This document shows, piece by piece, positions 1 to 64,000 of a stretch of 64,000 bases of DNA. Position numbers and translations under genes: made by a program. The notes under the pieces were generated by a model. It was not told where the DNA came from and searched no databases. It was given only the letters and a program-made list of their open reading frames with translations. The stretch is from positions 256,001-320,000 of the forward strand of contig CAVXPZ010000004.1 of assembly GCA_963763775.1 (NCBI GenBank). Reading direction: 5' to 3'. This DNA is from an uncultured Chloroflexia bacterium (lineage in GTDB: Bacteria; Chloroflexota; Limnocylindria; Limnocylindrales; CSP1-4). Position 1 is the stretch's first letter. Every line of letters begins with the position of its first letter.

Positions 1-688
1 GCTCGGTGGCGCGGTCGGGTTCGATGACGTCGATCCACAGGCCGCACTCGTCCGCGATGGCCCGGGCCTCGTCCGCGAGGACCTCCGGGCTGACGTCGTT
101 CGAGGCGCGGTTCGAGAGCGTCCTGGCGAGGTTCGCGCCTTCCGCGATGATCCGGCCGCGATCCGCCGCCGCCTCGACGGCCGTGGCGTCCGCGTCGGCC
201 GGGACGATCAGGACGATCTCGTCGAGGTCCGGCGGCGTCGATTCAAGGGATTCGCGGTAGATGGCCTGCGGGTCGTACGAGCCCTCGATCAGCCCGCGCG
301 CCACCAGCGTCGCCGCGATCTCGAGGCCTTCGCCGAGACCATCGGCGAGCGGGGTCAGCCAGAACGCCATGCGGCTCACGACACGACCCGCGAGCCGCCG
401 CTCGGCGGTGGCCGCGGTCCGCACCACGGTCTCGCGGTCGAGGCCGTCCGCGTCGCCGGCGGCCACGACGACCACGCGGCCGACCGGGATCTCGCCCGAT
501 GCCGCGAGGGCCGAGGCGTAGCGCTTCGAGCGCAGCTCGCCGAACGCGGCCAGCCCGCGGAGCTCTCCGCCGGACCGTCGGTCCAGCTCGTCGAGGAGCC
601 CGTCGAAGGCGACCTCGCCGACGATCGGGACGACGAGCACGTCGGCATCGACGTCCCAGGGCTGCTCGGTGACGACTCGAACGTGCAC
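1..688 (-). CDS. pepA: Leucyl aminopeptidase (M17), N-terminal part, truncated by window edge
   Basis: Manual translation from GTG at 688: MHVRVVTEQPWDVDADVLVVP...GRIIAEGANLARTLSNRASNDVSPEVLADEA, typical M17 N-domain and 'ARxLxNxPxNxxxP' junction. Confidence 0.8.
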   Translation of the reverse strand, partial: MHVRVVTEQPWDVDADVLVVPIVGEVAFDGLLDELDRRSGGELRGLAAFGELRSKRYASALAASGEIPVGRVVVVAAGDADGLDRETVVRTAATAERRLAGRVVSRMAFWLTPLADGLGEGLEIAATLVARGLIEGSYDPQAIYRESLESTPPDLDEIVLIVPADADATAVEAAADRGRIIAEGANLARTLSNRASNDVSPEVLADEARAIADECGLWIDVIEPDRATE

Positions 689-844
689 GATGATCGGGCC
701 TCCGACAGGTTCGATGACGGCGCCGGGCGACGAGGCCCGACGAGACTCCGCGATGGGCTCCGCGCAGTGTACCCGCGGCCCGAGGCCCGGGAGGCGGGGC
801 GATGACGGACGCGGCGCGTCAGGTCACCGCCAGGATCCGACGAG

Positions 845-1810
845 CTAGGGCTGGGGCGAGGGCGAGGCGTCCACCTCGGGCTCGAGGGCGTCCGAGAGGT
901 GGGCGCGGGCCTCCTCGATCGCCACGACGGCCCCGTTGAGCCCGCCCTGCGCGATGTCGCCCATGATCACGACCAGGCCACGCGAATCGGGCGGGAGCTG
1001 GGCTCGGGCGGCCTTCTCGGCGGTGATCGCCTTGCGGACCTTCGAGGTGACCTTCCCGCCGACCGAGTCCAGCGCGTCGTACAGCCCCGACAGCGCCTTG
1101 TCGTAGACGGCGTTGCGCTCCAGCCACTGGTCGAGGACCGTGACGTCGACCGTGTTCGCGAGGCGGTCGCGGAACGCCTTGCTGTCGGTGATGACCTTGC
1201 TGGCCCCCTTGAGGGTCTTGATGGCCGTCGCGTACTTGGCGTCGCGTCCCTGGGCGGCCGCCTGGGCGACGAGCTGGTCATGCTGGGCGAGCTGCGTGGC
1301 GAGCCGTCCCGCCGCCGACGACGACACGGTCAGGCGATCCCAGGCGGGCTGGAGGTCGTCGGTGGCGCGGACGGCGCGGACCAGGCGGTCATAGCGCTGC
1401 AGGAGGGCCGGCGAGACGTGGAGCGGTGCCTCCGGCGTCCGCACGAACGGAAGCCCCGCCAGCGACGCATCGAGGGTCTTGGCCCGCCGCTCGATCGCGA
1501 CGAGCCGCGCATCGCCGGCCGCGATCGCCGTGTCGACCGTGTCCGTGTTGCCGGCGACGGTGGCCGCGAGGGCGCCACGCGCCTGGGCACCGAGATCGTC
1601 GACATCGGCCGACAGGAGCACGAGTTCCGCCTCCGCGGCGTCCAACGCGCTCGCGAGCGCGGCGTCGCCCGTGTAGACGAGTCGCGACTGCTCGGCGCGG
1701 CCGGTCCCCGGATCGGTGGCCGCGACGATGCCCGCCCCGCCGAGCGAGATCACGACCACGGCGATCAGCCAGCCGATGACGGCGACGAGGTGTCGCAGGC
1801 GGTCGGTCAC
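845..1810 (-). CDS. Hypothetical membrane-anchored alpha-helical protein
   Basis: C-terminal part of ORF 845..3208; GTG at 1810, N-terminal TM helix (LVAVIGWLIAVVVISLGGAGIVAA). Confidence 0.65.
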   Translation of the reverse strand: MTDRLRHLVAVIGWLIAVVVISLGGAGIVAATDPGTGRAEQSRLVYTGDAALASALDAAEAELVLLSADVDDLGAQARGALAATVAGNTDTVDTAIAAGDARLVAIERRAKTLDASLAGLPFVRTPEAPLHVSPALLQRYDRLVRAVRATDDLQPAWDRLTVSSSAAGRLATQLAQHDQLVAQAAAQGRDAKYATAIKTLKGASKVITDSKAFRDRLANTVDVTVLDQWLERNAVYDKALSGLYDALDSVGGKVTSKVRKAITAEKAARAQLPPDSRGLVVIMGDIAQGGLNGAVVAIEEARAHLSDALEPEVDASPSPQP

Positions 1811-2779
1811 GCGGGCGCGGCTCCGTGCAGGACGTCCCCGCGCATGGCCTGGTCGCGGGCCTTCGTCCGCAGGTAGCCGAGCTCGCCCGGTGAGGTCCCG
1901 AGGCATGAAGCCGAACCGGGTGGGGATGGTGTCCAGCGGGCCGATGTTGTCCAGGCGAAGCTGGCGGAGCTGGTCCGTGGCCACCGGGAACGGGAGGTGG
2001 ACGAACTCGGCCGTGCCCGCGACGAGCCCGATGAGCGGCACGGGCATCGGGATGACGATCCGCCGCTTGCCGAGCGCGGCGAGCACCTCGGCCGTGATCT
2101 CCCGGTACGTCCAGTACCTCGGGCCGCCCAGGTCGAAGGTCCCGCCGACCGTCGCAGGATCCGCGAACGTCGCGACCACGATCCTCGCCACATCGCCGAC
2201 GTGGATCGGCTGGAACCGGCTCTTGCCGTCGCCCGGCACCGGCATGACCCCCGGGGACAGCCGGGCGAGGTCGGCCACGATGTTGAAGAACCCGTCGCCC
2301 TCGCCGAACTGGAGCGAGGGCTTGAGGATGGTCCAGTCGAGCGAGGAGGCGACGACGAGCGCCTCGGCCTTCGCCTTCGAGCTGGCGTAGTGGAGCGTGG
2401 GATCGTCCGCGACGCCCATGGCACCCATGTGGACCAGGCGGCGCACGCCGGCCGTGGCCATGGCATCGATGACGGCGCGGGTCCCCTCGGTGTTGACGAG
2501 CCGGAGCTCCTCGCCGCCGTCGAGGTCCCGGGGGATCGCGACGAGATGGAGGACGGCATCGACGCCGGCCATGGCCGGCGCCAGGGTCGCGGGCTGCGTG
2601 ACATCGCCGGTCCGGGTCTCGACCCGGTCGCGCCAACCGGCGGGCAGGCGCTCCAGGACGAGCTCGCCGCCGCCGGGCGTTCGAACGAGCGCCACCACCG
2701 AGTGGCCGGCCTCGAGCAGCGCCGGCACGGTCCAGCTCCCCACGAAGCCGGTGGCGCCGGTGACAAGGATGGTCGACAT
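1807..2779 (-). CDS. NAD(P)-binding SDR/epimerase, NDUFA9-like; frameshift near 3' end
   Basis: MSTILVTGATGFVG Rossmann motif, YASSK, FQPIHVGDVA; the end continues in ORF 1807..2871. Confidence 0.85.
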
Positions 2780-2885
2780 GCGGTGGTGATCCTCGGGGTT
2801 GCGGGCCGGGCCCCGTGCCGGCCGTCGCCTTCGGTTCGGTCGAGGATCCGAGATGGATGCCTTCGAGGCATCGTAGCATCGACCG

Positions 2886-3969
2886 ATGACCACCCCCGGC
2901 GACGCCGACCCGACGGATCCGGACCGCCGGGCCATCCGCCGCCTCGTGCGGGCGATGCCCAAGGCCGAGCTGCACCTGCACCTCGACGGCTCGCTGCGGA
3001 TCGACACGGCCATCGACCTCGCGCGCACGCGCGCCATCGATGCCCCGGCCGACTGGGTGGGCATGTCGCGGGCGCTCATCGCCCCGATGCCGTGCGCCGA
3101 CCAGGCCGAGCTGCTGCGGGCCTTCGACCTGCCGATCGCGCTGATGCAGGACGCCGACGCCCTGGAGCGGATCACCGCGGAGCTCGTCGAGACCAAGGCC
3201 GCCGACAACGTCCGCTACGTCGAGATCCGCTGGGGGCCGCTGCTCCACGTGGCGGGCGGCCTCAGCCTCGACGACGGGATCGCGGCCGTCTGCGATGGGG
3301 CAGCGGCGGCGGCGGCCCGGACCGGGACGACGGTCCGGCTCATCTGCACCGCCCTGCGCTCCCACGACCCGGAGGCGAATGTCGTGCTGGCCGAGACCGC
3401 CGTCCGATTCCGCGACCGCGGCCTGACCGGGTTGGGACCTTGCCGGCGGCGAGGCGGCGTTCCCGGACCCGCTGCTCCACGCCCGAGCCTTCGAGGCCGC
3501 CCGGGCCGGGGGCCTGCGGATCACCCTGCACGCCGGGGAGTGGGGCGGCGCCGCGCAGGTGCGCCGAGCCCTGGCGATGGGACCGGAACGCATCGCCCAC
3601 GGGCCCGGCGCGATCGACGACGCCGGGTTGTGCGCGGACCTGCGCGCACAGGGCGTGTCGCTGGACCTGTGCCCGAGCTCGAACTGGCAGGCGGGGATCG
3701 TCCCGAGCGTCGCCGCCCATCCCCTCGCCGCCCTGCACCGGTCCGGCGTGCCGGTGACGCTGTCGACGGACGACACGACGGTCTCCGACATCACGCTGTC
3801 GGAGGAGTACGGGCACGCCCTCGAGGCGATCGGGCTGACGCTGCCGGAGCTGTGGGCGATCGACCGTCGAGCGCTCGACGTGGCGTTCGCCGACGAGGCC
3901 GTCCTCGCTCCGCTGCGGACCGAGTTCGACGACTGGGCGCGAGGCATCCCCGAACTCGGCGCAGCGTGA
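2886..3969 (+). CDS. add: Adenosine deaminase (frameshift ~3435)
   Basis: PKAELHLHLDGS, HAGE, RIAHG, CPSSN, STDD motifs across two frames. Confidence 0.9.
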
Positions 3970-4017
3970 TGGTTGCGGGGACTACAACCTGAGCCGTCGG
4001 GGCAGTACATTCCCCCT

Positions 4018-7000
4018 ATGCAATGCCCCGCGTGCGGGACGGTCAACGAGGCCGGCCGGAAGTTCTGCCATGAGTGCGGCGAGAAGCTGGCCGCCACGTG
4101 CCCGTCGTGCGGGTCGGCCAACACGCCCGGCGCGCGCTTCTGCGGCGAGTGCGGGACGAAGCTGGCGAACGGGGATGGGGCACCCGCCGGGGCGCGCGCC
4201 GGGGGCTTGAACTCGGGGCGCGCCGTCGGTGCGGCCGCCGCCCCGGTCGCCGAGCGGCGCCTCGTCAGCATCCTGTTCGCGGATCTCGTCGGGTTCACGG
4301 CCATCGCCGAGGGCCGCGACGCGGAGACCGTCCGCGAGCTGCTCTCGAGCTACTTCGACCTGGCGCGCGACGTCATCACCCGCCACGGCGGGACGGTCGA
4401 GAAGTTCATCGGCGACGCGGTCATGGCCGTCTGGGGCGCCCCGGTCGCGCGCGAGGACGACGCCGAGCGCGCCGTCCGGGCAGGGCTGGAGCTCGTGGAC
4501 GCCGTCCGCGCGCTCGGGCCGGAGGTGCGGGCCCGCGCCGGCGTCCTGACCGGCGAGGCGGCCGTGACGCTCGGTGCGACCGACCAGGGCATGGTCGCCG
4601 GCGACCTCGTGAACACCGCCTCGAGACTGCAGTCCGTCGCCGCGCCCGGGACGGTCCTGGTGGGCGAGGCGACCCAGCGAGCGACCTCGCAGGCGATCGC
4701 GTACGAGCCGGCGGGTGACCAGGTGCTGAAGGGCAAGGACGCCCCCGTCGCCGCATGGCGGGCGCTGCGGATCGTCGCCGAGCGGTCCGGTCGCGGGCGC
4801 TCGGACCGGCTCGAGGCGCCGTTCGTGGGACGGGACGCCGAACTCCGTCTCCTCAAGGACCTGTTCCACGCCACCTCGAAGGAGCGGCGGGTCCGGCTCG
4901 TTTCGATCACCGGCCAGGCCGGCATCGGCAAGTCGCGCCTGGCCTGGGAGTTCGAGAAGTACGTCGACGGCGTCGTCGAGCGGGTCATGTGGCACGACGG
5001 CCGGTCGCCCGCGTACGGCGAGGGCATCACGTTCTGGGCCCTGGGCGAGATGGTCCGCAGCCGCGCCGGGCTCGCCGAGACCGACGACGCGGAGACGACG
5101 CGCGCGAGGATCGCGGCGATGCTCGACGAGTTCGTCCCCGACGAGACCGAGTGCCGCTGGATCGAGCCGGCCCTGCTGGCCCTCCTCGGGGTCGACGAGG
5201 CGCCGCTCGGCGGCCGCGACGAGCTGTTCCGGGCCTGGCGCACGTTCTTCGAACGGGTCGCCGGGACTGGCACCGTGGCGCTCGTGTTCGAGGACCTGCA
5301 TTGGGCCGATGGCGGTCTGCTCGACTTCATCGACCACCTGCTCGAGTGGTCGCGCGGCGTCCCGATCCTGATCATCACGCTGGCGCGCCCGGACCTCCTC
5401 GTGCGCCGCCCCGACTGGGGCGCGGGCCGGCGGAACTTCCTCGCCCTCGGGCTGGAGGCGCTCGACGACGACGCGATGCGCGAGCTGCTCGCCGGACTCG
5501 TGCCCGGGCTCCCGGCCGCGTCCGTCCGCTCGATCATCGACCGGGCCGACGGCATCCCGCTCTACGCGGTCGAGATGGTCCGGATGCTGGTCGGCGACGG
5601 CCGGCTGCGCGAGGTGGACGGGCGGTACGAGCCCGTCGGCGAGCTTGGCGAGCTGGCCGTGCCCGAGACGCTGCAGGCGCTCATCGCGGCCCGGCTCGAC
5701 GGCCTCGACGCCGGGGACCGGACGCTCCTCCAGGACGCCGCGGTCCTCGGACAGAGCTTCACGATCGCGGCGCTGGCGGCTGTCAACGGCGGGACCGAGG
5801 AAGCCATCGGGGCCCGGCTCCACGACCTGGCCGGGATGGAGCTCGTCGAGCAGCTCATCGACCCGCGCTCGCCGGAGCGCGGCCAGTACCTGTTCGTGCA
5901 GGCCCTGATCCGCGAGGTCGCCTACGGGACGCTCGCCAAGCGCGACCGCGCGGTCGCGCCATCTGGCGGCCGCGCGCTACTTCGAGTCGCTCGGCGAGGA
6001 CGAGCTGGCCGGAGCCCTCGCGACCCACTACGTCGCCGCGTACGAGGCGGTCCCCGAGGGGCCGGAGGGCGATGCGCTCGCGGTCCAGGCACGGCTGGCG
6101 CTCGTCGGGGCCGCCGACCGGGCGATGGCCCTGGGCTCGCCGGAGCAGGCCATGACGTTCCTGACGCGGGCCGACCACCGTCACGACCGATCCGGCGGAG
6201 CGCGCGAACCTCCTCGAGCGGCTCGGCCGCGCGGCGGCGTCGGCGGCACGACCCGAGGTCGCCGTCGCCCATCTCACGGAGGCGATCGAGATCCGTCGGA
6301 GCCTCGGCGACGAGCCGGCCGCCTACCGGGCGACCCTCTGGCTGGCGGAGGGGTACATGTCGGGTCGTCTCGTCGAGAAGGCCTCGCCGGTGCTCGAACA
6401 GGCGGTCGCCTACGGCGCGGGCGACGCGGACGAAGCCGGACATGGCGGCCATCCTCGGCGCTGCTGTCGCGCGTCCGAGCGCTCGAGCAGCGTCTGCACG
6501 AGGCGGTCGCGCTCGCCGATCGGGCGCTCGAGATCGCTGAGCGGCTCGACCTGTACGAGGTGCTCGCCGAGCGCCCTCATCACCAAGGGCGACATCCTCG
6601 CGCGGCCACGGTCGCCCGATCGAGGGTCTCAGCCTGATCATCGACGGCTCGCGAGCTCGCGAACGACTACACCCTGCCGGCGATCGAGAGTCGGGCGCTC
6701 ACCAGCCTGACGATCGTCATGGCCTCGCGCGACGTGCGGGCCACCTGGGATCTCGAGCAGGAGGCGATCGCCTTCGCCCGGCGGATCGGCCGGCGCGACA
6801 TGGAAGCTGACGCGTCATCGGGAACGCCGGGGAGGACGCCATCCGCCTCGGCGAATGGGACTGGATCGCCGACGAGATCCGCGCGTTCAGCGATATCGAC
6901 CTGCCGCTCGGCAGCCGCACTCGGGATGGCCTTCGCGGCGACGGTCCCGAAGGTCCTTCGCGGGGATCCCGAGGCGCCCGCGACCGTCGCCGAGGTCCGT

Positions 7001-7592
7001 CGCTGGGCGATCATCGACGCGCACGACAGCGACTTCGGATCGTCGGCCGCCGACATGGAGGCGTGGGTCGCCCTCGCTGACGGCGCCTTCGCCAAGGCCC
7101 GCGACGCCTGGTTGACGCAGGCCGAGGCAAGCGACACGAATGCCCCATTCGCGCTGCCACGGGCCGGCAAGTCGGCCGTCCTGGCCGGTGACGCGGCCGG
7201 CGCGCGCGATGCCCTCGACCGGCTGACCCTCAACGGCACACGCGGTCGCGTCATCGACATCGAGCGCCTGACGATCGAGGCCGGGATCGCCGCGATCGAC
7301 GGACGGACCTCCGAGGCCGTGTCGGCCTTCCGCGTGGCGCTGGCGGCGATGGGCCGAGATGGGCCTGCCGTGGGACCAGGCCTGGGCGGCATGGACGGCC
7401 GTCGTGGCGCTGGGACCGACGGTGCCGGAGGCTCGAGCCTGGGGCGCGGCGACTCGGCCGATCCTCGAGCAGCTCGGGGCACGGCCACTGCTCGCCCTGC
7501 TGGACGACGCGCTCGGTGACTCGGGCGGCGCGAGCTCGTCCTCGCGCGACGGCGCCGGGTCGGGGATCGCGGAGCGGTCCCGAGGCGGCTGA
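4018..7592 (+). CDS. Double zinc-ribbon + class III adenylate/guanylate cyclase + AAA/STAND ATPase + TPR-like protein (several frameshifts)
   Basis: CPACG/CHECG/CPSCG/CGECG; ERRLVSILFADLVGFT, KFIGDAVMA, VNTASRLQ; FVGRDAEL, GQAGIGKS, VFEDLHWAD; tail in ORFs 6125.., 6719.., 7359..7592. Confidence 0.85.
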
Positions 7593-7607
7593 CCGCCGAC
7601 GTCGGAA

Positions 7608-8457
7608 TCAGCCCGCCGCGATCGAGTCGAGCGCCGCGGCCAGCTCGTCGGCGTCCGCGGCGATGGCGTAGGGGCGTTCGGCCTCGGGCAGCGCGTCCAC
7701 CTGTTCGCGCGTCGTGACGCCGGTCAGCATCAGGACGCAGCGCGCACCGACGGCATGCGCCGCGATGAGGTCCGTGGCGATGCCGTCGCCGATCATCACC
7801 GCGTCGTGGACGTCGCGGCCGACGGCCTCCGCCGCGAGCTGCAGGAGATGGGGCGCCGGCTTGCCGATCGAGAGCGGCACGACGCCGGACGCCGCCTCGA
7901 CGAAGGCCGCGACCGCACCGGCCCCGGGACGCAGCCCGCGCTCGGTGGGGTAGATCGGGTCGCGGTTCGTCGCGATGAACCTCGCCCCGGCGCGGATGCA
8001 GTCGTTGGCGGCGGCCAGTCGCAGGTAGGTGAGGTTCGGGTCGAGGCCGGTCACCACGGCGTCCGGCTGACCGGCAGCCGCCCAGCCATCGATGCCCTCC
8101 TGGTGCATCCGGGTCGCGGCGGCTCCCGACGTCACGACATCGAGGCCGACGTCGCGGAGCTCGCGCTCGAGACCGCCCGCCCCGACCACCAGGACGCGGC
8201 GGATGCCGGTCTCGTGGGTGACGATGTGCATCGCGGTCGCCCGGGCGGACGACACCACGGTCTCGGGACGTGACCGGCGCGCCCATCGAGGCCAGGCGGG
8301 TCACGTAGTCGGCGCGGTAGTGCATCGAGTTGTTCGTCACGTAGACCACGTCGTCGCCCAGGGCGGCGCGAGCGGCGAGGACGGCGGCGACGCCCGGGAC
8401 CGGCGCGGTCCCGCGGTACACGACCCCGTCGAGGTCCACGAGCAGGAGGAGCGACAC
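7608..8457 (-). CDS. HAD-IIA (NagD-like) hydrolase (frameshift ~8265)
   Basis: DLDGVVYRG, VTNNS, IATNRD, IGKP, MIGDGIATD motifs. Confidence 0.9.
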
Positions 8458-8502
8458 GGCCCGATCGTAGCGGCGCCGCGCCGGCCGCGTACGATGGCGG
8501 TC

Positions 8503-9126
8503 ATGGCCCGCACCGCCTCGCTCCCCGCCGACCCGTTCGCGAGCACCGACTGGCTGCTGATCGACGGGACCAACCTCCTGCATGCCCTCGCGAAGTCGAA
8601 GGTGGCCGCCCCGCGATCGGCCTTGATCGGGCGCATCCGAGGCATCGTGCCGACGTCCGTTGCGATCGACGTGGTGTTCGACGGACCGTCGGAGCCGGGG
8701 CTGCGCGGCGAGCGCATCGCGTCGGGCCTGCGGGTCCGCTACAGCGGCGGACGCACGGCCGATGCCGTCCTGCTCTCGCTCGTCGACGAGACGCGCGTCA
8801 GCGACGGCCCGCTCGGCACCGCGGCGATCCTCGTCGTCACCGACGACCGCGACCTCCGTCACGGCCTGCAGAACCGCGGCGCGCGGACGGCCGGGACCGC
8901 GTGGCTGCTCGGTCGGCTCGAGCGGACGGGGCGCTCCCGCGACGGGTCGAGCCTCGGCCAGGCGCCCAAGACGATGCCCGCTGCCACGGGTTCCGGGACC
9001 GCCGCCGGGTCGGCCGGCGACCGCGACACCGAGGACGAAGGCCGCTGGGAACCGGGGCGTCGTGCGACCGTCAAGAAGGGCAACGCGCGACGTCGGCCGC
9101 GGCACCATCCGGGCCGCAACGGCTGA
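8503..9126 (+). CDS. NYN/PIN-like (YacP/Rae1-type) domain protein
   Basis: LLIDGTNL, VVFDG, TADAVL, VVTDDRDL acidic PIN/NYN motifs. Confidence 0.75.
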   Translation: MARTASLPADPFASTDWLLIDGTNLLHALAKSKVAAPRSALIGRIRGIVPTSVAIDVVFDGPSEPGLRGERIASGLRVRYSGGRTADAVLLSLVDETRVSDGPLGTAAILVVTDDRDLRHGLQNRGARTAGTAWLLGRLERTGRSRDGSSLGQAPKTMPAATGSGTAAGSAGDRDTEDEGRWEPGRRATVKKGNARRRPRHHPGRNG

Positions 9127-9161
9127 CCGCGGACCGAGGCCCACGCTGCTAGGATGCGCCC

Positions 9162-9641
9162 GTGATCGTCGACACCCTGAACCAGATCTGGACCACGATC
9201 CTCGACGTGACGGCCATCTTCGTCACGCCGGACTGGAACTTCCTGATCCAGACGCTGCCCTTCCTGATCCTGCTCGGCGTGGTCATGCCGTTCCTCACGT
9301 TCACGGCCCTCGGATCGATCATCTATCTCGCCCGGAAGCCGCGCGCGAAGGTCTCGTTCGTCGAGGGCCCGCAGGTCGCGACGCTCGGGGCGGACGGCGA
9401 GCCCGTGTTCCCCGTCGGCTTGCCGCACTGCCGTCGCGACCGCCTCATCTTCCCCTCGGGCACGAACCGGTGCGACGCCTGCCGCGATGAGCTGACGGTG
9501 ATCTGCCCGATGTGCGGCCTCGGCCGTCTCGCGCTCGTCGATACCTGCACGAACTGCGGCCTGGTCCTGAAGGTCAAGCCGAAGGCCGTCGCGGTCCGGA
9601 CCTCCGCCGGCGCCAAGCCGGGCGGCGCCGCGGCCGCCTGA
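9162..9641 (+). CDS. Membrane protein with C-terminal Cys-rich zinc ribbons
   Basis: TM helix followed by CDAC, CPMC, CTNC pairs; TAGGAT -10 six nt before GTG. Confidence 0.75.
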   Translation: MIVDTLNQIWTTILDVTAIFVTPDWNFLIQTLPFLILLGVVMPFLTFTALGSIIYLARKPRAKVSFVEGPQVATLGADGEPVFPVGLPHCRRDRLIFPSGTNRCDACRDELTVICPMCGLGRLALVDTCTNCGLVLKVKPKAVAVRTSAGAKPGGAAAA

Positions 9642-9661
9642 CGGGAGGGCCGCTCACACCC

Positions 9662-10606
9662 GTGTCGCTCGAAGTCCTCTCCTCGACCCTCTTCTCGATC
9701 GGGGTCCTGCTCGTCACCATCGGATTCGCCGCGCACGTCGGTCACGCGGTGATGCTGGCGAACGGCCGCCGGACCTTGCCCGCGATCGTCACGGCCCCCC
9801 AGCCGGCCTATGCCGGCGTGGTGACGGGCTCGTTCGTGACCAGCCAGAGCCACGCTGCCGCGTCCGGGCCGACCACCTCGGCGTCGCCGACGCCGCTCTC
9901 CCGGGTCGCGATCGGCATCACGTTCATCGCCTTCGTCACGCTCGGCGTCTCGATCCTCGCGCGCGCCATCGTCGTCGGGCGCGGGCCGTGGGGGAACATG
10001 TTCGAGTTCAGCGTCGCGTTCGCGTTCTCGATGCTCGGCGGCTACCTCTTCCTCCAGCGCCGCTACCCCATCCGATCGATCGGCTTCATCCCCACGGGCG
10101 TGGCCCTCGCGATGCTGCTCTACGCCTCGAGCCTGCCGTCCGAGATCAAGCCGCTGGTCCCCGCGCTCCAGAACGCGCCGCTCCTGACGATCCACGTCGG
10201 GATGGCGGTGACGGCGTACGGCATCTTCGCGACGAGCTTCGCCGCCGGGATCGCGTACCTCGCCCAGGGTCAGGGCGACCGCTTCTCCTGGCTGCCGTCG
10301 CACAAGGTGCTCGACGAGGTCGCGTATCGCGCGGTCATCATCGGCTTCCCGATCTTCGCGACGATGATCATCCTCGGGTCGTGGTGGGCCTCGATCGCCT
10401 GGTCCCGCTACTGGGGCTGGGACCCGAAGGAGACGGCCGCCCTCGTCACGTGGCTGACGTATGCGATCTACCTCCACGCGCGCAACCAGCGCTCGTGGGC
10501 TGGGCGCCCCGCCGCATTGCTGCTCGTCGTGGGGTTCGGGATGGTGCTCGTCACCTATTCCGGGTCGCTCTGGTTCAGCGGCCTGCACGCGTACTCGGGC
10601 CTGTGA
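9662..10606 (+). CDS. ccsA: Cytochrome c biogenesis protein CcsA/ResC (system II)
   Basis: WWD domain WASIAWSRYWGWDPKET, LTIHV, terminal GLHAY. Confidence 0.92.
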   Translation: MSLEVLSSTLFSIGVLLVTIGFAAHVGHAVMLANGRRTLPAIVTAPQPAYAGVVTGSFVTSQSHAAASGPTTSASPTPLSRVAIGITFIAFVTLGVSILARAIVVGRGPWGNMFEFSVAFAFSMLGGYLFLQRRYPIRSIGFIPTGVALAMLLYASSLPSEIKPLVPALQNAPLLTIHVGMAVTAYGIFATSFAAGIAYLAQGQGDRFSWLPSHKVLDEVAYRAVIIGFPIFATMIILGSWWASIAWSRYWGWDPKETAALVTWLTYAIYLHARNQRSWAGRPAALLLVVGFGMVLVTYSGSLWFSGLHAYSGL

Positions 10607-10610
10607 CGCC

Positions 10611-11330
10611 GTGAAGGTCCGGAGCATCACCGTCGTCGGGCTCCTGATCTTCACCACCACCGCCATCTGGGGGTGCGACGCGTTCGGCACGCCGAAGCCC
10701 AGCCGGACGCCGATCGGGGCCGCCGCGTCGCCGAGTCGGGTGCCGTTGCCGCAGACCGGCGGCAGCGAACCGCCGGTCGCGAGCCCGACGGCCACGCCGG
10801 TCGAGCCCTCAGCCGCGCCCGAGGCGTCGGCCTCCCCCGATGACGACCTGGAGCCCGACGGGTCGCAGGAGCCGGACTCGTCGTCGCTGCCGGGCGACCC
10901 GTTCGGGAAGGCCGAGGCCACCTACCGGAATGGGTCCGCGACGCTCACGATCGGCAAGCAGGTCATCGCGCTCGGACGGCTCGCCGGCACCGGGACCTAC
11001 TTCGCGGAGTTCGGCGCCGACGTCATCTGGACCGGCGACGAGGGCTGGTACGTGCAACTCGGCGGCGCGAAGCCGTCGAAGGGCCCGATCGGGATCCCCG
11101 CGTACATCGCGCTCGACTGGGTCCATGACGGCCAGCACTGGACGAGCTGGGACGAGGACGGCTGTCGCGTGACGATCCTCGAGGCCGACCCGGGCGGGGT
11201 CCGCGGCATCGCCAGCTGCTCGAACATGCGCTGGGTCGACGCGATCGCCGGCGCGCTCGCCGACGAGCCGACCCCGATCCTGGGCCAGGCCCCGTTCTCG
11301 GCGGCGGTCACCTTCGTGGCGAGGCCGTAG
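10611..11330 (+). CDS. Hypothetical lipoprotein
   Basis: Signal peptide with lipobox-like IWGC; Pro/Ser/Ala linker then beta-rich domain. Confidence 0.65.
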   Translation: MKVRSITVVGLLIFTTTAIWGCDAFGTPKPSRTPIGAAASPSRVPLPQTGGSEPPVASPTATPVEPSAAPEASASPDDDLEPDGSQEPDSSSLPGDPFGKAEATYRNGSATLTIGKQVIALGRLAGTGTYFAEFGADVIWTGDEGWYVQLGGAKPSKGPIGIPAYIALDWVHDGQHWTSWDEDGCRVTILEADPGGVRGIASCSNMRWVDAIAGALADEPTPILGQAPFSAAVTFVARP

Positions 11331-11355
11331 GACCGAAGACGCTGGACCGGCGGCG

Positions 11356-12393
11356 TCAGCGGGTCCGGGTCACCTTGACGATGCTGCGCGGGGCGTCCGG
11401 GTCCTTGCCCCGGGCGATCGTCAGGTGCATCGCGTGGAGCTGCCCCGCGACGATCGTCGCGATCGGGGCGATCCATTCGGCTGCGGCAGGTGGCAGCTCG
11501 ATCGGCCGCGTCGCCAGCGCCAGGGCGTCGGATCGGTCGGAGAGGACCGTGAGGTCCGGGTCGAGGTCGGCGCGCAGCAGCCGCAGCTGCTCGACGAGTC
11601 CCGCCGCCGCCGGGCCGTCGCGGACGATCGCGATGACCGGCACGCCGTCCTCGACGAGCGCCACCGGTCCGTGGGCGAAGTCCGCCGCGGAGTACGGGTC
11701 GGCGAACACGTGCGCGAGCTCCTTGATCTTGATCGCCCACTCGCGGGCGGTCGCGTACTCGTAGCCGCGCGCGACGATCAGGGCCCGGCTGGCGGCCGCG
11801 TGGGCCCGCGCCGCCTCGGCCATGGCCGGCTCCAGGGCGAGGACCGCGGCGATCGCGTCGGGCACCGCGGCGACGGCCGCACGGTCCGCCTCGTCGTCGC
11901 TCAGCGCGGCGGAGAGCGCCGCGATCGCGAGGACCGAGGTCGTATACGTCTTGGTCGCCGCGATCGCCCGTTCCGGGCCGGCGGACAGGGCGATGGTCCA
12001 GTCCGCGGCCACACCCAGCGGCGAGTCCGGGTCGTTGGTCAGCGCGACGGTCGGTGCCCCCTGCCGGCGCGCCGCGTCCACGACCGCGACGATGTCGGGG
12101 GACGCCCCGGACTGGCTGATCGCGATCACGAGGCTGTGGCGGAGCCCCGGGTCCGCGCCGTAGACCGACACCACGGACGGCGTGGCCAGCCCGGCGGTCA
12201 GCCCGTGCCGGATCCCGAGGACGTACTGCGCGTAGATGGCCGCGTGGTCCGACGTGCCGCGGGCGACGATGACCACGTGCTCGATGTCGCGGGCACGGAT
12301 CGCGTCCGCGAGGGCGGCCACGGGTCCCGACTGCGTCGCGAGGAACCGGGCCGCGGCCTCGGGCTGCTCGAGGATCTCGTCGCGGAGCGTCAT
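11356..12393 (-). CDS. SIS-domain sugar-phosphate isomerase/deaminase (GlmS C-terminal-like)
   Basis: EILEQP, ARGTS, ISQSGASPD, GPERAIAATKTY, KIKEL, HGP, KVTRTR; no glutaminase domain. Confidence 0.9.
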   Translation of the reverse strand: MTLRDEILEQPEAAARFLATQSGPVAALADAIRARDIEHVVIVARGTSDHAAIYAQYVLGIRHGLTAGLATPSVVSVYGADPGLRHSLVIAISQSGASPDIVAVVDAARRQGAPTVALTNDPDSPLGVAADWTIALSAGPERAIAATKTYTTSVLAIAALSAALSDDEADRAAVAAVPDAIAAVLALEPAMAEAARAHAAASRALIVARGYEYATAREWAIKIKELAHVFADPYSAADFAHGPVALVEDGVPVIAIVRDGPAAAGLVEQLRLLRADLDPDLTVLSDRSDALALATRPIELPPAAAEWIAPIATIVAGQLHAMHLTIARGKDPDAPRSIVKVTRTR

Positions 12394-12554
12394 CGGAAGC
12401 GATGGTACCGGCCTCCGCGGCCCCGGACCGCTCGGACCCGTGTGGTATGGTGGATGCACTGCCACCCCTTGTGGCGATGCTCCGCGTGGTCGACCCCCTT
12501 TTCGAACGGACCGTGCGATCTGCTCTCCGTGTTCGGGAAGTGTTGGAGGTCCTC

Positions 12555-12758
12555 ATGACCACCGGTACCATCAAGAAGGTCGTCGCCGATCGCGGCTTCG
12601 GCTTCATCACCGCCGAGGATGAGAAGGAATACTTCTTCCATCGCGGCGCGCTCGACTCCTCGCTCGATTTCGATCGCCTCACCGGTGGTGAGCGCGTCGA
12701 GTTCGACGTCGAGCAGAGCCCCAAGGGTCCGCGCGCGAACAAGGTTCACGCCGCCTAG
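12555..12758 (+). CDS. Cold-shock protein
   Basis: MTTGTIKKVVADRGFGFI..EYFFH..KGPRANKV; SD GGAGG; ~100-nt leader after TGnTATGGT at ~12443-12451. Confidence 0.95.
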   Translation: MTTGTIKKVVADRGFGFITAEDEKEYFFHRGALDSSLDFDRLTGGERVEFDVEQSPKGPRANKVHAA

Positions 12759-12767
12759 GCCCTGACC

Positions 12768-12796
12768 GGACGGCCCGTCCCAGGACGGGCCGTTCC
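12768..12796 (+). terminator. GC-rich hairpin after csp
   Basis: GGACGGCCCGTC-CCAG-GACGGGCCGTTCC inverted repeat; weak U-tract. Confidence 0.55.
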
Positions 12797-12941
12797 ATCC
12801 CCGCGTTCACACCACGAGCACGGTCGCGACCCGTCGTCGAGCAACGGCTCGGCTCGTTCCGCCACCGCTGCCGACTCGCCACCGCTGGCCCGCCCCTCGT
12901 TCAGGGCACCCTGCGCGGGTCGGATCGAGAGGACTGACGCC

Positions 12942-14126
12942 ATCGTTCGAACCGCCTTCGTCTCCACCTACCCACCGCGTCGCTGCGGTATCGCGACCTT
13001 CACGCACGACCTCGCCGCCGCCTCGAGTGGGCGCGAGATCGTCGCCCTCCTCGACCCAGAACCCGGTGTCCCGTACCCGATCGAGGTCCACCACCGGGTC
13101 CGTCGCGACGAGCGACCCGACTACATCCACACCGCGCATGCCCTCTCCACCTGCGTCGACGTCGTGTCGATCCAGCACGAGTACGGGATCTGGGGCGGCG
13201 CGGACGGCGAGTACGTCCTCGACTTCGTCCGCGCCCTGGACCTCCCCGCGGTCGTCACGCTCCACACCGTCCTGCGGAAGCCCACCGAGCGCCAGCGCGC
13301 GATCCTGATCGAACTCGTCGGCCACGCGGCCGCGACCGTCGTGATGTCGAAGGCCGCCGCCACCCTGCTGTCCACCGCCTACGGCGTGGACCCGCGACGC
13401 GTGGAGATCATCCCGCACGGCGTCCCGGACCTGCCCCTGGTCGCCTCCGAGACCGTGAAGCCGCGCCTCGAGCTCGCCGGCCGCGACGTCATCCTCAGCT
13501 TCGGCCTCCTCGGCCAGGGCAAGGGCTACGAGCTGGCGATCGATGCGCTCCCGGCGGTCGTCGCCGAGCATCCGAACGCGATGTACGTGATCGTCGGCGC
13601 GACCCATCCCGACCTGATCCGCAACGAGGGCGAGGCCTACCGGCATGCCCTCACCGCCCGAGTCAGGGCCCATGGCCTGACCGATCACGTCCGGTTCGTC
13701 GACCGGTTCGTCGGCCGCGTGGAACTGACCCGCTGGCTCGAGGCGGCCGACGTCTTCGTCACGCCTTATCCCAATCTCGACCAGATCGTGTCGGGCACGC
13801 TGTCGTACGCCATGGGCGCGGGGCGGGCCGTCGTCTCGACACCGTACGCGTACGCGTCGGAGCTGCTCGCGGACGGCCGCGGCGTCCTCGTCGAGCCCGG
13901 GTCGCCGGCCAGGTTCGCCGTGGCGCTCAACGACGTCCTCGGCGACGACCCCAAGCGGGCCGACATCGGCCGGCGCGCCCACGAGCACACGCGCGGGATG
14001 ATCTGGCGGGAAGTCGGCGCGGAATACCGTCGACTCTTCGAACGCGTCGCCCTCGAAACGCCCGAGGACCTGACCGACCGACCCACGACGACGCGGTCCA
14101 CCGCCATGGCGGTCGTCAATGCTTGA
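12942..14126 (+). CDS. Glycosyltransferase family 4 (probable ATC start)
   Basis: RTAFVSTYPPRRCGIATF, IQHEYGIWGG, IPHG, FGLLGQGKG, SGTLSYAMGAG. Confidence 0.88.
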   Translation: MVRTAFVSTYPPRRCGIATFTHDLAAASSGREIVALLDPEPGVPYPIEVHHRVRRDERPDYIHTAHALSTCVDVVSIQHEYGIWGGADGEYVLDFVRALDLPAVVTLHTVLRKPTERQRAILIELVGHAAATVVMSKAAATLLSTAYGVDPRRVEIIPHGVPDLPLVASETVKPRLELAGRDVILSFGLLGQGKGYELAIDALPAVVAEHPNAMYVIVGATHPDLIRNEGEAYRHALTARVRAHGLTDHVRFVDRFVGRVELTRWLEAADVFVTPYPNLDQIVSGTLSYAMGAGRAVVSTPYAYASELLADGRGVLVEPGSPARFAVALNDVLGDDPKRADIGRRAHEHTRGMIWREVGAEYRRLFERVALETPEDLTDRPTTTRSTAMAVVNA

Positions 14127-15288
14127 CGCCGACGCCATCGGCCGGCCGGGCGAGCTGGCCCCGCTCTACCTCGTGAGCCGCGAGCATCTCGACGAGCTCT
14201 CCGACCAGATCGGGATCATGCAGCACGCGATCGGGTCCAAGCCGGACCCGGCGCACGGCTATTGCGTCGACGATGTCGCCCGCGCCCTCCAGGTCGACCT
14301 GCTCCACGGCCGGGAGCTCGGCTGGGCGACCGTGGCCGAGCGTGCGTGGAGCAATCTCCGGTTCCTGAGCACCGCGTTCGACGCGGAGATCGGCGGGTTC
14401 CGCAACTTCCGCCGCGTGGACGGCTCGTGGCTCGACGGCCGCAGCTCCGACGACAGCCAGGCGCGGGCCATGCTCGCCCTAGGCGAGACCATCGCCGGTG
14501 CATCCGATCCGCGGATGGTCTCCTTCGCGACGTCGCTGTTCGACCAGGCCCTGCCCGAGGCCCAGCGGCTGCCTGCACTGCGAGCCCAGGCGTCCGTGAT
14601 GTTGGCGTGCGACGCCGTCATGCGCGTGGCCCCGACCGGTGAGACCGCCCGGGCCTACCGACTCCTCGCCGGCCGGATCCGGGCGCTCCTCGGGTCGCGG
14701 GCCGCGGCCGCCTGGCCCTGGCCAGAGCCGGCCCTCACGTACGAGAACGCCCTCCCGGTCCGCGCGATGATCGTGGCCGGCCAGTACCTCGACTCGCCGC
14801 CGGTCATCGATGCTGGGCTCGCGATGCTCGACTGGCAGATCACGGCGCAGACCGCCGACGCCGGGCACCTGTCCCTCATCGGCAACGGCTGGTGGCCGCG
14901 CGACGGCGAACGGTCGAGGTTCGATCAGCAGCCGGTCGAGGCCACCGCGCTCCTGCTGGCGGCCGAGTCCGCGTACGAGGTCTCCGGGCTCGAGCGCTAC
15001 CGCACGACCATGGAGCAGGCGTACGCCTGGTTCCTCGGCGCGAACGATATCGGCGCGGTCGTCGCCGACCCGATCCGCGGCGCCTGCGGCGACGGGCTGA
15101 CCCCCGCGGGCATCAACACCAACGAGGGCGCCGAGTCGACGCTCATGTGGCTCATGGCCCTCGAGCACATCCGCGCGCTGCGTCAGGGCCGGCCGACGCC
15201 GCCGCCCGTCGCCGAACGTCGCGAGGGTGCGGCGGGTGCCGGCGCGGCGCCCGACATCGAGCGTCGCGCCCTGGCCGGGGTCGCATGA
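14119..15288 (+). CDS. Alpha/alpha-barrel protein, homologous to C-terminal domain of fused GT4 proteins
   Basis: GYCVDDVARAL, WPWPEPALTYENA, FDQQPVEA, WFLGAND, NEGAESTL. Confidence 0.75.
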   Translation: MLDADAIGRPGELAPLYLVSREHLDELSDQIGIMQHAIGSKPDPAHGYCVDDVARALQVDLLHGRELGWATVAERAWSNLRFLSTAFDAEIGGFRNFRRVDGSWLDGRSSDDSQARAMLALGETIAGASDPRMVSFATSLFDQALPEAQRLPALRAQASVMLACDAVMRVAPTGETARAYRLLAGRIRALLGSRAAAAWPWPEPALTYENALPVRAMIVAGQYLDSPPVIDAGLAMLDWQITAQTADAGHLSLIGNGWWPRDGERSRFDQQPVEATALLLAAESAYEVSGLERYRTTMEQAYAWFLGANDIGAVVADPIRGACGDGLTPAGINTNEGAESTLMWLMALEHIRALRQGRPTPPPVAERREGAAGAGAAPDIERRALAGVA

Positions 15289-16244
15289 CCCGCGCCCACG
15301 AAACGATGCTGTTCACGCGATCGGCGGCGAACCCGATCCTGACCGCCGCGGATGTCCCCTACCCCGCGAACACGGTCTTCAACCCGGGGGCGGCCCAGGT
15401 CGGCGACGAGACGATCCTCCTGGTCCGTGTCGAGGACCTCCGCGGGATCTCGCAACTCCACGTCGCGCGCAGCAAGGACGGCGTCACCGATTGGCGTTTC
15501 GACCCCGAGCCGCTGCTGCGATCGGACGTCGAGAAGCACCCCGAGGAGATCTGGGGCTGCGAGGATCCGCGACTGACGTGGCTCCCCGAACGCGAGGAGT
15601 GGGCGATCGCCTACACGGCCTACAGCCGTCGCGGACCGCTCGTCTCGCTGGCGATGACTCGCGACTTCGCGAGCGTGCGCCGGCTGGGTCCGGTCATGCC
15701 GCCGGAGGACAAGGACGCCGCCCTCTTCCCGGACCGCATCGATGGTCGCTGGGCGATGATCCACCGCCCGTCCCCGCTCCGCGGCGGGGCGCACATGTGG
15801 ATCTCGTACTCGCCAGACCTCCGCCACTGGGGCGACCACTCGCTGATGCTCGAGGCCCGCGACGGCGCCTGGTGGGATGCCGGCAAGATCGGCCTCGGCC
15901 CGCCGCCGCTTCGAACGGCCGAGGGATGGCTCGTGATGTACCACGGCGTCCATCTGACGGGCGACGGACCCATCTACCGCGCGGGCCTCGCCCTCTTCGA
16001 CCTCGCGGATCCGCAGGTCCTGCTCCACCGGATGGACGAGTGGGTCTTCGGGCCGTTCGAGCTGTACGAGCTGACCGGCGACGTCGGCAAGGTCGTCTTC
16101 CCGTGCGGCTGGGTCCACGACGAGGCTACCGACCAGCTGCGGATGTACTACGGCGCCGCCGACTCGTCCGTGGCGCTGGCGACCGCCACGTTCAGCGAGG
16201 TCCTTGCGAAGGTCCTCGCGGCCCCGGGCACCGTTCCCGCCTGA
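15285..16244 (+). CDS. GH130 glycosidase/phosphorylase
   Basis: NPIL, VFNPGA, GCEDPRL, EDKDAALFP, YHGV, VVFPCG, YYGAAD. Confidence 0.9.
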   Translation: MTRAHETMLFTRSAANPILTAADVPYPANTVFNPGAAQVGDETILLVRVEDLRGISQLHVARSKDGVTDWRFDPEPLLRSDVEKHPEEIWGCEDPRLTWLPEREEWAIAYTAYSRRGPLVSLAMTRDFASVRRLGPVMPPEDKDAALFPDRIDGRWAMIHRPSPLRGGAHMWISYSPDLRHWGDHSLMLEARDGAWWDAGKIGLGPPPLRTAEGWLVMYHGVHLTGDGPIYRAGLALFDLADPQVLLHRMDEWVFGPFELYELTGDVGKVVFPCGWVHDEATDQLRMYYGAADSSVALATATFSEVLAKVLAAPGTVPA

Positions 16245-16263
16245 CGGTCCCTAGACTCCGCGC

Positions 16264-19129
16264 ATGTCGCGGGACCGCCTCCTCGGCCGGACCGAGGAAC
16301 TCGCCATCATCGAAGCGTTCCTCGGGGCCATCCCCGGTGGTGCGCATGCCCTCGTCATCTCCGGCGAGGCCGGCATCGGCAAATCCGTCCTCTGGGAGGA
16401 GGCCGCCGCCCACGCTCGCGCCCGGACCGACCTCACCGTTCTGACCGCCCGCGCCACCGAGTCCGAGAGCGGCCTTGCCCACGTCACGCTGACCGACCTG
16501 TTCGGGGCCTGGGTGTCAGCCGAGCCACCCGCGCTGCCCGAGCCGCAACGCGACGCACTCGATGCCGCGCTGCTGCGCGGGCCGGCGACGACGCCACCCG
16601 ACCCGCGAACCATCGGGACCGCCGTCCTCTCGACGCTCCGCCAAGCCGCCGATCGAGGACCGGTGGCACTGCTGATCGACGATGTCCAGTGGGTCGACGC
16701 GGCCTCGGCAGAGGCGCTCGCGTTCGCGATCCGGCGCCTCGCTGACAGCGCCGGTCGCCGTGATCCTCGCGATCCGCACGACGCCTGGTGCGACCCCGAT
16801 CGCCCTGGCCGAACCAGTGGTCGCCCGAGGCGGCGTCACCGAGCTCCGGCTCGGGCCGGTCTCGCTCGGCGTGCTGCACCAGCTCGTCCTCGAGCGGGTC
16901 GGGACGGCGCTCACCCGACCGCAGGTCACGCGGCTTGAGGCGGCGTCGAGCGGCAATCCCCTTGTGGCGATCGAGATCGCCCGCGAACTGGCGCGGCGCG
17001 AGACCTGGCCCCTGCCCGGCGAACCGATGCCGATCCCGGCGTCCGCGTCCGCCCTCCTGGAGGAACGCATCGGGCGCATGTCTGCGGGCGATCGCGAGGT
17101 CCTGTTCGCCGTCGCGGCGACGGCCGTCCCGACCGTCGGCCAGGTGCGGCTGGTCGTCGCCGAGGCCGATATGCCACTGGAGCACGCCCGGTCGGAAGGC
17201 CTCATCGAGGTCGACGGGCACGACCGGATCCACTTCATCCACCCCCTGATGGCGTCGGCCGCGTTGCTCGCCATCCCCGTCTCGGAGCGTCGCCGTCTCC
17301 ATGCCCGGCTCGCCGAGATCGCCACGACCCTAGAAGACCGGGGAAGACACCTCGCGCTGGCCACGGATCCGCCGTCCGCGGACGCCGCCGCCGCGCTCGA
17401 TGCCGCCGCCACCTCGGCCCGATCCCGCGGCGCGACGGCCGTCGCCGCGGAGTGGGCCGAGCGGGCAGTCGCGATGACGCCGTCCGACGACCGAGCGGCG
17501 TGGACCGCCCGCGCGACCCGGGCGGGTCGCTGGCTGGCGGAGGCAGGGGAGATCGGACGCGCCCGGACGCTCCTGACGGAGGCGATGCCATCGATGCCGG
17601 CGGGCGATGGCCGGGCAGCCGCGAGGCTCGTGCTGGCCCAGATGGTCGCCTGGGAAGGCGAGGCCGAGGCCGCGCTGATGTGGTGCGAGGCGGGACTGGA
17701 GGAGGCCGTCGATGCGGCGCTGCGCGCACGACTCCTGTTGCGCATCGCATTCCAGACCGAGGACCTGGACACGTCCCGGGCGATCGAGGCCACCGAAGCA
17801 GCGATCGCGGAGCTCGACGGCCCGGCCGGCGACGCCGAGCCGGACCTCCTTGCCTGCGCGCTGTTGCAGGTGGCGACCCTCCGACTCGCCACGGGCGCCT
17901 GGATCGACCGGCCATCGGTCGAGCGCGGGATCGCGCTCCTCGGGCCGGCGCCCCGCCTGTCGCCCGACGGCGACGAGCTGCCAGAGAGCCTGCGCGCCCA
18001 CGCCATGGTGTGGGCGCGTGCCGTGGATCTTGACGACCTCGCCGGCGGGTTCGCGTTGCAGCAGGCCGAACGGGAACGGAACCTCGCGCGAGGGTTGGAC
18101 CGGGCCCTGCCGGTGGTCATCGGGGAGATGACGATGACCGCGCTTTGGATGGGCGACTGGTCCGAGGCCACGACTCGCGCCGACGAAGCTCGCGCCATGG
18201 TCGGCCAGACCGGGGCCACGACGCAGGCGCGGAGCGCTGCGCTGGCCGCGCGCGCCTTCGTCGATGCGTATCGAGGGAACCTGGCCGCAGCGGAGACCGG
18301 CGCCAGGGCCGGCCTCGAGCTGTCGGCCGACGCGGGCGATTGGCTCAAGGCGCGCCACGTCGCCGTGCTGGGGTTCCTGGCGTTGACGCGTGGCGAGGCG
18401 GCGGACGCGGCCACGATCCTGGGCACGCTCTTCGACGAGTTCCGGGCCGGCGGCAATCGCGAGATGCTCGGCCATCGGTTCGTGGGCGACCTCATCGACG
18501 CGGCCGCTGCGGCGGGCGACATCGATCGGCTCCGGACGGTCACGGAGTCGCTCGCCACGTCCGAGTCGGCGGTGCCTCGGCCTTGGATCCGGACGATGGC
18601 CGCCCGCGGGCGAGCCCTTCTGACCGCCGCCGACGGCGATCTGGACGGCGCGATGACGGCCATCGAGGCCGCCCTCGAGCATGCCGACACCCTGCCGATG
18701 CCGTTCGAGCACGCCCGGACCGAGCTCATCGCGGGTCGGATCGCGCGACGCCGGAAGGAACGGCGTCGGGCCACGGACCACCTCGAGCGGGCACAGGCCA
18801 CGTTCGCCGATCTCGGGTCGGCGCCGTGGGTGGCGATCGCGTCGGCAGAGATGGCCCGGACCGGCCGTCGGGCGGCCGCGACCGATGCCCTCACCGAGAC
18901 CGAGGAACGGGTCGCCCGTCTGGCGGCCAGCGGCCTGACCAACCGCGAGGTCGGCGAGGCGGCGTTCCTGACGCCGAAGAGCGTCGAAGGCGTGCTGGCA
19001 CGGGTGTATAGCAAGCTCGGGATCCGATCGCGAGCCGAGCTCGGGGCGTGGCTGGCCGCGCATCCGGATGCCCAAGACCACCGATCGGAGGCCCCCGACC
19101 CGGCTGAGGCGCCCGGGCCCGTGGGCTGA
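16264..19129 (+). CDS. Large ATP-binding LuxR-family (LAL) regulator (frameshift ~16750)
   Basis: LLGRTEEL, GEAGIGKS, LIDDVQWVD, GNPL; C-terminal LuxR HTH LTETEERVARLAASGLTNREVG..VYSKLGIRSR. Confidence 0.9.
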
Positions 19130-19213
19130 CGGGACCGGGATTCCCCCGTTTCGCCGGCGGGTGCCGCTGGCCTAGCGTCGGCGTCGTCGACCCCGCCGCA
19201 CCCGGAGGCCTCG

Positions 19214-20230
19214 ATGGCTCGCCAGTCCCGTCTTCTCGTCGGTCTCACGTCCCTGGTCGCGATCGCGGTCCTCGGCGGCTGCGTCGCCTCGGGCCCGTCC
19301 GGATCCGCGTTCGCGTCAGCCCCGTCGGCCGCTGCGTCCGGCCAGACGTCCGCGACCGCCCCCGCCCCGGCCGCCTCACCGGCGGCATCGGCATCGACGA
19401 CTGCGGCCTCGCCGACCCAGGTCGCGCTCGACATCGACGTCGGTGGGCGGACGCTCCACCTGTTCTGCATCGGCGACGCGCCCTCCGGCGTACCGACCGT
19501 GATCGGCGAGGGCGGCCTCGAGGGCGACTCGCGCACCTGGAACGCGATCTTCTACGAGGTCGCCGCGAGGACCCGCATCTGCGCGTACGACCGCGCCGGC
19601 CTCAACCAGAGCCAGCCGGCACCCGAGACGTCGCGGACGACGCAGGACTCCGTCGACGACCTCGCCAAGCTCATCGTCGGGGCGAAGCTCAAGGGTCCGT
19701 TCGTCTTCGTCGGCCACTCGAGCGGTGCCTGGAACGTGGCCCTCTTCGCGAGCCAGCACCCGGACGAGGTGGCCGGCGTCGTCCTCGCCGACCCGCGCGG
19801 ACCGCACGTGTCCGGCGCATGGCTCAAGGCCCTCCCGGCGAAGGCGACCGGCGAGCCCGAGGCCGTGCGTCTCAACCGCGAGGAACTGACCGTGTTCGAG
19901 ACCGACCCGAGCCTCAACGAGGAGCACGTCGATCTGCGGGCGAGCCAGGCCGAGGCGAATGCCGTCCTCGATCGGAAGGCGCCGCTCTTCGGCGACCACG
20001 CGCTGGTGGTGATGAGCGCGGCGCACACGCCGGACTCGTGGTCCGACCTGCCAGAGGCGCTGAGGACCACGTTCGACCGGATCTGGTTCGACGGGCAGAA
20101 GGCACTCCTCAAGGAGTCGACCCGGAGCGAGTTCGAGACCATCGACGACAGCGACCACGACCTGCCCGGTATGCGCCCGGACGCGGTGTCGGCGGCGATC
20201 CTCAGGGTGCTCGACGAGGTCGGCTCGTGA
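19214..20230 (+). CDS. Secreted/lipoprotein alpha/beta hydrolase
   Basis: Lipobox LGGC; YDRAG, GHSSG nucleophile elbow, terminal His (DSDH). Confidence 0.85.
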   Translation: MARQSRLLVGLTSLVAIAVLGGCVASGPSGSAFASAPSAAASGQTSATAPAPAASPAASASTTAASPTQVALDIDVGGRTLHLFCIGDAPSGVPTVIGEGGLEGDSRTWNAIFYEVAARTRICAYDRAGLNQSQPAPETSRTTQDSVDDLAKLIVGAKLKGPFVFVGHSSGAWNVALFASQHPDEVAGVVLADPRGPHVSGAWLKALPAKATGEPEAVRLNREELTVFETDPSLNEEHVDLRASQAEANAVLDRKAPLFGDHALVVMSAAHTPDSWSDLPEALRTTFDRIWFDGQKALLKESTRSEFETIDDSDHDLPGMRPDAVSAAILRVLDEVGS

Positions 20231-20511
20231 CGAACGCGGCTGCGGGGGGCGGGCGTGCGCCTGCAGCATCGGCCTTCCTCGCCGAACGGTACTGGCCCGG
20301 CGTCACCGTACCGGCGGCCGCCGCGGCCACCGCGCGGCTCGCCGGGCCCGCGGCCAGGGTCATCGAGACCATCGTTGCGACGGGCGACGAGGTCTGCCTC
20401 TGGGTCGTCGAGGCCTCATCCGAAGACGCGGTCGACGCGGCCTTCCGGGCGGCGGACATCCCGCTCCACCGGATCAGTCCGGCCGTGCGCATCGATGGCA
20501 GCCGTCGCTGA
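20227..20511 (+). CDS. Small ferredoxin-fold protein (DUF4242-like)
   Basis: GTG overlaps upstream stop; FLAERYWPG...GDEVCLWVVEASSEDAV..RI pattern. Confidence 0.55.
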   Translation: MTNAAAGGGRAPAASAFLAERYWPGVTVPAAAAATARLAGPAARVIETIVATGDEVCLWVVEASSEDAVDAAFRAADIPLHRISPAVRIDGSRR

Positions 20512-20537
20512 TCGCTGACCGCGCCGCGACCCGATCC

Positions 20538-20720
20538 CTGCCAGATGCCAACCAGGCGGGCATCGGTCAGGACGATCGGACTGACGGATCGCCCGGTCAC
20601 GGCCGAGGATCAGCCCGCTGATGCGAAACCGTGCGGGGTCGCGCATCACCGGACGGCGTATGCCCTCGACCAGCCGGTCGTCGGCCACTGACGATGGCTC
20701 TCCTGAGTGGCATCTGGCAG
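20538..20720. repeat. 183-bp long imperfect palindrome with 13-bp perfect terminal inverted repeats
   Basis: CTGCCAGATGCCA (20538-20550) / TGGCATCTGGCAG (20708-20720) plus nested pairs CAGG/CCTG, CATCG/CGATG, TCAG/CTGA, GACGATCGG/CCGGTCGTC, CGAGG/CCTCG, TGATGCG/CGCATCA. Confidence 0.75.
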
Positions 20721-20783
20721 AAACGCCGCCGGGGCGCCCCGACAGCCACGCCCCGACGGCCACCGAGCACCCCCGCCGTCACC

Positions 20784-20811
20784 ACGATACCGAACAGATG
20801 TACGATATCAA
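20784..20811 (-). promoter_or_regulatory. Leftward sigma70-like promoter with LexA/SOS-box-like site in spacer
   Basis: Minus strand TTGATA-N16-TATCGT; CGAACAGATGTACG (20791-20804) is one mismatch from CGAAC-N4-GTTCG. Confidence 0.55.
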
Positions 20812-20814
20812 CCC

Positions 20815-20932
20815 TGTGCACGACCCGTGGACAAGCCACTCCCCGCCGGTGGACAACCCCACCACGCGACCGTGGACGATCCGCCCGGAACGGTGGACGA
20901 ACCGGCCCTGAGCGTGGGCTGAGCGTGGATGA
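20815..20932. promoter_or_regulatory. Array of DnaA-box-like 9-mers
   Basis: TGTGCACGA 20815, CGTGGACAA 20826, GGTGGACAA 20848, CGTGGACGA 20871, GGTGGACGA 20892, CGTGGATGA 20924; consensus TGTGGA(C/T)AA. Confidence 0.6.
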
Positions 20933-20949
20933 GCACGAAACGCTCGAAA

Positions 20950-20998
20950 CCACCACATCTAGCGGCTGGCCACCCGAACGTACCACTACATCTTGTGT
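20950..20998 (+). promoter_or_regulatory. Tandem NrdR boxes
   Basis: CCACCACATCTAGCGG (20950-20965) and CCACTACATCTTGTGT (20983-20998) match acaCwAyATmTwGtgt; upstream of RNR gene. Confidence 0.85.
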
Positions 20999-21006
20999 TT
21001 TCGGGC

Positions 21007-21035
21007 TTGACTGTGCGACCCGACCAGCGTAACGT
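21007..21035 (+). promoter_or_regulatory. sigma70 promoter of nrdJ
   Basis: TTGACT-N17-TAACGT. Confidence 0.75.
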
Positions 21036-21199
21036 TCTTGGGGTCGCCTGATCACACCGAGACGCCCACACTCGCTCCCGCCGGCCCCACTCGCCGGTCC
21101 GGAGTGGCCCCCAGGATCACCTCGGCTACCACGACGACAAGCGAAACGCGGCAGCTACACGAGCCGACCGCGGATGGACGGACGGAGGAGAGAGCAACG

Positions 21200-24100
21200 A
21201 TGGCGCGAGGCAACGGCAGCACGGTCCCGGTCATGGCCCAGGCAAGCGGCGAAGCGGCGGCGACACAGACGCCCGCCAAGACCCCCAAGACCAAGACCGT
21301 CGGCCGTCATGCCGGCCCGTGGGGCGCCTCCTTCGACGGCACCGAGCCGGACGGCAAGACCGCCGTCAAGGGCCTGACCTTCGAGCGCCGCTGGACCCGC
21401 CCGGGCATCCATCCCTACGACGAGATCACCTGGGAGTACCGGACCGCCGGCATCGCCAACGAGACCGGCAAGTCCGTCTTCGAGCAGAAGGACGTCGAGG
21501 TCCCCGACTTCTGGTCGCAGCTCGCCGTCAACGTCGTCGTCAGCAAGTACTTCCGCGGCCACCTCGGCACGCCGGAGCGCGAGACCAGCGTCCGCCAGCT
21601 CATCGACCGCGTCGTCAACACCATCGCGGGCTGGGCCGAGACCCAGCACTACTTCGCGACGGACGAGGACCTCAAGGCGTTCCAGGCGGAGCTCACCCAC
21701 CTGATCGTCCACCAGAAGATGGCGTTCAACTCGCCGGTCTGGTTCAACGTCGGCATCGAGGCCCAGCCGCAGTGCTCGGCCTGCTTCATCAACTCGGTCC
21801 AGGACACGATGTCCTCGATCATGGACCTCGCCAAGACCGAGGCGATGCTCTTCAAGTTCGGCTCCGGCGCGGGCAGCAACCTGTCCCCGATCCGCTCGAG
21901 CCACGAGAAGATGGCCGGCGGCGGCACCGCCTCGGGCCCCGTCTCCTTCATGAAGGGCTACGACGCGTTCGCGGGCGTCGTGAAGTCGGGCGGCAAGACC
22001 CGGCGCGCGGCGAAGATGGTCATCCTCGACGCCGATCATCCGGACGTCCTCGAGTTCATCGATTCGAAGGCGCACGAGGAGCAGAAGGCCTGGGCCCTCA
22101 TCGAGGCCGGCTACGACCCCTCGTTCACCGGTGAGGCCTACGGCAGCGTCTTCTTCCAGAACGCGAACCACAGCGTCCGCGTGACCGACGACTTCATGAA
22201 CGCGGTCGTCGAGGACAAGGACTGGACCACGCACGCGGTCGTCGGCGGCGAGCCGATGGACACGTACAAGGCCCGCGACATCTTCCGCAAGATGGCCGAC
22301 GCGGCCTGGATCTGCGGCGACCCGGGCATCCAGTACGACACCACCATCAACGACTGGCACACCTCGGCCAACACGGACCGCATCTACGCGAGCAACCCGT
22401 GCTCCGAGTACATGTTCCTCAACGACACCGCGTGCAACCTCGCGTCGCTGAACCTCATGAAGTTCGTGAACGCGGACGGCGAGTTCGACCCCGAGGCGTA
22501 TCGCTACGCGGCCAAGCTGACGCTGACGGCGCAGGAGATCCTCGTCGACAACGCGAGCTATCCCACGCCGCGCATCGAGGAGAACAGCCACAAGTTCCGC
22601 CCGCTCGGGCTGGGGTACGCCAACCTCGGCGCCCTGCTCATGAGCCGCGGCCTGGCCTACGACTCGGACGAGGGCCGCAACTTCGCCGCCACGCTGACCG
22701 CGATCATGCACGGCGAGGCGTACAAGCAGTCCGCGATCATCGCCCGCGACCACGGCGGCCCGTTCGTGTCCTACAAGGAGAACGAGGCGCCGTTCCTGCG
22801 GGTCATCAAGAAGCACCGCACGGCCGCCTACCAGATCCCGACCAACGGCGTGCCCAAGGACCTGCTCCGCCACGCCACCGAGGTCTACGACCAGGCGCTC
22901 CAGCTCGGCGAGCAGTACGGCTACCGCAACGCGCAGGTCACCGTGCTCGCGCCCACGGGCACCATCGCCTTCATGATGGATTGCGATACGACCGGCGTGG
23001 AGCCGGACATCGCGCTCATCAAGTACAAGAAGCTCGTCGGCGAGGGCTACCTCAAGATCGTCAACCAGACCGTCCCCGCGGCCCTGCGCAAGCTCGGCTA
23101 CGGCGCCGAGGAGGTCGACGAGATCCTCGCCTACCTGACCGAGCGCGAGACCATCGAGGGCGCGCCGCACATCAAGCCCCAGCACCTGCCGGTCTTCGAC
23201 TGCGCGTTCAAGCCGGCCAACGGCGAGCGGTCCATCCACTACATGGGCCACGTCCGGATGATGGGCGCGATCCAGCCGTTCATCAGCGGCGCGATCAGCA
23301 AGACCGTGAACATGCCCGAGGCCGCCACGGCCGAGGAGATCGAGAAGGTCTACCTCGAGGGCTGGAAGCTCGGCCTCAAGGCGATCGCGGTCTACCGCGA
23401 CAACTCCAAGCGCAGCCAGCCGCTCTCGACCAAGAAGCTCGAGGGCGACGCCAGCGTCTCGACGGCGGCCGTCAGCGAGGAGCTCGAGAAGCTCCAGAAG
23501 CAGCTCGCGCGAGCCCAGGCCGAGGCGGCCCTGCCGCATCGACGCCGGCTCCCGTCCGAGCGGACCGCGGTCACCCACAAGTTCGAGATCTCCGGCCACG
23601 AGGGCTACATCACCGTCGGCCTCTACCCGGACGGCCAGCCCGGCGAGATCTTCCTCAAGATGGCCAAGGAAGGGTCCACGGTCAGCGGCCTCATGGACTC
23701 GTTCGCGACGACCGTCTCGGTGGCGCTCCAGTACGGCGTGCCGCTCAAGGACCTCGTGAACAAGTTCGCGCACGTCCGCTTCGAGCCGATCGGGCTTCAC
23801 CGGCAACCAGGAGATCCCGATCGCGAAGTCGATCGTGGACTACATCTTCCGCTGGCTCGGGTCGCGGTTCCTGACGGACGACGACAAGGCCAACCTCGGA
23901 CTCATCGACCGGTCCGCGGTCGTGGACGACGTGCCGGCCAACCCGCTCGCGGCGGGCATCGCGGCCTTCACCTCGTCGGCCCCGGCTGACGCGGTCGCCG
24001 AGACTCCGGCGCCGCCGGCACCCGCCACCGAGGCCAAGAGCGACGAGACCGATACCCCGAAGGCGACCGCCGTCGCGGCCGCACCCGAGGTCGCGGAGCC

Positions 24101-24343
24101 AGCGCCCAAGGCCGAGCTCGCGGTCGTCGCGACCAACGGCCACACGAATGGGCACGCCGCCAACGGCAACGGGAACGGCCACGGCGCCGCCGCGCCGATC
24201 ACCCTGAACCTGGGCGGCCAGAAGGTCAGCTTCCAGACCCAGGCCGACGCCCCCAGCTGCGCCGACTGCGGCTCGATCATGGTCCGCAACGGCAGTCGTG
24301 CTACAAGTGCCTCAACTGCGGGAGCACTTCGGGTTGTAGCTGA
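21200..24343 (+). CDS. nrdJ: Vitamin B12-dependent class II ribonucleotide reductase (frameshifts ~23790 and ~24297)
   Basis: FNSPVWFN, CSACFI, TRRAAKM, SNPCSEY..ACNLAS, APTGTI, SGAISKTVN, TSCPD-like domain, C-terminal CYKCLNCGSTSGCS. Confidence 0.95.
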
Positions 24344-24362
24344 GGTCCATCTCGACGGACGT

Positions 24363-24395
24363 GAAAGCCCAGCCGGATCGGCTGGGCTTTCTTCG
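24363..24395 (+). terminator. Intrinsic terminator after nrdJ
   Basis: GAAAGCCCAGCCG-GAT-CGGCTGGGCTTTC followed by TT. Confidence 0.85.
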
Positions 24396-24427
24396 TGGGG
24401 TCAGCTCGGGCGCGAGGCCCGACGTGA

Positions 24428-25009
24428 CTAGCGATCGACCTTGGCGCAGTCCGCGACGCCGGCCGCGATCGCGTCGTTGAGCAGCGCGGCCTGCGTCTGG
24501 ACGCCCTTCGCGTAGTCGGCCGCGAAGGTCGCGGTGTCGCCGCTGTTCGCGGCCGTGATCTGCTCGGCGTTCAGGTCGACGTGCCGCTGGATGTCGGCCA
24601 CGAGTGACGACCAGGCCGACTGTGCCGATGGCGGCGCGCCGAGCGCCTGCATCTCGCTCAGCCAGGTGCGGAACGTCTGGTCGGTCTTCATCAGGAATGC
24701 CGCGACGGCGGCGAACTTCGATGCGTCCGGTTTCGTCGGGTTGAAGCTCGGGACCGGGAAGGACCCCTCGGCGTCCTTGAGCTCCCGGGCATGGGCGCAT
24801 GCCGCGAGCGCCTTGGTCGCGAAGTCGCTGCCGACCGCTGGGGAGCCACCCGGCGAAGCCGCGCTCCCCGAGCAACCGGCGACCGCGATGGCACCGAGTG
24901 CGGCGATGGCGAAGGCCGTGCGGACGCGACCGAGACCGCGAGACGACCGGATGGGCCGGTCGCCGACTCGTGGCGAACGGATCGACGGAGCTGGCGGGTC
25001 GTCGGACAT
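24428..25009 (-). CDS. Hypothetical lipoprotein
   Basis: Lipobox VAGC; helical body with Cys pair. Confidence 0.65.
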   Translation of the reverse strand: MSDDPPAPSIRSPRVGDRPIRSSRGLGRVRTAFAIAALGAIAVAGCSGSAASPGGSPAVGSDFATKALAACAHARELKDAEGSFPVPSFNPTKPDASKFAAVAAFLMKTDQTFRTWLSEMQALGAPPSAQSAWSSLVADIQRHVDLNAEQITAANSGDTATFAADYAKGVQTQAALLNDAIAAGVADCAKVDR

Positions 25010-25099
25010 GCCCGCAGGGTATCGAGCCGCCGTCACGACACCGTCGCGGACGTGGATGCGCTCAGGCGGCGCCGCGGGACACAGCCGTCTCGGCTCGCC

Positions 25100-25387
25100 T
25101 CAGGCGGCGGTCGCCTGCATGCGGTTGCGGCCCGAGAAGCCGCCGCCGGCCCACGTGAACAGGTCCATCGCCACGGCGATCGCCAGCCACACGAAGTCCA
25201 GGCCGGTGGCGCCGCCGGGGAACACGATCGTGTACATCAGCGTGGTCCACGGCAGGAACAGGAAGCCCAGGAACGGCCCGATGAACGTGCCGAACGTGGC
25301 GCCCCAGCGGGCCGGCTCCAGGAGCCACCAAAGGACGATCGCGGCCCTCGGCCCGAACAGGAACAGCGTCGAGATGAGACAGCACAT
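25100..25387 (-). CDS. Small membrane protein
   Basis: MCCLISTLFLFGPRAAIVLWWL..GFLFLPWTTL; SD GGAGG. Confidence 0.75.
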   Translation of the reverse strand: MCCLISTLFLFGPRAAIVLWWLLEPARWGATFGTFIGPFLGFLFLPWTTLMYTIVFPGGATGLDFVWLAIAVAMDLFTWAGGGFSGRNRMQATAA

Positions 25388-25449
25388 CGAGGTGGGGGTC
25401 CTCCGGGTCGAACTGACGGTAGCCGTAGTGTAGGCGCCGTCCTCGTGGG

Positions 25450-26310
25450 CTACGGCTCGATCGTGATCGAGTCCAGCATCGTCTGGAGCTCGGCCTGGTC
25501 GGCCTCGGTGGTCCCCGCGTACGACGCGGCGTCGATGACGATCGGCGTGCCGTTCACGTCGACGACCCAGAGCCGGTGGAGTTCACCCGGCCCGAGGCCG
25601 GTCCGGACGTCACCGTTCGTGCCATCCCAGAGGAGGAGCTGGCCGGCGTCGCACTGGCTGAAGTCGAACCCGAGCAGGATCAGCGTCTCGAGGTATTGCG
25701 CCGGGTAGCCGGCGAAGGTGGTCGCCCGGGGTCGGATGGCGGCCGGCGCGAGCGGCGAGTTCGAGTAGGGCGGCATCCTCGGGTCCTGGCCCCACCAGTC
25801 GGCGAGGGCCTCTGCCTGGCCGGCCGCCGTCGCCATGAGCGCCGGATCGGCGACCACACCCGCCGCCCATCGGCACGGGAAGACCTGCACGTCCCGGAGG
25901 CTCCAGGCTCCGATGGACATCCCGGCCGGGGCCTCGCCGAGCCCCTTGACGTACATCCCGTCCGTGGCCTCCTGCCATCCGCCCGGCAGGGCCATCGAGA
26001 CCCGGAGCGGCAACTGGCCGTCCGGGACGAGCCGGACGGTGCCGGCCTCGGCGGGCATGGCGACGAAGGTGGGCAACGGCGTGGCGGACGGGTCGAGGCT
26101 CGGCGCGCCGGGGGTCGGCGATGGGCGTGGCGCGGGGGAGGGCTCGCTCGAGACAAGCCCGGAGGGCGCGGGCAGGACCGACGCCTCGAGGGCGAGCGAC
26201 GGCACGACCTCGCTCGACGTCGGCCCCTTCGTCAGCAGCGCGAACGCGACGAGGCCGACCCCCGCGAGGATCACCACGACCGGCCTCCAGCGACGGGGCC
26301 GGGCCGTCAC
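25450..26310 (-). CDS. Hypothetical exported protein
   Basis: N-terminal TM, Pro-rich linker, C-terminal LWVVDVNG...MLDSITIEP. Confidence 0.7.
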   Translation of the reverse strand: MTARPRRWRPVVVILAGVGLVAFALLTKGPTSSEVVPSLALEASVLPAPSGLVSSEPSPAPRPSPTPGAPSLDPSATPLPTFVAMPAEAGTVRLVPDGQLPLRVSMALPGGWQEATDGMYVKGLGEAPAGMSIGAWSLRDVQVFPCRWAAGVVADPALMATAAGQAEALADWWGQDPRMPPYSNSPLAPAAIRPRATTFAGYPAQYLETLILLGFDFSQCDAGQLLLWDGTNGDVRTGLGPGELHRLWVVDVNGTPIVIDAASYAGTTEADQAELQTMLDSITIEP

Positions 26311-26390
26311 GCCCTGGAACGCGGCGCCCGGTCGGCGGCGGCCCCTCGACCGGCTCTGGCGGATCCTGCTTCGTTGTCATCCGCCTCGCG

Positions 26391-26774
26391 CTACTTCGCG
26401 ATCTCCCAGATGTGGCCCGCCGGGTCGGCGAAGCAGGCGGTCCGGATGCCCCACGGGCGGTCGATCGGCCCGTTGATGAGCGTCACGCCGCGACGTGCCA
26501 GCTCGGCGCACATCGCATCGACGTCGTCGACGGCGAGCGTGAACTGGTACCGCGAACCGGCCTCGGGCGACGCGACGGTCGCCGGCGCGATGAGCTCGGG
26601 CGCCTCGCGTACGTCGAGCAGGTTGATCAGCGTGTCGCCGAACTTGAACACGGCCGAGTTCGGGTCCTCGTAGTACACGGGGAGGCCGAAGACCTCGAGG
26701 TAGAACCGCTTCGTCGCCGCCAGGTCCTCGGCGAACAACGTGATGGCGCTGATGCCGCCCGGCCACGAACCCAT
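26391..26774 (-). CDS. VOC/glyoxalase family protein
   Basis: ITLFAEDL..FYLEVFG, DRPWGIRTACFADPAGHIWEI. Confidence 0.9.
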   Translation of the reverse strand: MGSWPGGISAITLFAEDLAATKRFYLEVFGLPVYYEDPNSAVFKFGDTLINLLDVREAPELIAPATVASPEAGSRYQFTLAVDDVDAMCAELARRGVTLINGPIDRPWGIRTACFADPAGHIWEIAK

Positions 26775-27030
26775 GCTCGGTCCCCTTCCCCGTTCCGCGG
26801 CGCGCGCTCTGGGCGCGCTCGTCGAGCCATCGTAAGGGGGCACGAAGGATGCTGCCGCCATCGCCCGGCGCGACGGTCGACGGCTACGGCAGACTGACGC
26901 CATGACCGAAGTGGACGCGACCGCGGAGCCGTTCCCGCTGCGCGACCGCGGCCGGTCCGGACGCCAGCGCGGCCTGCGCCGCTTCGACGACCCGGCCGGC
27001 GCCTGACCCAAGTCACCAAGGAGGGCTTCG

Positions 27031-27384
27031 ATGCTTCGCGTCGGTTCGATCGTCATCCGCGTCGACGACCTCCCGCTCCAGCGGGCGTTCTGGACGGCGG
27101 CCCTCGGGTACGTGGCGCGCGACGGCGATGGCGACGACTTCGCCCTGCTCCACCCGCCCGACCGGAACGGGCCGAACGTGTCCCTCGACAAGGTCCGTTC
27201 CACGGTCCAGATCCCGCCGCGGATCCATCTCGACCTGTACGCCGAGGACCAGGCGGCCGAGGTCGCGCGGCTCATCGCGCTCGGCGCCACCGAAGTCCAT
27301 TGGGACAAGCGCCCGGCCGATGCCGACTACGTGATCCTCGCCGACCCCGAGGGCAACCGCTTCTGCGTGATCGACGCGAGCTAG
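27031..27384 (+). CDS. VOC/glyoxalase family protein
   Basis: FWTAALG, RIHLDL, LADPEGNRFCV. Confidence 0.9.
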   Translation: MLRVGSIVIRVDDLPLQRAFWTAALGYVARDGDGDDFALLHPPDRNGPNVSLDKVRSTVQIPPRIHLDLYAEDQAAEVARLIALGATEVHWDKRPADADYVILADPEGNRFCVIDAS

Positions 27385-27448
27385 GTCGAGCTGGGCCGCC
27401 GCGCACGGGACGCGCGACACGAGCCGCGCGAGCCGCCAAGATACGGGC

Positions 27449-27724
27449 ATGACGACCGACGAGATGCCCTGCACGCACCTGGACCAGATCCACGAGGTGA
27501 CCCCGTCGGCCGAGGGCTGCGAGGACTGCCTCCGGATCGGCGGCCGGTGGGTCCATCTGCGGCTGTGCCTGACGTGCGGGCACGTCGGCTGCTGCGACTC
27601 GTCGCCGAACCGTCACGCCTCCAAGCACGCTCGGGAGGTCGGCCACCCGATCGTCCGCTCCTTCGAGCCGGGCGAGGACTGGGTGTGGTGCTTCGTCGAC
27701 GAAGTGGCCCTCGAGCTCGCCTGA
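27449..27724 (+). CDS. UBP-type zinc finger protein
   Basis: CTHL..GCEDC..WVHLRLCLTCGHVGCCDSSPNRHA..H..SFEPGEDWVWCFVD. Confidence 0.92.
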   Translation: MTTDEMPCTHLDQIHEVTPSAEGCEDCLRIGGRWVHLRLCLTCGHVGCCDSSPNRHASKHAREVGHPIVRSFEPGEDWVWCFVDEVALELA

Positions 27725-27764
27725 GCCCGCGGCGTCAGGCGGTCGTCGGAGACGACGCCGGCGG

Positions 27765-28211
27765 TCACGCGGCCGCCTCGATCGGGACCTGCTGCAGGCG
27801 CCAGTCGCGCTTGACCTCCTGGACCAGCCACGTGTTGCCGTCCGGGTCCTGGAACGTCGCGAACGTGGCGTAGCTGCGCCGCTCCGGGTCCACCCCGGCC
27901 TCCTGGCCCGCCTCGCCGTAGTGGAAGATCTCACTGACCGTCATGCCGCGCCCGACCAGCTCGGCGCGCGCCGCCTCGATGTCGCTGACGATCAGGTGCA
28001 GGCCCTGCAGCGAGCCCGGGGGCATCGTGCCGATCCCGACGCCGATGGCGATCGCGCAGGCCGATCCGGGCGGGACGAGCTGGACGACGCGGAACTCCGG
28101 TCCGTGGCTCGAGTCGACCAGCAGTTCGAAGCCGGCCTGCTCCATGTAGAAGGCCTTGGCGCGGTCGACGTCACTGACGGGGACGACGATGAGCTCGAGT
28201 GTCCAATCCAT
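27765..28211 (-). CDS. VOC/glyoxalase family protein
   Basis: MDWTLELIVVPVSDVDRAKAFY..VVQLVPPGS..FQDPDGNTWLVQE. Confidence 0.9.
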   Translation of the reverse strand: MDWTLELIVVPVSDVDRAKAFYMEQAGFELLVDSSHGPEFRVVQLVPPGSACAIAIGVGIGTMPPGSLQGLHLIVSDIEAARAELVGRGMTVSEIFHYGEAGQEAGVDPERRSYATFATFQDPDGNTWLVQEVKRDWRLQQVPIEAAA

Positions 28212-28391
28212 GGGCCTGTGCCTCCAGTCCGGTGCGGCCGGGCGGCCGGACGGCCGATCTCCCGTGACGACACAGGGTGGCAGGACTCGGCGGACCCTGC
28301 CGTCGCGGGCCTCGACGGCGTGACCAGCTGGAATCATCGAGGCCCGCCAGTCGGGGACCGACCGGCGGGCCTGGAGCGCTCGGGAAGGTCC

Positions 28392-31043
28392 CTAGCGGAC
28401 CGTGATGAACTTGTCGACGTCGACCCTCGGGTGACCGGACGTGCCGCTCACCTTGATCGTGATCGTCCGCTTGGCGCTGGACGTCCACGACCACGACCCG
28501 ACGACCTTCGATGCCTGGCTCGTCGCCGAGAACAGGCTGATCGAGCCGACGAACTTGCCGTTGATGTAGACCTTGGCGCTGCCGCGGGTCGGGCCCGTCG
28601 GCGCGGCGAGGACCACCTGCCGACCGGTGAAGGTCAGGCTGGCCTTGCGGCCGCTGACCGAGGCGAAGTGCGTCGTGCCACCGGCGTACGACGTGCTCCG
28701 CGACGTGCTCCACGACCCGGTGTACTTCACCGTGGACACGGTGTCCTGGTAGCCGCCGAGATGGAACGTGGTGCCCATGACCCAGGCCGACTCGTTGCCG
28801 GCCGCGTCGACGGCGCGGACGCGGAACCGGTAGTCCTTACCGGTGGACAGCGCGCGGTCCAGGTGCTTGTTCGCGGTGGCGCCGACGGTCACCCACGCAC
28901 CGGTGTTGGTCCTCTGGGCGAGGACGTAGTGGTCGATGCCGCTGCCGGCGTCGGCTCCGGTCCAGCTGATCCGGATGACCGGCGACGCGCCGTGGAGCGC
29001 GAGGCCGACCGGGATGGAGCGCTTCGGCGCCGTGACGGTGGGCTTGGTCGTGTCCGGCCGGAGGCCGAAGAACACGCCCACTCGGCCGTCGAGCGAGTCG
29101 GAGTCCCACGAGACAGCGCCGGGGGCGCCGACCGCCGGGTCGCCGATGCCGTCGCCGTCGACGTCGCCGATCGCGACGGCGTCACCCGCGAAGGCATGTG
29201 TCACGTCGCCGTCGATACGCACCCAGTGCGTGTCGAGGACGTCGAAGTTCTCGTCCGTCAGGACGGCGGCGCCGCGGACCAGGAAGGCGCTCCCAGCGCC
29301 CTCGCCGTTGTTCCCGTCGAGCGCGGCGCCGATGAGGGCGTCCGATCGCCCGTCGTGGTTCGTGTCGCCCATCGCCACGTCGTTGCCGAGCGTGTCGGAG
29401 GGTGCCGCGATGCGAAGGACGCGGGCGCTGGTGGAGGTCGCGAGGTGGTCGATCGAGGTGTTCGTGCTGGCGCCGCGGACGATGGAGGCCGCCCAGTCGA
29501 AGCCGGGGTGCACGATGACGATGTCGGCGAAGCCGTCGCCGTCCATGTCGCCGCTGCCGACCGCGGTGATCCCGAGGTCCTCGTCGCCACCGATCTTGAA
29601 GCCCTGGCCCGATGTGAGCGCACTGGCGTCGATGTTCGACATGGCGGTCTGGCCGTAGACCACGGTCGCGTTCGAGCCGTGCCCGGTGCCGGAGCCGATG
29701 ACGACGTCCGCACGGGTGTCGCCGTTGACGTCGCCACCGGCGACGGAGGAACCGCTGCCGGCACCCGCGCCGGAGATGTGGACGCCGCGAGCGGCGAGGG
29801 CCGCCAGGTTGACGTTGGTGAACGAGGTCCCGCCGAACACGACGTCGACGCCGCCGGCGCCACTGGCGAGACCCGGGGAGCCGATCACGATGTCGTCGTG
29901 GCCGTCGCCGTTGACGTCGCCCACGCCCGCGATCGCGCGGCCGGTCAGGTCGCCCGCCGTGGATCCGGTGATCGTCGCGCCCTGCGCGGCGGTCATCGTG
30001 GTCACGTCGAGGTCGGCGATCGTCGCCGAGCCGAAGACGACGTACACGACGCCCTTGCCCGAGGCGGCGCCCTCGGCGCCGATCAGGAGGTCATCGATGC
30101 CGTCGCCGTTGAGGTCGCCGGCGTTCGCGAGCGAGCGGCCGAAGCCGACCCCGCTCGGTCCGTCGATCCGGATGCCGGCGCCGGCGCCCAGGGCGCCGAG
30201 GTCCAGGGTCGCGAAGGTCGCGCGCCCGAAGGCGACGATGACGTACCCCGGATCGACGACGGGCTGGTTCGAGGTGGTGGTCCCGCCGATCGCGAGATCG
30301 GCCTTGCCGTCATGGTTGAGGTCGGGGGTGCCGATGGCGCCGCCGAGCTGGTCGCCGCCCGCAGGGCCGTCGAGCCGGATGACGGCGTCGGCGACCGAGG
30401 CGACGTTCGCCGTGGCGCGCACGTTGATCCGCCCGTCCGTGGTGGCCCCGTCCTTGTCGGTGGACTGCACGCCGACCAGCGTCGTCGTGGAGTCGGGCCA
30501 CTGGCAGCGGAGGGTCTTCACGTCGGGATCGGCGGTGTCGCCCGTCGCCTTGACGGTCCCGGTGCCGCAGTCGGCCGTGTTGGTCAGCGTGTCGCCCGGC
30601 ACATCCGTGGCGGTGTACTCGAAGACGCGGTCCGACGCCGAGAAGATCGGCACGAAGTGGGGGCCGGTCGTGGACGCGACCGGCGGGATGTTCAGCGCGT
30701 TGACCGTGAAGGTCGCGGTGTTGAAGCCGTCCGTGTCGGTCGCCTTGACGGTCACGACGGTCGATGCAGGCCCGTCAGGAACGGGCATCGACCAGATCCA
30801 CCGTCCCGCGTTGTCGGGGTCGGCCTCGATGGTGCCGACGTCCGCGGAGAGCGTGACGGTGTCGCCGTCGGCCTCGGTGAACGTCCCGCCCATCTCGGCG
30901 GTCTGGCCCTCGTCGACGTCGACGGTAGCGGCATCGACCGTGATGTCGGGCGGCGTGGCCGCCAGCACCGCCGGACCCATCGCCATCGCGGCGAGGAGGA
31001 GGACGGCGAACGTGGCAATGAAGCGGCGGCGGCGCAAGCGCAT
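28392..31043 (-). CDS. Secreted FG-GAP (integrin-alpha-like propeller) + fibronectin III-like surface protein
   Basis: Signal peptide; repeated GDxNGDGxxDxxIG..G motifs; C-terminal YRFRVRAVDAAGN and carbohydrate-binding-like domain. Confidence 0.85.
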   Translation of the reverse strand: MRLRRRRFIATFAVLLLAAMAMGPAVLAATPPDITVDAATVDVDEGQTAEMGGTFTEADGDTVTLSADVGTIEADPDNAGRWIWSMPVPDGPASTVVTVKATDTDGFNTATFTVNALNIPPVASTTGPHFVPIFSASDRVFEYTATDVPGDTLTNTADCGTGTVKATGDTADPDVKTLRCQWPDSTTTLVGVQSTDKDGATTDGRINVRATANVASVADAVIRLDGPAGGDQLGGAIGTPDLNHDGKADLAIGGTTTSNQPVVDPGYVIVAFGRATFATLDLGALGAGAGIRIDGPSGVGFGRSLANAGDLNGDGIDDLLIGAEGAASGKGVVYVVFGSATIADLDVTTMTAAQGATITGSTAGDLTGRAIAGVGDVNGDGHDDIVIGSPGLASGAGGVDVVFGGTSFTNVNLAALAARGVHISGAGAGSGSSVAGGDVNGDTRADVVIGSGTGHGSNATVVYGQTAMSNIDASALTSGQGFKIGGDEDLGITAVGSGDMDGDGFADIVIVHPGFDWAASIVRGASTNTSIDHLATSTSARVLRIAAPSDTLGNDVAMGDTNHDGRSDALIGAALDGNNGEGAGSAFLVRGAAVLTDENFDVLDTHWVRIDGDVTHAFAGDAVAIGDVDGDGIGDPAVGAPGAVSWDSDSLDGRVGVFFGLRPDTTKPTVTAPKRSIPVGLALHGASPVIRISWTGADAGSGIDHYVLAQRTNTGAWVTVGATANKHLDRALSTGKDYRFRVRAVDAAGNESAWVMGTTFHLGGYQDTVSTVKYTGSWSTSRSTSYAGGTTHFASVSGRKASLTFTGRQVVLAAPTGPTRGSAKVYINGKFVGSISLFSATSQASKVVGSWSWTSSAKRTITIKVSGTSGHPRVDVDKFITVR

Positions 31044-31202
31044 CAGCGCATCTCCTCGTCTCGGGCGAGTGGTCCTTTTGGGCCAGGGTCGCATCCGTAT
31101 GGGCTACGTCCCGCAACGTCACCACGGCCCGGCCCAAAGGTCAAGCGACTTCGGTGCGCCCCCGCACCTGAACCGTCGATCCGGCGGGGCCGGCCGGCCG
31201 GG

Positions 31203-31643
31203 TCAGAGCTCGACGCCCTCGCCGTAGCGCTCGCGGTGGTCGAGCGGGATCAGCGGTTTCTCGCCACGGGCCTTGATCTGCTGGACCGACCACGTGTTCC
31301 CGTCGGGGTCCGTGAAACCGAAGAACGTGCCGCCATCGCGCTCGTCGAAGACGGTCATCTCGCTGACCTCCACACCGCGGTCGACGAGCTCCTGCCGGGC
31401 CGCCTGCGCATCGGCGACCACCAGCTGCAGGCCGCGCATCGATCCCGGCGCCATCTCGCGCTGCGACGGGAGATCGCCGATGACGATCGAGCAGCCCGAG
31501 CCGTTGGGCGTGAGCTGGACGACATGCATCCATTCGTTGGTCGTGTCGTGGTCGAGGTGGAAGCCCACCTTGTCGCGATAGAACGCGACCGCGGCATCGA
31601 TGTCGGCGACGGGCAGCAGCACGACTTCGAGGGTCCAATCCAT
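31203..31643 (-). CDS. VOC/glyoxalase family protein
   Basis: MDWTLEVVLLPVADID..FTDPDGNTWSVQQ. Confidence 0.9.
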   Translation of the reverse strand: MDWTLEVVLLPVADIDAAVAFYRDKVGFHLDHDTTNEWMHVVQLTPNGSGCSIVIGDLPSQREMAPGSMRGLQLVVADAQAARQELVDRGVEVSEMTVFDERDGGTFFGFTDPDGNTWSVQQIKARGEKPLIPLDHRERYGEGVEL

Positions 31644-31679
31644 GCGATCTCCTCCGGTTCCAGGTCGAGGGAGGCCAGC

Positions 31680-32510
31680 CTACCGGGCGAGGCCCACCGG
31701 CGGGCGTTCGCCACCGAAGGCGCCCGGCGTGACGCCGAGGAACCGCTTGAACCGGTGCGTCAGGTGCGCCTGGTCGAAGAAGCCCACGTCCGCCGCGACG
31801 TCGGCCAACGGGCGGCCATCGAGGATCCGCGTCCGCGCCAGGTCGAGGCGGCGGGCGACGAGATAGGCGTGCGGCGTGATGTGGAACGCCGCGACGAAGG
31901 CGCGCGTGACCTGCGTCGGGCTCGCGTCGAGTCGCCGGGCGGCCGCCGCGACGGTGACGGTCTCGGTGACGTGCTCGTCCAGGTAGGCGCGGAAGGCCTC
32001 GGCGAGATCGTCCGGTCGGTCCCGCCCGGGGCTAGTGCCCCCGTCCACGGCCCCGAACGCCTGCTGGATCCGCTCCGCCACGAACGCCAGGCGCGTCTCG
32101 GCCTCGAAGGCGTCGTCGACGCAGCCGAGGGCGTCATGGAGCCGCGAGACCTGGCGCCGCAGGCCCGGATCCGCGAGCACCGGCTGGTCCACCGCGCGAC
32201 CGACGAGCGCGTCCCCGATGACCGCCGGCTCCAGGTAGATCGCGCGCTTCTGGTAGCCGCCCGACCGCCCGGGCCGGCCGTCGTGGACGACGCCCGGCGG
32301 CAGCAGGGACACCATCGATGGCTCGGCGCCGCGCGCGTGGCGGTCGAGGTCGTAGGCGACGGATCCCTCGTCGACCAGGAACAGGGTCCACGTGTCGTGC
32401 GTGTGCGGCGGGTAGGCGTGGCTCGCGAACCGCGCCCGCAGCACCTCGCGGACGCCCGGCACCGGCGGACGCCACGCCCTGACGGAGTCCTCACCCTCGA
32501 CGGCGATCAC
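31680..32510 (-). CDS. AraC family transcriptional regulator
   Basis: HAYPPHTHD cupin; C-terminal VAADVGFFDQAHLTHRFKRFLGVTPG. Confidence 0.9.
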   Translation of the reverse strand: MIAVEGEDSVRAWRPPVPGVREVLRARFASHAYPPHTHDTWTLFLVDEGSVAYDLDRHARGAEPSMVSLLPPGVVHDGRPGRSGGYQKRAIYLEPAVIGDALVGRAVDQPVLADPGLRRQVSRLHDALGCVDDAFEAETRLAFVAERIQQAFGAVDGGTSPGRDRPDDLAEAFRAYLDEHVTETVTVAAAARRLDASPTQVTRAFVAAFHITPHAYLVARRLDLARTRILDGRPLADVAADVGFFDQAHLTHRFKRFLGVTPGAFGGERPPVGLAR

Positions 32511-32560
32511 CGCAGGATCGTACAAGACCTCGCGCGACAGACGCCGCCTACGGTGGCCCG

Positions 32561-33151
32561 GTGGAACAGCTCCTCGCACTCGTCGCGTTCTCGTTCGTGA
32601 GCTCGGTCACGCCCGGGCCGAACAACGTGCTGTTGTGGGCCTCGGGCGCCTCGTTCGGGCTTCGGCGGACGCTCCCGCACGTGCTCGGCACGGCGCTCGG
32701 GATCGGGGCGATGGCCCTGGCGGCGGCATTCGGTGCCGCGGCCGTCATCGCGGCCGTGCCGAGCGTCGCGACGCTGATGAAGGTGGCGGGCTCGATCTAT
32801 CTCGTGTGGCTGGCGTGGCGGATCGCTCGGTCCGGCGCCGTGGACCCGGCGGACACGGCCGCCCGCCCGCTCGGGTTGTTCGGGGCCGCCGGGTTCCAGA
32901 TGCTCAATCCGAAGGCGTGGATCTTCGCGCTCGGTGCCGTGACGACGTTCCGGCTCACCACGTTGCCGGCCACGGTGGGCAGCGGCGTCGTGGCGCTCAC
33001 GATGATGGCCGTGATCGTGCCGAGTGCGCTGCTCTGGGCCGGCGCGGGCGGCGCGCTCGGCCGGTTCGTCGAACGGCCGCGAACTCGCCGGATCGTGAAC
33101 CTCGCGCTCGCCGCGATGTTGCTCGCGACGGTCGGGCTGGTCTGGCTCTAG
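32561..33151 (+). CDS. LysE family translocator
   Basis: TPGPNN, YLVWLAWRI, QMLNPKAW; divergent from AraC. Confidence 0.9.
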   Translation: MEQLLALVAFSFVSSVTPGPNNVLLWASGASFGLRRTLPHVLGTALGIGAMALAAAFGAAAVIAAVPSVATLMKVAGSIYLVWLAWRIARSGAVDPADTAARPLGLFGAAGFQMLNPKAWIFALGAVTTFRLTTLPATVGSGVVALTMMAVIVPSALLWAGAGGALGRFVERPRTRRIVNLALAAMLLATVGLVWL

Positions 33152-33154
33152 GGG

Positions 33155-33544
33155 TCAGTCCCGCGGCTGCAGCACCGAGAGGATGTTCCCGGCCGGGTCG
33201 CGGAACCACGCGATGACCGGGCCGCTGTCGCCGCGGGCGATGCCCTTCGGATCGGTCTGGATGTACTCGTTGTCGTAGTGCTCCATCGTGACGCCGGCCG
33301 CGACCAGCGCGTCGACGGCCGCCTCGATGTCGTCGACGACGATATTCAGCACCGTGTAGCCCGCCGGCTGGTGGTTCGGCGACGGGTAGATGATGACCCG
33401 CTGGCCGCCCGCGCCGTGGATCTCGAGCAGGCCCATCTCCTGGGCGTCCCGGACGTCGAGGCCGAGCGTGCCTTCGTAGAACGAGCGAGCCGCCTCGGTA
33501 TCGACGACGGCGAAACTCGAGAACATCGCGTTGTCCTTGAACAT
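33155..33544 (-). CDS. VOC/glyoxalase family protein
   Basis: FSSFAVVD..FYEGTLGL..YTVLN..IAWFRDPAGNILSV. Confidence 0.88.
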   Translation of the reverse strand: MFKDNAMFSSFAVVDTEAARSFYEGTLGLDVRDAQEMGLLEIHGAGGQRVIIYPSPNHQPAGYTVLNIVVDDIEAAVDALVAAGVTMEHYDNEYIQTDPKGIARGDSGPVIAWFRDPAGNILSVLQPRD

Positions 33545-33578
33545 CGGTTCCTCCATTGATGTGGGCGGTGGCCGGGAC

Positions 33579-34771
33579 CTACGTCCAGGCCACCCGCCAG
33601 ACGCGCCAAAGAGCGGCGGGATCGGACAGGGGGTCGCCGTGGACGAGGGCGAAGTCGGCCGGCCCGCCCTCTCGGATGACGCCGGCCTCGGGCTCGCCGA
33701 GGAGCTCGCCGCCACGCCACGTGGCGGCCCCGAGGGCTTCCCACGGTGCCAGCCCGGCCGCGACCAGGCACTCGACCTCCCACGCGAGCTGGTTCGCCCG
33801 CGTCGAGCCACCGCCGAAGTCCGTCCCGGTCGCGATCGCGACGCCGGCGGCGTGCGCGAGCCGGACGCTCTCCTCGGCGCGTTCGCGTCGCACCGCGCCC
33901 GCGGCGCGGCGCTCCGGGTCAGTGAACCGCGGGATCGTCGTGGTCGTGCCGAAGACGCCCCACGACCGGAAGATCGCGAGCGTGGAGACCAGCGCGGTCC
34001 CCTTGCGCAGCCATCTCCGCGACAAGGTCCGCGTCGAGCTCCATGCCGTGCTCGAGCGAGTCCACGCCGGCCGCGACCCCGACACGGGCGCCGGCGATCT
34101 CCGAGGAGTGCGCCGTGACCTTGGAGCCGCGCGCGTGGGCGGCCACCACGACCGGCGCGACCTCCTCCGCGGTCCACGGGGCGACGCCCCGCTCCGGCCC
34201 GTCCAGGTAGAGCTTCAGGAAGTCGGCGCCGTCGTCGAGCTGGCCCATCGCGTTCCTGAGGAGCTCGTCGGCGTCGCTGGCCGCCACGACCCGCTCGCCC
34301 GGGATCGTCCCGGTCCGGTCCAGCCACGTGCCAGCGGCCCGGACCATCGGGTAGCCGGCTCGGCCGTGCCAACGGTCGCGGACGCCCAGGCTCAGGGCGC
34401 GGGTGCGGCCGTCCACGGGATCCGTGACGCGCGGCGCGCCGACGTCGCGTGCCCATCGGACGCCGGCCGCGGTCATCAGTCGGGCATTGCGCTCGGCGAC
34501 GTCGAGCATGCGGTCCACGGGGTCGTCGAGGCGCTCGAGCCAGTGCGCCCCGCCCGGCAGGGTCAGAGTGGCTGTGGCAGTCCACCAGGCCCGGGACGAT
34601 GGTCGAGCCGCTCGCGTCGACGACCTCTGCCCCTGGCGGGACGGGCCCCTCGTCGTCGCTCGGGCGGATCCAGGCGATGCGGCCGTCGGTGACGAGCACG
34701 CTCACGCCGACGTCGAGGCGATCCGATCGGCCATCGGCGGTGGCGCCGTCGCGATAGAGGGTGGTGGTCAC
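33579..34771 (-). CDS. Amidohydrolase family protein (frameshifts)
   Basis: PGLVDCHSH, GADFLKLY, VTAH, SLEHG, IATGTD, ADFALVHGDP. Confidence 0.85.
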
Positions 34772-34863
34772 CCGCGCATCCTACGCGCGACGGCCGTCCC
34801 GTCTCGCGCGCGACGCGCTCGCCGGCGTGTCAGCCTTGTCGCAGACACGGAGGAGGTGGCTGG

Positions 34864-35758
34864 ATGAAGATCGGGGTCAACGTCCCGCAAGGCTGGGTCG
34901 GCGAGTACGACGGCTGGGATCCGCTCGACGCGTGGCGACGGACCACGGAGGTCGCCCAGCAAGCCGACCGGCTCGGCTTCGAGTCGATCTGGCTGTTCGA
35001 CCACTTCACCACGGTCCCCCGCCCCACCGACGAGATCACGTTCGAGTCGTTCACGGCCCTCTCCGCCCTTGGCCGCTGTGACGACGCGCGTCCGCCTCGG
35101 CCACGTCGTGATCTGCACGGCGTTCCGCAATCCGGCGCTCACCGCGAAGATGATCTCGACGATGGATGCGATCAGCGGCGGGCGGATGGAGCTCGGCATC
35201 GGCGCCGGGTGGAAGCGCGACGAGTGGCGCTCCTACGGCTACGGCTTCCCCGAGACGAAGGAGCGGCTCGCACGGCTCGGCGACGACCTCGGCGTCATCA
35301 CGGCGATGCTCGCGGGGGACAAGCACGACCACGCGACGTACGAGGGCCCGTACGCGCAGGTCCACGACGCGATCAACGTCCCGAAACCCATCCAGCGTCC
35401 GCGCGTCCCGATCATGGTCGGCGGCAACGGACCCAACGTGACCTGGCGGCTCGCGGCGAGGTACGCGGATGAGCTGAACCTCGACGGGTTGTCGCCAGCC
35501 GAGGTCGCCGAGGCGCTCCCCGTGATCCGGGCCCGGTGCGAGGAGATCGGGCGGGACCCGGCCACGCTCCCGGTCTCGGTCCACCTGTGGGGCGAGACGA
35601 TCGCCAAGCCCGGTGCCTCGCGCGTCGCCGATCTCGCCGGCTACCGCGAGGTCGGCGTCAGCCGCGTCATGGGCCTGGTCTGGGCGTCGGCGACCAACGA
35701 CGAGGCCCTGGAGTCGCTCGCGGAGGACGCGCGCGCCGCGGGGATCGAGATCGGATAG
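34864..35758 (+). CDS. LLM-class flavin/F420-dependent oxidoreductase (frameshift ~35070)
   Basis: GFESIWLFDHF, RNPALTAK, GRMELGIGAGW, PIMVGGNG. Confidence 0.88.
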
Positions 35759-35840
35759 ACCCCGTCACCGGGCAGCCGAACGCCCGGCCGGAGGATCCGA
35801 CCGGGCGTCGACGGGCGCTGGGCGGCGTACCCGCCCGAGG

Positions 35841-36670
35841 CTACAGCTCGAGCTTGTCCATGCGCCACGTCGCGAAGGCGACGAGTGCGACCACCGCGAT
35901 CGCCCACGCGATCGGCGTGACGAACCCGGCATCGGCGCCGGCGCCCATGGCCGACGGCCCACGTGCAGGATCGAGGTCGGCAGGAAGGCCGAGACATCGA
36001 CTGGCAGCAGCCCCGCGAGCATCCCCGGCAGGAAGAACGCCGCGATCCCGATCGCCGCGACCGCGGCCTGGTTCGAGACGACGGTCGAGGCCGCGAGCAC
36101 GACCGCGACGATCGAACGCGACCGAGGCGGCGCATCCCGACCGCGGCGATGACGACGACGCTCGCGGACGAGCGTCCCGTACAGGACGGCCACGACGGCC
36201 GACGATCACGGCGAGCGGCACGATGCCGGCGACGATCGCGATCGACCACCGAGGCGGCGGCCCACTTCGAGAGCCAGATCGCGCCGCGCGAGACGGGCTT
36301 GGAGGCGACCCACGAGAGGGTCCCGCGGTCGCGTTCCGCGACGAGCAGGCTCATCGACGCGAAGATCGCGACGACGACGAAGATCTGCGAGCCGATGGCC
36401 GCCAGGAAGTTGTCGAGCGGGACGAGCGAGACGCTCTTGGGGACGGTCGCGCCTTCCGGCGACGTTGGCGATGATCCACGTGCGTGATGGCGCCGTTCGC
36501 CGCGGAGAGGACCATGAACAGGCGTCGTGACGATGAGGATCACCCACGGCCGCTTGCCGTGCGCCCACTCGCCGAGGTCCTTGCGGACCATCGGGCCGAA
36601 GCCCGATGAGGCGGCCGCTGGGCGAGCGCCCGGCGGTCCGGGCGGAGGACGAGACGATCGAGGCGGTCAT
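35841..36670 (-). CDS. ABC-2 type transporter permease (multiple frameshifts)
   Basis: Hydrophobic segments; ERDRGTLSWVASKPVSRGAIWLSKW; ends FATWRMDKLEL. Confidence 0.75.
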
Positions 36671-37632
36671 GCCGCACGCTCCTTGGTGTCGACGAGGCGA
36701 AGGAAGACGTCTTCCAGCCCGAGGCGGACGAGGTGGTTCTCGCTGACGATCAGGCCGTGGTCGACGGCGAAGCGGGTGATGCGCGGCCTGGACGGCGGTG
36801 GTGGCGCCCGGCTCGGATCCGGACGATGTAGGTGCGAAGCGTCGGCGTCGCGCTCGGCCGGCTCGACCGAGACGACGCCGGGGATCGCGGTCAGGGCGAC
36901 GGCGGTCGCGTCGTCGGCGCCGCCGAGGACGACCCGGAGCTGGTCCTGGTCGAAGCTCGCGAGGAGCTCGGCGGTGGGGGCGGAGCGGACGAGCCGGCCG
37001 CCATCGAGGATCGCGACGTGGTCGCTGACGCGTTCGACGTCGTCGAGGATGTGGGTGGAGTAGAAGACCGTGACCTCGCCCCGGAGTTCGCGCATCAGGT
37101 CGAGGACCTCGCGGCGACCGATCGGGTCGAGGGCGCTGACGGGCTCGTCGAGCAGGAGCACGGCCGGCGAGCCGACGAGGGCCTGGGCGATGCCGAGGCG
37201 CTGGCGCATGCCGCCGGAGTACGTGTCCGTCCGGCGGTCCGCGGCGTCGGCGAGGCCGACCCGGGCGAGGATGGCCGCGATCCGTGCCGTCGTCGGCCCG
37301 GCCCGTCGGCCGGATAGAGCGAGGCGACGAACCGCAGCGTCTCGCGACCGGTCATCCAGTCGTAGAACCGCGGCTCCTGGGCGAGGTAGCCGACCTCGCG
37401 CCGGTAGCCGGCGCCGGCGTGGACGGGGATCCCGGCGACCGACGCGCGTGCCGCTGGTCGGCTTGGTGAGGCCGGCGAGCATCTTGATGGTGGTCGACTT
37501 CCCGGCGCCGTTGGGGCCGAGGAAGCCGTAGATCGAGCCCGCCGGCACGTCGAGGGTGAGGTCGGTCAGTGCCGCCACGCCCGGGTAGTGCTTCGTGAGT
37601 CCGACCGTCGAGATGGCCGAGTCGTGTGTCAT
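36667..37632 (-). CDS. ABC transporter ATP-binding protein (frameshifts)
   Basis: GPNGAGKST, YSGGMRQRLG, LLLDEP, STHIL, LEDVFL. Confidence 0.9.
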   Translation of the reverse strand: MTHDSAISTVGLTKHYPGVAALTDLTLDVPAGSIYGFLGPNGAGKSTTIKMLAGLTKPTSGTRVGRRDPRPRRRRLPARGRLPRPGAAVLRLDDRSRDAAVRRLALSGRRAGPTTARIAAILARVGLADAADRRTDTYSGGMRQRLGIAQALVGSPAVLLLDEPVSALDPIGRREVLDLMRELRGEVTVFYSTHILDDVERVSDHVAILDGGRLVRSAPTAELLASFDQDQLRVVLGGADDATAVALTAIPGVVSVEPAERDADASHLHRPDPSRAPPPPSRPRITRFAVDHGLIVSENHLVRLGLEDVFLRLVDTKERAA

Positions 37633-37800
37633 CCGAGTGATCTCCGGTGTCGTGCGAACGGGGCGTTCGCGCTGACATCAGGTTCGGTCGCGAGGCGCCG
37701 GCGTCGTCGGTCCCTGGTCTCGAAGTCCGGTCGCCGCCTGGGTGCGGTCGCGGCGGTCAGCTCATCCCGCGGTATCGGTCGGGCGTCATCCCGACCTCCG

Positions 37801-38486
37801 TCACGCGTCGATCGAGCCTGGACGGATGAGCCCGGCCTCGTAGGCCAGCACGACGGCCTGGGCGCGGTCGCGCAGCTCGAGCTTGTCGAACAGGTGCGAG
37901 ACATGGGTCTTGACGGTCGGTTCGGCGAGCACCAGCTCGCTCGGCGATCTCGCGGTTCGACAGGCCGCGCCCGACGAGCTTCAGGACCTCGATCTCGCGC
38001 TCGGTCAGGTCTCGGAGGGCGGCGTTGCGCTCGTCGTTGACCGGCGGCAGCCGGTCGGCGAACCGGTCGAGCAGGCGTCGCGTGACGGCCGGGGCCAGGA
38101 GCGCGTCGCCGGCGGCGACGATCTTGATCGCGACGACGAAGTCCGCGGGCGTGACGTCCTTGAGCAGGAACCCGCTGGCGCCCGCGCGGAGGGCCTCGAC
38201 GACGTTCTCGTCGGCATCGAACGTGGTCAGGACGAGGACGCGCGTCGTTCGGTGCGACGCCGTCCTTGACGATCCGGCGCGTCGCCTCGATGCCGTCGAG
38301 GACGGGCATCCGGATGTCCATCACGACGACATCGGGACGCAGCCGCTCGGCGGCCGCCACGCCGTCCCGCCCGTCGGCCGCCTCGCCCACGACCTCGATG
38401 TCCGGCTGGTCGTCGAGGATCATCCGGAAGCCGGTCCGGACCAGCTCCTGGTCGTCGACCAGGATGACCCGGATCGGCTCGCTCAC
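37801..38486 (-). CDS. NarL/LuxR-type response regulator (frameshifts)
   Basis: [37 protein letters not shown] fragments. Confidence 0.88.
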
Positions 38487-39677
38487 GACGCGGCCGCCGG
38501 GCCGGGCTCGATCGGCAGCCGGGCGACGACCCGGAACCCGTCGGCGTCGGGCCGGTCTCGAGCTCGCCGCCGAACAGCGCCACGCGCTCGCGCATGCCGA
38601 TGAGCCCGCGACCGCCCGGGTCCCAGCTCACCGAGGTCGCGGTGGCCCGACCCACCCTGGTCGGTGACCTCGATCTCGAGGGCGCGGGGCTCGTAGCCGA
38701 GGCGGACCCGTGCCCGCGCGCCGCGGGCGTGCTTGAGCGTGTTGGTCAGCGCCTCCTGGACGATGCGGTAGGCGGACAGCTCGACCCCGTCATCGAGCGG
38801 CCGGCGCTCGCCGTCGACCGAGAGCTCGACGGCAGACCGGCCGCGCGGACCTCCTCGATGAGCTCGCCGAGGCGGGCGAGGCCGGGCATGTGGCTCGCGC
38901 GCGGCGCTCGCCGCGTCGGCGACGGCGTCGCCCGAGGATGCCGAGCATCCGGCGCATGTCGGTCAGCGCCTGGCGGCTGGTCCGGTCGATCGCCTCGAGC
39001 GCGGACTTCGCCTGTTCGGGCCGCTGGTCGAGCGCCGGTCAGGCCGGCACCGGCCTGGATGACGATCACGCTCACATGGTGCGTCACGATGTCGTGCAGC
39101 TCACGGGCGATCCGCTCGCGCTCGTCCTGGACGGCGCGCCGCGCCCGCTCGTCGCGGTCGGCCTCCAGGATGCGGGCGTTCTCCTCGATGGCGGCGGTGT
39201 AGCGGCGACGCGTCCGGACCCAGTCGCCGAGCGCCCAGATCACGCCGACCGCGAGCATCGTCGAGATCATCCCGGTCAGGGCGCCGACGAGGCCGACCTT
39301 CGCGGCGGTGAGCCCGATGAACGAGCCGGCCATGATGATCGCGGCCGGCGCCGAGACGCGGCGGTCGTAGCGCTCCGCGACCGTGAACAGCGCCACGAGC
39401 GACCCGAACCCCTCGTTGACCGAGATGCCGGTCGCCATGGAGGCGTGCAGGACGGTCGCCCCGAGGCTCACGGCGAACACCGGGAGGGCCATCGCCGGCG
39501 GAAGACGAGCGGCAACGACTCCATCAGGAGCAGGAAGACGCTCAGGGCCTCGCGACTGCCCGTGGATGGGTCGCCGCTGGCCACCGAGACGAGCGAGAGC
39601 CCGGCCAGGCTGACGGCGATGAACCCGTCGACGACCAGGGGGTTGGCGGCGATGGTGCGCCGCAGGTTCGTGATCAC
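38483..39677 (-). CDS. Sensor histidine kinase HisKA_3 (frameshifts)
   Basis: TM segments; ERERIARELHDIVTHHVS; GLIGMRERVALFGG. Confidence 0.88.
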
Positions 39678-39897
39678 GACCGTAGCCTACGGTGCGGACC
39701 AGCGCCGGCACATCGTCCTGCGGGGTGATTCCGCACCAAGACCCCGGGATGAGACACGGGTCGACGCGCACGAGTCGACGAGAGCCGCACAATCGGCGGA
39801 GGTACCGGTCCCGGGTGGCCCGACTAGGCCTCTGGCGCCGGCGCGTGCGGGCCCCGTACGCTGTTGCGGTCGGTCAACACCGTCCCCGGTGGAGGCC

Positions 39898-39973
39898 GAT
39901 CGACAATGGCAAACCCGTCGCGAGGCGGGGACGCAAAGCCACGGGCCTCTCGCAGGTAGCCGGGCTGCCGATC
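39898..39973 (+). ncRNA. c-di-GMP-I (GEMM-I) riboswitch aptamer
   Basis: GATCG-ACAAT-GGCAAACCCGTC-GCGA-GGCGGGGACGCAAAGCCACGGGCCT...AGGTAGCCGGGCTGC-CGATC; P1 GATCG/CGATC, GNRA loop, G20- and C92-equivalents present. Confidence 0.92.
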
Positions 39974-39985
39974 AGGAGGTGGACC

Positions 39986-40093
39986 GTGGAGGTCCAAGGC
40001 TCCACGCGCGTGCGGGTCGCCGTTCGCGCGGTCCTGAATCTCGGCCTGGTGGTCGCCCTCGTGCTTGCCACGGCGGCGAACTTCCACGGCTGA
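39986..40093 (+). CDS. 35-aa hydrophobic small protein under the riboswitch
   Basis: SD AGGAGGT at 39974-39980, GTG at 39986: MEVQGSTRVRVAVRAVLNLGLVVALVLATAANFHG*. Confidence 0.7.
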   Translation: MEVQGSTRVRVAVRAVLNLGLVVALVLATAANFHG

Positions 40094-40099
40094 AACGCC

Positions 40100-40133
40100 G
40101 ACGGCCGTCGGGCTTCGTCCCGGCGGCCGTTTC
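40100..40133 (+). terminator. Hairpin after small ORF
   Basis: GACGGCCGTCGGG-CTTCGT-CCCGGCGGCCGTT followed by TC. Confidence 0.65.
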
Positions 40134-40274
40134 GCGTCCTCCGCGGCCACGTCCGGCCTCTTGCGACAGGTTGCAGATCGGGGCTATCCAGAACGCCGAT
40201 CATGGGGTAGGCTTGACGAGTAACCGCTGCGGCAAATGTGTCTGCAGCACAAAAACAGCACTCGACGCAAACGC

Positions 40275-40334
40275 GGACTCCTCTCTCGACTGACGCGAGA
40301 ACCCACGGGATCGCGCCGGGAGCAAGAGGAGTCT
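40275..40334 (+). promoter_or_regulatory. RBS-sequestering structured leader
   Basis: GGACTCCTCT (40275-40284) pairs with AGAGGAGTCT (40325-40334), which contains the SD. Confidence 0.55.
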
Positions 40335-40338
40335 CTCT

Positions 40339-40692
40339 TTGTTCAACGATAAGAATCTGACCTGTGCGGACTGTGGACAGGAATTCGTGTTCACCGCGTC
40401 CGAGCAGGACTTCTACAGCCAGCGCGGCTTCACCGAGCCGCGCCGGTGCCCCTCCTGCCGCGCCAGCCGCAAGGCTGCCCGCGACTCGGGTGGTGGTAGC
40501 TCGTACGGCGGCGGGTACTCGTCCGGCGCCGGCAGCTACGGTGGTGGCGGTGGCGGCGGGTACGACCGCGGCCCCCGCGAGATGTTCGCGGCGACCTGTT
40601 CGTCCTGCGGCAAGGAGGCTCAGGTCCCCTTCCGCCCGACGAGCGGCAAGCCCGTCTATTGCAGCGACTGCTTCCGCAGCCAGCGCGGCTAA
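40339..40692 (+). CDS. Zinc-ribbon / CxxC-x17-CxxC domain protein with Gly-rich linker
   Basis: DKNLTCADCGQEFVFTASEQDFY..EPRRCPSCR; REMFAATCSSCG..VPFRP..PVYCSDCF. Confidence 0.92.
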   Translation: MFNDKNLTCADCGQEFVFTASEQDFYSQRGFTEPRRCPSCRASRKAARDSGGGSSYGGGYSSGAGSYGGGGGGGYDRGPREMFAATCSSCGKEAQVPFRPTSGKPVYCSDCFRSQRG

Positions 40693-40821
40693 CCAGATCC
40701 TCTTGCGCGGGCCGGTGAACGGCCCGCAACCAGCGTGATCTCCGACCCGGGTCGTCAGTCGACCCGGGTCGATCGAATTCCCGGGCCGGTCAGCACCAAG
40801 GCGTGCCCGAGGTAGGGGGCG

Positions 40822-41220
40822 TCAGCCGGCCCCGGTGAACGGTGGCTCATCCTCCCTGAGCGGGCGGAAACGGAGCCCCGACCAGACCTCGTCGACGGCG
40901 ACCTGCGTGATCGGCCGCATCCCGTACGCGGCGACCATCGGCCAGAGGCTGTCGCGGTTGATGTCGGCGCGGTTGCCCTTCGGATAGGCGATCCAGAACA
41001 CCGGGACACGGGCCAGGTCCGACGCGTGCTGCTCGAGGGCAGCGCGGGCCGCGTCGCCGTCCGGGGCGAACACGACCGCGACGTCGCCGTCGGCGAGCGA
41101 CTCGACGACAGCCGCGCCAGCCGGCAGCGGCATGATCAGGGCCTCACGGGCCGGGTCGGAGAGCCACACGCGCGTTCCCGGCTTGATCAGGAGCTTCGCC
41201 GCGACGGGTCGATCGCTCAC
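40822..41220 (-). CDS. DUF3052-like protein
   Basis: VAAKLLIKPG..FWIAYPKG..DINRD..QVAVDEVWSGLRF. Confidence 0.75.
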   Translation of the reverse strand: MSDRPVAAKLLIKPGTRVWLSDPAREALIMPLPAGAAVVESLADGDVAVVFAPDGDAARAALEQHASDLARVPVFWIAYPKGNRADINRDSLWPMVAAYGMRPITQVAVDEVWSGLRFRPLREDEPPFTGAG

Positions 41221-42626
41221 GCGGACGCGGACGGGTCCGAGCCGGTCGCCGATGGCGTCGGCGGGATGTTCTGGTTCGATCGGAAGAGGTTCGTCGGGTC
41301 GTATCGCGCCTTGATCGCGGCCAGGCGGTCCCAGGTCGGCCCCGGGTACGCGGCGTGGATCCGCGCCTCGCCCTCGTCGGCGACGAAGTTCACGTAGGCG
41401 GCGTCGTCTCCCTGGTACAGCGCGGCCGAGAAGTCCCGGACCCAGCGCTCCCGGACGGCCTGGTCGTCCGGGCCGTCGTAGAACGCCGCGACGTTGACCA
41501 TGATCCGGCTCGCCCGATGCGCATACGCGGTGGCATCGGCCGGGACCCGGGCGGCGGCGCCGCCGAGGACGCGCAGCTGGGCCACGCGCACGGACGCATC
41601 GGACGCCTGAAGCCACGAGAGCATCGTGTCGGCCTCGTCGGAGCCGACGTGGTCCATGTACATGGTTCGCGAGATCGCGGTCGGGTGGTAGTCCGGGTCT
41701 TCCGGGCCGTAGATCTCCGGATACCGCATCGGCCGCACCAGGTCGCCCAGGGGGGTCGCGAGCGCCCGGAACGGCGCCATCGCCGCCTCGCCGGCCTCGA
41801 CCGGCCCAAGGTGACACATGATCGCGAAGTTCACGACCTGGCCGTGGTGCTCCTCGGCCACGAATGGCATCGGCGGGCACGGCATGACGTTCGCGATCGC
41901 CGACAGGGCCTCAGGGGCGGCCTCGGCCGCCGCGATGAACCCGGCGATCGACTCCGGGGTCGCCGGCAGGATGAGGAGCCCGCCCACGACCTGGTCGATC
42001 GGGTGCAGCCGGAACTTGAACCGAGTGGCGACCCCGAAGTTGCCGCCGCCGCCGCGGATCGCCCAGAACAGGTCCGCGTTCGTCTCGGCATCGGCCATGA
42101 GGAACTCGCCGTCGGCGGTCACGATCTCGGCGGCCAGCAGGGAGTCGATGGTCAGTCCGTACGCCCGAACCAGGAATCCGACGCCGCCGCCCAGGGTGAT
42201 GCCGCCGATCCCCACCGAGCCCGTGTCGCCGAACCCGACGACGAAGCCGTGCGCATCGAGCGCCGTCGTGAGCGCCACGGCGGTGAGCCCCGTCTCCGCC
42301 CAGGCGGTCTGCGCTTCCGCGTCCACCTCGAGGCCGGTCATGTCGTGGAGGTCGAGCACGATCCCGTCATCGACGACCCCATGGCCCGAGGCGCTGTGTC
42401 CGCCGCTTCGCACGCTCAGCGGGAGGCCGCTCTCGCGCGCCAGCCCGATGACCCGCTGGACGTCGCTGACATCCGCCACGCGCACGATGACGGCGGGCCG
42501 CCGATCCATGCCGCCCAGGAAGAGCTGGCGCGCCTGGTCGTACTCGGGATCGCCCGGGGCGATCACCTGCCCGTGGATCGCCTCGCGGAGGGACGGGAGC
42601 GAGACGGCGCCGATGGTCGTGGACAT
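41217..42626 (-). CDS. FAD-binding oxidoreductase (berberine-bridge-enzyme family)
   Basis: RSGGHS, VGIGGITLGGG, DLFWAIRGGGGNFG, YVNF, KARYDPTNLF. Confidence 0.92.
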   Translation of the reverse strand: MSTTIGAVSLPSLREAIHGQVIAPGDPEYDQARQLFLGGMDRRPAVIVRVADVSDVQRVIGLARESGLPLSVRSGGHSASGHGVVDDGIVLDLHDMTGLEVDAEAQTAWAETGLTAVALTTALDAHGFVVGFGDTGSVGIGGITLGGGVGFLVRAYGLTIDSLLAAEIVTADGEFLMADAETNADLFWAIRGGGGNFGVATRFKFRLHPIDQVVGGLLILPATPESIAGFIAAAEAAPEALSAIANVMPCPPMPFVAEEHHGQVVNFAIMCHLGPVEAGEAAMAPFRALATPLGDLVRPMRYPEIYGPEDPDYHPTAISRTMYMDHVGSDEADTMLSWLQASDASVRVAQLRVLGGAAARVPADATAYAHRASRIMVNVAAFYDGPDDQAVRERWVRDFSAALYQGDDAAYVNFVADEGEARIHAAYPGPTWDRLAAIKARYDPTNLFRSNQNIPPTPSATGSDPSASA

Positions 42627-42761
42627 GCGGGCTTCCCCCTGATGCGGATGCCTCGATGGTACCGGCGGGACCACGGTCCCGCATCGGACAGGACCGTTGT
42701 CGGGCGCCTCTGGAGGTGCCGGGCGTGTACCGTGCGCGTTGTCGCCACGCAGGAGGTCGGG

Positions 42762-43424
42762 TTGTCGAGTCGTCGATCGGTCATCGCCGCGCTGGTCGTC
42801 GTCCTGGTCGTCGCGATGGTCGCCGCGTGCGACCCGGCCACGCCGTCACCTTCTCCGTCGTCGAGCGCCGGCCAGGCCGTCGCGCCATCCGCGGATACGG
42901 CCTCGGCGTCGGCCACGGCCGAGAGCAGCGAAACCGCCGCGCCGACCCCCACGCCGACGCCGGCCGGCCCGACGCCGGTCCCGACGCCCGCGCCGTGGCT
43001 CGGCTACACATCGGCACGCAACAAGTACGCCGTGTCGTATCCGCCCGATTGGATCGTCACGCCGGGGACGGCCAAGTACGCGGACCAGATCGACGACGGG
43101 GCGGCGCACTACGTCTACGTCTCACGCGACACGGTGAAGGGCACCGCGTCGCTGGCGCTGACGGTGACGCACGCCATCGCGACGATCAAGAAGCGCTACC
43201 AGGCCAAACTCGTCTCGAGCGTGAAGGCTCGCCAGGGCGGGTACCCGGGCCGGCTGCTGACGTTCACCGGCACGGACAACGGGCGGGACGTCTACATCCA
43301 GGAGCTGATCCTGGCGAAGGGCAAGGTGGCGTACTTCGTCGACATGTTCAGCGACACCGGTAACGCGAAGGCCGACAACGCGCTGTTCAAGACGATCTAC
43401 AAGACGTTCAAGCCCAAGGGCTGA
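42762..43424 (+). CDS. Lipoprotein, PsbP/Mog1-like fold
   Basis: SD GGAGG, lipobox VAAC, PT linker, YAVSYPPDW, ends KTFK. Confidence 0.65.
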   Translation: MSSRRSVIAALVVVLVVAMVAACDPATPSPSPSSSAGQAVAPSADTASASATAESSETAAPTPTPTPAGPTPVPTPAPWLGYTSARNKYAVSYPPDWIVTPGTAKYADQIDDGAAHYVYVSRDTVKGTASLALTVTHAIATIKKRYQAKLVSSVKARQGGYPGRLLTFTGTDNGRDVYIQELILAKGKVAYFVDMFSDTGNAKADNALFKTIYKTFKPKG

Positions 43425-43458
43425 CGGGGCGGGCGAGGCGCCGTCCCACGACGATGCG

Positions 43459-44800
43459 TCAGTCGGCGTGGCCGATGCGCACGTGTTCGATGCCGTCGCG
43501 GAGGGTCGCGACCGCGGCGAGGGCCCAGGATCGGGCCGCACCCTCCATCCCGCCTCGATCGTCCGGGTCCAGCCCCGTGAGGATGCGGCGATACGACTCC
43601 ACCTGGTACAGCGCCCCGACGACGAGGGCGAGGTCGCCGGCTTCCACCAGCTCGGCGGGCGCCAGGACGTCCGCCCATGCCTCGAGGTAGGCGTCGCGGA
43701 GCGCTCGTCGCGCGGCGATGTCCTTCGTCCGCGTGACGTACACGGCGAGGTCCAGGAACGGGTGGGCGACCGCGGCGTCGGACCAGTCGAAGAGCAGCGG
43801 GCCGTCCGGCGTGACCGCCACGTTCCACGGGTGGAGGTCACCGTGCAGGATCGTCGCCGGCGGGCCGATCTCGGCCAGGCGCGAGACAGGCCGCCGTGAG
43901 CGCGGGGAGCGCGGCGTCCCACTCGGCCCGCTCGGCCTCTCTGAGCTCACTCAGGAGCGGCTCGGTCGAGGCGAGGGTCGGGAGGATCGCCGCGAGGCCG
44001 TCGAGCGTCCGCACCTCGGCCCCGGCACGGACGAGCGCGTCCGTCCGCCCGCTCCACTCGCGCTGGAGACGCGCGTAGACCTGCAGCCCCGGCGCCCACG
44101 CCTCGGGTGGTTCGTCGCCGATCACGTGCGAGCCGTGGTCGCGCATCAGCAGCCAGCCCTCCGTCGGCTCGACGGCGATCACGCGGGTGACCGATCCCGG
44201 GGTGGCCGCCGCGAGGCAGGCGGTGATCGCGGCTTCATGGGGAAAGACCCTCGGGGTGGCCTTCAGGTAGACGTCACCGGAGGCGGTCGGGGCGCGAAGC
44301 ACCATCGAGATGCCCCACGTGTAGGCGACCTCCCACGGGCCGGCCGCCGGCATCCCGGCGGCCGCCAGGCGTTGGACTGCCCAGGCCGTCACCCGTGCGA
44401 ACCAGCCGGGATGCGCCCACGCCGGATCGTCGGGCGTCGGGCCGTTGACGCGCCGCTGGATCCATCGGGGGAGGATCGTCCGAAGCTCGACCGGCTCGAG
44501 CGCCTCCACGGGCAGGGCGAGGCGATCGGTCCACGCGAGACCGACCGGAGCTTCGGGCCCGATGGTCTCGAGATCCACCACCACGAGGGTCGCCTCACCG
44601 GTCGAGTCCGTTCGTGCATAGCCGACGCGGAGCACGGGAGGCACCGATCCCAACAGGTCGCCGATCGCCGCGAGTGCCGCCGGCAGCTGGAACTCGCCGT
44701 CCACCACGGTCGTGGGGAGCGACGCCAGATCGTCCGCCCTCGTCAGGAGGTCCGGTCGCTCGGGATGCGGGACGAGGACGACGATCTCACACCGTGGCAT
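43459..44800 (-). CDS. Aminoglycoside phosphotransferase (APH)-family kinase (frameshift ~43880)
   Basis: WAHPGW, VYLKA, LHGDLHPWNV, FDWSDA..HPFLDL. Confidence 0.8.
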
Positions 44801-44858
44801 CGGCGCATGGTACCGGCGCCCTGTGCGACCCCGTGCGTCTCGTCGGTCGGATGCCCGG

Positions 44859-46351
44859 CTACGAGGCGGGAGGAGCCGGCGGGGTCGGCGGGGTGAAGGT
44901 CGAGGCGCTGGGCCATGAGGTCGGCGACCTGCGTCTGGCCGTCGTAGGCCGCGTCGCCGGCCGTGCCGCTCGTCTGGATGGTCAGGGTGCCGCCGTCGCC
45001 GTAGTCGATGATGTACGAGTAGAGGGTGGTCCCGACCGGCGTCCCGCTCTCGGCCGCGGTCGAGGTCGCCTCGACGAGCGTGGCCTGGAGACCGGACACC
45101 GTCGCCTCGACGGTCTGCACGACGTCCCAGTTCGCGGGGTCCGTGGCGGCGGCGACCGCGTCGTCGTACGAGGCGACGTCCGGCTTCACGGTGATCGCCG
45201 ACGTCCGGGCTCGCTGCCATCGGACGGCACGGTGATGGGGTTCGGGTCGAAGTATCGGCAGGCGGCGGCCGGCGGCTCCGACACGGTGTGCCACGAGGAC
45301 GGGTAGACGATCGACGCGAGCTGCGCGCCGCTCGGGCTGCTGACCGTGCAGCTGGATGCCGGCGGCGTGGACGGCAGCGGCGGCAGGGTCGGTGCCGGCG
45401 TGGGCTTCGGCGTCGGGGTCGGCGTGGGCTTGGGCGTCGGCGCCGGGGTGTCGGTCGGCTTCGGCGTGGCGCTCCCTGAGGGCTTGGCCGACGGACTCGC
45501 CGTGGGCTTCGGCGTCGGGGTCGGGGTGGGCTTCGCCGTCGGCTCGGCCGACGGGACCGGCGGGACGGAGGCCTCCGCCTCGGCCCGCGGCCTGGTCATC
45601 GCGACGATGACCTCGTCGTTCCGGTCACGCAGCACCACGGCGAGCCCGCGCGCCTCGATGAAGGCGGCGCCCTCGAGCGCCTGGAGAAAGGCGGACTCCT
45701 GGGTCATCACGTCGTCGGCGCACGTCTGGCGCGTCGTCGCGAGCCGGCTGATCTTCACGATCGTGCCGTTGGTCCCATAGATGCCGTCATACGTGTTGCA
45801 GCCGCTCGAGCCGCCGACGTTCGTGATCCCGAAGACGGCCGTCAGCTCGGTGCCACTGATCGGGATCGTCTGGGAACCCGGCGTCGTCGCGAACGAGTCG
45901 ACGTTCCACTTCCCGAGCAGCGGGTTCTGTGGCGCGGCGTCGAAGACGAGCAGGACCTGGGCGCCGGCGCCGAAGATCGTGAGCACACCGTCACGGATGC
46001 CGAAGAAGCGGCTCTCGTGGAGCGTCGTCAGATAGGTCGACTCGAACGTCATCGAGATGTCGTCGCAGGCCTTCTGCGTGGCGTGGACCTGCGAGATCAG
46101 CAGGGTCCGGCCGCTGGCGCGAGCGAGCGCGCCGTAGTCATTGCAGCCGGCGAACCCGTCGACGCGATCGCCCGGTGAACTTGGCGTCCGCGTACAGCGC
46201 CTCGGGCACGATCTCGAGCGTCCCGCCGTTGGCGTACGACCGCAGGACCCAGTTCGTCCCCTGCGAGCTCGCCGCCGGATCCGGCGCCGGGCGAACACGC
46301 CACGACGCCGAGGGCGAGACCGATCAGGACCGCGAGCCACCGGATCCGCAT
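44859..46351 (-). CDS. Tandem META-domain lipoprotein with PT-rich linker (frameshifts)
   Basis: Lipobox VVAC; two GFAGCNDY / GSSGCNTY..T..C META motifs. Confidence 0.75.
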
Positions 46352-46352
46352 G

Positions 46353-46616
46353 TCAGGCGGACTTGCTGCCGACGTACAGGGCGAACAGCCGGAGGGCGTA
46401 GCCGAAGCCGGCGACGACGAACGAGAGGAAGATCGGCACGCCGATCGCGCCCGCCGAGATCGCGAAGGCTTCGAAGAGGTTGAACGCCGGGCGCTGGGCC
46501 AGGTCGATCCACCAGAGGACGCCCGCGACCAGCGAGTAGATCACGAAGATCCATCCGACATACACGAAGAACGTCCCGATGGACGCCAGGCGGCGGACAT
46601 CGTTCATGAGGTCCAT
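46353..46616 (-). CDS. Small two-TM membrane protein
   Basis: SD GGAGG, two hydrophobic helices, 87 aa. Confidence 0.7.
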   Translation of the reverse strand: MDLMNDVRRLASIGTFFVYVGWIFVIYSLVAGVLWWIDLAQRPAFNLFEAFAISAGAIGVPIFLSFVVAGFGYALRLFALYVGSKSA

Positions 46617-46709
46617 GGGGATCCTCCTGCGGCAAGCGGTGTGAGACCCATCGAACCACGGGGCGTCAATGCCCCCATCACCCGGACGGGATGAAATCGC
46701 CCGTCCGGC

Positions 46710-48497
46710 CTAGCGGAGGACCTGGTAGACCACCTTCACGCGGACCTTGTAGACGTAGTAGACGCCGCCGGCCGCCGACACCACGCCGCGGACCACGCGA
46801 CCGCTGCGGTTGGCCGTGATGCTGCCACCCGTGCTGTACCACTTCGTCCCGCTGCCGCCGATCGTTCTGACGCGGTCGAAGCAGCCGAGGTCCCAGGAGT
46901 GCGCGACGTAGGCGCACCACGCGAAGTCCTGCATCCCGATGGCGCTCGACGGAGCCGTCTTCGGGCCCTTCGCGTAGACCTGGAAGGAGAGGGACTTGTA
47001 CCGCGTCGCGCTCGGGATCGAGAACTGATACCCGACGTTCTTGATGACGGACCGCGCGTCCAGCTTGGCGTACCCCGACTTCGACACAAGGATGGGGCTG
47101 CTTTGTGCTGAGATCGACCGGCCCGCCTTCGTGACGTAGGTCGTCTTGGTCACGAGCTTCTTCTGGCTCAGCGTCGTGTACTTGGTCACGACGAGCGTGT
47201 TGCCCGAGCCGTCGTGCAGGGTCTGGACGACCTTGTAGCGACCCGACGCGAGCATCGTGCCCGCCGAGTTGCGGCCGGACCAGCCGTAGCTGTAGGCGCC
47301 GCTGCCCAGCGCGATCGACGTCGACAGCACGCGCTTGTTGCTCGAGTTGTACGCGCGGATGACGACGCTGATGGGCTCGTTGCGCATCCCGCCGATCAGC
47401 ACCTTGTCCCGGTAGCCGTCCTTCGCCGGGTAGAAGGTCGTCACGTCGATCGACACGCCGGTGGCGTCCACGGCGGTGTCCGGGACATCGGTCACGTCGA
47501 TGACGACCTGGGTGCTCGTCGAGGTCAGCACGCCGGCATTCCCCGAGTAGACGGCCTCGTAGGTGTATGACCCGGTGGCCAGGCCGCTGCCGAGGTCGCA
47601 GGTCGTCCCGGACGTATCGACGGGGACGTCCTGGCAGTCCGGACCGCCGCCGGCCACGGCATTGAAGTCGATGGTGGCGCCGGCGTCGTAACCGGCCGGC
47701 GCCGTGACGTCCGCGGTGAGGACCGCGTCGCTCCCGACCACGATCGTGCCGGGTCCGCTGAGGGACACCGATGACGGCTGGGGATCGTCCGGCACCGCCA
47801 CGATGTCGAACGAGAACGGGTCGCTGACCGAGCTGACGGCGGCGTCGTTGCCGGAGTAGGTCGCCGTATAGGTGTACGGGCCGACCGCCAGGCCGCTCCC
47901 GAGGTCGCACAGGGTGCCGGACGTGTCCACGTCGACGTCCGTGCAGTCCGGTCCCCCGCCGGCGGTCGCGTGGAAGGTGATCTTCGCCCCGACCTGGTAG
48001 CCGGCGTTCGCGACGACATCCGCCGTCAGCGTCACGTCATCGCCGGCGAAGGCCGAGGACGGGCCGGTGATCGTCGTCGATGAGGGACCGGGCGTCGGCG
48101 GGGGCGGTGCCACGGCGACGACGTCGAAGGTCAGCGGATCGCTCGGCGGCGACGGATCGGCGATCGAGTTGCCGGAGTACGTCGCCTCGAAGGTATACGA
48201 GCCGACCGCGAGGCTGGAGCCGAGGTGGCAGACCGTCCCCGAGGTGTCCACGGCGGCCGTGCAATCGGGCATGGCGTCCGAGGTCTCGTGGAACGTGACG
48301 ATCGCGCCCTCGGTGTCGTAGCCGGGGTCGGCCGTGATCGTCGCCGTCAGCTGGACGTCCGTGCCTTCATCGACATCGGCGACCGGACCGGCGAGCGTGA
48401 CGGACGACGGCGTCCCGGCGAACGCGACGGAGGCGGGGAGCAGGCTCGCGAGCAACACGAGCGTGACGAGGCCGGCGGTGATCCTGGCGCGACGCAC
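46710..48497 (-). CDS. Secreted Ig-like (Big) repeat protein with FlgD-Ig-like domain
   Basis: Three repeats with C..C and YTxxATYSGN; FYPAKDGYRD..WSGRNSAG..SGRY. Confidence 0.8.
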   Translation of the reverse strand: MRRARITAGLVTLVLLASLLPASVAFAGTPSSVTLAGPVADVDEGTDVQLTATITADPGYDTEGAIVTFHETSDAMPDCTAAVDTSGTVCHLGSSLAVGSYTFEATYSGNSIADPSPPSDPLTFDVVAVAPPPPTPGPSSTTITGPSSAFAGDDVTLTADVVANAGYQVGAKITFHATAGGGPDCTDVDVDTSGTLCDLGSGLAVGPYTYTATYSGNDAAVSSVSDPFSFDIVAVPDDPQPSSVSLSGPGTIVVGSDAVLTADVTAPAGYDAGATIDFNAVAGGGPDCQDVPVDTSGTTCDLGSGLATGSYTYEAVYSGNAGVLTSTSTQVVIDVTDVPDTAVDATGVSIDVTTFYPAKDGYRDKVLIGGMRNEPISVVIRAYNSSNKRVLSTSIALGSGAYSYGWSGRNSAGTMLASGRYKVVQTLHDGSGNTLVVTKYTTLSQKKLVTKTTYVTKAGRSISAQSSPILVSKSGYAKLDARSVIKNVGYQFSIPSATRYKSLSFQVYAKGPKTAPSSAIGMQDFAWCAYVAHSWDLGCFDRVRTIGGSGTKWYSTGGSITANRSGRVVRGVVSAAGGVYYVYKVRVKVVYQVLR

Positions 48498-48633
48498 GAA
48501 TCCCTCGATTCAGGTTGGGCCGACACGCCCGGTCGTCCGAGCCCCCGGAGCCTATCGTCGGGACGACGCCGCCACAATCGAGACGAACGGGTCATCCGCG
48601 GCAGTACCCCTTGCGTCGACGCACCGGGCCGCG

Positions 48634-49515
48634 CTAGGGCGACGCCCACATCCCGAGGCCCTCGTCGCGGGCCTGCGCCTGCGCGGCGACCAGGTCGTCG
48701 ACGTATCGCACGTCCGGCGGGAACGTCGTCACGTTCGCGAGCCCGTCGCGGACCAGCTCGAGCCCGACGAGGACGAGGTGGCCGTCGCGCTCGACCCATA
48801 CGTCGCGCAACAGCCGCCCGAACCGGTCGGTGTCGGAGACGTCCTTCTCCAGTGTCACCGCCTTCCCGTCGACGAGGCGGCGATTCGCGGCGGCGGCCTC
48901 CTCTGCGAAGGGCTGGACCGGCGTGTCGGGCTTGACCGACTCCGGCGTGTCCATGCCGATGTACCGCAGCCGATAGGACTTGCCCCGGATCTCGACGATG
49001 ACGGTGTCGCCGTCGACGACGCGGGTGATCGTGGCGGCAGTGGTCGGGCCGGTCGGCCGGTCGGGCCGGTCGGCCCGGTCGGCCCGGTCGGCGGGTGCGA
49101 GCTGGCCGCGTCCGATGTGCGTCGCGGCGGACGTCGCGGACACGGCTCCGGGGTCGGTCTCGGCCGGTCTCGCGGGGGTCGTCGTGGGGGCGGCCGCTCC
49201 GGCGCCGCGACCGCCCAGGAGGGCCAGGGCCAGCAACCCGACGATGACCACGGCGGCCACGGCGATGACCCGGACGACCCACGGGCCCTGCACCGGGCGA
49301 CGCGGGCCAGGATCGCCGGCGTCCTGGTGGCGGTCGCCGACGGCGCGAAGTCCGGGCGTCACGTCACCGGGATCGACGACCCGCGGCTCCGGATGGTCGC
49401 CTTCGCCGAGCGGCGTCGTCCGCCAGCGATCCCCGACGTAGAACCCGCACGACCAGCAGTAGTCGGGCTGATCGTGCAGCGGGACGCCACATCGAGGACA
49501 GACCGGGTCCGGCAC
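48634..49515 (-). CDS. Zinc-ribbon + TM + thermonuclease (SNase)
   Basis: CPRCG..CWSCG; RVVDGDT, RYIGMDTPE, DRFGRLL, GLGMW. Confidence 0.88.
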   Translation of the reverse strand: MPDPVCPRCGVPLHDQPDYCWSCGFYVGDRWRTTPLGEGDHPEPRVVDPGDVTPGLRAVGDRHQDAGDPGPRRPVQGPWVVRVIAVAAVVIVGLLALALLGGRGAGAAAPTTTPARPAETDPGAVSATSAATHIGRGQLAPADRADRADRPDRPTGPTTAATITRVVDGDTVIVEIRGKSYRLRYIGMDTPESVKPDTPVQPFAEEAAAANRRLVDGKAVTLEKDVSDTDRFGRLLRDVWVERDGHLVLVGLELVRDGLANVTTFPPDVRYVDDLVAAQAQARDEGLGMWASP

Positions 49516-49602
49516 GCGGGCAGCCTAGCAGGGGGTCATCGACCGAGGGTCCCGCCCCCGGGCGGGCACGCAACGGTGTCCTCGCCAAGGCGTCGGCGGA
49601 GG

Positions 49603-50835
49603 CTAGGGGCCGGTCGCCCCCTGCAGCGAGAAGGACCAGTCCGAGCAGGTCGACGTGATCGTCAATACCGCCTCGGTGAAGCCGATCCGTTCGGTGCGCT
49701 GCCCGGAGCGCTGCTCGCTCGGCTTGACGGTGATCGTGCCGCTCAGGGGATCCCCGCTGGCCGGCTCGAGGCGCCAGTCCAGCGCACACCCACGGGTCAC
49801 CGTCGACCCGAGCTCCCAGTGCACGACGACCTGCGGGTCACCGAAACCCACGGATCGCCAGCTGTAGATGCCGGCGGCGCCGCGCAGGGTCGTGGGGGCG
49901 GAGCCGTAGACCGTCACCGGGTCGATGCCGACCAGCCGCGGGAGCGCGGTCCCGGCGGGTGCGGGCGTGGCGCCCGTCACCGGCAGCGGCGGCGCGCTCC
50001 AGATCCCGAGGGCGCCGGTCTGCGCCGTCTGCTGGGCGGCGGCGAGCCGTGCCTGGTACTTGAGGTCCGGGGCGACGGCGTCGACCCGGGCGAGACCTTG
50101 CCCGACCAGCTGCAGCCCGACCAGCGTCATCACGCCGTCCTGCTCGACCCAGACGTCGCGGAGGAGCTGGCCGTGGGCATCGGTGTCGGTCTGCTCCCGC
50201 TCGAGGACCACGTTCGCGCTGCTCACGAGTCGGCGGTTCGCGTCGGCCGCCTCACGGCCCATGAACTCCACCGGCTGGTCGACGCTCACCGACGCCGGCG
50301 CATCGATGCCGAGGTACCGGACACGATATTCCGTGCCCTCGACCGAGACGATGATCGTGTCGCCGTCGACGACCCGCGTGACGGTGGCCTTCGTCGTCGG
50401 ACCCGTCGGGGCGAAGATCGGCGTGGCGGTCGGCGAGGCGCTCGGGAGGACGGCCGCCGGCACGATCGCGCCAGCCTCCGCCGCGGCGGACGGCGCCGAC
50501 GAGCCCGACCCGGTCACGGCGGTCGTGACGCCGTTGCCGGCACCGAGCGCCAGAAGCCCGACCACGGCGATGCCGAGAACGGCGGCGGCCCCGATGGGGA
50601 TGTACCGGCGCCACCTGCGGCTGTCCGCCCGGCCCGCTTGGCGCGCGGTGCCGGCCGCCCGCGTCGCCGACGGGGAGGCGCCAGGATCGACCGTCGATCG
50701 AGCATACGGCCCGAGCGGCAGCTCGCCGCGGGCGTCGAGCTCGTCGTAGTCGAGCCCGCACGCGAGGCAGTACCGGAAAAGGGCGACTCTGTGTGTCCCG
50801 CAATCGGGGCAGAACTCGTCGAGCAATGCGACCAA
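49603..50835 (-). CDS. Zinc-ribbon + TM + thermonuclease + extra C-terminal domain
   Basis: CPDCG..CLACG; RVVDGDT, RYLGIDAP, ALGIW; start uncertain. Confidence 0.82.
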   Translation of the reverse strand: MVALLDEFCPDCGTHRVALFRYCLACGLDYDELDARGELPLGPYARSTVDPGASPSATRAAGTARQAGRADSRRWRRYIPIGAAAVLGIAVVGLLALGAGNGVTTAVTGSGSSAPSAAAEAGAIVPAAVLPSASPTATPIFAPTGPTTKATVTRVVDGDTIIVSVEGTEYRVRYLGIDAPASVSVDQPVEFMGREAADANRRLVSSANVVLEREQTDTDAHGQLLRDVWVEQDGVMTLVGLQLVGQGLARVDAVAPDLKYQARLAAAQQTAQTGALGIWSAPPLPVTGATPAPAGTALPRLVGIDPVTVYGSAPTTLRGAAGIYSWRSVGFGDPQVVVHWELGSTVTRGCALDWRLEPASGDPLSGTITVKPSEQRSGQRTERIGFTEAVLTITSTCSDWSFSLQGATGP

Positions 50836-51047
50836 CCTTGCCGGTCCGACCCTGCCCGTGTGGCCGCGTACGCGCGCGACCCCTCCTGACCGGGCGGGCC
50901 AGCCGGATTCACGACTCTACCGCTCCCCAGACCATGGTCAATCTGGCGGGGCGGACCGGGACGATATTCTGGTGCGCCGCGACAACCCACGCAAGGGCCA
51001 CGCAGACCGCCGTCAACAGGCCGATCGCCAACGAGGTGCACGCCGTC

Positions 51048-51422
51048 ATGAGTTACCTGGTCGACTTCGATGAACTGCCCCGGATCGACGTGTGGGGCGA
51101 GACGGTCCGGGCCAGGGCGGTCGATGGCGCGAGGTGTTCGCTGGCCCTCGTGGAGCTCGCCCCGGGCGCGCTCGTACCCGAGCACCGCCACCACAACGAG
51201 CAGATGGGCACCGTGCTCCTCGGCAGCATCACCTTCACGGTCGACGACGAGACGCGGACGCTGACCCGAGGCGGGACGTGGCGGATCCCCTCGGACCATC
51301 CGCACCATGCGGTCGCCGGCCCCGACGGCGCCCTCGTCATCGACATCTTCTCGCCCACTCGCGATGACTGGGACACGCTCCCGCATGGCGATCCGCACCC
51401 CGTCCCGTGGCCCGACCGGTGA
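51048..51422 (+). CDS. Cupin domain protein
   Basis: PEHRHHNEQ, IPSDHPH, DIFSPTRDDW. Confidence 0.88.
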   Translation: MSYLVDFDELPRIDVWGETVRARAVDGARCSLALVELAPGALVPEHRHHNEQMGTVLLGSITFTVDDETRTLTRGGTWRIPSDHPHHAVAGPDGALVIDIFSPTRDDWDTLPHGDPHPVPWPDR

Positions 51423-51495
51423 GGTCGCGAGGCCGAATCGTCGACCCGTGGCAGACTGACACCGCACGACGGCGTCGACCGGTCGTCAACGGAGG

Positions 51496-52422
51496 GTGTC
51501 GGTGGGCGAACAGGGAACCCAGTCGGACGGAGATATGACGACCGACGACGGTCCGGCGGTCGATCCCGCCGAAGGCTACGTGCCGGGCCTGACGCCGGAC
51601 CCGACCTCCACCCGGAAGGCGTCGGCGCCGCGCCCACCGACCACGCGCACCCCCACGCCGCGCATGCCCGGGTCGACGCCGCCCCGCAGCGCGGGGTACT
51701 GGCCAGCGGTCGCGATCATCGCGATCGTGGTCGCAACGGCGGGCTGGACGACGGTCGCCGTGATGGCCCTCAACAACAACGACAACGGCGGGAGCGCGGC
51801 CGCACTGGAGACGCCTGCCGCGTCGGACGCCGTCGTGGACCCGAACGCGAGTGATGACCCCGGGACGGACTTCAGCGACGCGCCGGTCGATGACAGCCAC
51901 GACGCGCCGGATCTCGAAGCGCTGCTCCCGACCGCGATCGGCGACACCGCGCTCAGCCTCCAGAGCTGGACCGGCGATTCGCTCCTCACCGCGGGCGACC
52001 CGTGGAGTGATTCCGTCACGGCATTCCTGACGACGGTCGGCAAGACCCCGGCCGACCTGAGCGCCGCCCAGGCGTTCGATGCCACGGAGGCCACGGACCA
52101 CAGCGTCGGCGTCTTCCGCCTCGATGGCGTTCCGACCAAGGCCCTCCGAGACGCGATGATCGCGGCCTGGAAGGAGAGCTACCCGGACCTCAAGGTCTCC
52201 ACGATCAAGCTCGACGGCACCGAGGTCACGAAGGGCGACTTCGGGCAGGACGCGATCGACAGCTACTGGTACGAGAAGGACGGGCTCGTCTACGACATCG
52301 AGACCTCGGACGAGAAGGTCGCGACGACGCTGGTCACCGGCATCCGGGACGGCACGCTCCCCACCGGGACCCCGGCCGCGGCCGGCTCCGAAGCGCCGTC
52401 CGAGTCGCCCGCGCCGAGCTGA
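51496..52422 (+). CDS. Hypothetical membrane-anchored protein
   Basis: Single TM (WPAVAIIAIVVATAGW), HDAPDLEALLP extracellular domain. Confidence 0.7.
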   Translation: MSVGEQGTQSDGDMTTDDGPAVDPAEGYVPGLTPDPTSTRKASAPRPPTTRTPTPRMPGSTPPRSAGYWPAVAIIAIVVATAGWTTVAVMALNNNDNGGSAAALETPAASDAVVDPNASDDPGTDFSDAPVDDSHDAPDLEALLPTAIGDTALSLQSWTGDSLLTAGDPWSDSVTAFLTTVGKTPADLSAAQAFDATEATDHSVGVFRLDGVPTKALRDAMIAAWKESYPDLKVSTIKLDGTEVTKGDFGQDAIDSYWYEKDGLVYDIETSDEKVATTLVTGIRDGTLPTGTPAAAGSEAPSESPAPS

Positions 52423-52425
52423 GGC

Positions 52426-53244
52426 GTGCCGGAGACCTACACGCACGGGCATCACGAGAGCGTCCTTCGGTCGCATCGCTGGCGGACGGCCGAGAACTCG
52501 GCCGCGTATCTGCTGCCGCGACTGGCGCCGGGCCAGTCGCTCCTCGACGTCGGATGCGGTCCGGGCACGATCACGATCGACCTCGCGCGGCGGGTCGCCC
52601 CGGGTCGGGTCATCGGCATCGACGCGGTCGACGAGCCGCTGATCGCCGCCCGGGCCGATGCGGCGGCGGCCGGACTCGACACGGTCGCCTTCGAGGTCGG
52701 TGACGCGTACGCGCTCGCGTTCGAGGCCGAGCGGTTCGACGTCGTGCACGCGCACCAGGTGCTCCAGCATCTCGGCGACCCGGTCGCCGCGCTCCGCGAG
52801 ATGGGTCGCGTCTGCCGGGTCGACGGGGTCGTCGCGGCGCGCGACAGCGACTACGCGGCGATGACGTGGTTCCCGGCCCATCCGGGACTCGACCGATGGC
52901 TGGCCCTCTATCAGGCCGTTGCCAGGCAGAACGGCGGCGAGCCGGATGCTGGCCGCCGCCTCCTGTCGTGGGCGCAGGCCGCCGGGTTCTCCGAGATCGC
53001 GCCGTCCGCGAGCGTCTGGTGCTTCGCGACGCCCGAGGATCGGGCGTGGTGGGGGGGCCTGTGGGCCGATCGGGTCACCCGCTCCGCGTTCGCCGACCAG
53101 GCGGTCGCGGCGGGACTCGCCGACGCCACGGGACTCGGGCAGATCGCCGATGCGTGGCGGGCATGGTCCGCGGAGCCGGACGGGTGGTTCATCGTCCCGT
53201 GCGGAGAGGTGCTCTGCCGCCGACCTCGTATCCTGTCGGCGTGA
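52426..53244 (+). CDS. Class I SAM-dependent methyltransferase
   Basis: YTHGHHESVLRSH, LLDVGCGPG, FDVVHAHQVLQH. Confidence 0.92.
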   Translation: MPETYTHGHHESVLRSHRWRTAENSAAYLLPRLAPGQSLLDVGCGPGTITIDLARRVAPGRVIGIDAVDEPLIAARADAAAAGLDTVAFEVGDAYALAFEAERFDVVHAHQVLQHLGDPVAALREMGRVCRVDGVVAARDSDYAAMTWFPAHPGLDRWLALYQAVARQNGGEPDAGRRLLSWAQAAGFSEIAPSASVWCFATPEDRAWWGGLWADRVTRSAFADQAVAAGLADATGLGQIADAWRAWSAEPDGWFIVPCGEVLCRRPRILSA

Positions 53245-54086
53245 GCCTGTACCGCATCGACGACCCGCCGAGGCTGATCGCCCCGACGCTGCTCGCAGCG
53301 TTCGACGGCTGGGTGGATGCGGGCTCGGCGGCCACCACCGCGCTCGAGCAGCTGACCGATGAAGCGCCGGTGGTCGCCACCTTCGACGCCGACCGACTCT
53401 TCGACTACCGCGCTCGCCGCCCGCCCCTCGAGATCGTCGACGGGCGGCTGACCGAGCTCACGTGGCCCGAGCTCGTCCTCCGGCATATCCGCATCGAGGA
53501 GCGAGATCTGCTGGTGCTCGCCGGTCCGGAGCCCGACTATCGGTGGCGCGAGCTCGTGCGATCGGCGACCGAACTCGCCCAGCGCCTCGGCGTCGCGGAG
53601 TGGATCAGCCTGGGAGCGATCCCGGCAGCCGTGCCGCACACGCGCTCGGTGCCGATCCTGGGCACGGAGTCGGCGCCCGGCCTGCTGCGCGCCGACGTCC
53701 CGGCGGGCCCGGCCGGCGTGTTGCGCGTGCCGTCGGCGCTGGTCTCCGCGCTGGAATTCGAGGCGTCCGAGGCCGGCATCCCGTCGATGGGCTACTTCGC
53801 CCAGGTCCCCCACTACGTGTCCGGCCCCTATCCGGCCGCTTCCGTGGCGCTCCTCGAGACGCTCGGGCAGCACCTGGGGATCCGGATGCCGACGGGCGAG
53901 CTCGCCGAGGAGGCGCAGCAACTCCGCACGCGCCTCGATGCCGCCGCCGCGATCGAGGAGACGACCCGGACGTACGTGGAGCGCCTCGAGGCGATGGTCG
54001 ACGAGCAGCGACTGCCCGCCGGCGACGACCTCATCGCCGACATCGAGCGGTTCCTTCGCGAGGGCGGCGAGAGCGCCTCGCGCTGA
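53241..54086 (+). CDS. PAC2 family protein
   Basis: AFDGWVDAG, DYRARRP, GPEPDYRW, VPHTR, QVPHY, IERFL. Confidence 0.88.
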   Translation: MSLYRIDDPPRLIAPTLLAAFDGWVDAGSAATTALEQLTDEAPVVATFDADRLFDYRARRPPLEIVDGRLTELTWPELVLRHIRIEERDLLVLAGPEPDYRWRELVRSATELAQRLGVAEWISLGAIPAAVPHTRSVPILGTESAPGLLRADVPAGPAGVLRVPSALVSALEFEASEAGIPSMGYFAQVPHYVSGPYPAASVALLETLGQHLGIRMPTGELAEEAQQLRTRLDAAAAIEETTRTYVERLEAMVDEQRLPAGDDLIADIERFLREGGESASR

Positions 54087-54149
54087 CGGGTCCGCCTCCG
54101 GGCACGCAGGCCTGACCCTGGCATCGTGGCGCCAACTGGACATGCCAGA

Positions 54150-54172
54150 TACATGCCATCGAGCGTCATGAA
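54150..54172. promoter_or_regulatory. Putative WYL-regulator operator upstream of WYL gene
   Basis: TACATGCCATCGAGCGTCATGAA; same TACmTGCCA-N5-yGTCATGwA pattern as 55493-55515. Confidence 0.5.
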
Positions 54173-54190
54173 GCGCGGTATCCTGCCGGG

Positions 54191-55401
54191 ATGCGTGCGA
54201 GTCGCCTCGTCAACCTGCTGCTGCTGCTCCAGACGCGTGGTGGGCTGACCGCCGCCGAACTGGCCCGCGAGCTCGAGGTCTCGGTCCGCACGATCCATCG
54301 CGACGTCGAGGCGTTGAGCGCCGCCGGTGTCCCGATCTACGCGGACCGTGGACCGCATGGCGGGATCCGCCTCGTCGACGGCTACCGGACCCGACTCACC
54401 GGCATGACCGCCGAAGAGGCCGAGGCCCTGTTCCTGTCCGGCCTGCCCGGCCCCGCGGCGGAACTCGGGCTCGGGACGGTCGTGACCGCGGCCCGGCTCA
54501 AGGTCCTGGCGGCGCTGCCGACGGAGCTGCGATCGCGGGCGTCCAGGCTCGTCGAGCGGTTCCACCTCGACGCCGCCGGCTGGTTCCAGGCGAGCGAGCC
54601 GGTCCCCCACCTCGCCGTGCTCGCCCAGTCCGTCTGGGACGCGAAGCTCGCGCGGATCGAGTACGAGCGCGGCGGCGGGGCGGTCGTGCGCGTCGTGGCG
54701 CCGCTCGGCCTCGTGCTCAAGGGCGGCGTCTGGTACCTCGTCGCGATCACCGACGAGCAGATCCGGACGTACCGGGTGTCGCGCGTGGTCGGAGCGGTCG
54801 TCCTCGACGAGAAGGCGCCCGGCCATCGGACTTCGATCTCGCCGCCTACTGGACGGCGTCGAGTGCCGCGTTCGAGCGCGACATCCCACGCGTCACCGTC
54901 GAGGTCCGCCTCCCCCAGGCGCGCCTGGAACGACTGGCCGACGTCGTGGGGCTCTCGACCGTCCAGGCGGCGGAGCGGCTTGACGACCCCGACCCCGACT
55001 GGGTCCGGCTCCGCTTCCAGGTGAACTGGCCGGATGAGGTCCCCGGCCACATGCTCGCGATGGGGTCGAGCCTCGAGGTGCTCGCCCCCGCCGAGATCCG
55101 GGAGCGGGTCATCGCGACCGCGCGCCGGATCATCGAACGCTACGAGCGCGACGAACCCGAGATCGGGCGCGACGGTCCACAGGCGGACGGCGGCCTGCCC
55201 GGACCCGACGAGGCGACGGACGCGGTGGGCAGAGCAGGTCCGGCGGAGCGTGCCGCGAGGGCGGAGACCGAGGCGAGGCGGCGGGCGCCGTGTGATCCAC
55301 GTGGGCCCGCCGCGCGGCGTCCCGGGCCTCGCGCCGCGCGAGGTGCAGCCATCGCAGATGGTGCGTGGCCTTCATGTCCCGGTCCCTGTCGGACTGACTG
55401 A
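54191..55401 (+). CDS. HTH_11 + WYL domain (YafY-like) transcriptional regulator (frameshift ~54820; 3' end uncertain)
   Basis: MRASRL..TAAELARELEVSVRTIHRD; PLGLVLKGGVWYLVA..RTYRVSR; EVLAPAEIRE. Confidence 0.88.
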
Positions 55402-55426
55402 GTCGGGCGAGTTCCAGCAGGTGCAT
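55130..55426 (-). CDS. Small hypothetical protein (3' end uncertain)
   Basis: SD GAGGAG, ATG at 55426: MHLLELARLSQSDRDRDMKATHHLRWLHLARREA; operator-like motif upstream. Confidence 0.45.
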   Translation of the reverse strand: MHLLELARLSQSDRDRDMKATHHLRWLHLARREARDAARRAHVDHTAPAASPRSPPSRHAPPDLLCPPRPSPRRVRAGRRPPVDRRARSRVRRARSVR

Positions 55427-55492
55427 GGCGGCAGCTCCTCGGCTGGCGGCGATCGTTCGTGGTCGCTTCGTTCCTGTGGAGTGTCCCGCACG

Positions 55493-55515
55493 TACCTGCC
55501 AGGTCTTGTCATGTA
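55493..55515. promoter_or_regulatory. Putative WYL-regulator operator
   Basis: Minus strand TACATGACAAGACCTGGCAGGTA (TGACA-N5-TGGCA near-palindrome). Confidence 0.5.
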
Positions 55516-55689
55516 CGTCCGCGGCGCCGCGCACGTCGGTCGGTCGTCTCGGAAACCGGCCCGCATGCGTGCGGTGACTCCTGGGACCCGCCGCGGGACC
55601 CGCCAGGGCCGCAGACCATCCCGATCGCCTTCCCGTAGGCATCCGGTGACTGCGCGACGCGTGATCACGCGCCGAGACCCGCTGGACCG

Positions 55690-56056
55690 GGAGTAGCAGT
55701 CAGGTCATGACTGGCGGCCGGCGATCGCGGCCGCTAGGGCACTGTCGGCCCGGGGATCGCGCTGCGGTTCTTCGCATCCATTCACCAAGCGATGCCTGGT
55801 GGGCTCGCTGCCCCTCCACGCCGCGAATCCAGGCCGATCACGTCGCCCTAGTCATGGCCGTGGTCGCCCACGAAGCGAGCCGTGTCCAACGAGCCCCGTT
55901 CAGCTGCAGAGGCCCCGTTCCATGACTAGGTGAGAAGCGAACAGTTCAAGCTTCGGCGCCACGGCACTCCCCAGGCGCTGCCTCAGAGGCCCGACACGGA
56001 ACGACCGCCAGGTCCCGAAGGGCCTGACGGTCGAATGAGATCTGACGGACCACCGC
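55690..56056 (-). ncRNA. Candidate ~370-nt multi-helix non-coding RNA, family unassigned
   Basis: Nested helices including a 5'/3' closing stem, cUUCGg hairpin and 11-bp perfect stem; most imperfect pairs are G-U on the minus strand; no credible ORF. Confidence 0.6.
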
Positions 56057-56222
56057 ACTGGCAGTATTGCCGGCTCCGCCGCCGCCCGGCATCCCGCCGG
56101 AGGGTCGACGCGCCGCCGGTCGAAGGTCTCGTTGTCCGGCGGTCCGTTCGTGATGACCACACCGTACGACCCGGTCAGCGATGCGATACCTGCCATCCGT
56201 CCTCTTTCGGCATGGACGAATG

Positions 56223-57827
56223 TCATCCCACCGACGTCAGCGCGGGGCCCGAGGCGGCGACCGGGCCTGAGGCGGCGACCGGGCCTGACTCGCCATGGCC
56301 CGAGGCGGTCTCCACGCCCGATGCCTCGAGCGCCCGGTCCGGCAGCCAGATCAGGGCCACCAGGGCACCCGCGACCGCGAACCCGATGCCGATGAGCGAG
56401 GTCGTCGACATCGCGTCGACGAACGCCGCGCGTGCCGACTCCAACAGCGCCAAGCCGGCCTCGCCGCCGATCGTCCCGGCGACCGCGGCCGCGCCCATGA
56501 GGGAGTCGCGGGCCGCTGCCGCGGCATCGGGCGGCAGCGCAGCCGTCGACGCGGCCATGGCCGAGGCGTACATCGCCGCGAAGAGGCTGCCCAGGATCGC
56601 GACGCCGAACGCGCCACCGATCTCGCGGACGGTGTCGTTCACCGCCGACCCCACGCCGAATTGCTCCTTGGGAAGGGCGCCCATGATCGCGTCGGTGGCC
56701 GGCGTCATCGCGAGGGCGATGCCCGCGGCGAGGACGAACAGCACCAGCCCGACGTGAAGGTCTGACGACGCCACGCCCACCGTGGCCAGGAGGCCCATCC
56801 CCGCGGCGACGACCAGCAGGCCCGTGGCGGTCGTGATCCGCGCTCCGAGGGACGTCGTGGCCTTCGCGGCGATCGGCGAGACGGCGATCACGCCGATGGC
56901 GATCGGGATGAACCGGAGACCCGTGTCGAACGCCGACAGCCCGAGCACGCCCTGGAGGTACTGCGTCAGGAAGAACAGCGCCCCCATCAGCGAGAAGAAG
57001 ACCAGCGTGACGCTCAGGCTGGCGGCCGTGAAGCGCGGGTTCTCGAACAGGTGGACGTCGAGCATCGGGAATTCCACGCGACGCTCCCACGCGAAGAACA
57101 GGCTGAGCAGGACCGCCGCGGCCGCGAGCGAGCCGATGATCACGGGGTCGGTCCAGCCCCGCGATGGGATCTCGATGATCCCGTAGACGAGCGTCACGAG
57201 GCCGCCGACCGAGAGGATCGCGCCGACCGGGTCGAGCGGCACGCGGCCGGGAGCACGGGACTCGGGGATGATCGCCAGAGCCGCGACGATGCCGACGATG
57301 ACGAACGGGATGTTGACGAGGAAGACGGACCCCCAGGCGAAGTGCTCGAGCAGCCAGCCTCCGAGGACCGGGCCGACCACGATGCCGAGGCCGCTCACCG
57401 ACGACCAGACGGCGATCGCCTTCGGGCGCTCGTCGGACTCGAAGACGTCGCCGATGATCGACAGCGTCGAGGGCATCGTGAACGCGGCTCCGAGACCCAT
57501 GAAGGCCCGCAGCAGGATCAGCTGGTCGGCTGTCTGGACGAACGGAGCGAACGCGGACCCGATGCCGAACAGCGCCAGACCGACCACCAGCGCCCGCCGG
57601 CGGCCGTATCGATCCGACAGGGCGCCCGCGACGAGCAGCATGCCGGCGAAGACCAGGACGTACGCGTCGACCATCCACTGGAGCTGGCTGGACGTGGCGG
57701 ACAGGTCGCGGGCGAGCGTCGGCAGCGCGACGTTGAGGATCGTGTTGTCAAGGCTCACGCCGAACAGCGCGAGGATGAGGACGCCGAGGATCCACCATCG
57801 GCGTGCGTGGACCTGGGTGCGGGTCAT
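56223..57827 (-). CDS. DHA2/EmrB-QacA family MFS transporter
   Basis: LDNTILNVALP, WMVDAYVL, SDRYGRR, GPVLGG..WGSVFLVNIP. Confidence 0.93.
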   Translation of the reverse strand: MTRTQVHARRWWILGVLILALFGVSLDNTILNVALPTLARDLSATSSQLQWMVDAYVLVFAGMLLVAGALSDRYGRRRALVVGLALFGIGSAFAPFVQTADQLILLRAFMGLGAAFTMPSTLSIIGDVFESDERPKAIAVWSSVSGLGIVVGPVLGGWLLEHFAWGSVFLVNIPFVIVGIVAALAIIPESRAPGRVPLDPVGAILSVGGLVTLVYGIIEIPSRGWTDPVIIGSLAAAAVLLSLFFAWERRVEFPMLDVHLFENPRFTAASLSVTLVFFSLMGALFFLTQYLQGVLGLSAFDTGLRFIPIAIGVIAVSPIAAKATTSLGARITTATGLLVVAAGMGLLATVGVASSDLHVGLVLFVLAAGIALAMTPATDAIMGALPKEQFGVGSAVNDTVREIGGAFGVAILGSLFAAMYASAMAASTAALPPDAAAAARDSLMGAAAVAGTIGGEAGLALLESARAAFVDAMSTTSLIGIGFAVAGALVALIWLPDRALEASGVETASGHGESGPVAASGPVAASGPALTSVG

Positions 57828-57846
57828 GTCGTGCGGGCTCCTTGCT

Positions 57847-57937
57847 CGTACACTGTTCGAGTCGGGTCGACGGGGAACGTTACTAGTACACTGTGCGAGC
57901 GTCAAGTACACTGTACTGGACAGACGTACGTCGTACG
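57847..57937. promoter_or_regulatory. Four TetR-type operator palindromes overlapping the MFS promoter
   Basis: CGTACACTGTTCG 57847, AGTACACTGTGCG 57885, AGTACACTGTACT 57905, CGTACGTCGTACG 57925; minus-strand promoter TTGACG-N17-TAACGT (57905-57877). Confidence 0.75.
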
Positions 57938-57975
57938 ACTGCGACGGATGACGTAGCTGGAGGCGACGGAACGCG

Positions 57976-58755
57976 ATGCCCACCGACCGACGCCGCGAGC
58001 GACTGGGCGACCTGCCCTGGGCGTCCCCGGCGGCGACCGACGGCCGGGCGCCCCTGACCCGCGAGGAGATCGTCGTCGCCGGTATCGCCTTGCTCGATCG
58101 GGAGGGGCCCGATGCCCTCTCGATGCGCCGCCTCGGCAAGGAGCTCGATGCGGGCGCGACGTCGCTCTACTGGCATGTCAAGGACAAGGACCAGTTGCTC
58201 GACCTGATCGTCGATGCCGTCATCGGCGAGGTGATGGGCGAGGTGACGCCGGATCCCGCCAGCCCGTGGCGGGATCGACTTCGTGACCTCGCGCGCGCGG
58301 TGCGTCAGGTCCTGATCCGCCACCGCAACGTCGCGCCCCTCCTCGGCGAACGGCCGACGATCGGCCCGGCCGCGCTCGATGCGGCCGAGTACACCATGGC
58401 GATCCTGCGCGACGCCGGGTTCGACGACCGCGCCACCTCCATGGCCTCTGGCGCGCTGATCAACTATGCGGCGGGTTTCGCCCTGTTCGAGTCGAAGAAC
58501 CCGGGTGGCGCGGACTCGCCGGAGGCACGCGCCCAGGCCGAGGCGATCATGGCCTACTTCCGCGGTCTCCCACCCGATCGCTACCCGACGCTGCTGGCGA
58601 TCGCGGACCAGTCCATCACCGAGGACGAGCAGTTCGACTACGGCCTGGACCGGCTCCTGGACGGCCTCGAGGCCGACCTCAAGAGCGGCCCCGCGAACCC
58701 GGCGCGGAGAGATCCCGCCGAGGACCGCGGCCCGAATACGATCCTGACGCACTGA
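57976..58755 (+). CDS. TetR family regulator (TetR_C type)
   Basis: LTREEIV..LSMRRLGKEL..SLYWHVKDKD; FDYGLDRLLDGL. Confidence 0.93.
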   Translation: MPTDRRRERLGDLPWASPAATDGRAPLTREEIVVAGIALLDREGPDALSMRRLGKELDAGATSLYWHVKDKDQLLDLIVDAVIGEVMGEVTPDPASPWRDRLRDLARAVRQVLIRHRNVAPLLGERPTIGPAALDAAEYTMAILRDAGFDDRATSMASGALINYAAGFALFESKNPGGADSPEARAQAEAIMAYFRGLPPDRYPTLLAIADQSITEDEQFDYGLDRLLDGLEADLKSGPANPARRDPAEDRGPNTILTH

Positions 58756-58890
58756 TCCGCCGGCGCCCGACCAGCCTGCCGGCCGCAACGCCGACGTGAT
58801 GCGAACCGGTCGGGACGAAAGGACACCGGAGCACCGAATTCGTAGGATGGACGTCCGGGAGGCCACCGTCCCGACCCACGAGGTCCCGCC

Positions 58891-59766
58891 ATGTCGTTCG
58901 ATCCCGGCGCGCAGCTCGATCCATCACAGGTCACCGACCGGCGCGGCATGGGCCGGAACGGCGGGATCGCCATCGGCGGAGGCGGGATCGGCCTGATCCT
59001 GATCCTGGCGTACACGCTGCTCGGCGGGAACCCGAACGACATCTCGGGCCTGCTCGAACCGGGCGCGGTGACCGGCGCGGGGCCGGCGAGCTCAGCCCTC
59101 GCGACGGACTGCAAGACCGGGCAGGACGCGAACACTCGCGACGACTGCCGGATCCTGGGCTATGTCAACAGCATCCAGGCCTACTGGTCGACTGAGTTCG
59201 GTCAGTCGTCGAGCGGCCGTTACCAGCCGGCGAACACCGTGCTCTTCAGCGGCGCCATGGACAGCGGCTGCGGCACGGCCAGCGCGGCCACGGGCCCGTT
59301 CTACTGTCCGCCGGACCAGCTCGTCTACCTCGACCTCGGGTTCTTCGACGAGCTGCGGTCGCGGTTCGGCGCCACCGGCGGGTCGTTCGCGCAGGGCTAC
59401 GTCGTCGCGCACGAGTACGGCCACCACGTCCAGGACCTCCTCGGCATCCTCGGCAGCCGTGCCGCGACCGGGACCGGAGCCACCGGCGGCTCCGTCCGCA
59501 CGGAGCTCCAGGCCGACTGCCTCGCGGGCGTCTGGGCCAACCACGCGGAGGCCGGCATCCTCGCCCCGCTCACGGACGCCGAGATCGCCGACGGCCTCGA
59601 TGCCGCGGCCGCCGTCGGCGACGACCGGATCCAGGAGGCCGTGAACGGCCAGGTCGACCCCGAAGGGTGGACCCACGGGTCCGCGGCCCAGCGTCAGAAG
59701 TGGTTCACGATCGGCTACGACGGCGGCACCGCCGGGGACTGCGACACGTTCAGCGGCGGTCTGTAG
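58891..59766 (+). CDS. Neutral zinc metallopeptidase (YpfJ family)
   Basis: GPFYCP, AHEYGHHVQ, ELQADC, VGDDRIQ, THGS. Confidence 0.92.
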   Translation: MSFDPGAQLDPSQVTDRRGMGRNGGIAIGGGGIGLILILAYTLLGGNPNDISGLLEPGAVTGAGPASSALATDCKTGQDANTRDDCRILGYVNSIQAYWSTEFGQSSSGRYQPANTVLFSGAMDSGCGTASAATGPFYCPPDQLVYLDLGFFDELRSRFGATGGSFAQGYVVAHEYGHHVQDLLGILGSRAATGTGATGGSVRTELQADCLAGVWANHAEAGILAPLTDAEIADGLDAAAAVGDDRIQEAVNGQVDPEGWTHGSAAQRQKWFTIGYDGGTAGDCDTFSGGL

Positions 59767-59832
59767 GCGCGCACCCGGCAGAACGCCCGGCACCCGCCCC
59801 ATCCCAGCACCGGTGGGCCGGCCGACCCTGTC

Positions 59833-60453
59833 CTATCCGACCGGGAGCAGGTCGGCGAGCCGCCGGTCCGCGCTCGCGATCGCCTCGGCCGGATCGCCGC
59901 CACGACGGGGGACGGCGATCTCGATGCGGATGTCGCCCGTGGCGAGGGCATCGTCGGCGTGCCGGTACGCCCGTTCGATCCGGGAGGCCAAGTGCGCGGC
60001 TTCGTCCTCGTTCGTCTCGGGCAGCATGACCAGGAAGCGCTCGGGCGCCGAGCGCACGGCCCGGTCGGTCTCTCGAGCCTCGCGGCCGAGGACCTCGGCG
60101 AACCGGACGGCCAGCCCGTCCGAGCCGGCCGTGGTGGCATCGACCGTGAGGTCCACCACGAGGATCGCCAGCGCTCGCCCATAGCGAGCCTGTCGGGCGC
60201 CTTCGTGCCGGAGCGCCTGCGCCCATTCGGCGCTGCTGTCGAGGGCCATCGACGGCCGTCGGTGGTAGCGATGGGACCGGGTCCGTCGACGGCGGACCTG
60301 CGGACCGTCGAGGAATGCCTCGATCCGGTCGGCGGCCTCCTCCTCGTGGTGATGCTCGGGGAGGGTGAACTTCGGCGAGCGGCGGACTCTCGGCGCGGCG
60401 GCGGGCCGGACGGCGGGCGCCGGCGTGGGGGTCTCGTCGTGCGCCTCGGTCAT
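59833..60453 (-). CDS. Degenerate GGDEF-like domain protein
   Basis: RQARYGRALAILVVDL..RETDRAVRSAPERFLVMLPET..ADRRL. Confidence 0.7.
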   Translation of the reverse strand: MTEAHDETPTPAPAVRPAAAPRVRRSPKFTLPEHHHEEEAADRIEAFLDGPQVRRRRTRSHRYHRRPSMALDSSAEWAQALRHEGARQARYGRALAILVVDLTVDATTAGSDGLAVRFAEVLGREARETDRAVRSAPERFLVMLPETNEDEAAHLASRIERAYRHADDALATGDIRIEIAVPRRGGDPAEAIASADRRLADLLPVG

Positions 60454-60544
60454 CGGGTCAAGGATACCGGCGCTCGCCCTTGACCGCCCCGGCGCCCGGA
60501 CAGGCGGGCTCCCGTGGCTCCACGCGGACGACCGACCTCCAGGA

Positions 60545-61465
60545 TCAGCCGAACGAGGACGCCCGTGCGGCTCCGGCAGCGACGCGCGCCTCGAACCGCT
60601 TCGCGGCCTCGTCGAGGCTGGCCAGGTGCTCGGCGAGGCGTTCGCGTGCGGCCTCGGCCGCCGCATCGAGGCCGGTCAGCTCGAAGATGCCCCAGTGCTT
60701 GATGATCGGCAGCAGGACCTCGTCGCGGTGGATCCGCAGGTCGTAGATGCCGGCCTTCGCGATCTGGGCGGCCTTGCGCATGAAGCCGGGGATCCCGGCG
60801 CCCGGCATCTCGAAGGCGAGCACCTCGTCGACGATCGCGCGGACCGCGGCCGACGGATAGAGCTTGAGCGCCGCCCCGAGGATGTCGCGGTAGAACACCA
60901 TGTGCAGGTTCTCGTCGGCGGCGATCCGGACCATGATCCGGTCCGCGACCGGGTCGTCGGAGTAGCGGCCGGTGTTCCGGTGCGAGATCCGCGTGGCCAG
61001 CTCCTGGAACGCGACGTAGGCGAGGCCGCGCAGCGGGTCGGGCGACTTCCGGTCGTAGCCCTGCTGGAGCTGGGTCATGCGGCCGCGCTCGAGCAGGATG
61101 GGATCGATGTTGCGGGTGACGGTCAGGTAGTCGCGCAGCACGATCGCGTGCCGGCCCTCCTCCGCCGTCCAGCGGCCGATCCAGTTGATCCACGCCCCAT
61201 CGCCGCTGCCGAACATCCCGTGGATCAGCCGGTGGTACGAGGGCAGGTTGTCCTCGGTGAGGAGATTGACCTCGAACGCCGTCTGCGCGACGCCCGTCAG
61301 GCGTGGCTGCTCGGGTGTCCACGGGTCCTTGTCGAAGTCGCGCCCCAGGCGGTACGGGATGTAATCGTGGGGGAACCACTCCTGGGCCACCGCCGCGTGT
61401 CGGTCGTAGAGCCGGCCCGCCTCGGGTTCGAGCTCGATCAGGAGGGCGCGCTCGTCATAGGTCAT
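60545..61465 (-). CDS. Acyl-ACP desaturase (DesA1-like, di-iron)
   Basis: TEDNLPSY, WTAEEGRH, FQELAT, IAADENLH, MPG. Confidence 0.93.
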   Translation of the reverse strand: MTYDERALLIELEPEAGRLYDRHAAVAQEWFPHDYIPYRLGRDFDKDPWTPEQPRLTGVAQTAFEVNLLTEDNLPSYHRLIHGMFGSGDGAWINWIGRWTAEEGRHAIVLRDYLTVTRNIDPILLERGRMTQLQQGYDRKSPDPLRGLAYVAFQELATRISHRNTGRYSDDPVADRIMVRIAADENLHMVFYRDILGAALKLYPSAAVRAIVDEVLAFEMPGAGIPGFMRKAAQIAKAGIYDLRIHRDEVLLPIIKHWGIFELTGLDAAAEAARERLAEHLASLDEAAKRFEARVAAGAARASSFG

Positions 61466-61556
61466 GCCGGTAGGCTAGCCGTCGACCGCGTTCGCGTCTC
61501 GTGAGACCGGTGCGGACCTGCACGGGCCCTCGGCGGTCTCGGGTAGGCTCTGCGCG

Positions 61557-62342
61557 ATGCGGACCGTGAAGGCGACCCGATACGTGACGGCCCTGCGCGA
61601 GGGCGGCTCGCTGCCGGGGCTCGTCGAGGCGGACGACGACGGCCTCTACGTCGTCAAGTTCCACGGTGCCGGCCAGGGTCCGCGCGCCCTCGTCGCCGAG
61701 TGGCTCGGCGGCGAGATCGCCCGGGCGCTCGGTCTCGCCGTGCCCGACCTCGTCGCGGTCGATCTCGACCCGGCGCTCGGCGACGCCGAACCGCACCAGG
61801 AGATCCAGGACCTCGTGCGCGCGAGCGGCGGCCTGAACCTGGGGCTCGACTTCCTGCCCGGGGCGCTGATGTTCAACCCGGCGTCGGCGACGTCCCTCGC
61901 GGCGATGGACCCGGAGACCGCCGCATCGATCGTGTGGCTGGACGGGCTCATCACGAACCCGGACCGGTCCGTCCAGAACCCGAACCTGCTCGTCTGGCAC
62001 GGTCGGACCTGGCTCATCGACCATGGTGCCGCCCTCTACATCCACCACACGTGGCGCGACCCCGAGGCACACGCCAGGCGGCCGTTCGACCGGCTCGCGG
62101 GCCACGTCCTGCTGCCGTTCGCTGGCTCGCTCGCCGATGCCGACGCTCGCCTCGCCGGACGCGTGGACGCCGCGCTCCTGCGCGACCTCGTCGACCAGAT
62201 CCCCGATGTCTGGCTGCCGTCGGATCCGCTCGGCGGCGACGCCGCGTCGCAGCGCCGACGATACGTCGACTACCTCGGCCGCCGGCTCGAGGCGCCGCGA
62301 CCGTTCGTCGAGGACGCCGAGCGTGCCCGTGCCGCCGCATGA
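61557..62342 (+). CDS. HipA-like kinase
   Basis: LREGGSLP, YVVKF, NPDRS..NPNLL, WLIDHG. Confidence 0.88.
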   Translation: MRTVKATRYVTALREGGSLPGLVEADDDGLYVVKFHGAGQGPRALVAEWLGGEIARALGLAVPDLVAVDLDPALGDAEPHQEIQDLVRASGGLNLGLDFLPGALMFNPASATSLAAMDPETAASIVWLDGLITNPDRSVQNPNLLVWHGRTWLIDHGAALYIHHTWRDPEAHARRPFDRLAGHVLLPFAGSLADADARLAGRVDAALLRDLVDQIPDVWLPSDPLGGDAASQRRRYVDYLGRRLEAPRPFVEDAERARAAA

Positions 62343-62373
62343 CCAGGACGCCGGGGTGAGCGGCGTGGGCCCG

Positions 62374-62769
62374 ATGAGCAGCGACCCGTCGGGGCGTGAT
62401 GTCTTCCAGTACGCGGTCGTCCGGGTGGTCCCGCGCGTGGAACGCGGTGAACAGCTCAACGTCGGTGTGATCCTGCTGTGCCGGGGCCGGCGCTATCTGG
62501 GGGCGAAGGTCGTCCTCGACGAGCGGCGGCTCAGCGCCCTCGCGCCGGAGCTCGATCTCGATGCGATCCGTCCGCATCTCGACGCGATCGAGCGGATCGC
62601 CGCCGGCGACCCGACGGCCGGGCCGATCGCCCGGCTGGACGCCGCCGAGCGGTTCCACTGGCTCGTCTCGCCCGCGAGCACGATCATCCAGCCATCGGAG
62701 GTCCACACGGGGCTGAGCGACGACCCGGCTCGCGAGCTGGACGACCTGGTCGAGAAACTGGTCCGGTAG
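62374..62769 (+). CDS. DUF3037 domain protein
   Basis: FQYAVVRVVPRVERGEQLNVGV..ERFHWLVSPASTIIQPSEVHTG. Confidence 0.88.
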   Translation: MSSDPSGRDVFQYAVVRVVPRVERGEQLNVGVILLCRGRRYLGAKVVLDERRLSALAPELDLDAIRPHLDAIERIAAGDPTAGPIARLDAAERFHWLVSPASTIIQPSEVHTGLSDDPARELDDLVEKLVR

Positions 62770-62790
62770 GGAGGGAGCCCCGGCGCGCGA

Positions 62791-63171
62791 TCAGGCGGCG
62801 AGATCGTCCGCGATGACCTCGATCATCGGCGCGTAGGCGGTCATGGTCGCGGGATCCTGGTTCCGCCACGCGTGCGTGCTGATCCACTCCGCGAGCCACT
62901 GCCGCTCGACGGGATCCGTGATGACCCTGGCCGTCGCCGGGACGTCGGCCACGACCGGACCCTTCAGATGGACGACCACTCGCGGATCCGCCTCGAGATT
63001 GAGGAGCCACGCTCGCTTGCGGTCGGCCCGAGGCATGCCCGAGATGTAGATCCGGCCATCGATCACGTGGTCGACGATCTCGATGCGCCTCGGCTGACCC
63101 GTCTTGCGGCCGATGGTGGTGATGTCGATCGTCTGCCCGTGCCGCAATGCGCGGCTGACCTGTTCGTCCAT
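62791..63171 (-). CDS. F420-dependent nitroreductase/DDN-like split-barrel protein
   Basis: ITTIGRKTGQPRRIEI, WLLNLEADPRV. Confidence 0.8.
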   Translation of the reverse strand: MDEQVSRALRHGQTIDITTIGRKTGQPRRIEIVDHVIDGRIYISGMPRADRKRAWLLNLEADPRVVVHLKGPVVADVPATARVITDPVERQWLAEWISTHAWRNQDPATMTAYAPMIEVIADDLAA

Positions 63172-63203
63172 GGCGGGGGTCGTGCTCCTCGTCCGCTGTT
63201 TGG

Positions 63204-63221
63204 TAGTTGCGAGAGCAACTA
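63204..63221. promoter_or_regulatory. Perfect palindrome, MarR-type operator candidate
   Basis: TAGTTGC-GAGA-GCAACTA directly downstream of minus-strand -10 TAGGCT. Confidence 0.6.
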
Positions 63222-63278
63222 GCCTACGTCGGACGCCGCGGTCGCGCAAACACCGGGTAGCGCCTGCTCGGGCGGGAC

Positions 63279-63854
63279 TCAGCCCTTGGCGGTCTTCGCC
63301 GCCTTCGCCTCGGCCTTTCGTGCGCGCTTGCCGGCCTGGTACGCGGCCAGCGACTCCGGCGAGTCGACATCGGCCAGCGTCGGGTTCGTGGTCACGACCG
63401 CCTCCCAGCCGGTCGGGTGGACGCCGAACCGTTTGGTCAGGATCGCGACCAGGGTCTTCGCCTTCATGTCGCCGATGCCGGGCAGACCGAGCAGGCGCGC
63501 CTCGAGATCCTTGCCGGTCGCGGCCTCCGACCACACTCGGCCGGCGTCGTTGCCGTACTCGTCGGCGATCGCCCGGCACAGGTCCTGGACGCGCGTCGCC
63601 ATCGCGCCAGGGAACCGGTGGAGCGCCGGCGGCTTGCGGAACACGGCGTCGAGGTCGGCCGGTTCCATGCCGGCGATCTTCGCGGCATCGAGATGCCCGA
63701 GCCGTCGCTGGAGCTCGAGCGGGCCGCTGAACGCCTTCTGGACGGTCACCTGCTGGTCGAGCTCGAAGCCGATGAGCAGGGCGAGCGGGTCGGTCGCGAG
63801 GAGGCGGTCCGCCTCGTCGTCACCGGTGAACGGCAGTCGGTCGATGGTGGTCAT
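63279..63854 (-). CDS. HhH-GPD-type base excision repair family protein
   Basis: DPLALLIGFELDQQV..KAFSGP, PPALHRFPGAM, LPGIGDMKA. Confidence 0.85.
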   Translation of the reverse strand: MTTIDRLPFTGDDEADRLLATDPLALLIGFELDQQVTVQKAFSGPLELQRRLGHLDAAKIAGMEPADLDAVFRKPPALHRFPGAMATRVQDLCRAIADEYGNDAGRVWSEAATGKDLEARLLGLPGIGDMKAKTLVAILTKRFGVHPTGWEAVVTTNPTLADVDSPESLAAYQAGKRARKAEAKAAKTAKG

Positions 63855-63890
63855 GGCGGCATGGTAGCCCGCGCTGCTACCCTCCGGACG

Positions 63891-64000
63891 ATGGCCCTCG
63901 ACCCCCGCCGCCCTCGCCTCATCGCCGCACGCCACCTCCTCGATGTCGCGACCGGGTCGTGGCTCGACGACCGTCGGATCCTCGTCGCGGCGGATCGGAT
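63891..64000 (+). CDS. Probable amidohydrolase, N-terminus only
   Basis: MALDPRRPRLIAARHLLDVATGSWLDDRRILVAADRI resembles the amidohydrolase N-terminal beta domain. Confidence 0.5.
   Translation, partial: MALDPRRPRLIAARHLLDVATGSWLDDRRILVAADR

Follow-up and report, generated by a model that had tools for sequence, protein, structure and literature searches.

A predicted large structured RNA in Candidatus Limnocylindrales is probably the tail of a conserved small RNA joined to an unconserved spacer

We found that the interval 55690-56056 is most probably a composite and not a single RNA (a probability of roughly 0.8): it joins the 3' part of a conserved small RNA to a spacer that is not conserved. 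The interval lies in a 64,000-nt stretch of DNA from an uncultured Chloroflexia bacterium, all of which we call the window. A first-pass annotation had described the interval as one structured, multi-domain non-coding RNA of ~370 nt that is encoded on the minus strand and belongs to no assigned family. The part from 56056 to ~55992 very likely corresponds, on the minus strand, to the last ~60-65 nt of an independently transcribed small RNA of ~160 nt. The remaining ~300 nt of the candidate is in all likelihood a fast-evolving non-coding spacer between a terminator-like hairpin and the promoter of a small ORF (55513-55480). That is, an unassigned structured RNA on the minus strand does exist here and is absent from Rfam 15, but its extent had been misplaced: the predicted RNA is ~160 nt long, runs from ~56154 to ~55992, and extends ~100 nt upstream of the 5' end first proposed. 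Coordinates of all features are collected in Table 1.

The limits of the conserved element came from comparisons with related genomes. We compared positions 55600-56220 to 36 genomes of the same genus with blastn and obtained 23 strong matches, with E values from 1.9e-28 to 3.9e-56. One further genome of the genus had a 41-nt match at chance level, and the sister family (24 genomes) gave no match. The same-genus matches span ~56230 to 56044 only, with 77-93% identity in the core. Their downstream end falls at 56043-56068 in 22 of the 23 loci and at 55993 in L002. Thus, the conserved element sits upstream of the candidate and stops where the candidate begins (~56044).

The conserved element has the parts listed in Table 1: two upstream boxes, a -10 box, and a core that begins ~13 nt after the TAnnnT word. 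The start of the RNA is predicted to be near 56154. A generic sigma-70 scan was blank at the small RNA because no -35 is kept. The upstream box GACGGATGGCAGGT is a putative regulator site; its last eight bases recur as a word in the promoter of the small ORF, where they lie 8 nt upstream of the -10 box as opposed to 21 nt here. Within the core, P1 and P2 are set apart by a large open stretch (~17 nt in the 5' strand, ~14 nt in the 3' strand), and P2 and P3 by a small internal loop. The minimum free energy fold of the window's own sequence from 56154 to 55992 reproduced P1, P3 and the hairpin (z = -2.79; 1 of 200 shuffles was as good). In this fold, the open stretch between P1 and P2 can partly form small hairpins.

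Table 1. Coordinates of the features described in the text (positions in the window)
Feature	Position	Strand	Basis or remark
Box GTCCATG	56211-56217	minus	~45 nt upstream of the -10 box; GTCCAT invariant in 24 aligned sequences, flanks differ
Conserved box GACGGATGGCAGGT	56188-56201	minus	Alignment; 21 nt upstream of the -10 box
-10 box TACGGT (TAnnnT)	56161-56166	minus	Same alignment position in nearly all 80 homologous rows
Conserved core, ~100 nt (rod with helices P1-P3 and two open loops)	56045-56147	minus	
P1	56147-56137 with 56055-56045	minus	RNAalifold and the window's own fold
P2	56119-56115 with 56074-56070	minus	RNAalifold consensus rod
P3	56110-56096 with 56090-56077	minus	RNAalifold and the window's own fold
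Apical loop GGGAU, invariant	56095-56091	minus	Caps P3
Terminator-like hairpin (56033-56002), loop CUUCGG, tail UUCCGUGUCGG	55991-56033	minus	Probable 3' end of the small RNA
Species-specific non-coding spacer, 3' of the small-RNA terminator	55690-55990	.	No homologues, shuffle-level folding, GC3
Conserved small-ORF promoter with putative operator: CATGACAAGACC, TGGCAGGT (55501-55494), 8 nt, GACACT (55485-55480)	55480-55513	minus	
Small ORF, ATG at 55426 (MHLLELARLSQSDRDRD...)	55130-55426	minus	Homologous N-termini in relatives
Inverted repeat CATGCC-N7-GTCATG	54152-54170	plus	Genome-wide scan (C4:310152); 21 nt upstream of the WYL ATG (54191)
c-di-GMP-I-GGC	39899-39973		Rfam 15 match at gathering score
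ASdes	61092-61159		Rfam 15 match at gathering score

We scored 26 base pairs on 90 distinct sequences (from 92 matches). The partners were paired in 98.9% of cells, compared to 23-61% when one partner was slid along the alignment. Changes on both sides of a pair were found in 6 pairs (34 cells), and none of 500 shuffles reached such counts. These counts lean towards structure for two reasons: the alignment had been made to fit the model, and an exact pattern inside P3 had been used to collect 80 of the 92 rows. Most of the scored pairs are invariant or vary on one side only. The alternations seen (G-C with G-U, and U-G with U-A and C-G) are consistent with the minus strand alone. The first-pass annotation had read the whole interval as minus-strand RNA from its G-U pairs; that reading holds for the conserved part, with its G-U/G-C alternation and its U-G pairs, but its support is confined to that part.

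Two further features of the core were considered and set aside. An outer helix, P0, was on average somewhat more stable between cognate flanks than between non-cognate flanks (-7.8 and -6.3 kcal/mol, respectively), and 33 of 78 cognate pairs ranked in the best fifth. It was strong in some relatives and weak overall, and we do not claim it. We also rejected a conserved peptide in the core: there was no conserved start and no Pfam match, and the variable columns were spread over the three codon phases (15, 14 and 17) with no 3-nt periodicity.

These comparisons changed the reading of the stems first proposed for the interval. Every stem that had been quoted is present at the positions given for it, and the minimum free energy structure from RNAfold uses most of them. 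The stem said to close the large RNA, GGUGGUCCGUCAGAUCUCAU (56054-56035) with AUGACCUGACUGCUACU (55708-55692), can be found in the letters, but 56055-56045 pairs with 56147-56137, and this helix is kept in the 90 distinct sequences. Because 56055-56045 is already the 3' strand of the conserved P1, the candidate consists of the tail of the small RNA and an orphan spacer. This is an example of a "closing stem", found by eye, that borrows one strand of a real helix next to it. The sequence AATACT (56068-56063) had been taken for a -10 element of the large RNA. It is not a promoter, since it falls within a variable loop of the conserved RNA and is lost in relatives.

The core is present in at least five genera of one Candidatus Limnocylindrales family. 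A degenerate 30-nt pattern from the core, run over 185,579 species genomes, matched at least 80 stretches. Among the stretches listed, 79 of 80 align across the whole core, and the names on these 79 records are Candidatus Limnocylindrales, Limnocylindria, Chloroflexota, uncultured Chloroflexia and uncultured Anaerolineaceae. The pattern match in a MAG labeled "Deltaproteobacteria" (L043) was a chance match and was excluded from the alignments. Several of the named records have a core identical to that of genomes from the window's own genus, which places the window in a Limnocylindrales genus of the Chloroflexota and not in an actinobacterium. A covariance model (R1) trained on 80 sequences was run on 151 genomes of the class. 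R1 found the small RNA in 19 of the 151, the source genome (G000) included. By genus, it was found in 8 of 9 genomes of g1, 2 of 5 of g3, all three of g102, all three of g103, and the single genome of g105. For other families, R1 found it in none of 6 genomes of f2 and none of 49 genomes of f46, and gave one doubtful match (26.9 bits) in 50 genomes of f3. The match of L137 (26.9 bits) was taken as chance and kept out of the alignments, and a reverse-strand match in L019 (21.6 bits) was dropped. A more sensitive search of five genomes from five other genera of the family gave scores of at most 22 bits (E >= 0.03), which we did not count. The RNA is a clade-restricted bacterial small RNA. It is apparently undescribed, and comes from uncultured soil and sediment Chloroflexota; the papers searched contain no small or non-coding RNA tied to Limnocylindr- names. 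The narrow distribution limits the wider interest of the small RNA.

The small RNA is present in RNA libraries. Within 55400-56300, contigs from four runs in four studies, belonging to relatives 80-100% alike, cover 56044-56159 only, apart from one 36-nt piece with six mismatches that we took as chance. In run X18, an 84-nt contig with a depth of 695 is confined to 56046-56129, and a 66-nt contig has a depth of 192. In X16, X17 and X18, an adapter-like string, which we take to be Illumina adapter, abuts the position equivalent to 56146-56148 in the window, as expected of short inserts that end at the 5' side of P1. The small RNA is apparently abundant; the contigs themselves prove neither its ends, its strand nor its level. 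Two low-depth contigs in X15 run upstream through the -10 box. In addition, a 352-nt contig in X17 runs 248 nt downstream of the place matching window position 56066, possibly through transcriptional read-through or because of DNA in the RNA libraries. The contigs of X15 and X16-X18 stem from relatives and hence are silent on expression of the body, by which we mean the ~300 nt of the candidate beyond the hairpin (55690-55990).

The 3' end of the small RNA is probably at the hairpin 56033-56002. This long hairpin, capped by cUUCGg, had been described as a domain of the 370-nt RNA; it is present, but is better seen as the probable end of the small RNA. Each of the 80 distinct downstream sequences examined has a stable hairpin after the core, and the best hairpin per sequence has a median energy of -31.6 kcal/mol (a value obtained without a shuffle control). 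The stems of these downstream hairpins vary in sequence among relatives yet hold their position. For example, a stem of different sequence is kept at the position of 56033-56002 in L002, L011, L018, L010, L003 and L004. The relatives fall into two types. In one, the core is followed by one to three A-rich repeats (ACUGAAGAACAA) and then a conserved hairpin. In the other, which includes the window, the core is followed ~15 nt later by a hairpin that is rich in G+C, in many cases has a UUCG-type loop, and carries a U-containing tail. The A-rich repeat is missing from the window's copy and was found in one subgroup. Some relatives of the type with repeats, L079 among them, have a plain U-run after the hairpin. 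A strict terminator scan called none at 56033-56002 because the tail there has fewer than five U in eight.

A poor terminator would leave room for a longer RNA in this organism, in which transcription reads through the hairpin and the body, to ~55690, forms a lineage-specific 3' extension of a multi-domain RNA of ~460 nt. The U-poor tail and the blank terminator scan are consistent with this, as are the X17 contig from a relative, with its 248 nt of downstream sequence, and a GCGGCCG hairpin near 55733-55713 that could serve as a second stop. Against it, L002, the nearest relative, is similar only as far as 55993, the body is not conserved, relatives have unrelated genes or sequence at its position, and its folding energy is at the level of shuffled sequence. 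We consider a longer RNA of this kind improbable, and favor termination at the hairpin 56033-56002.

The body has no homologues anywhere we searched, and so the stems proposed within it, namely the 11-bp stem, GCCUGG/CCAGGC, UGUCGG/CCGACA and the GCGGCCG hairpin, give no covariation. Homologues with covariation, which the proposal of a 370-nt RNA had called for, are therefore lacking for the body. The blastn search with 55600-56220 found no homologue of the body in the 36 same-genus genomes. A comparison to 200 genomes of the family gave only matches of 27-58 nt (E >= 7.4e-6), and a single palindromic stretch rich in G+C accounts for many of these; this tally includes G439, a genome flagged as unpublished, with a 27-nt match. 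No match to the body was found in plasmids or in two scans of metagenome contigs. Local alignment of the body to the spacers of relatives gave nothing besides the promoter box of the small ORF. At the level of translations, 849 ORF segments of these spacers yielded only that promoter box and the L002 hairpin. The body also does not look like part of a gene. The first-pass annotation saw no credible ORF in the interval, and we agree: GC3 is 0.60-0.75, compared to 0.89-0.93 in the neighboring genes, and there is no Pfam match.

Folding of the interval is close to what is expected by chance. The 367-nt interval had a z-score of -1.80 on the minus strand, where 7 of 100 dinucleotide shuffles were as stable, and scored better on the plus strand (z = -2.56). 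The 306 nt from 55690 to 55995 had z-scores of -1.01 (minus) and -1.51 (plus). The expectation that the large RNA would fold better than dinucleotide shuffles was thus not borne out. The apparent multi-domain fold of the body is one that sequence with 67-70% G+C would form by chance. The 11-bp stem with perfect arms (55930-55920 and 55857-55847) is present; the 64-kb window has 10 perfect inverted repeats this long or longer with a loop no larger than 100 nt, this one included. With no homologues of the body and z-scores of -1.80 for the interval and -1.01 for the body, a single multi-domain RNA of ~370 nt is not supported. Nor is a large structured RNA class, and the interval is not one for catalogues of large non-coding RNAs.

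Among relatives, variable content is concentrated in the spacer that separates the core from the WYL gene. This spacer is ~885 nt here, compared to ~130-440 nt in most relatives, and contains extra genes in L002, L011 and L018. The body could in principle be a decayed inserted gene or mobile element, its weakly pairing ends the remnants of terminal inverted repeats. The variability of the spacer and the weak complementarity of the ends fit this picture. Yet the body is present as a single copy in the source genome, no flanking direct repeats were found around it, no plasmid matched it, and its translations resemble none of the 849 ORF segments, barring the promoter box and the L002 hairpin. 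A decayed insertion is therefore very unlikely in our view. The single copy and the lack of a flanking direct repeat also led us to reject a miniature inverted-repeat element, and a remnant of the "type A" second hairpin was rejected because local alignment gave only z = 0.6. We continue to regard the body as fast-evolving spacer.

We also considered that the body could be regulatory DNA, with CATGAC/GTCATG half-sites forming an array for the HTH-WYL-WCX regulator and with the 11-bp repeat and GTCATGAC (55711-55704) as protein sites. The region 55430-56222 (793 nt) contains five CATGAC/GTCATG words, four of them in the body, compared to 0.47 expected from the genome rate (Poisson 1.2e-4); the count was made post hoc, as the hexamers were counted only after being noticed. 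Repeats resembling CATGAC-N7-GTCATG are found both in the promoter of the small ORF and just upstream of the WYL gene. However, two of the five hexamers overlap in one palindrome, the 62-nt spacing of the arms is unlike an N7 operator, and the sites are conserved in no relative, since the whole body is missing there. On balance, a regulatory array in the body seems unlikely, and unconserved spacer is the preferred reading.

Upstream of the convergent gene, the inverted repeat at 54152-54170 is likely an auto-operator of the HTH-WYL-WCX regulator gene, and we infer that this regulator is linked to that site. The promoter region of the small ORF (55480-55513) is the sole part of 55430-56000 with significant similarity to relatives (z up to 8.8), and in relatives an ATG lies 6-7 nt after the last promoter hexamer. 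A genome-wide scan for this promoter box gave only two strict matches, and a large regulon was not found. Conservation of the small ORF itself is confined to its N-terminal part. It belongs to no Pfam family, and its GC3 is 0.74 across the whole frame. Where it ends is uncertain, since its frame overlaps the terminal part of the WYL gene; the WYL frame has an apparent break around 54815-54946.

The genes around the small RNA differ between genera. In the window, its neighbors are MFS, TetR, HTH-WYL-WCX and PAC2 genes, and within the genus the small RNA is always convergent to the HTH-WYL-WCX gene, the PAC2 gene, or both. Four other genera lack PAC2 and WYL genes within 1.5 kb of the small RNA; the neighbors there, in either orientation, are LytR_cpsA_psr, an MCP-type sensor, peptidase M14, and AhpC/redoxin or DsbD. 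No constant gene on the same strand follows the core: downstream of it lies the small ORF, a PAC2 gene in convergent orientation or, in other genera, unrelated genes. This bears on the idea that the core is a riboswitch-like cis-acting leader of the small ORF, with the body as a long expression platform. In many relatives the small ORF does lie 150-350 nt after the core on the same strand, and the 3' strands of P1 and of the hairpin resemble each other, giving alternative pairings. But the small ORF is immediately preceded by a conserved promoter box of its own, some relatives have a convergent gene immediately after the core and no ORF, the flanking genes change in other genera, and no Rfam riboswitch matches. 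We regard a cis-acting leader as extremely unlikely. The changed neighbors across genera and the small ORF's own promoter box fit instead with an independent, trans-acting RNA gene.

Our results agree with the first-pass annotation that the candidate is unassigned. Rfam 15 gave no match at gathering score in the region, and the only matches in the window were c-di-GMP-I-GGC and ASdes. At E <= 10, the region gave noise only (E 1.4-5.3), and positions 1400-1900 of the relative L005 gave nothing relevant. The core is not SRP RNA, which is encoded elsewhere in the genome (C4:3165-3429).

A resemblance to 6S RNA had been suggested. A typical 6S RNA is ~150-200 nt long, has a large bubble in the middle of an extended rod, and is bound by RNA polymerase holoenzyme, for which it is the template of a short product RNA. 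Like 6S RNA, the small RNA has a stand-alone gene with its own promoter and is apparently plentiful in RNA libraries; its predicted fold resembles the 6S rod, with a closing helix, a large open middle (parts of which can form small hairpins in the window's copy) and a long terminal helix. In contrast to 6S RNA, the small RNA is restricted to some genera of one family, and its conserved rod is ~105-125 nt, compared to the 187 positions of the RF00013 model. RF00013 matched neither strand of 55300-56400 at E <= 10, nor L005 1400-1900, nor any of the source genome. At this threshold the small RNA thus does not match the 6S family, and its conserved rod is about a third shorter than the model. We did not find canonical 6S RNA (RF00013) in the source genome, which is 87% complete, or in any of 15 sampled genomes of the class; of 151 genomes searched across the phylum, 34 had it.

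Clade-restricted small RNAs offer another comparison. The 6C RNA of Actinobacteria is such an RNA, with its own promoter and an intrinsic terminator. The small RNA is similarly short, with its own -10 box and a terminator hairpin, and is highly conserved in a limited clade with variable neighbors. In Rfam, however, it matched none of these families. Ms1 was the other likeness proposed, as a structured, abundant RNA with paired ends. Ms1 is ~300 nt long, whereas the conserved RNA here is ~160 nt, is found in Chloroflexota, and has MFS, TetR, WYL and PAC2 genes as neighbors. According to PMC9130861, Ms1 is placed in Actinobacteria, between genes annotated as oxidoreductase and as HAD-IB hydrolase or "inhibition of morphological differentiation". 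Host and synteny as given there set the small RNA apart from the Ms1 family: the host is a member of the Chloroflexota (Candidatus Limnocylindrales), and the genes around the RNA differ from those that flank Ms1.

Our best guess is that the small RNA is a trans-acting regulatory RNA. Transcription would start near 56154, downstream of the TAnnnT -10 box at 56166-56161. The transcript would fold as a rod made up of P1, the large open internal region, P2, the small internal loop, P3 and the GGGAU loop, and would end at the hairpin 56033-56002 with its U-containing tail. It would then act in trans as a stand-alone regulatory RNA. The sequence is close to invariant in P1, in the internal loop and in the apical loop, more so than helices need, which would point to a protein or another fixed partner and not to simple antisense pairing. 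A protein-binding mechanism is accordingly suggested by the pattern of conservation, and we put it forward tentatively. It is also conceivable, though quite doubtful, that the ~160-nt RNA (56154 to ~55992) does the work of 6S RNA in a miniature, fast-evolving form and docks its open-middled rod into RNA polymerase, in a Limnocylindrales lineage with no detectable canonical 6S RNA. The shape of the rod, the apparent abundance and the missing 6S RNA speak for such a role; the lack of an RF00013 match, the short rod and the restriction to some genera of one family speak against it. If this were true, the 6S intuition of the first-pass annotation would have been right in kind and wrong in coordinates and size. 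A clean covariance model is now available for annotating these MAGs, and the small RNA is a candidate regulator in a class without detectable 6S RNA.

In many genomes of the genus, a small ORF separates the small RNA from the WYL gene (features and coordinates in the table). The N-terminus of its product in relatives reads M-x-L-x-E-L-x-R-x-I-Q-A-D-R-E-R-E. The composite box upstream of this ORF consists of CATGAC(R)(R)G, 3-4 nt, TG(G/T)CA(G/T)GT, 8 nt, and a cAnnnT-like hexamer, a layout that we take to be reminiscent of WYL (PafBC)-dependent promoters of Actinobacteria. In relatives, the hexamer lies 6-7 nt upstream of the ATG, and the mRNA of the small ORF would therefore be leaderless in those genomes. 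In the window, the ATG is ~54 nt farther downstream and is preceded by a GAGGAG box.

Features of the WYL locus and Rfam matches
Feature	Position	Strand	Remarks
Inverted repeat CATGMC-N7-GTCATG	54152-54170	+	21 nt 5' of the HTH-WYL-WCX ATG
WYL regulator gene	54191-55401	+	Divided between two frames
Small ORF	55130-55426	-	N-terminus conserved; no family found in a Pfam search
Composite box before the small ORF	55480-55513	-	Conserved; also in loci L005-L024
c-di-GMP-I-GGC riboswitch aptamer	39899-39973	+	Rfam RF03167, 75.5 bits, E = 4.2e-16
ASdes match	61092-61159	+	Rfam RF01781
ASdes matches in relatives	L005, L006, L008, L009, L024, near position 150-330	-	Rfam RF01781

By Pfam, the regulator's HTH_11 and WYL domains fall within 54191-55024, and its WCX domain is encoded by the frame that spans 54946-55401. 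Between the homologous parts of the gene, the unaligned gap is 131 nt in the window compared to 132 nt (in frame) in L005, one of the homologous loci of the small RNA in relatives. The break reflects either a true frameshift or an assembly indel error.

The small RNA of about half of the relatives contains an A-rich word, ACUGAAGAACAA, in 1-3 tandem copies. Loci with these repeats directly 3' of the conserved rod (the core) include L005, L006, L008, L009, L013, L015, L021, L024, L038, and others. In these relatives a second conserved hairpin, with the loop GUGGGGAC, follows the A-rich copies on the 3' side. The small RNA in the window has neither the A-rich repeats nor the second hairpin. The A-rich repeats may serve as a module for protein binding or as a sponge. 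The ASdes matches, scoring 49-60 bits, are in the same relative place in the five relatives, where the small RNA lies ~1.2 kb downstream of them; they are probably within conserved coding sequence and not a marker of an sRNA.

The hexamers CATGAC/GTCATG occur 5 times in 793 nt (55430-56222), compared to 0.47 expected from the genome rate, in a count made post hoc. Among these hexamers are those in the palindrome GTCATGAC (55711-55704) and in each of the two arms of the 11-bp inverted repeat. A genome-wide scan for the inverted repeat upstream of the WYL gene, which is similar in kind to that in the composite box, found one further site, at position 504569 of contig C1 of the genome that holds the window (G000). 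Strict promoter-type matches to the box numbered only two across this entire genome, and the regulon is therefore very small and probably controlled by the WYL protein itself.
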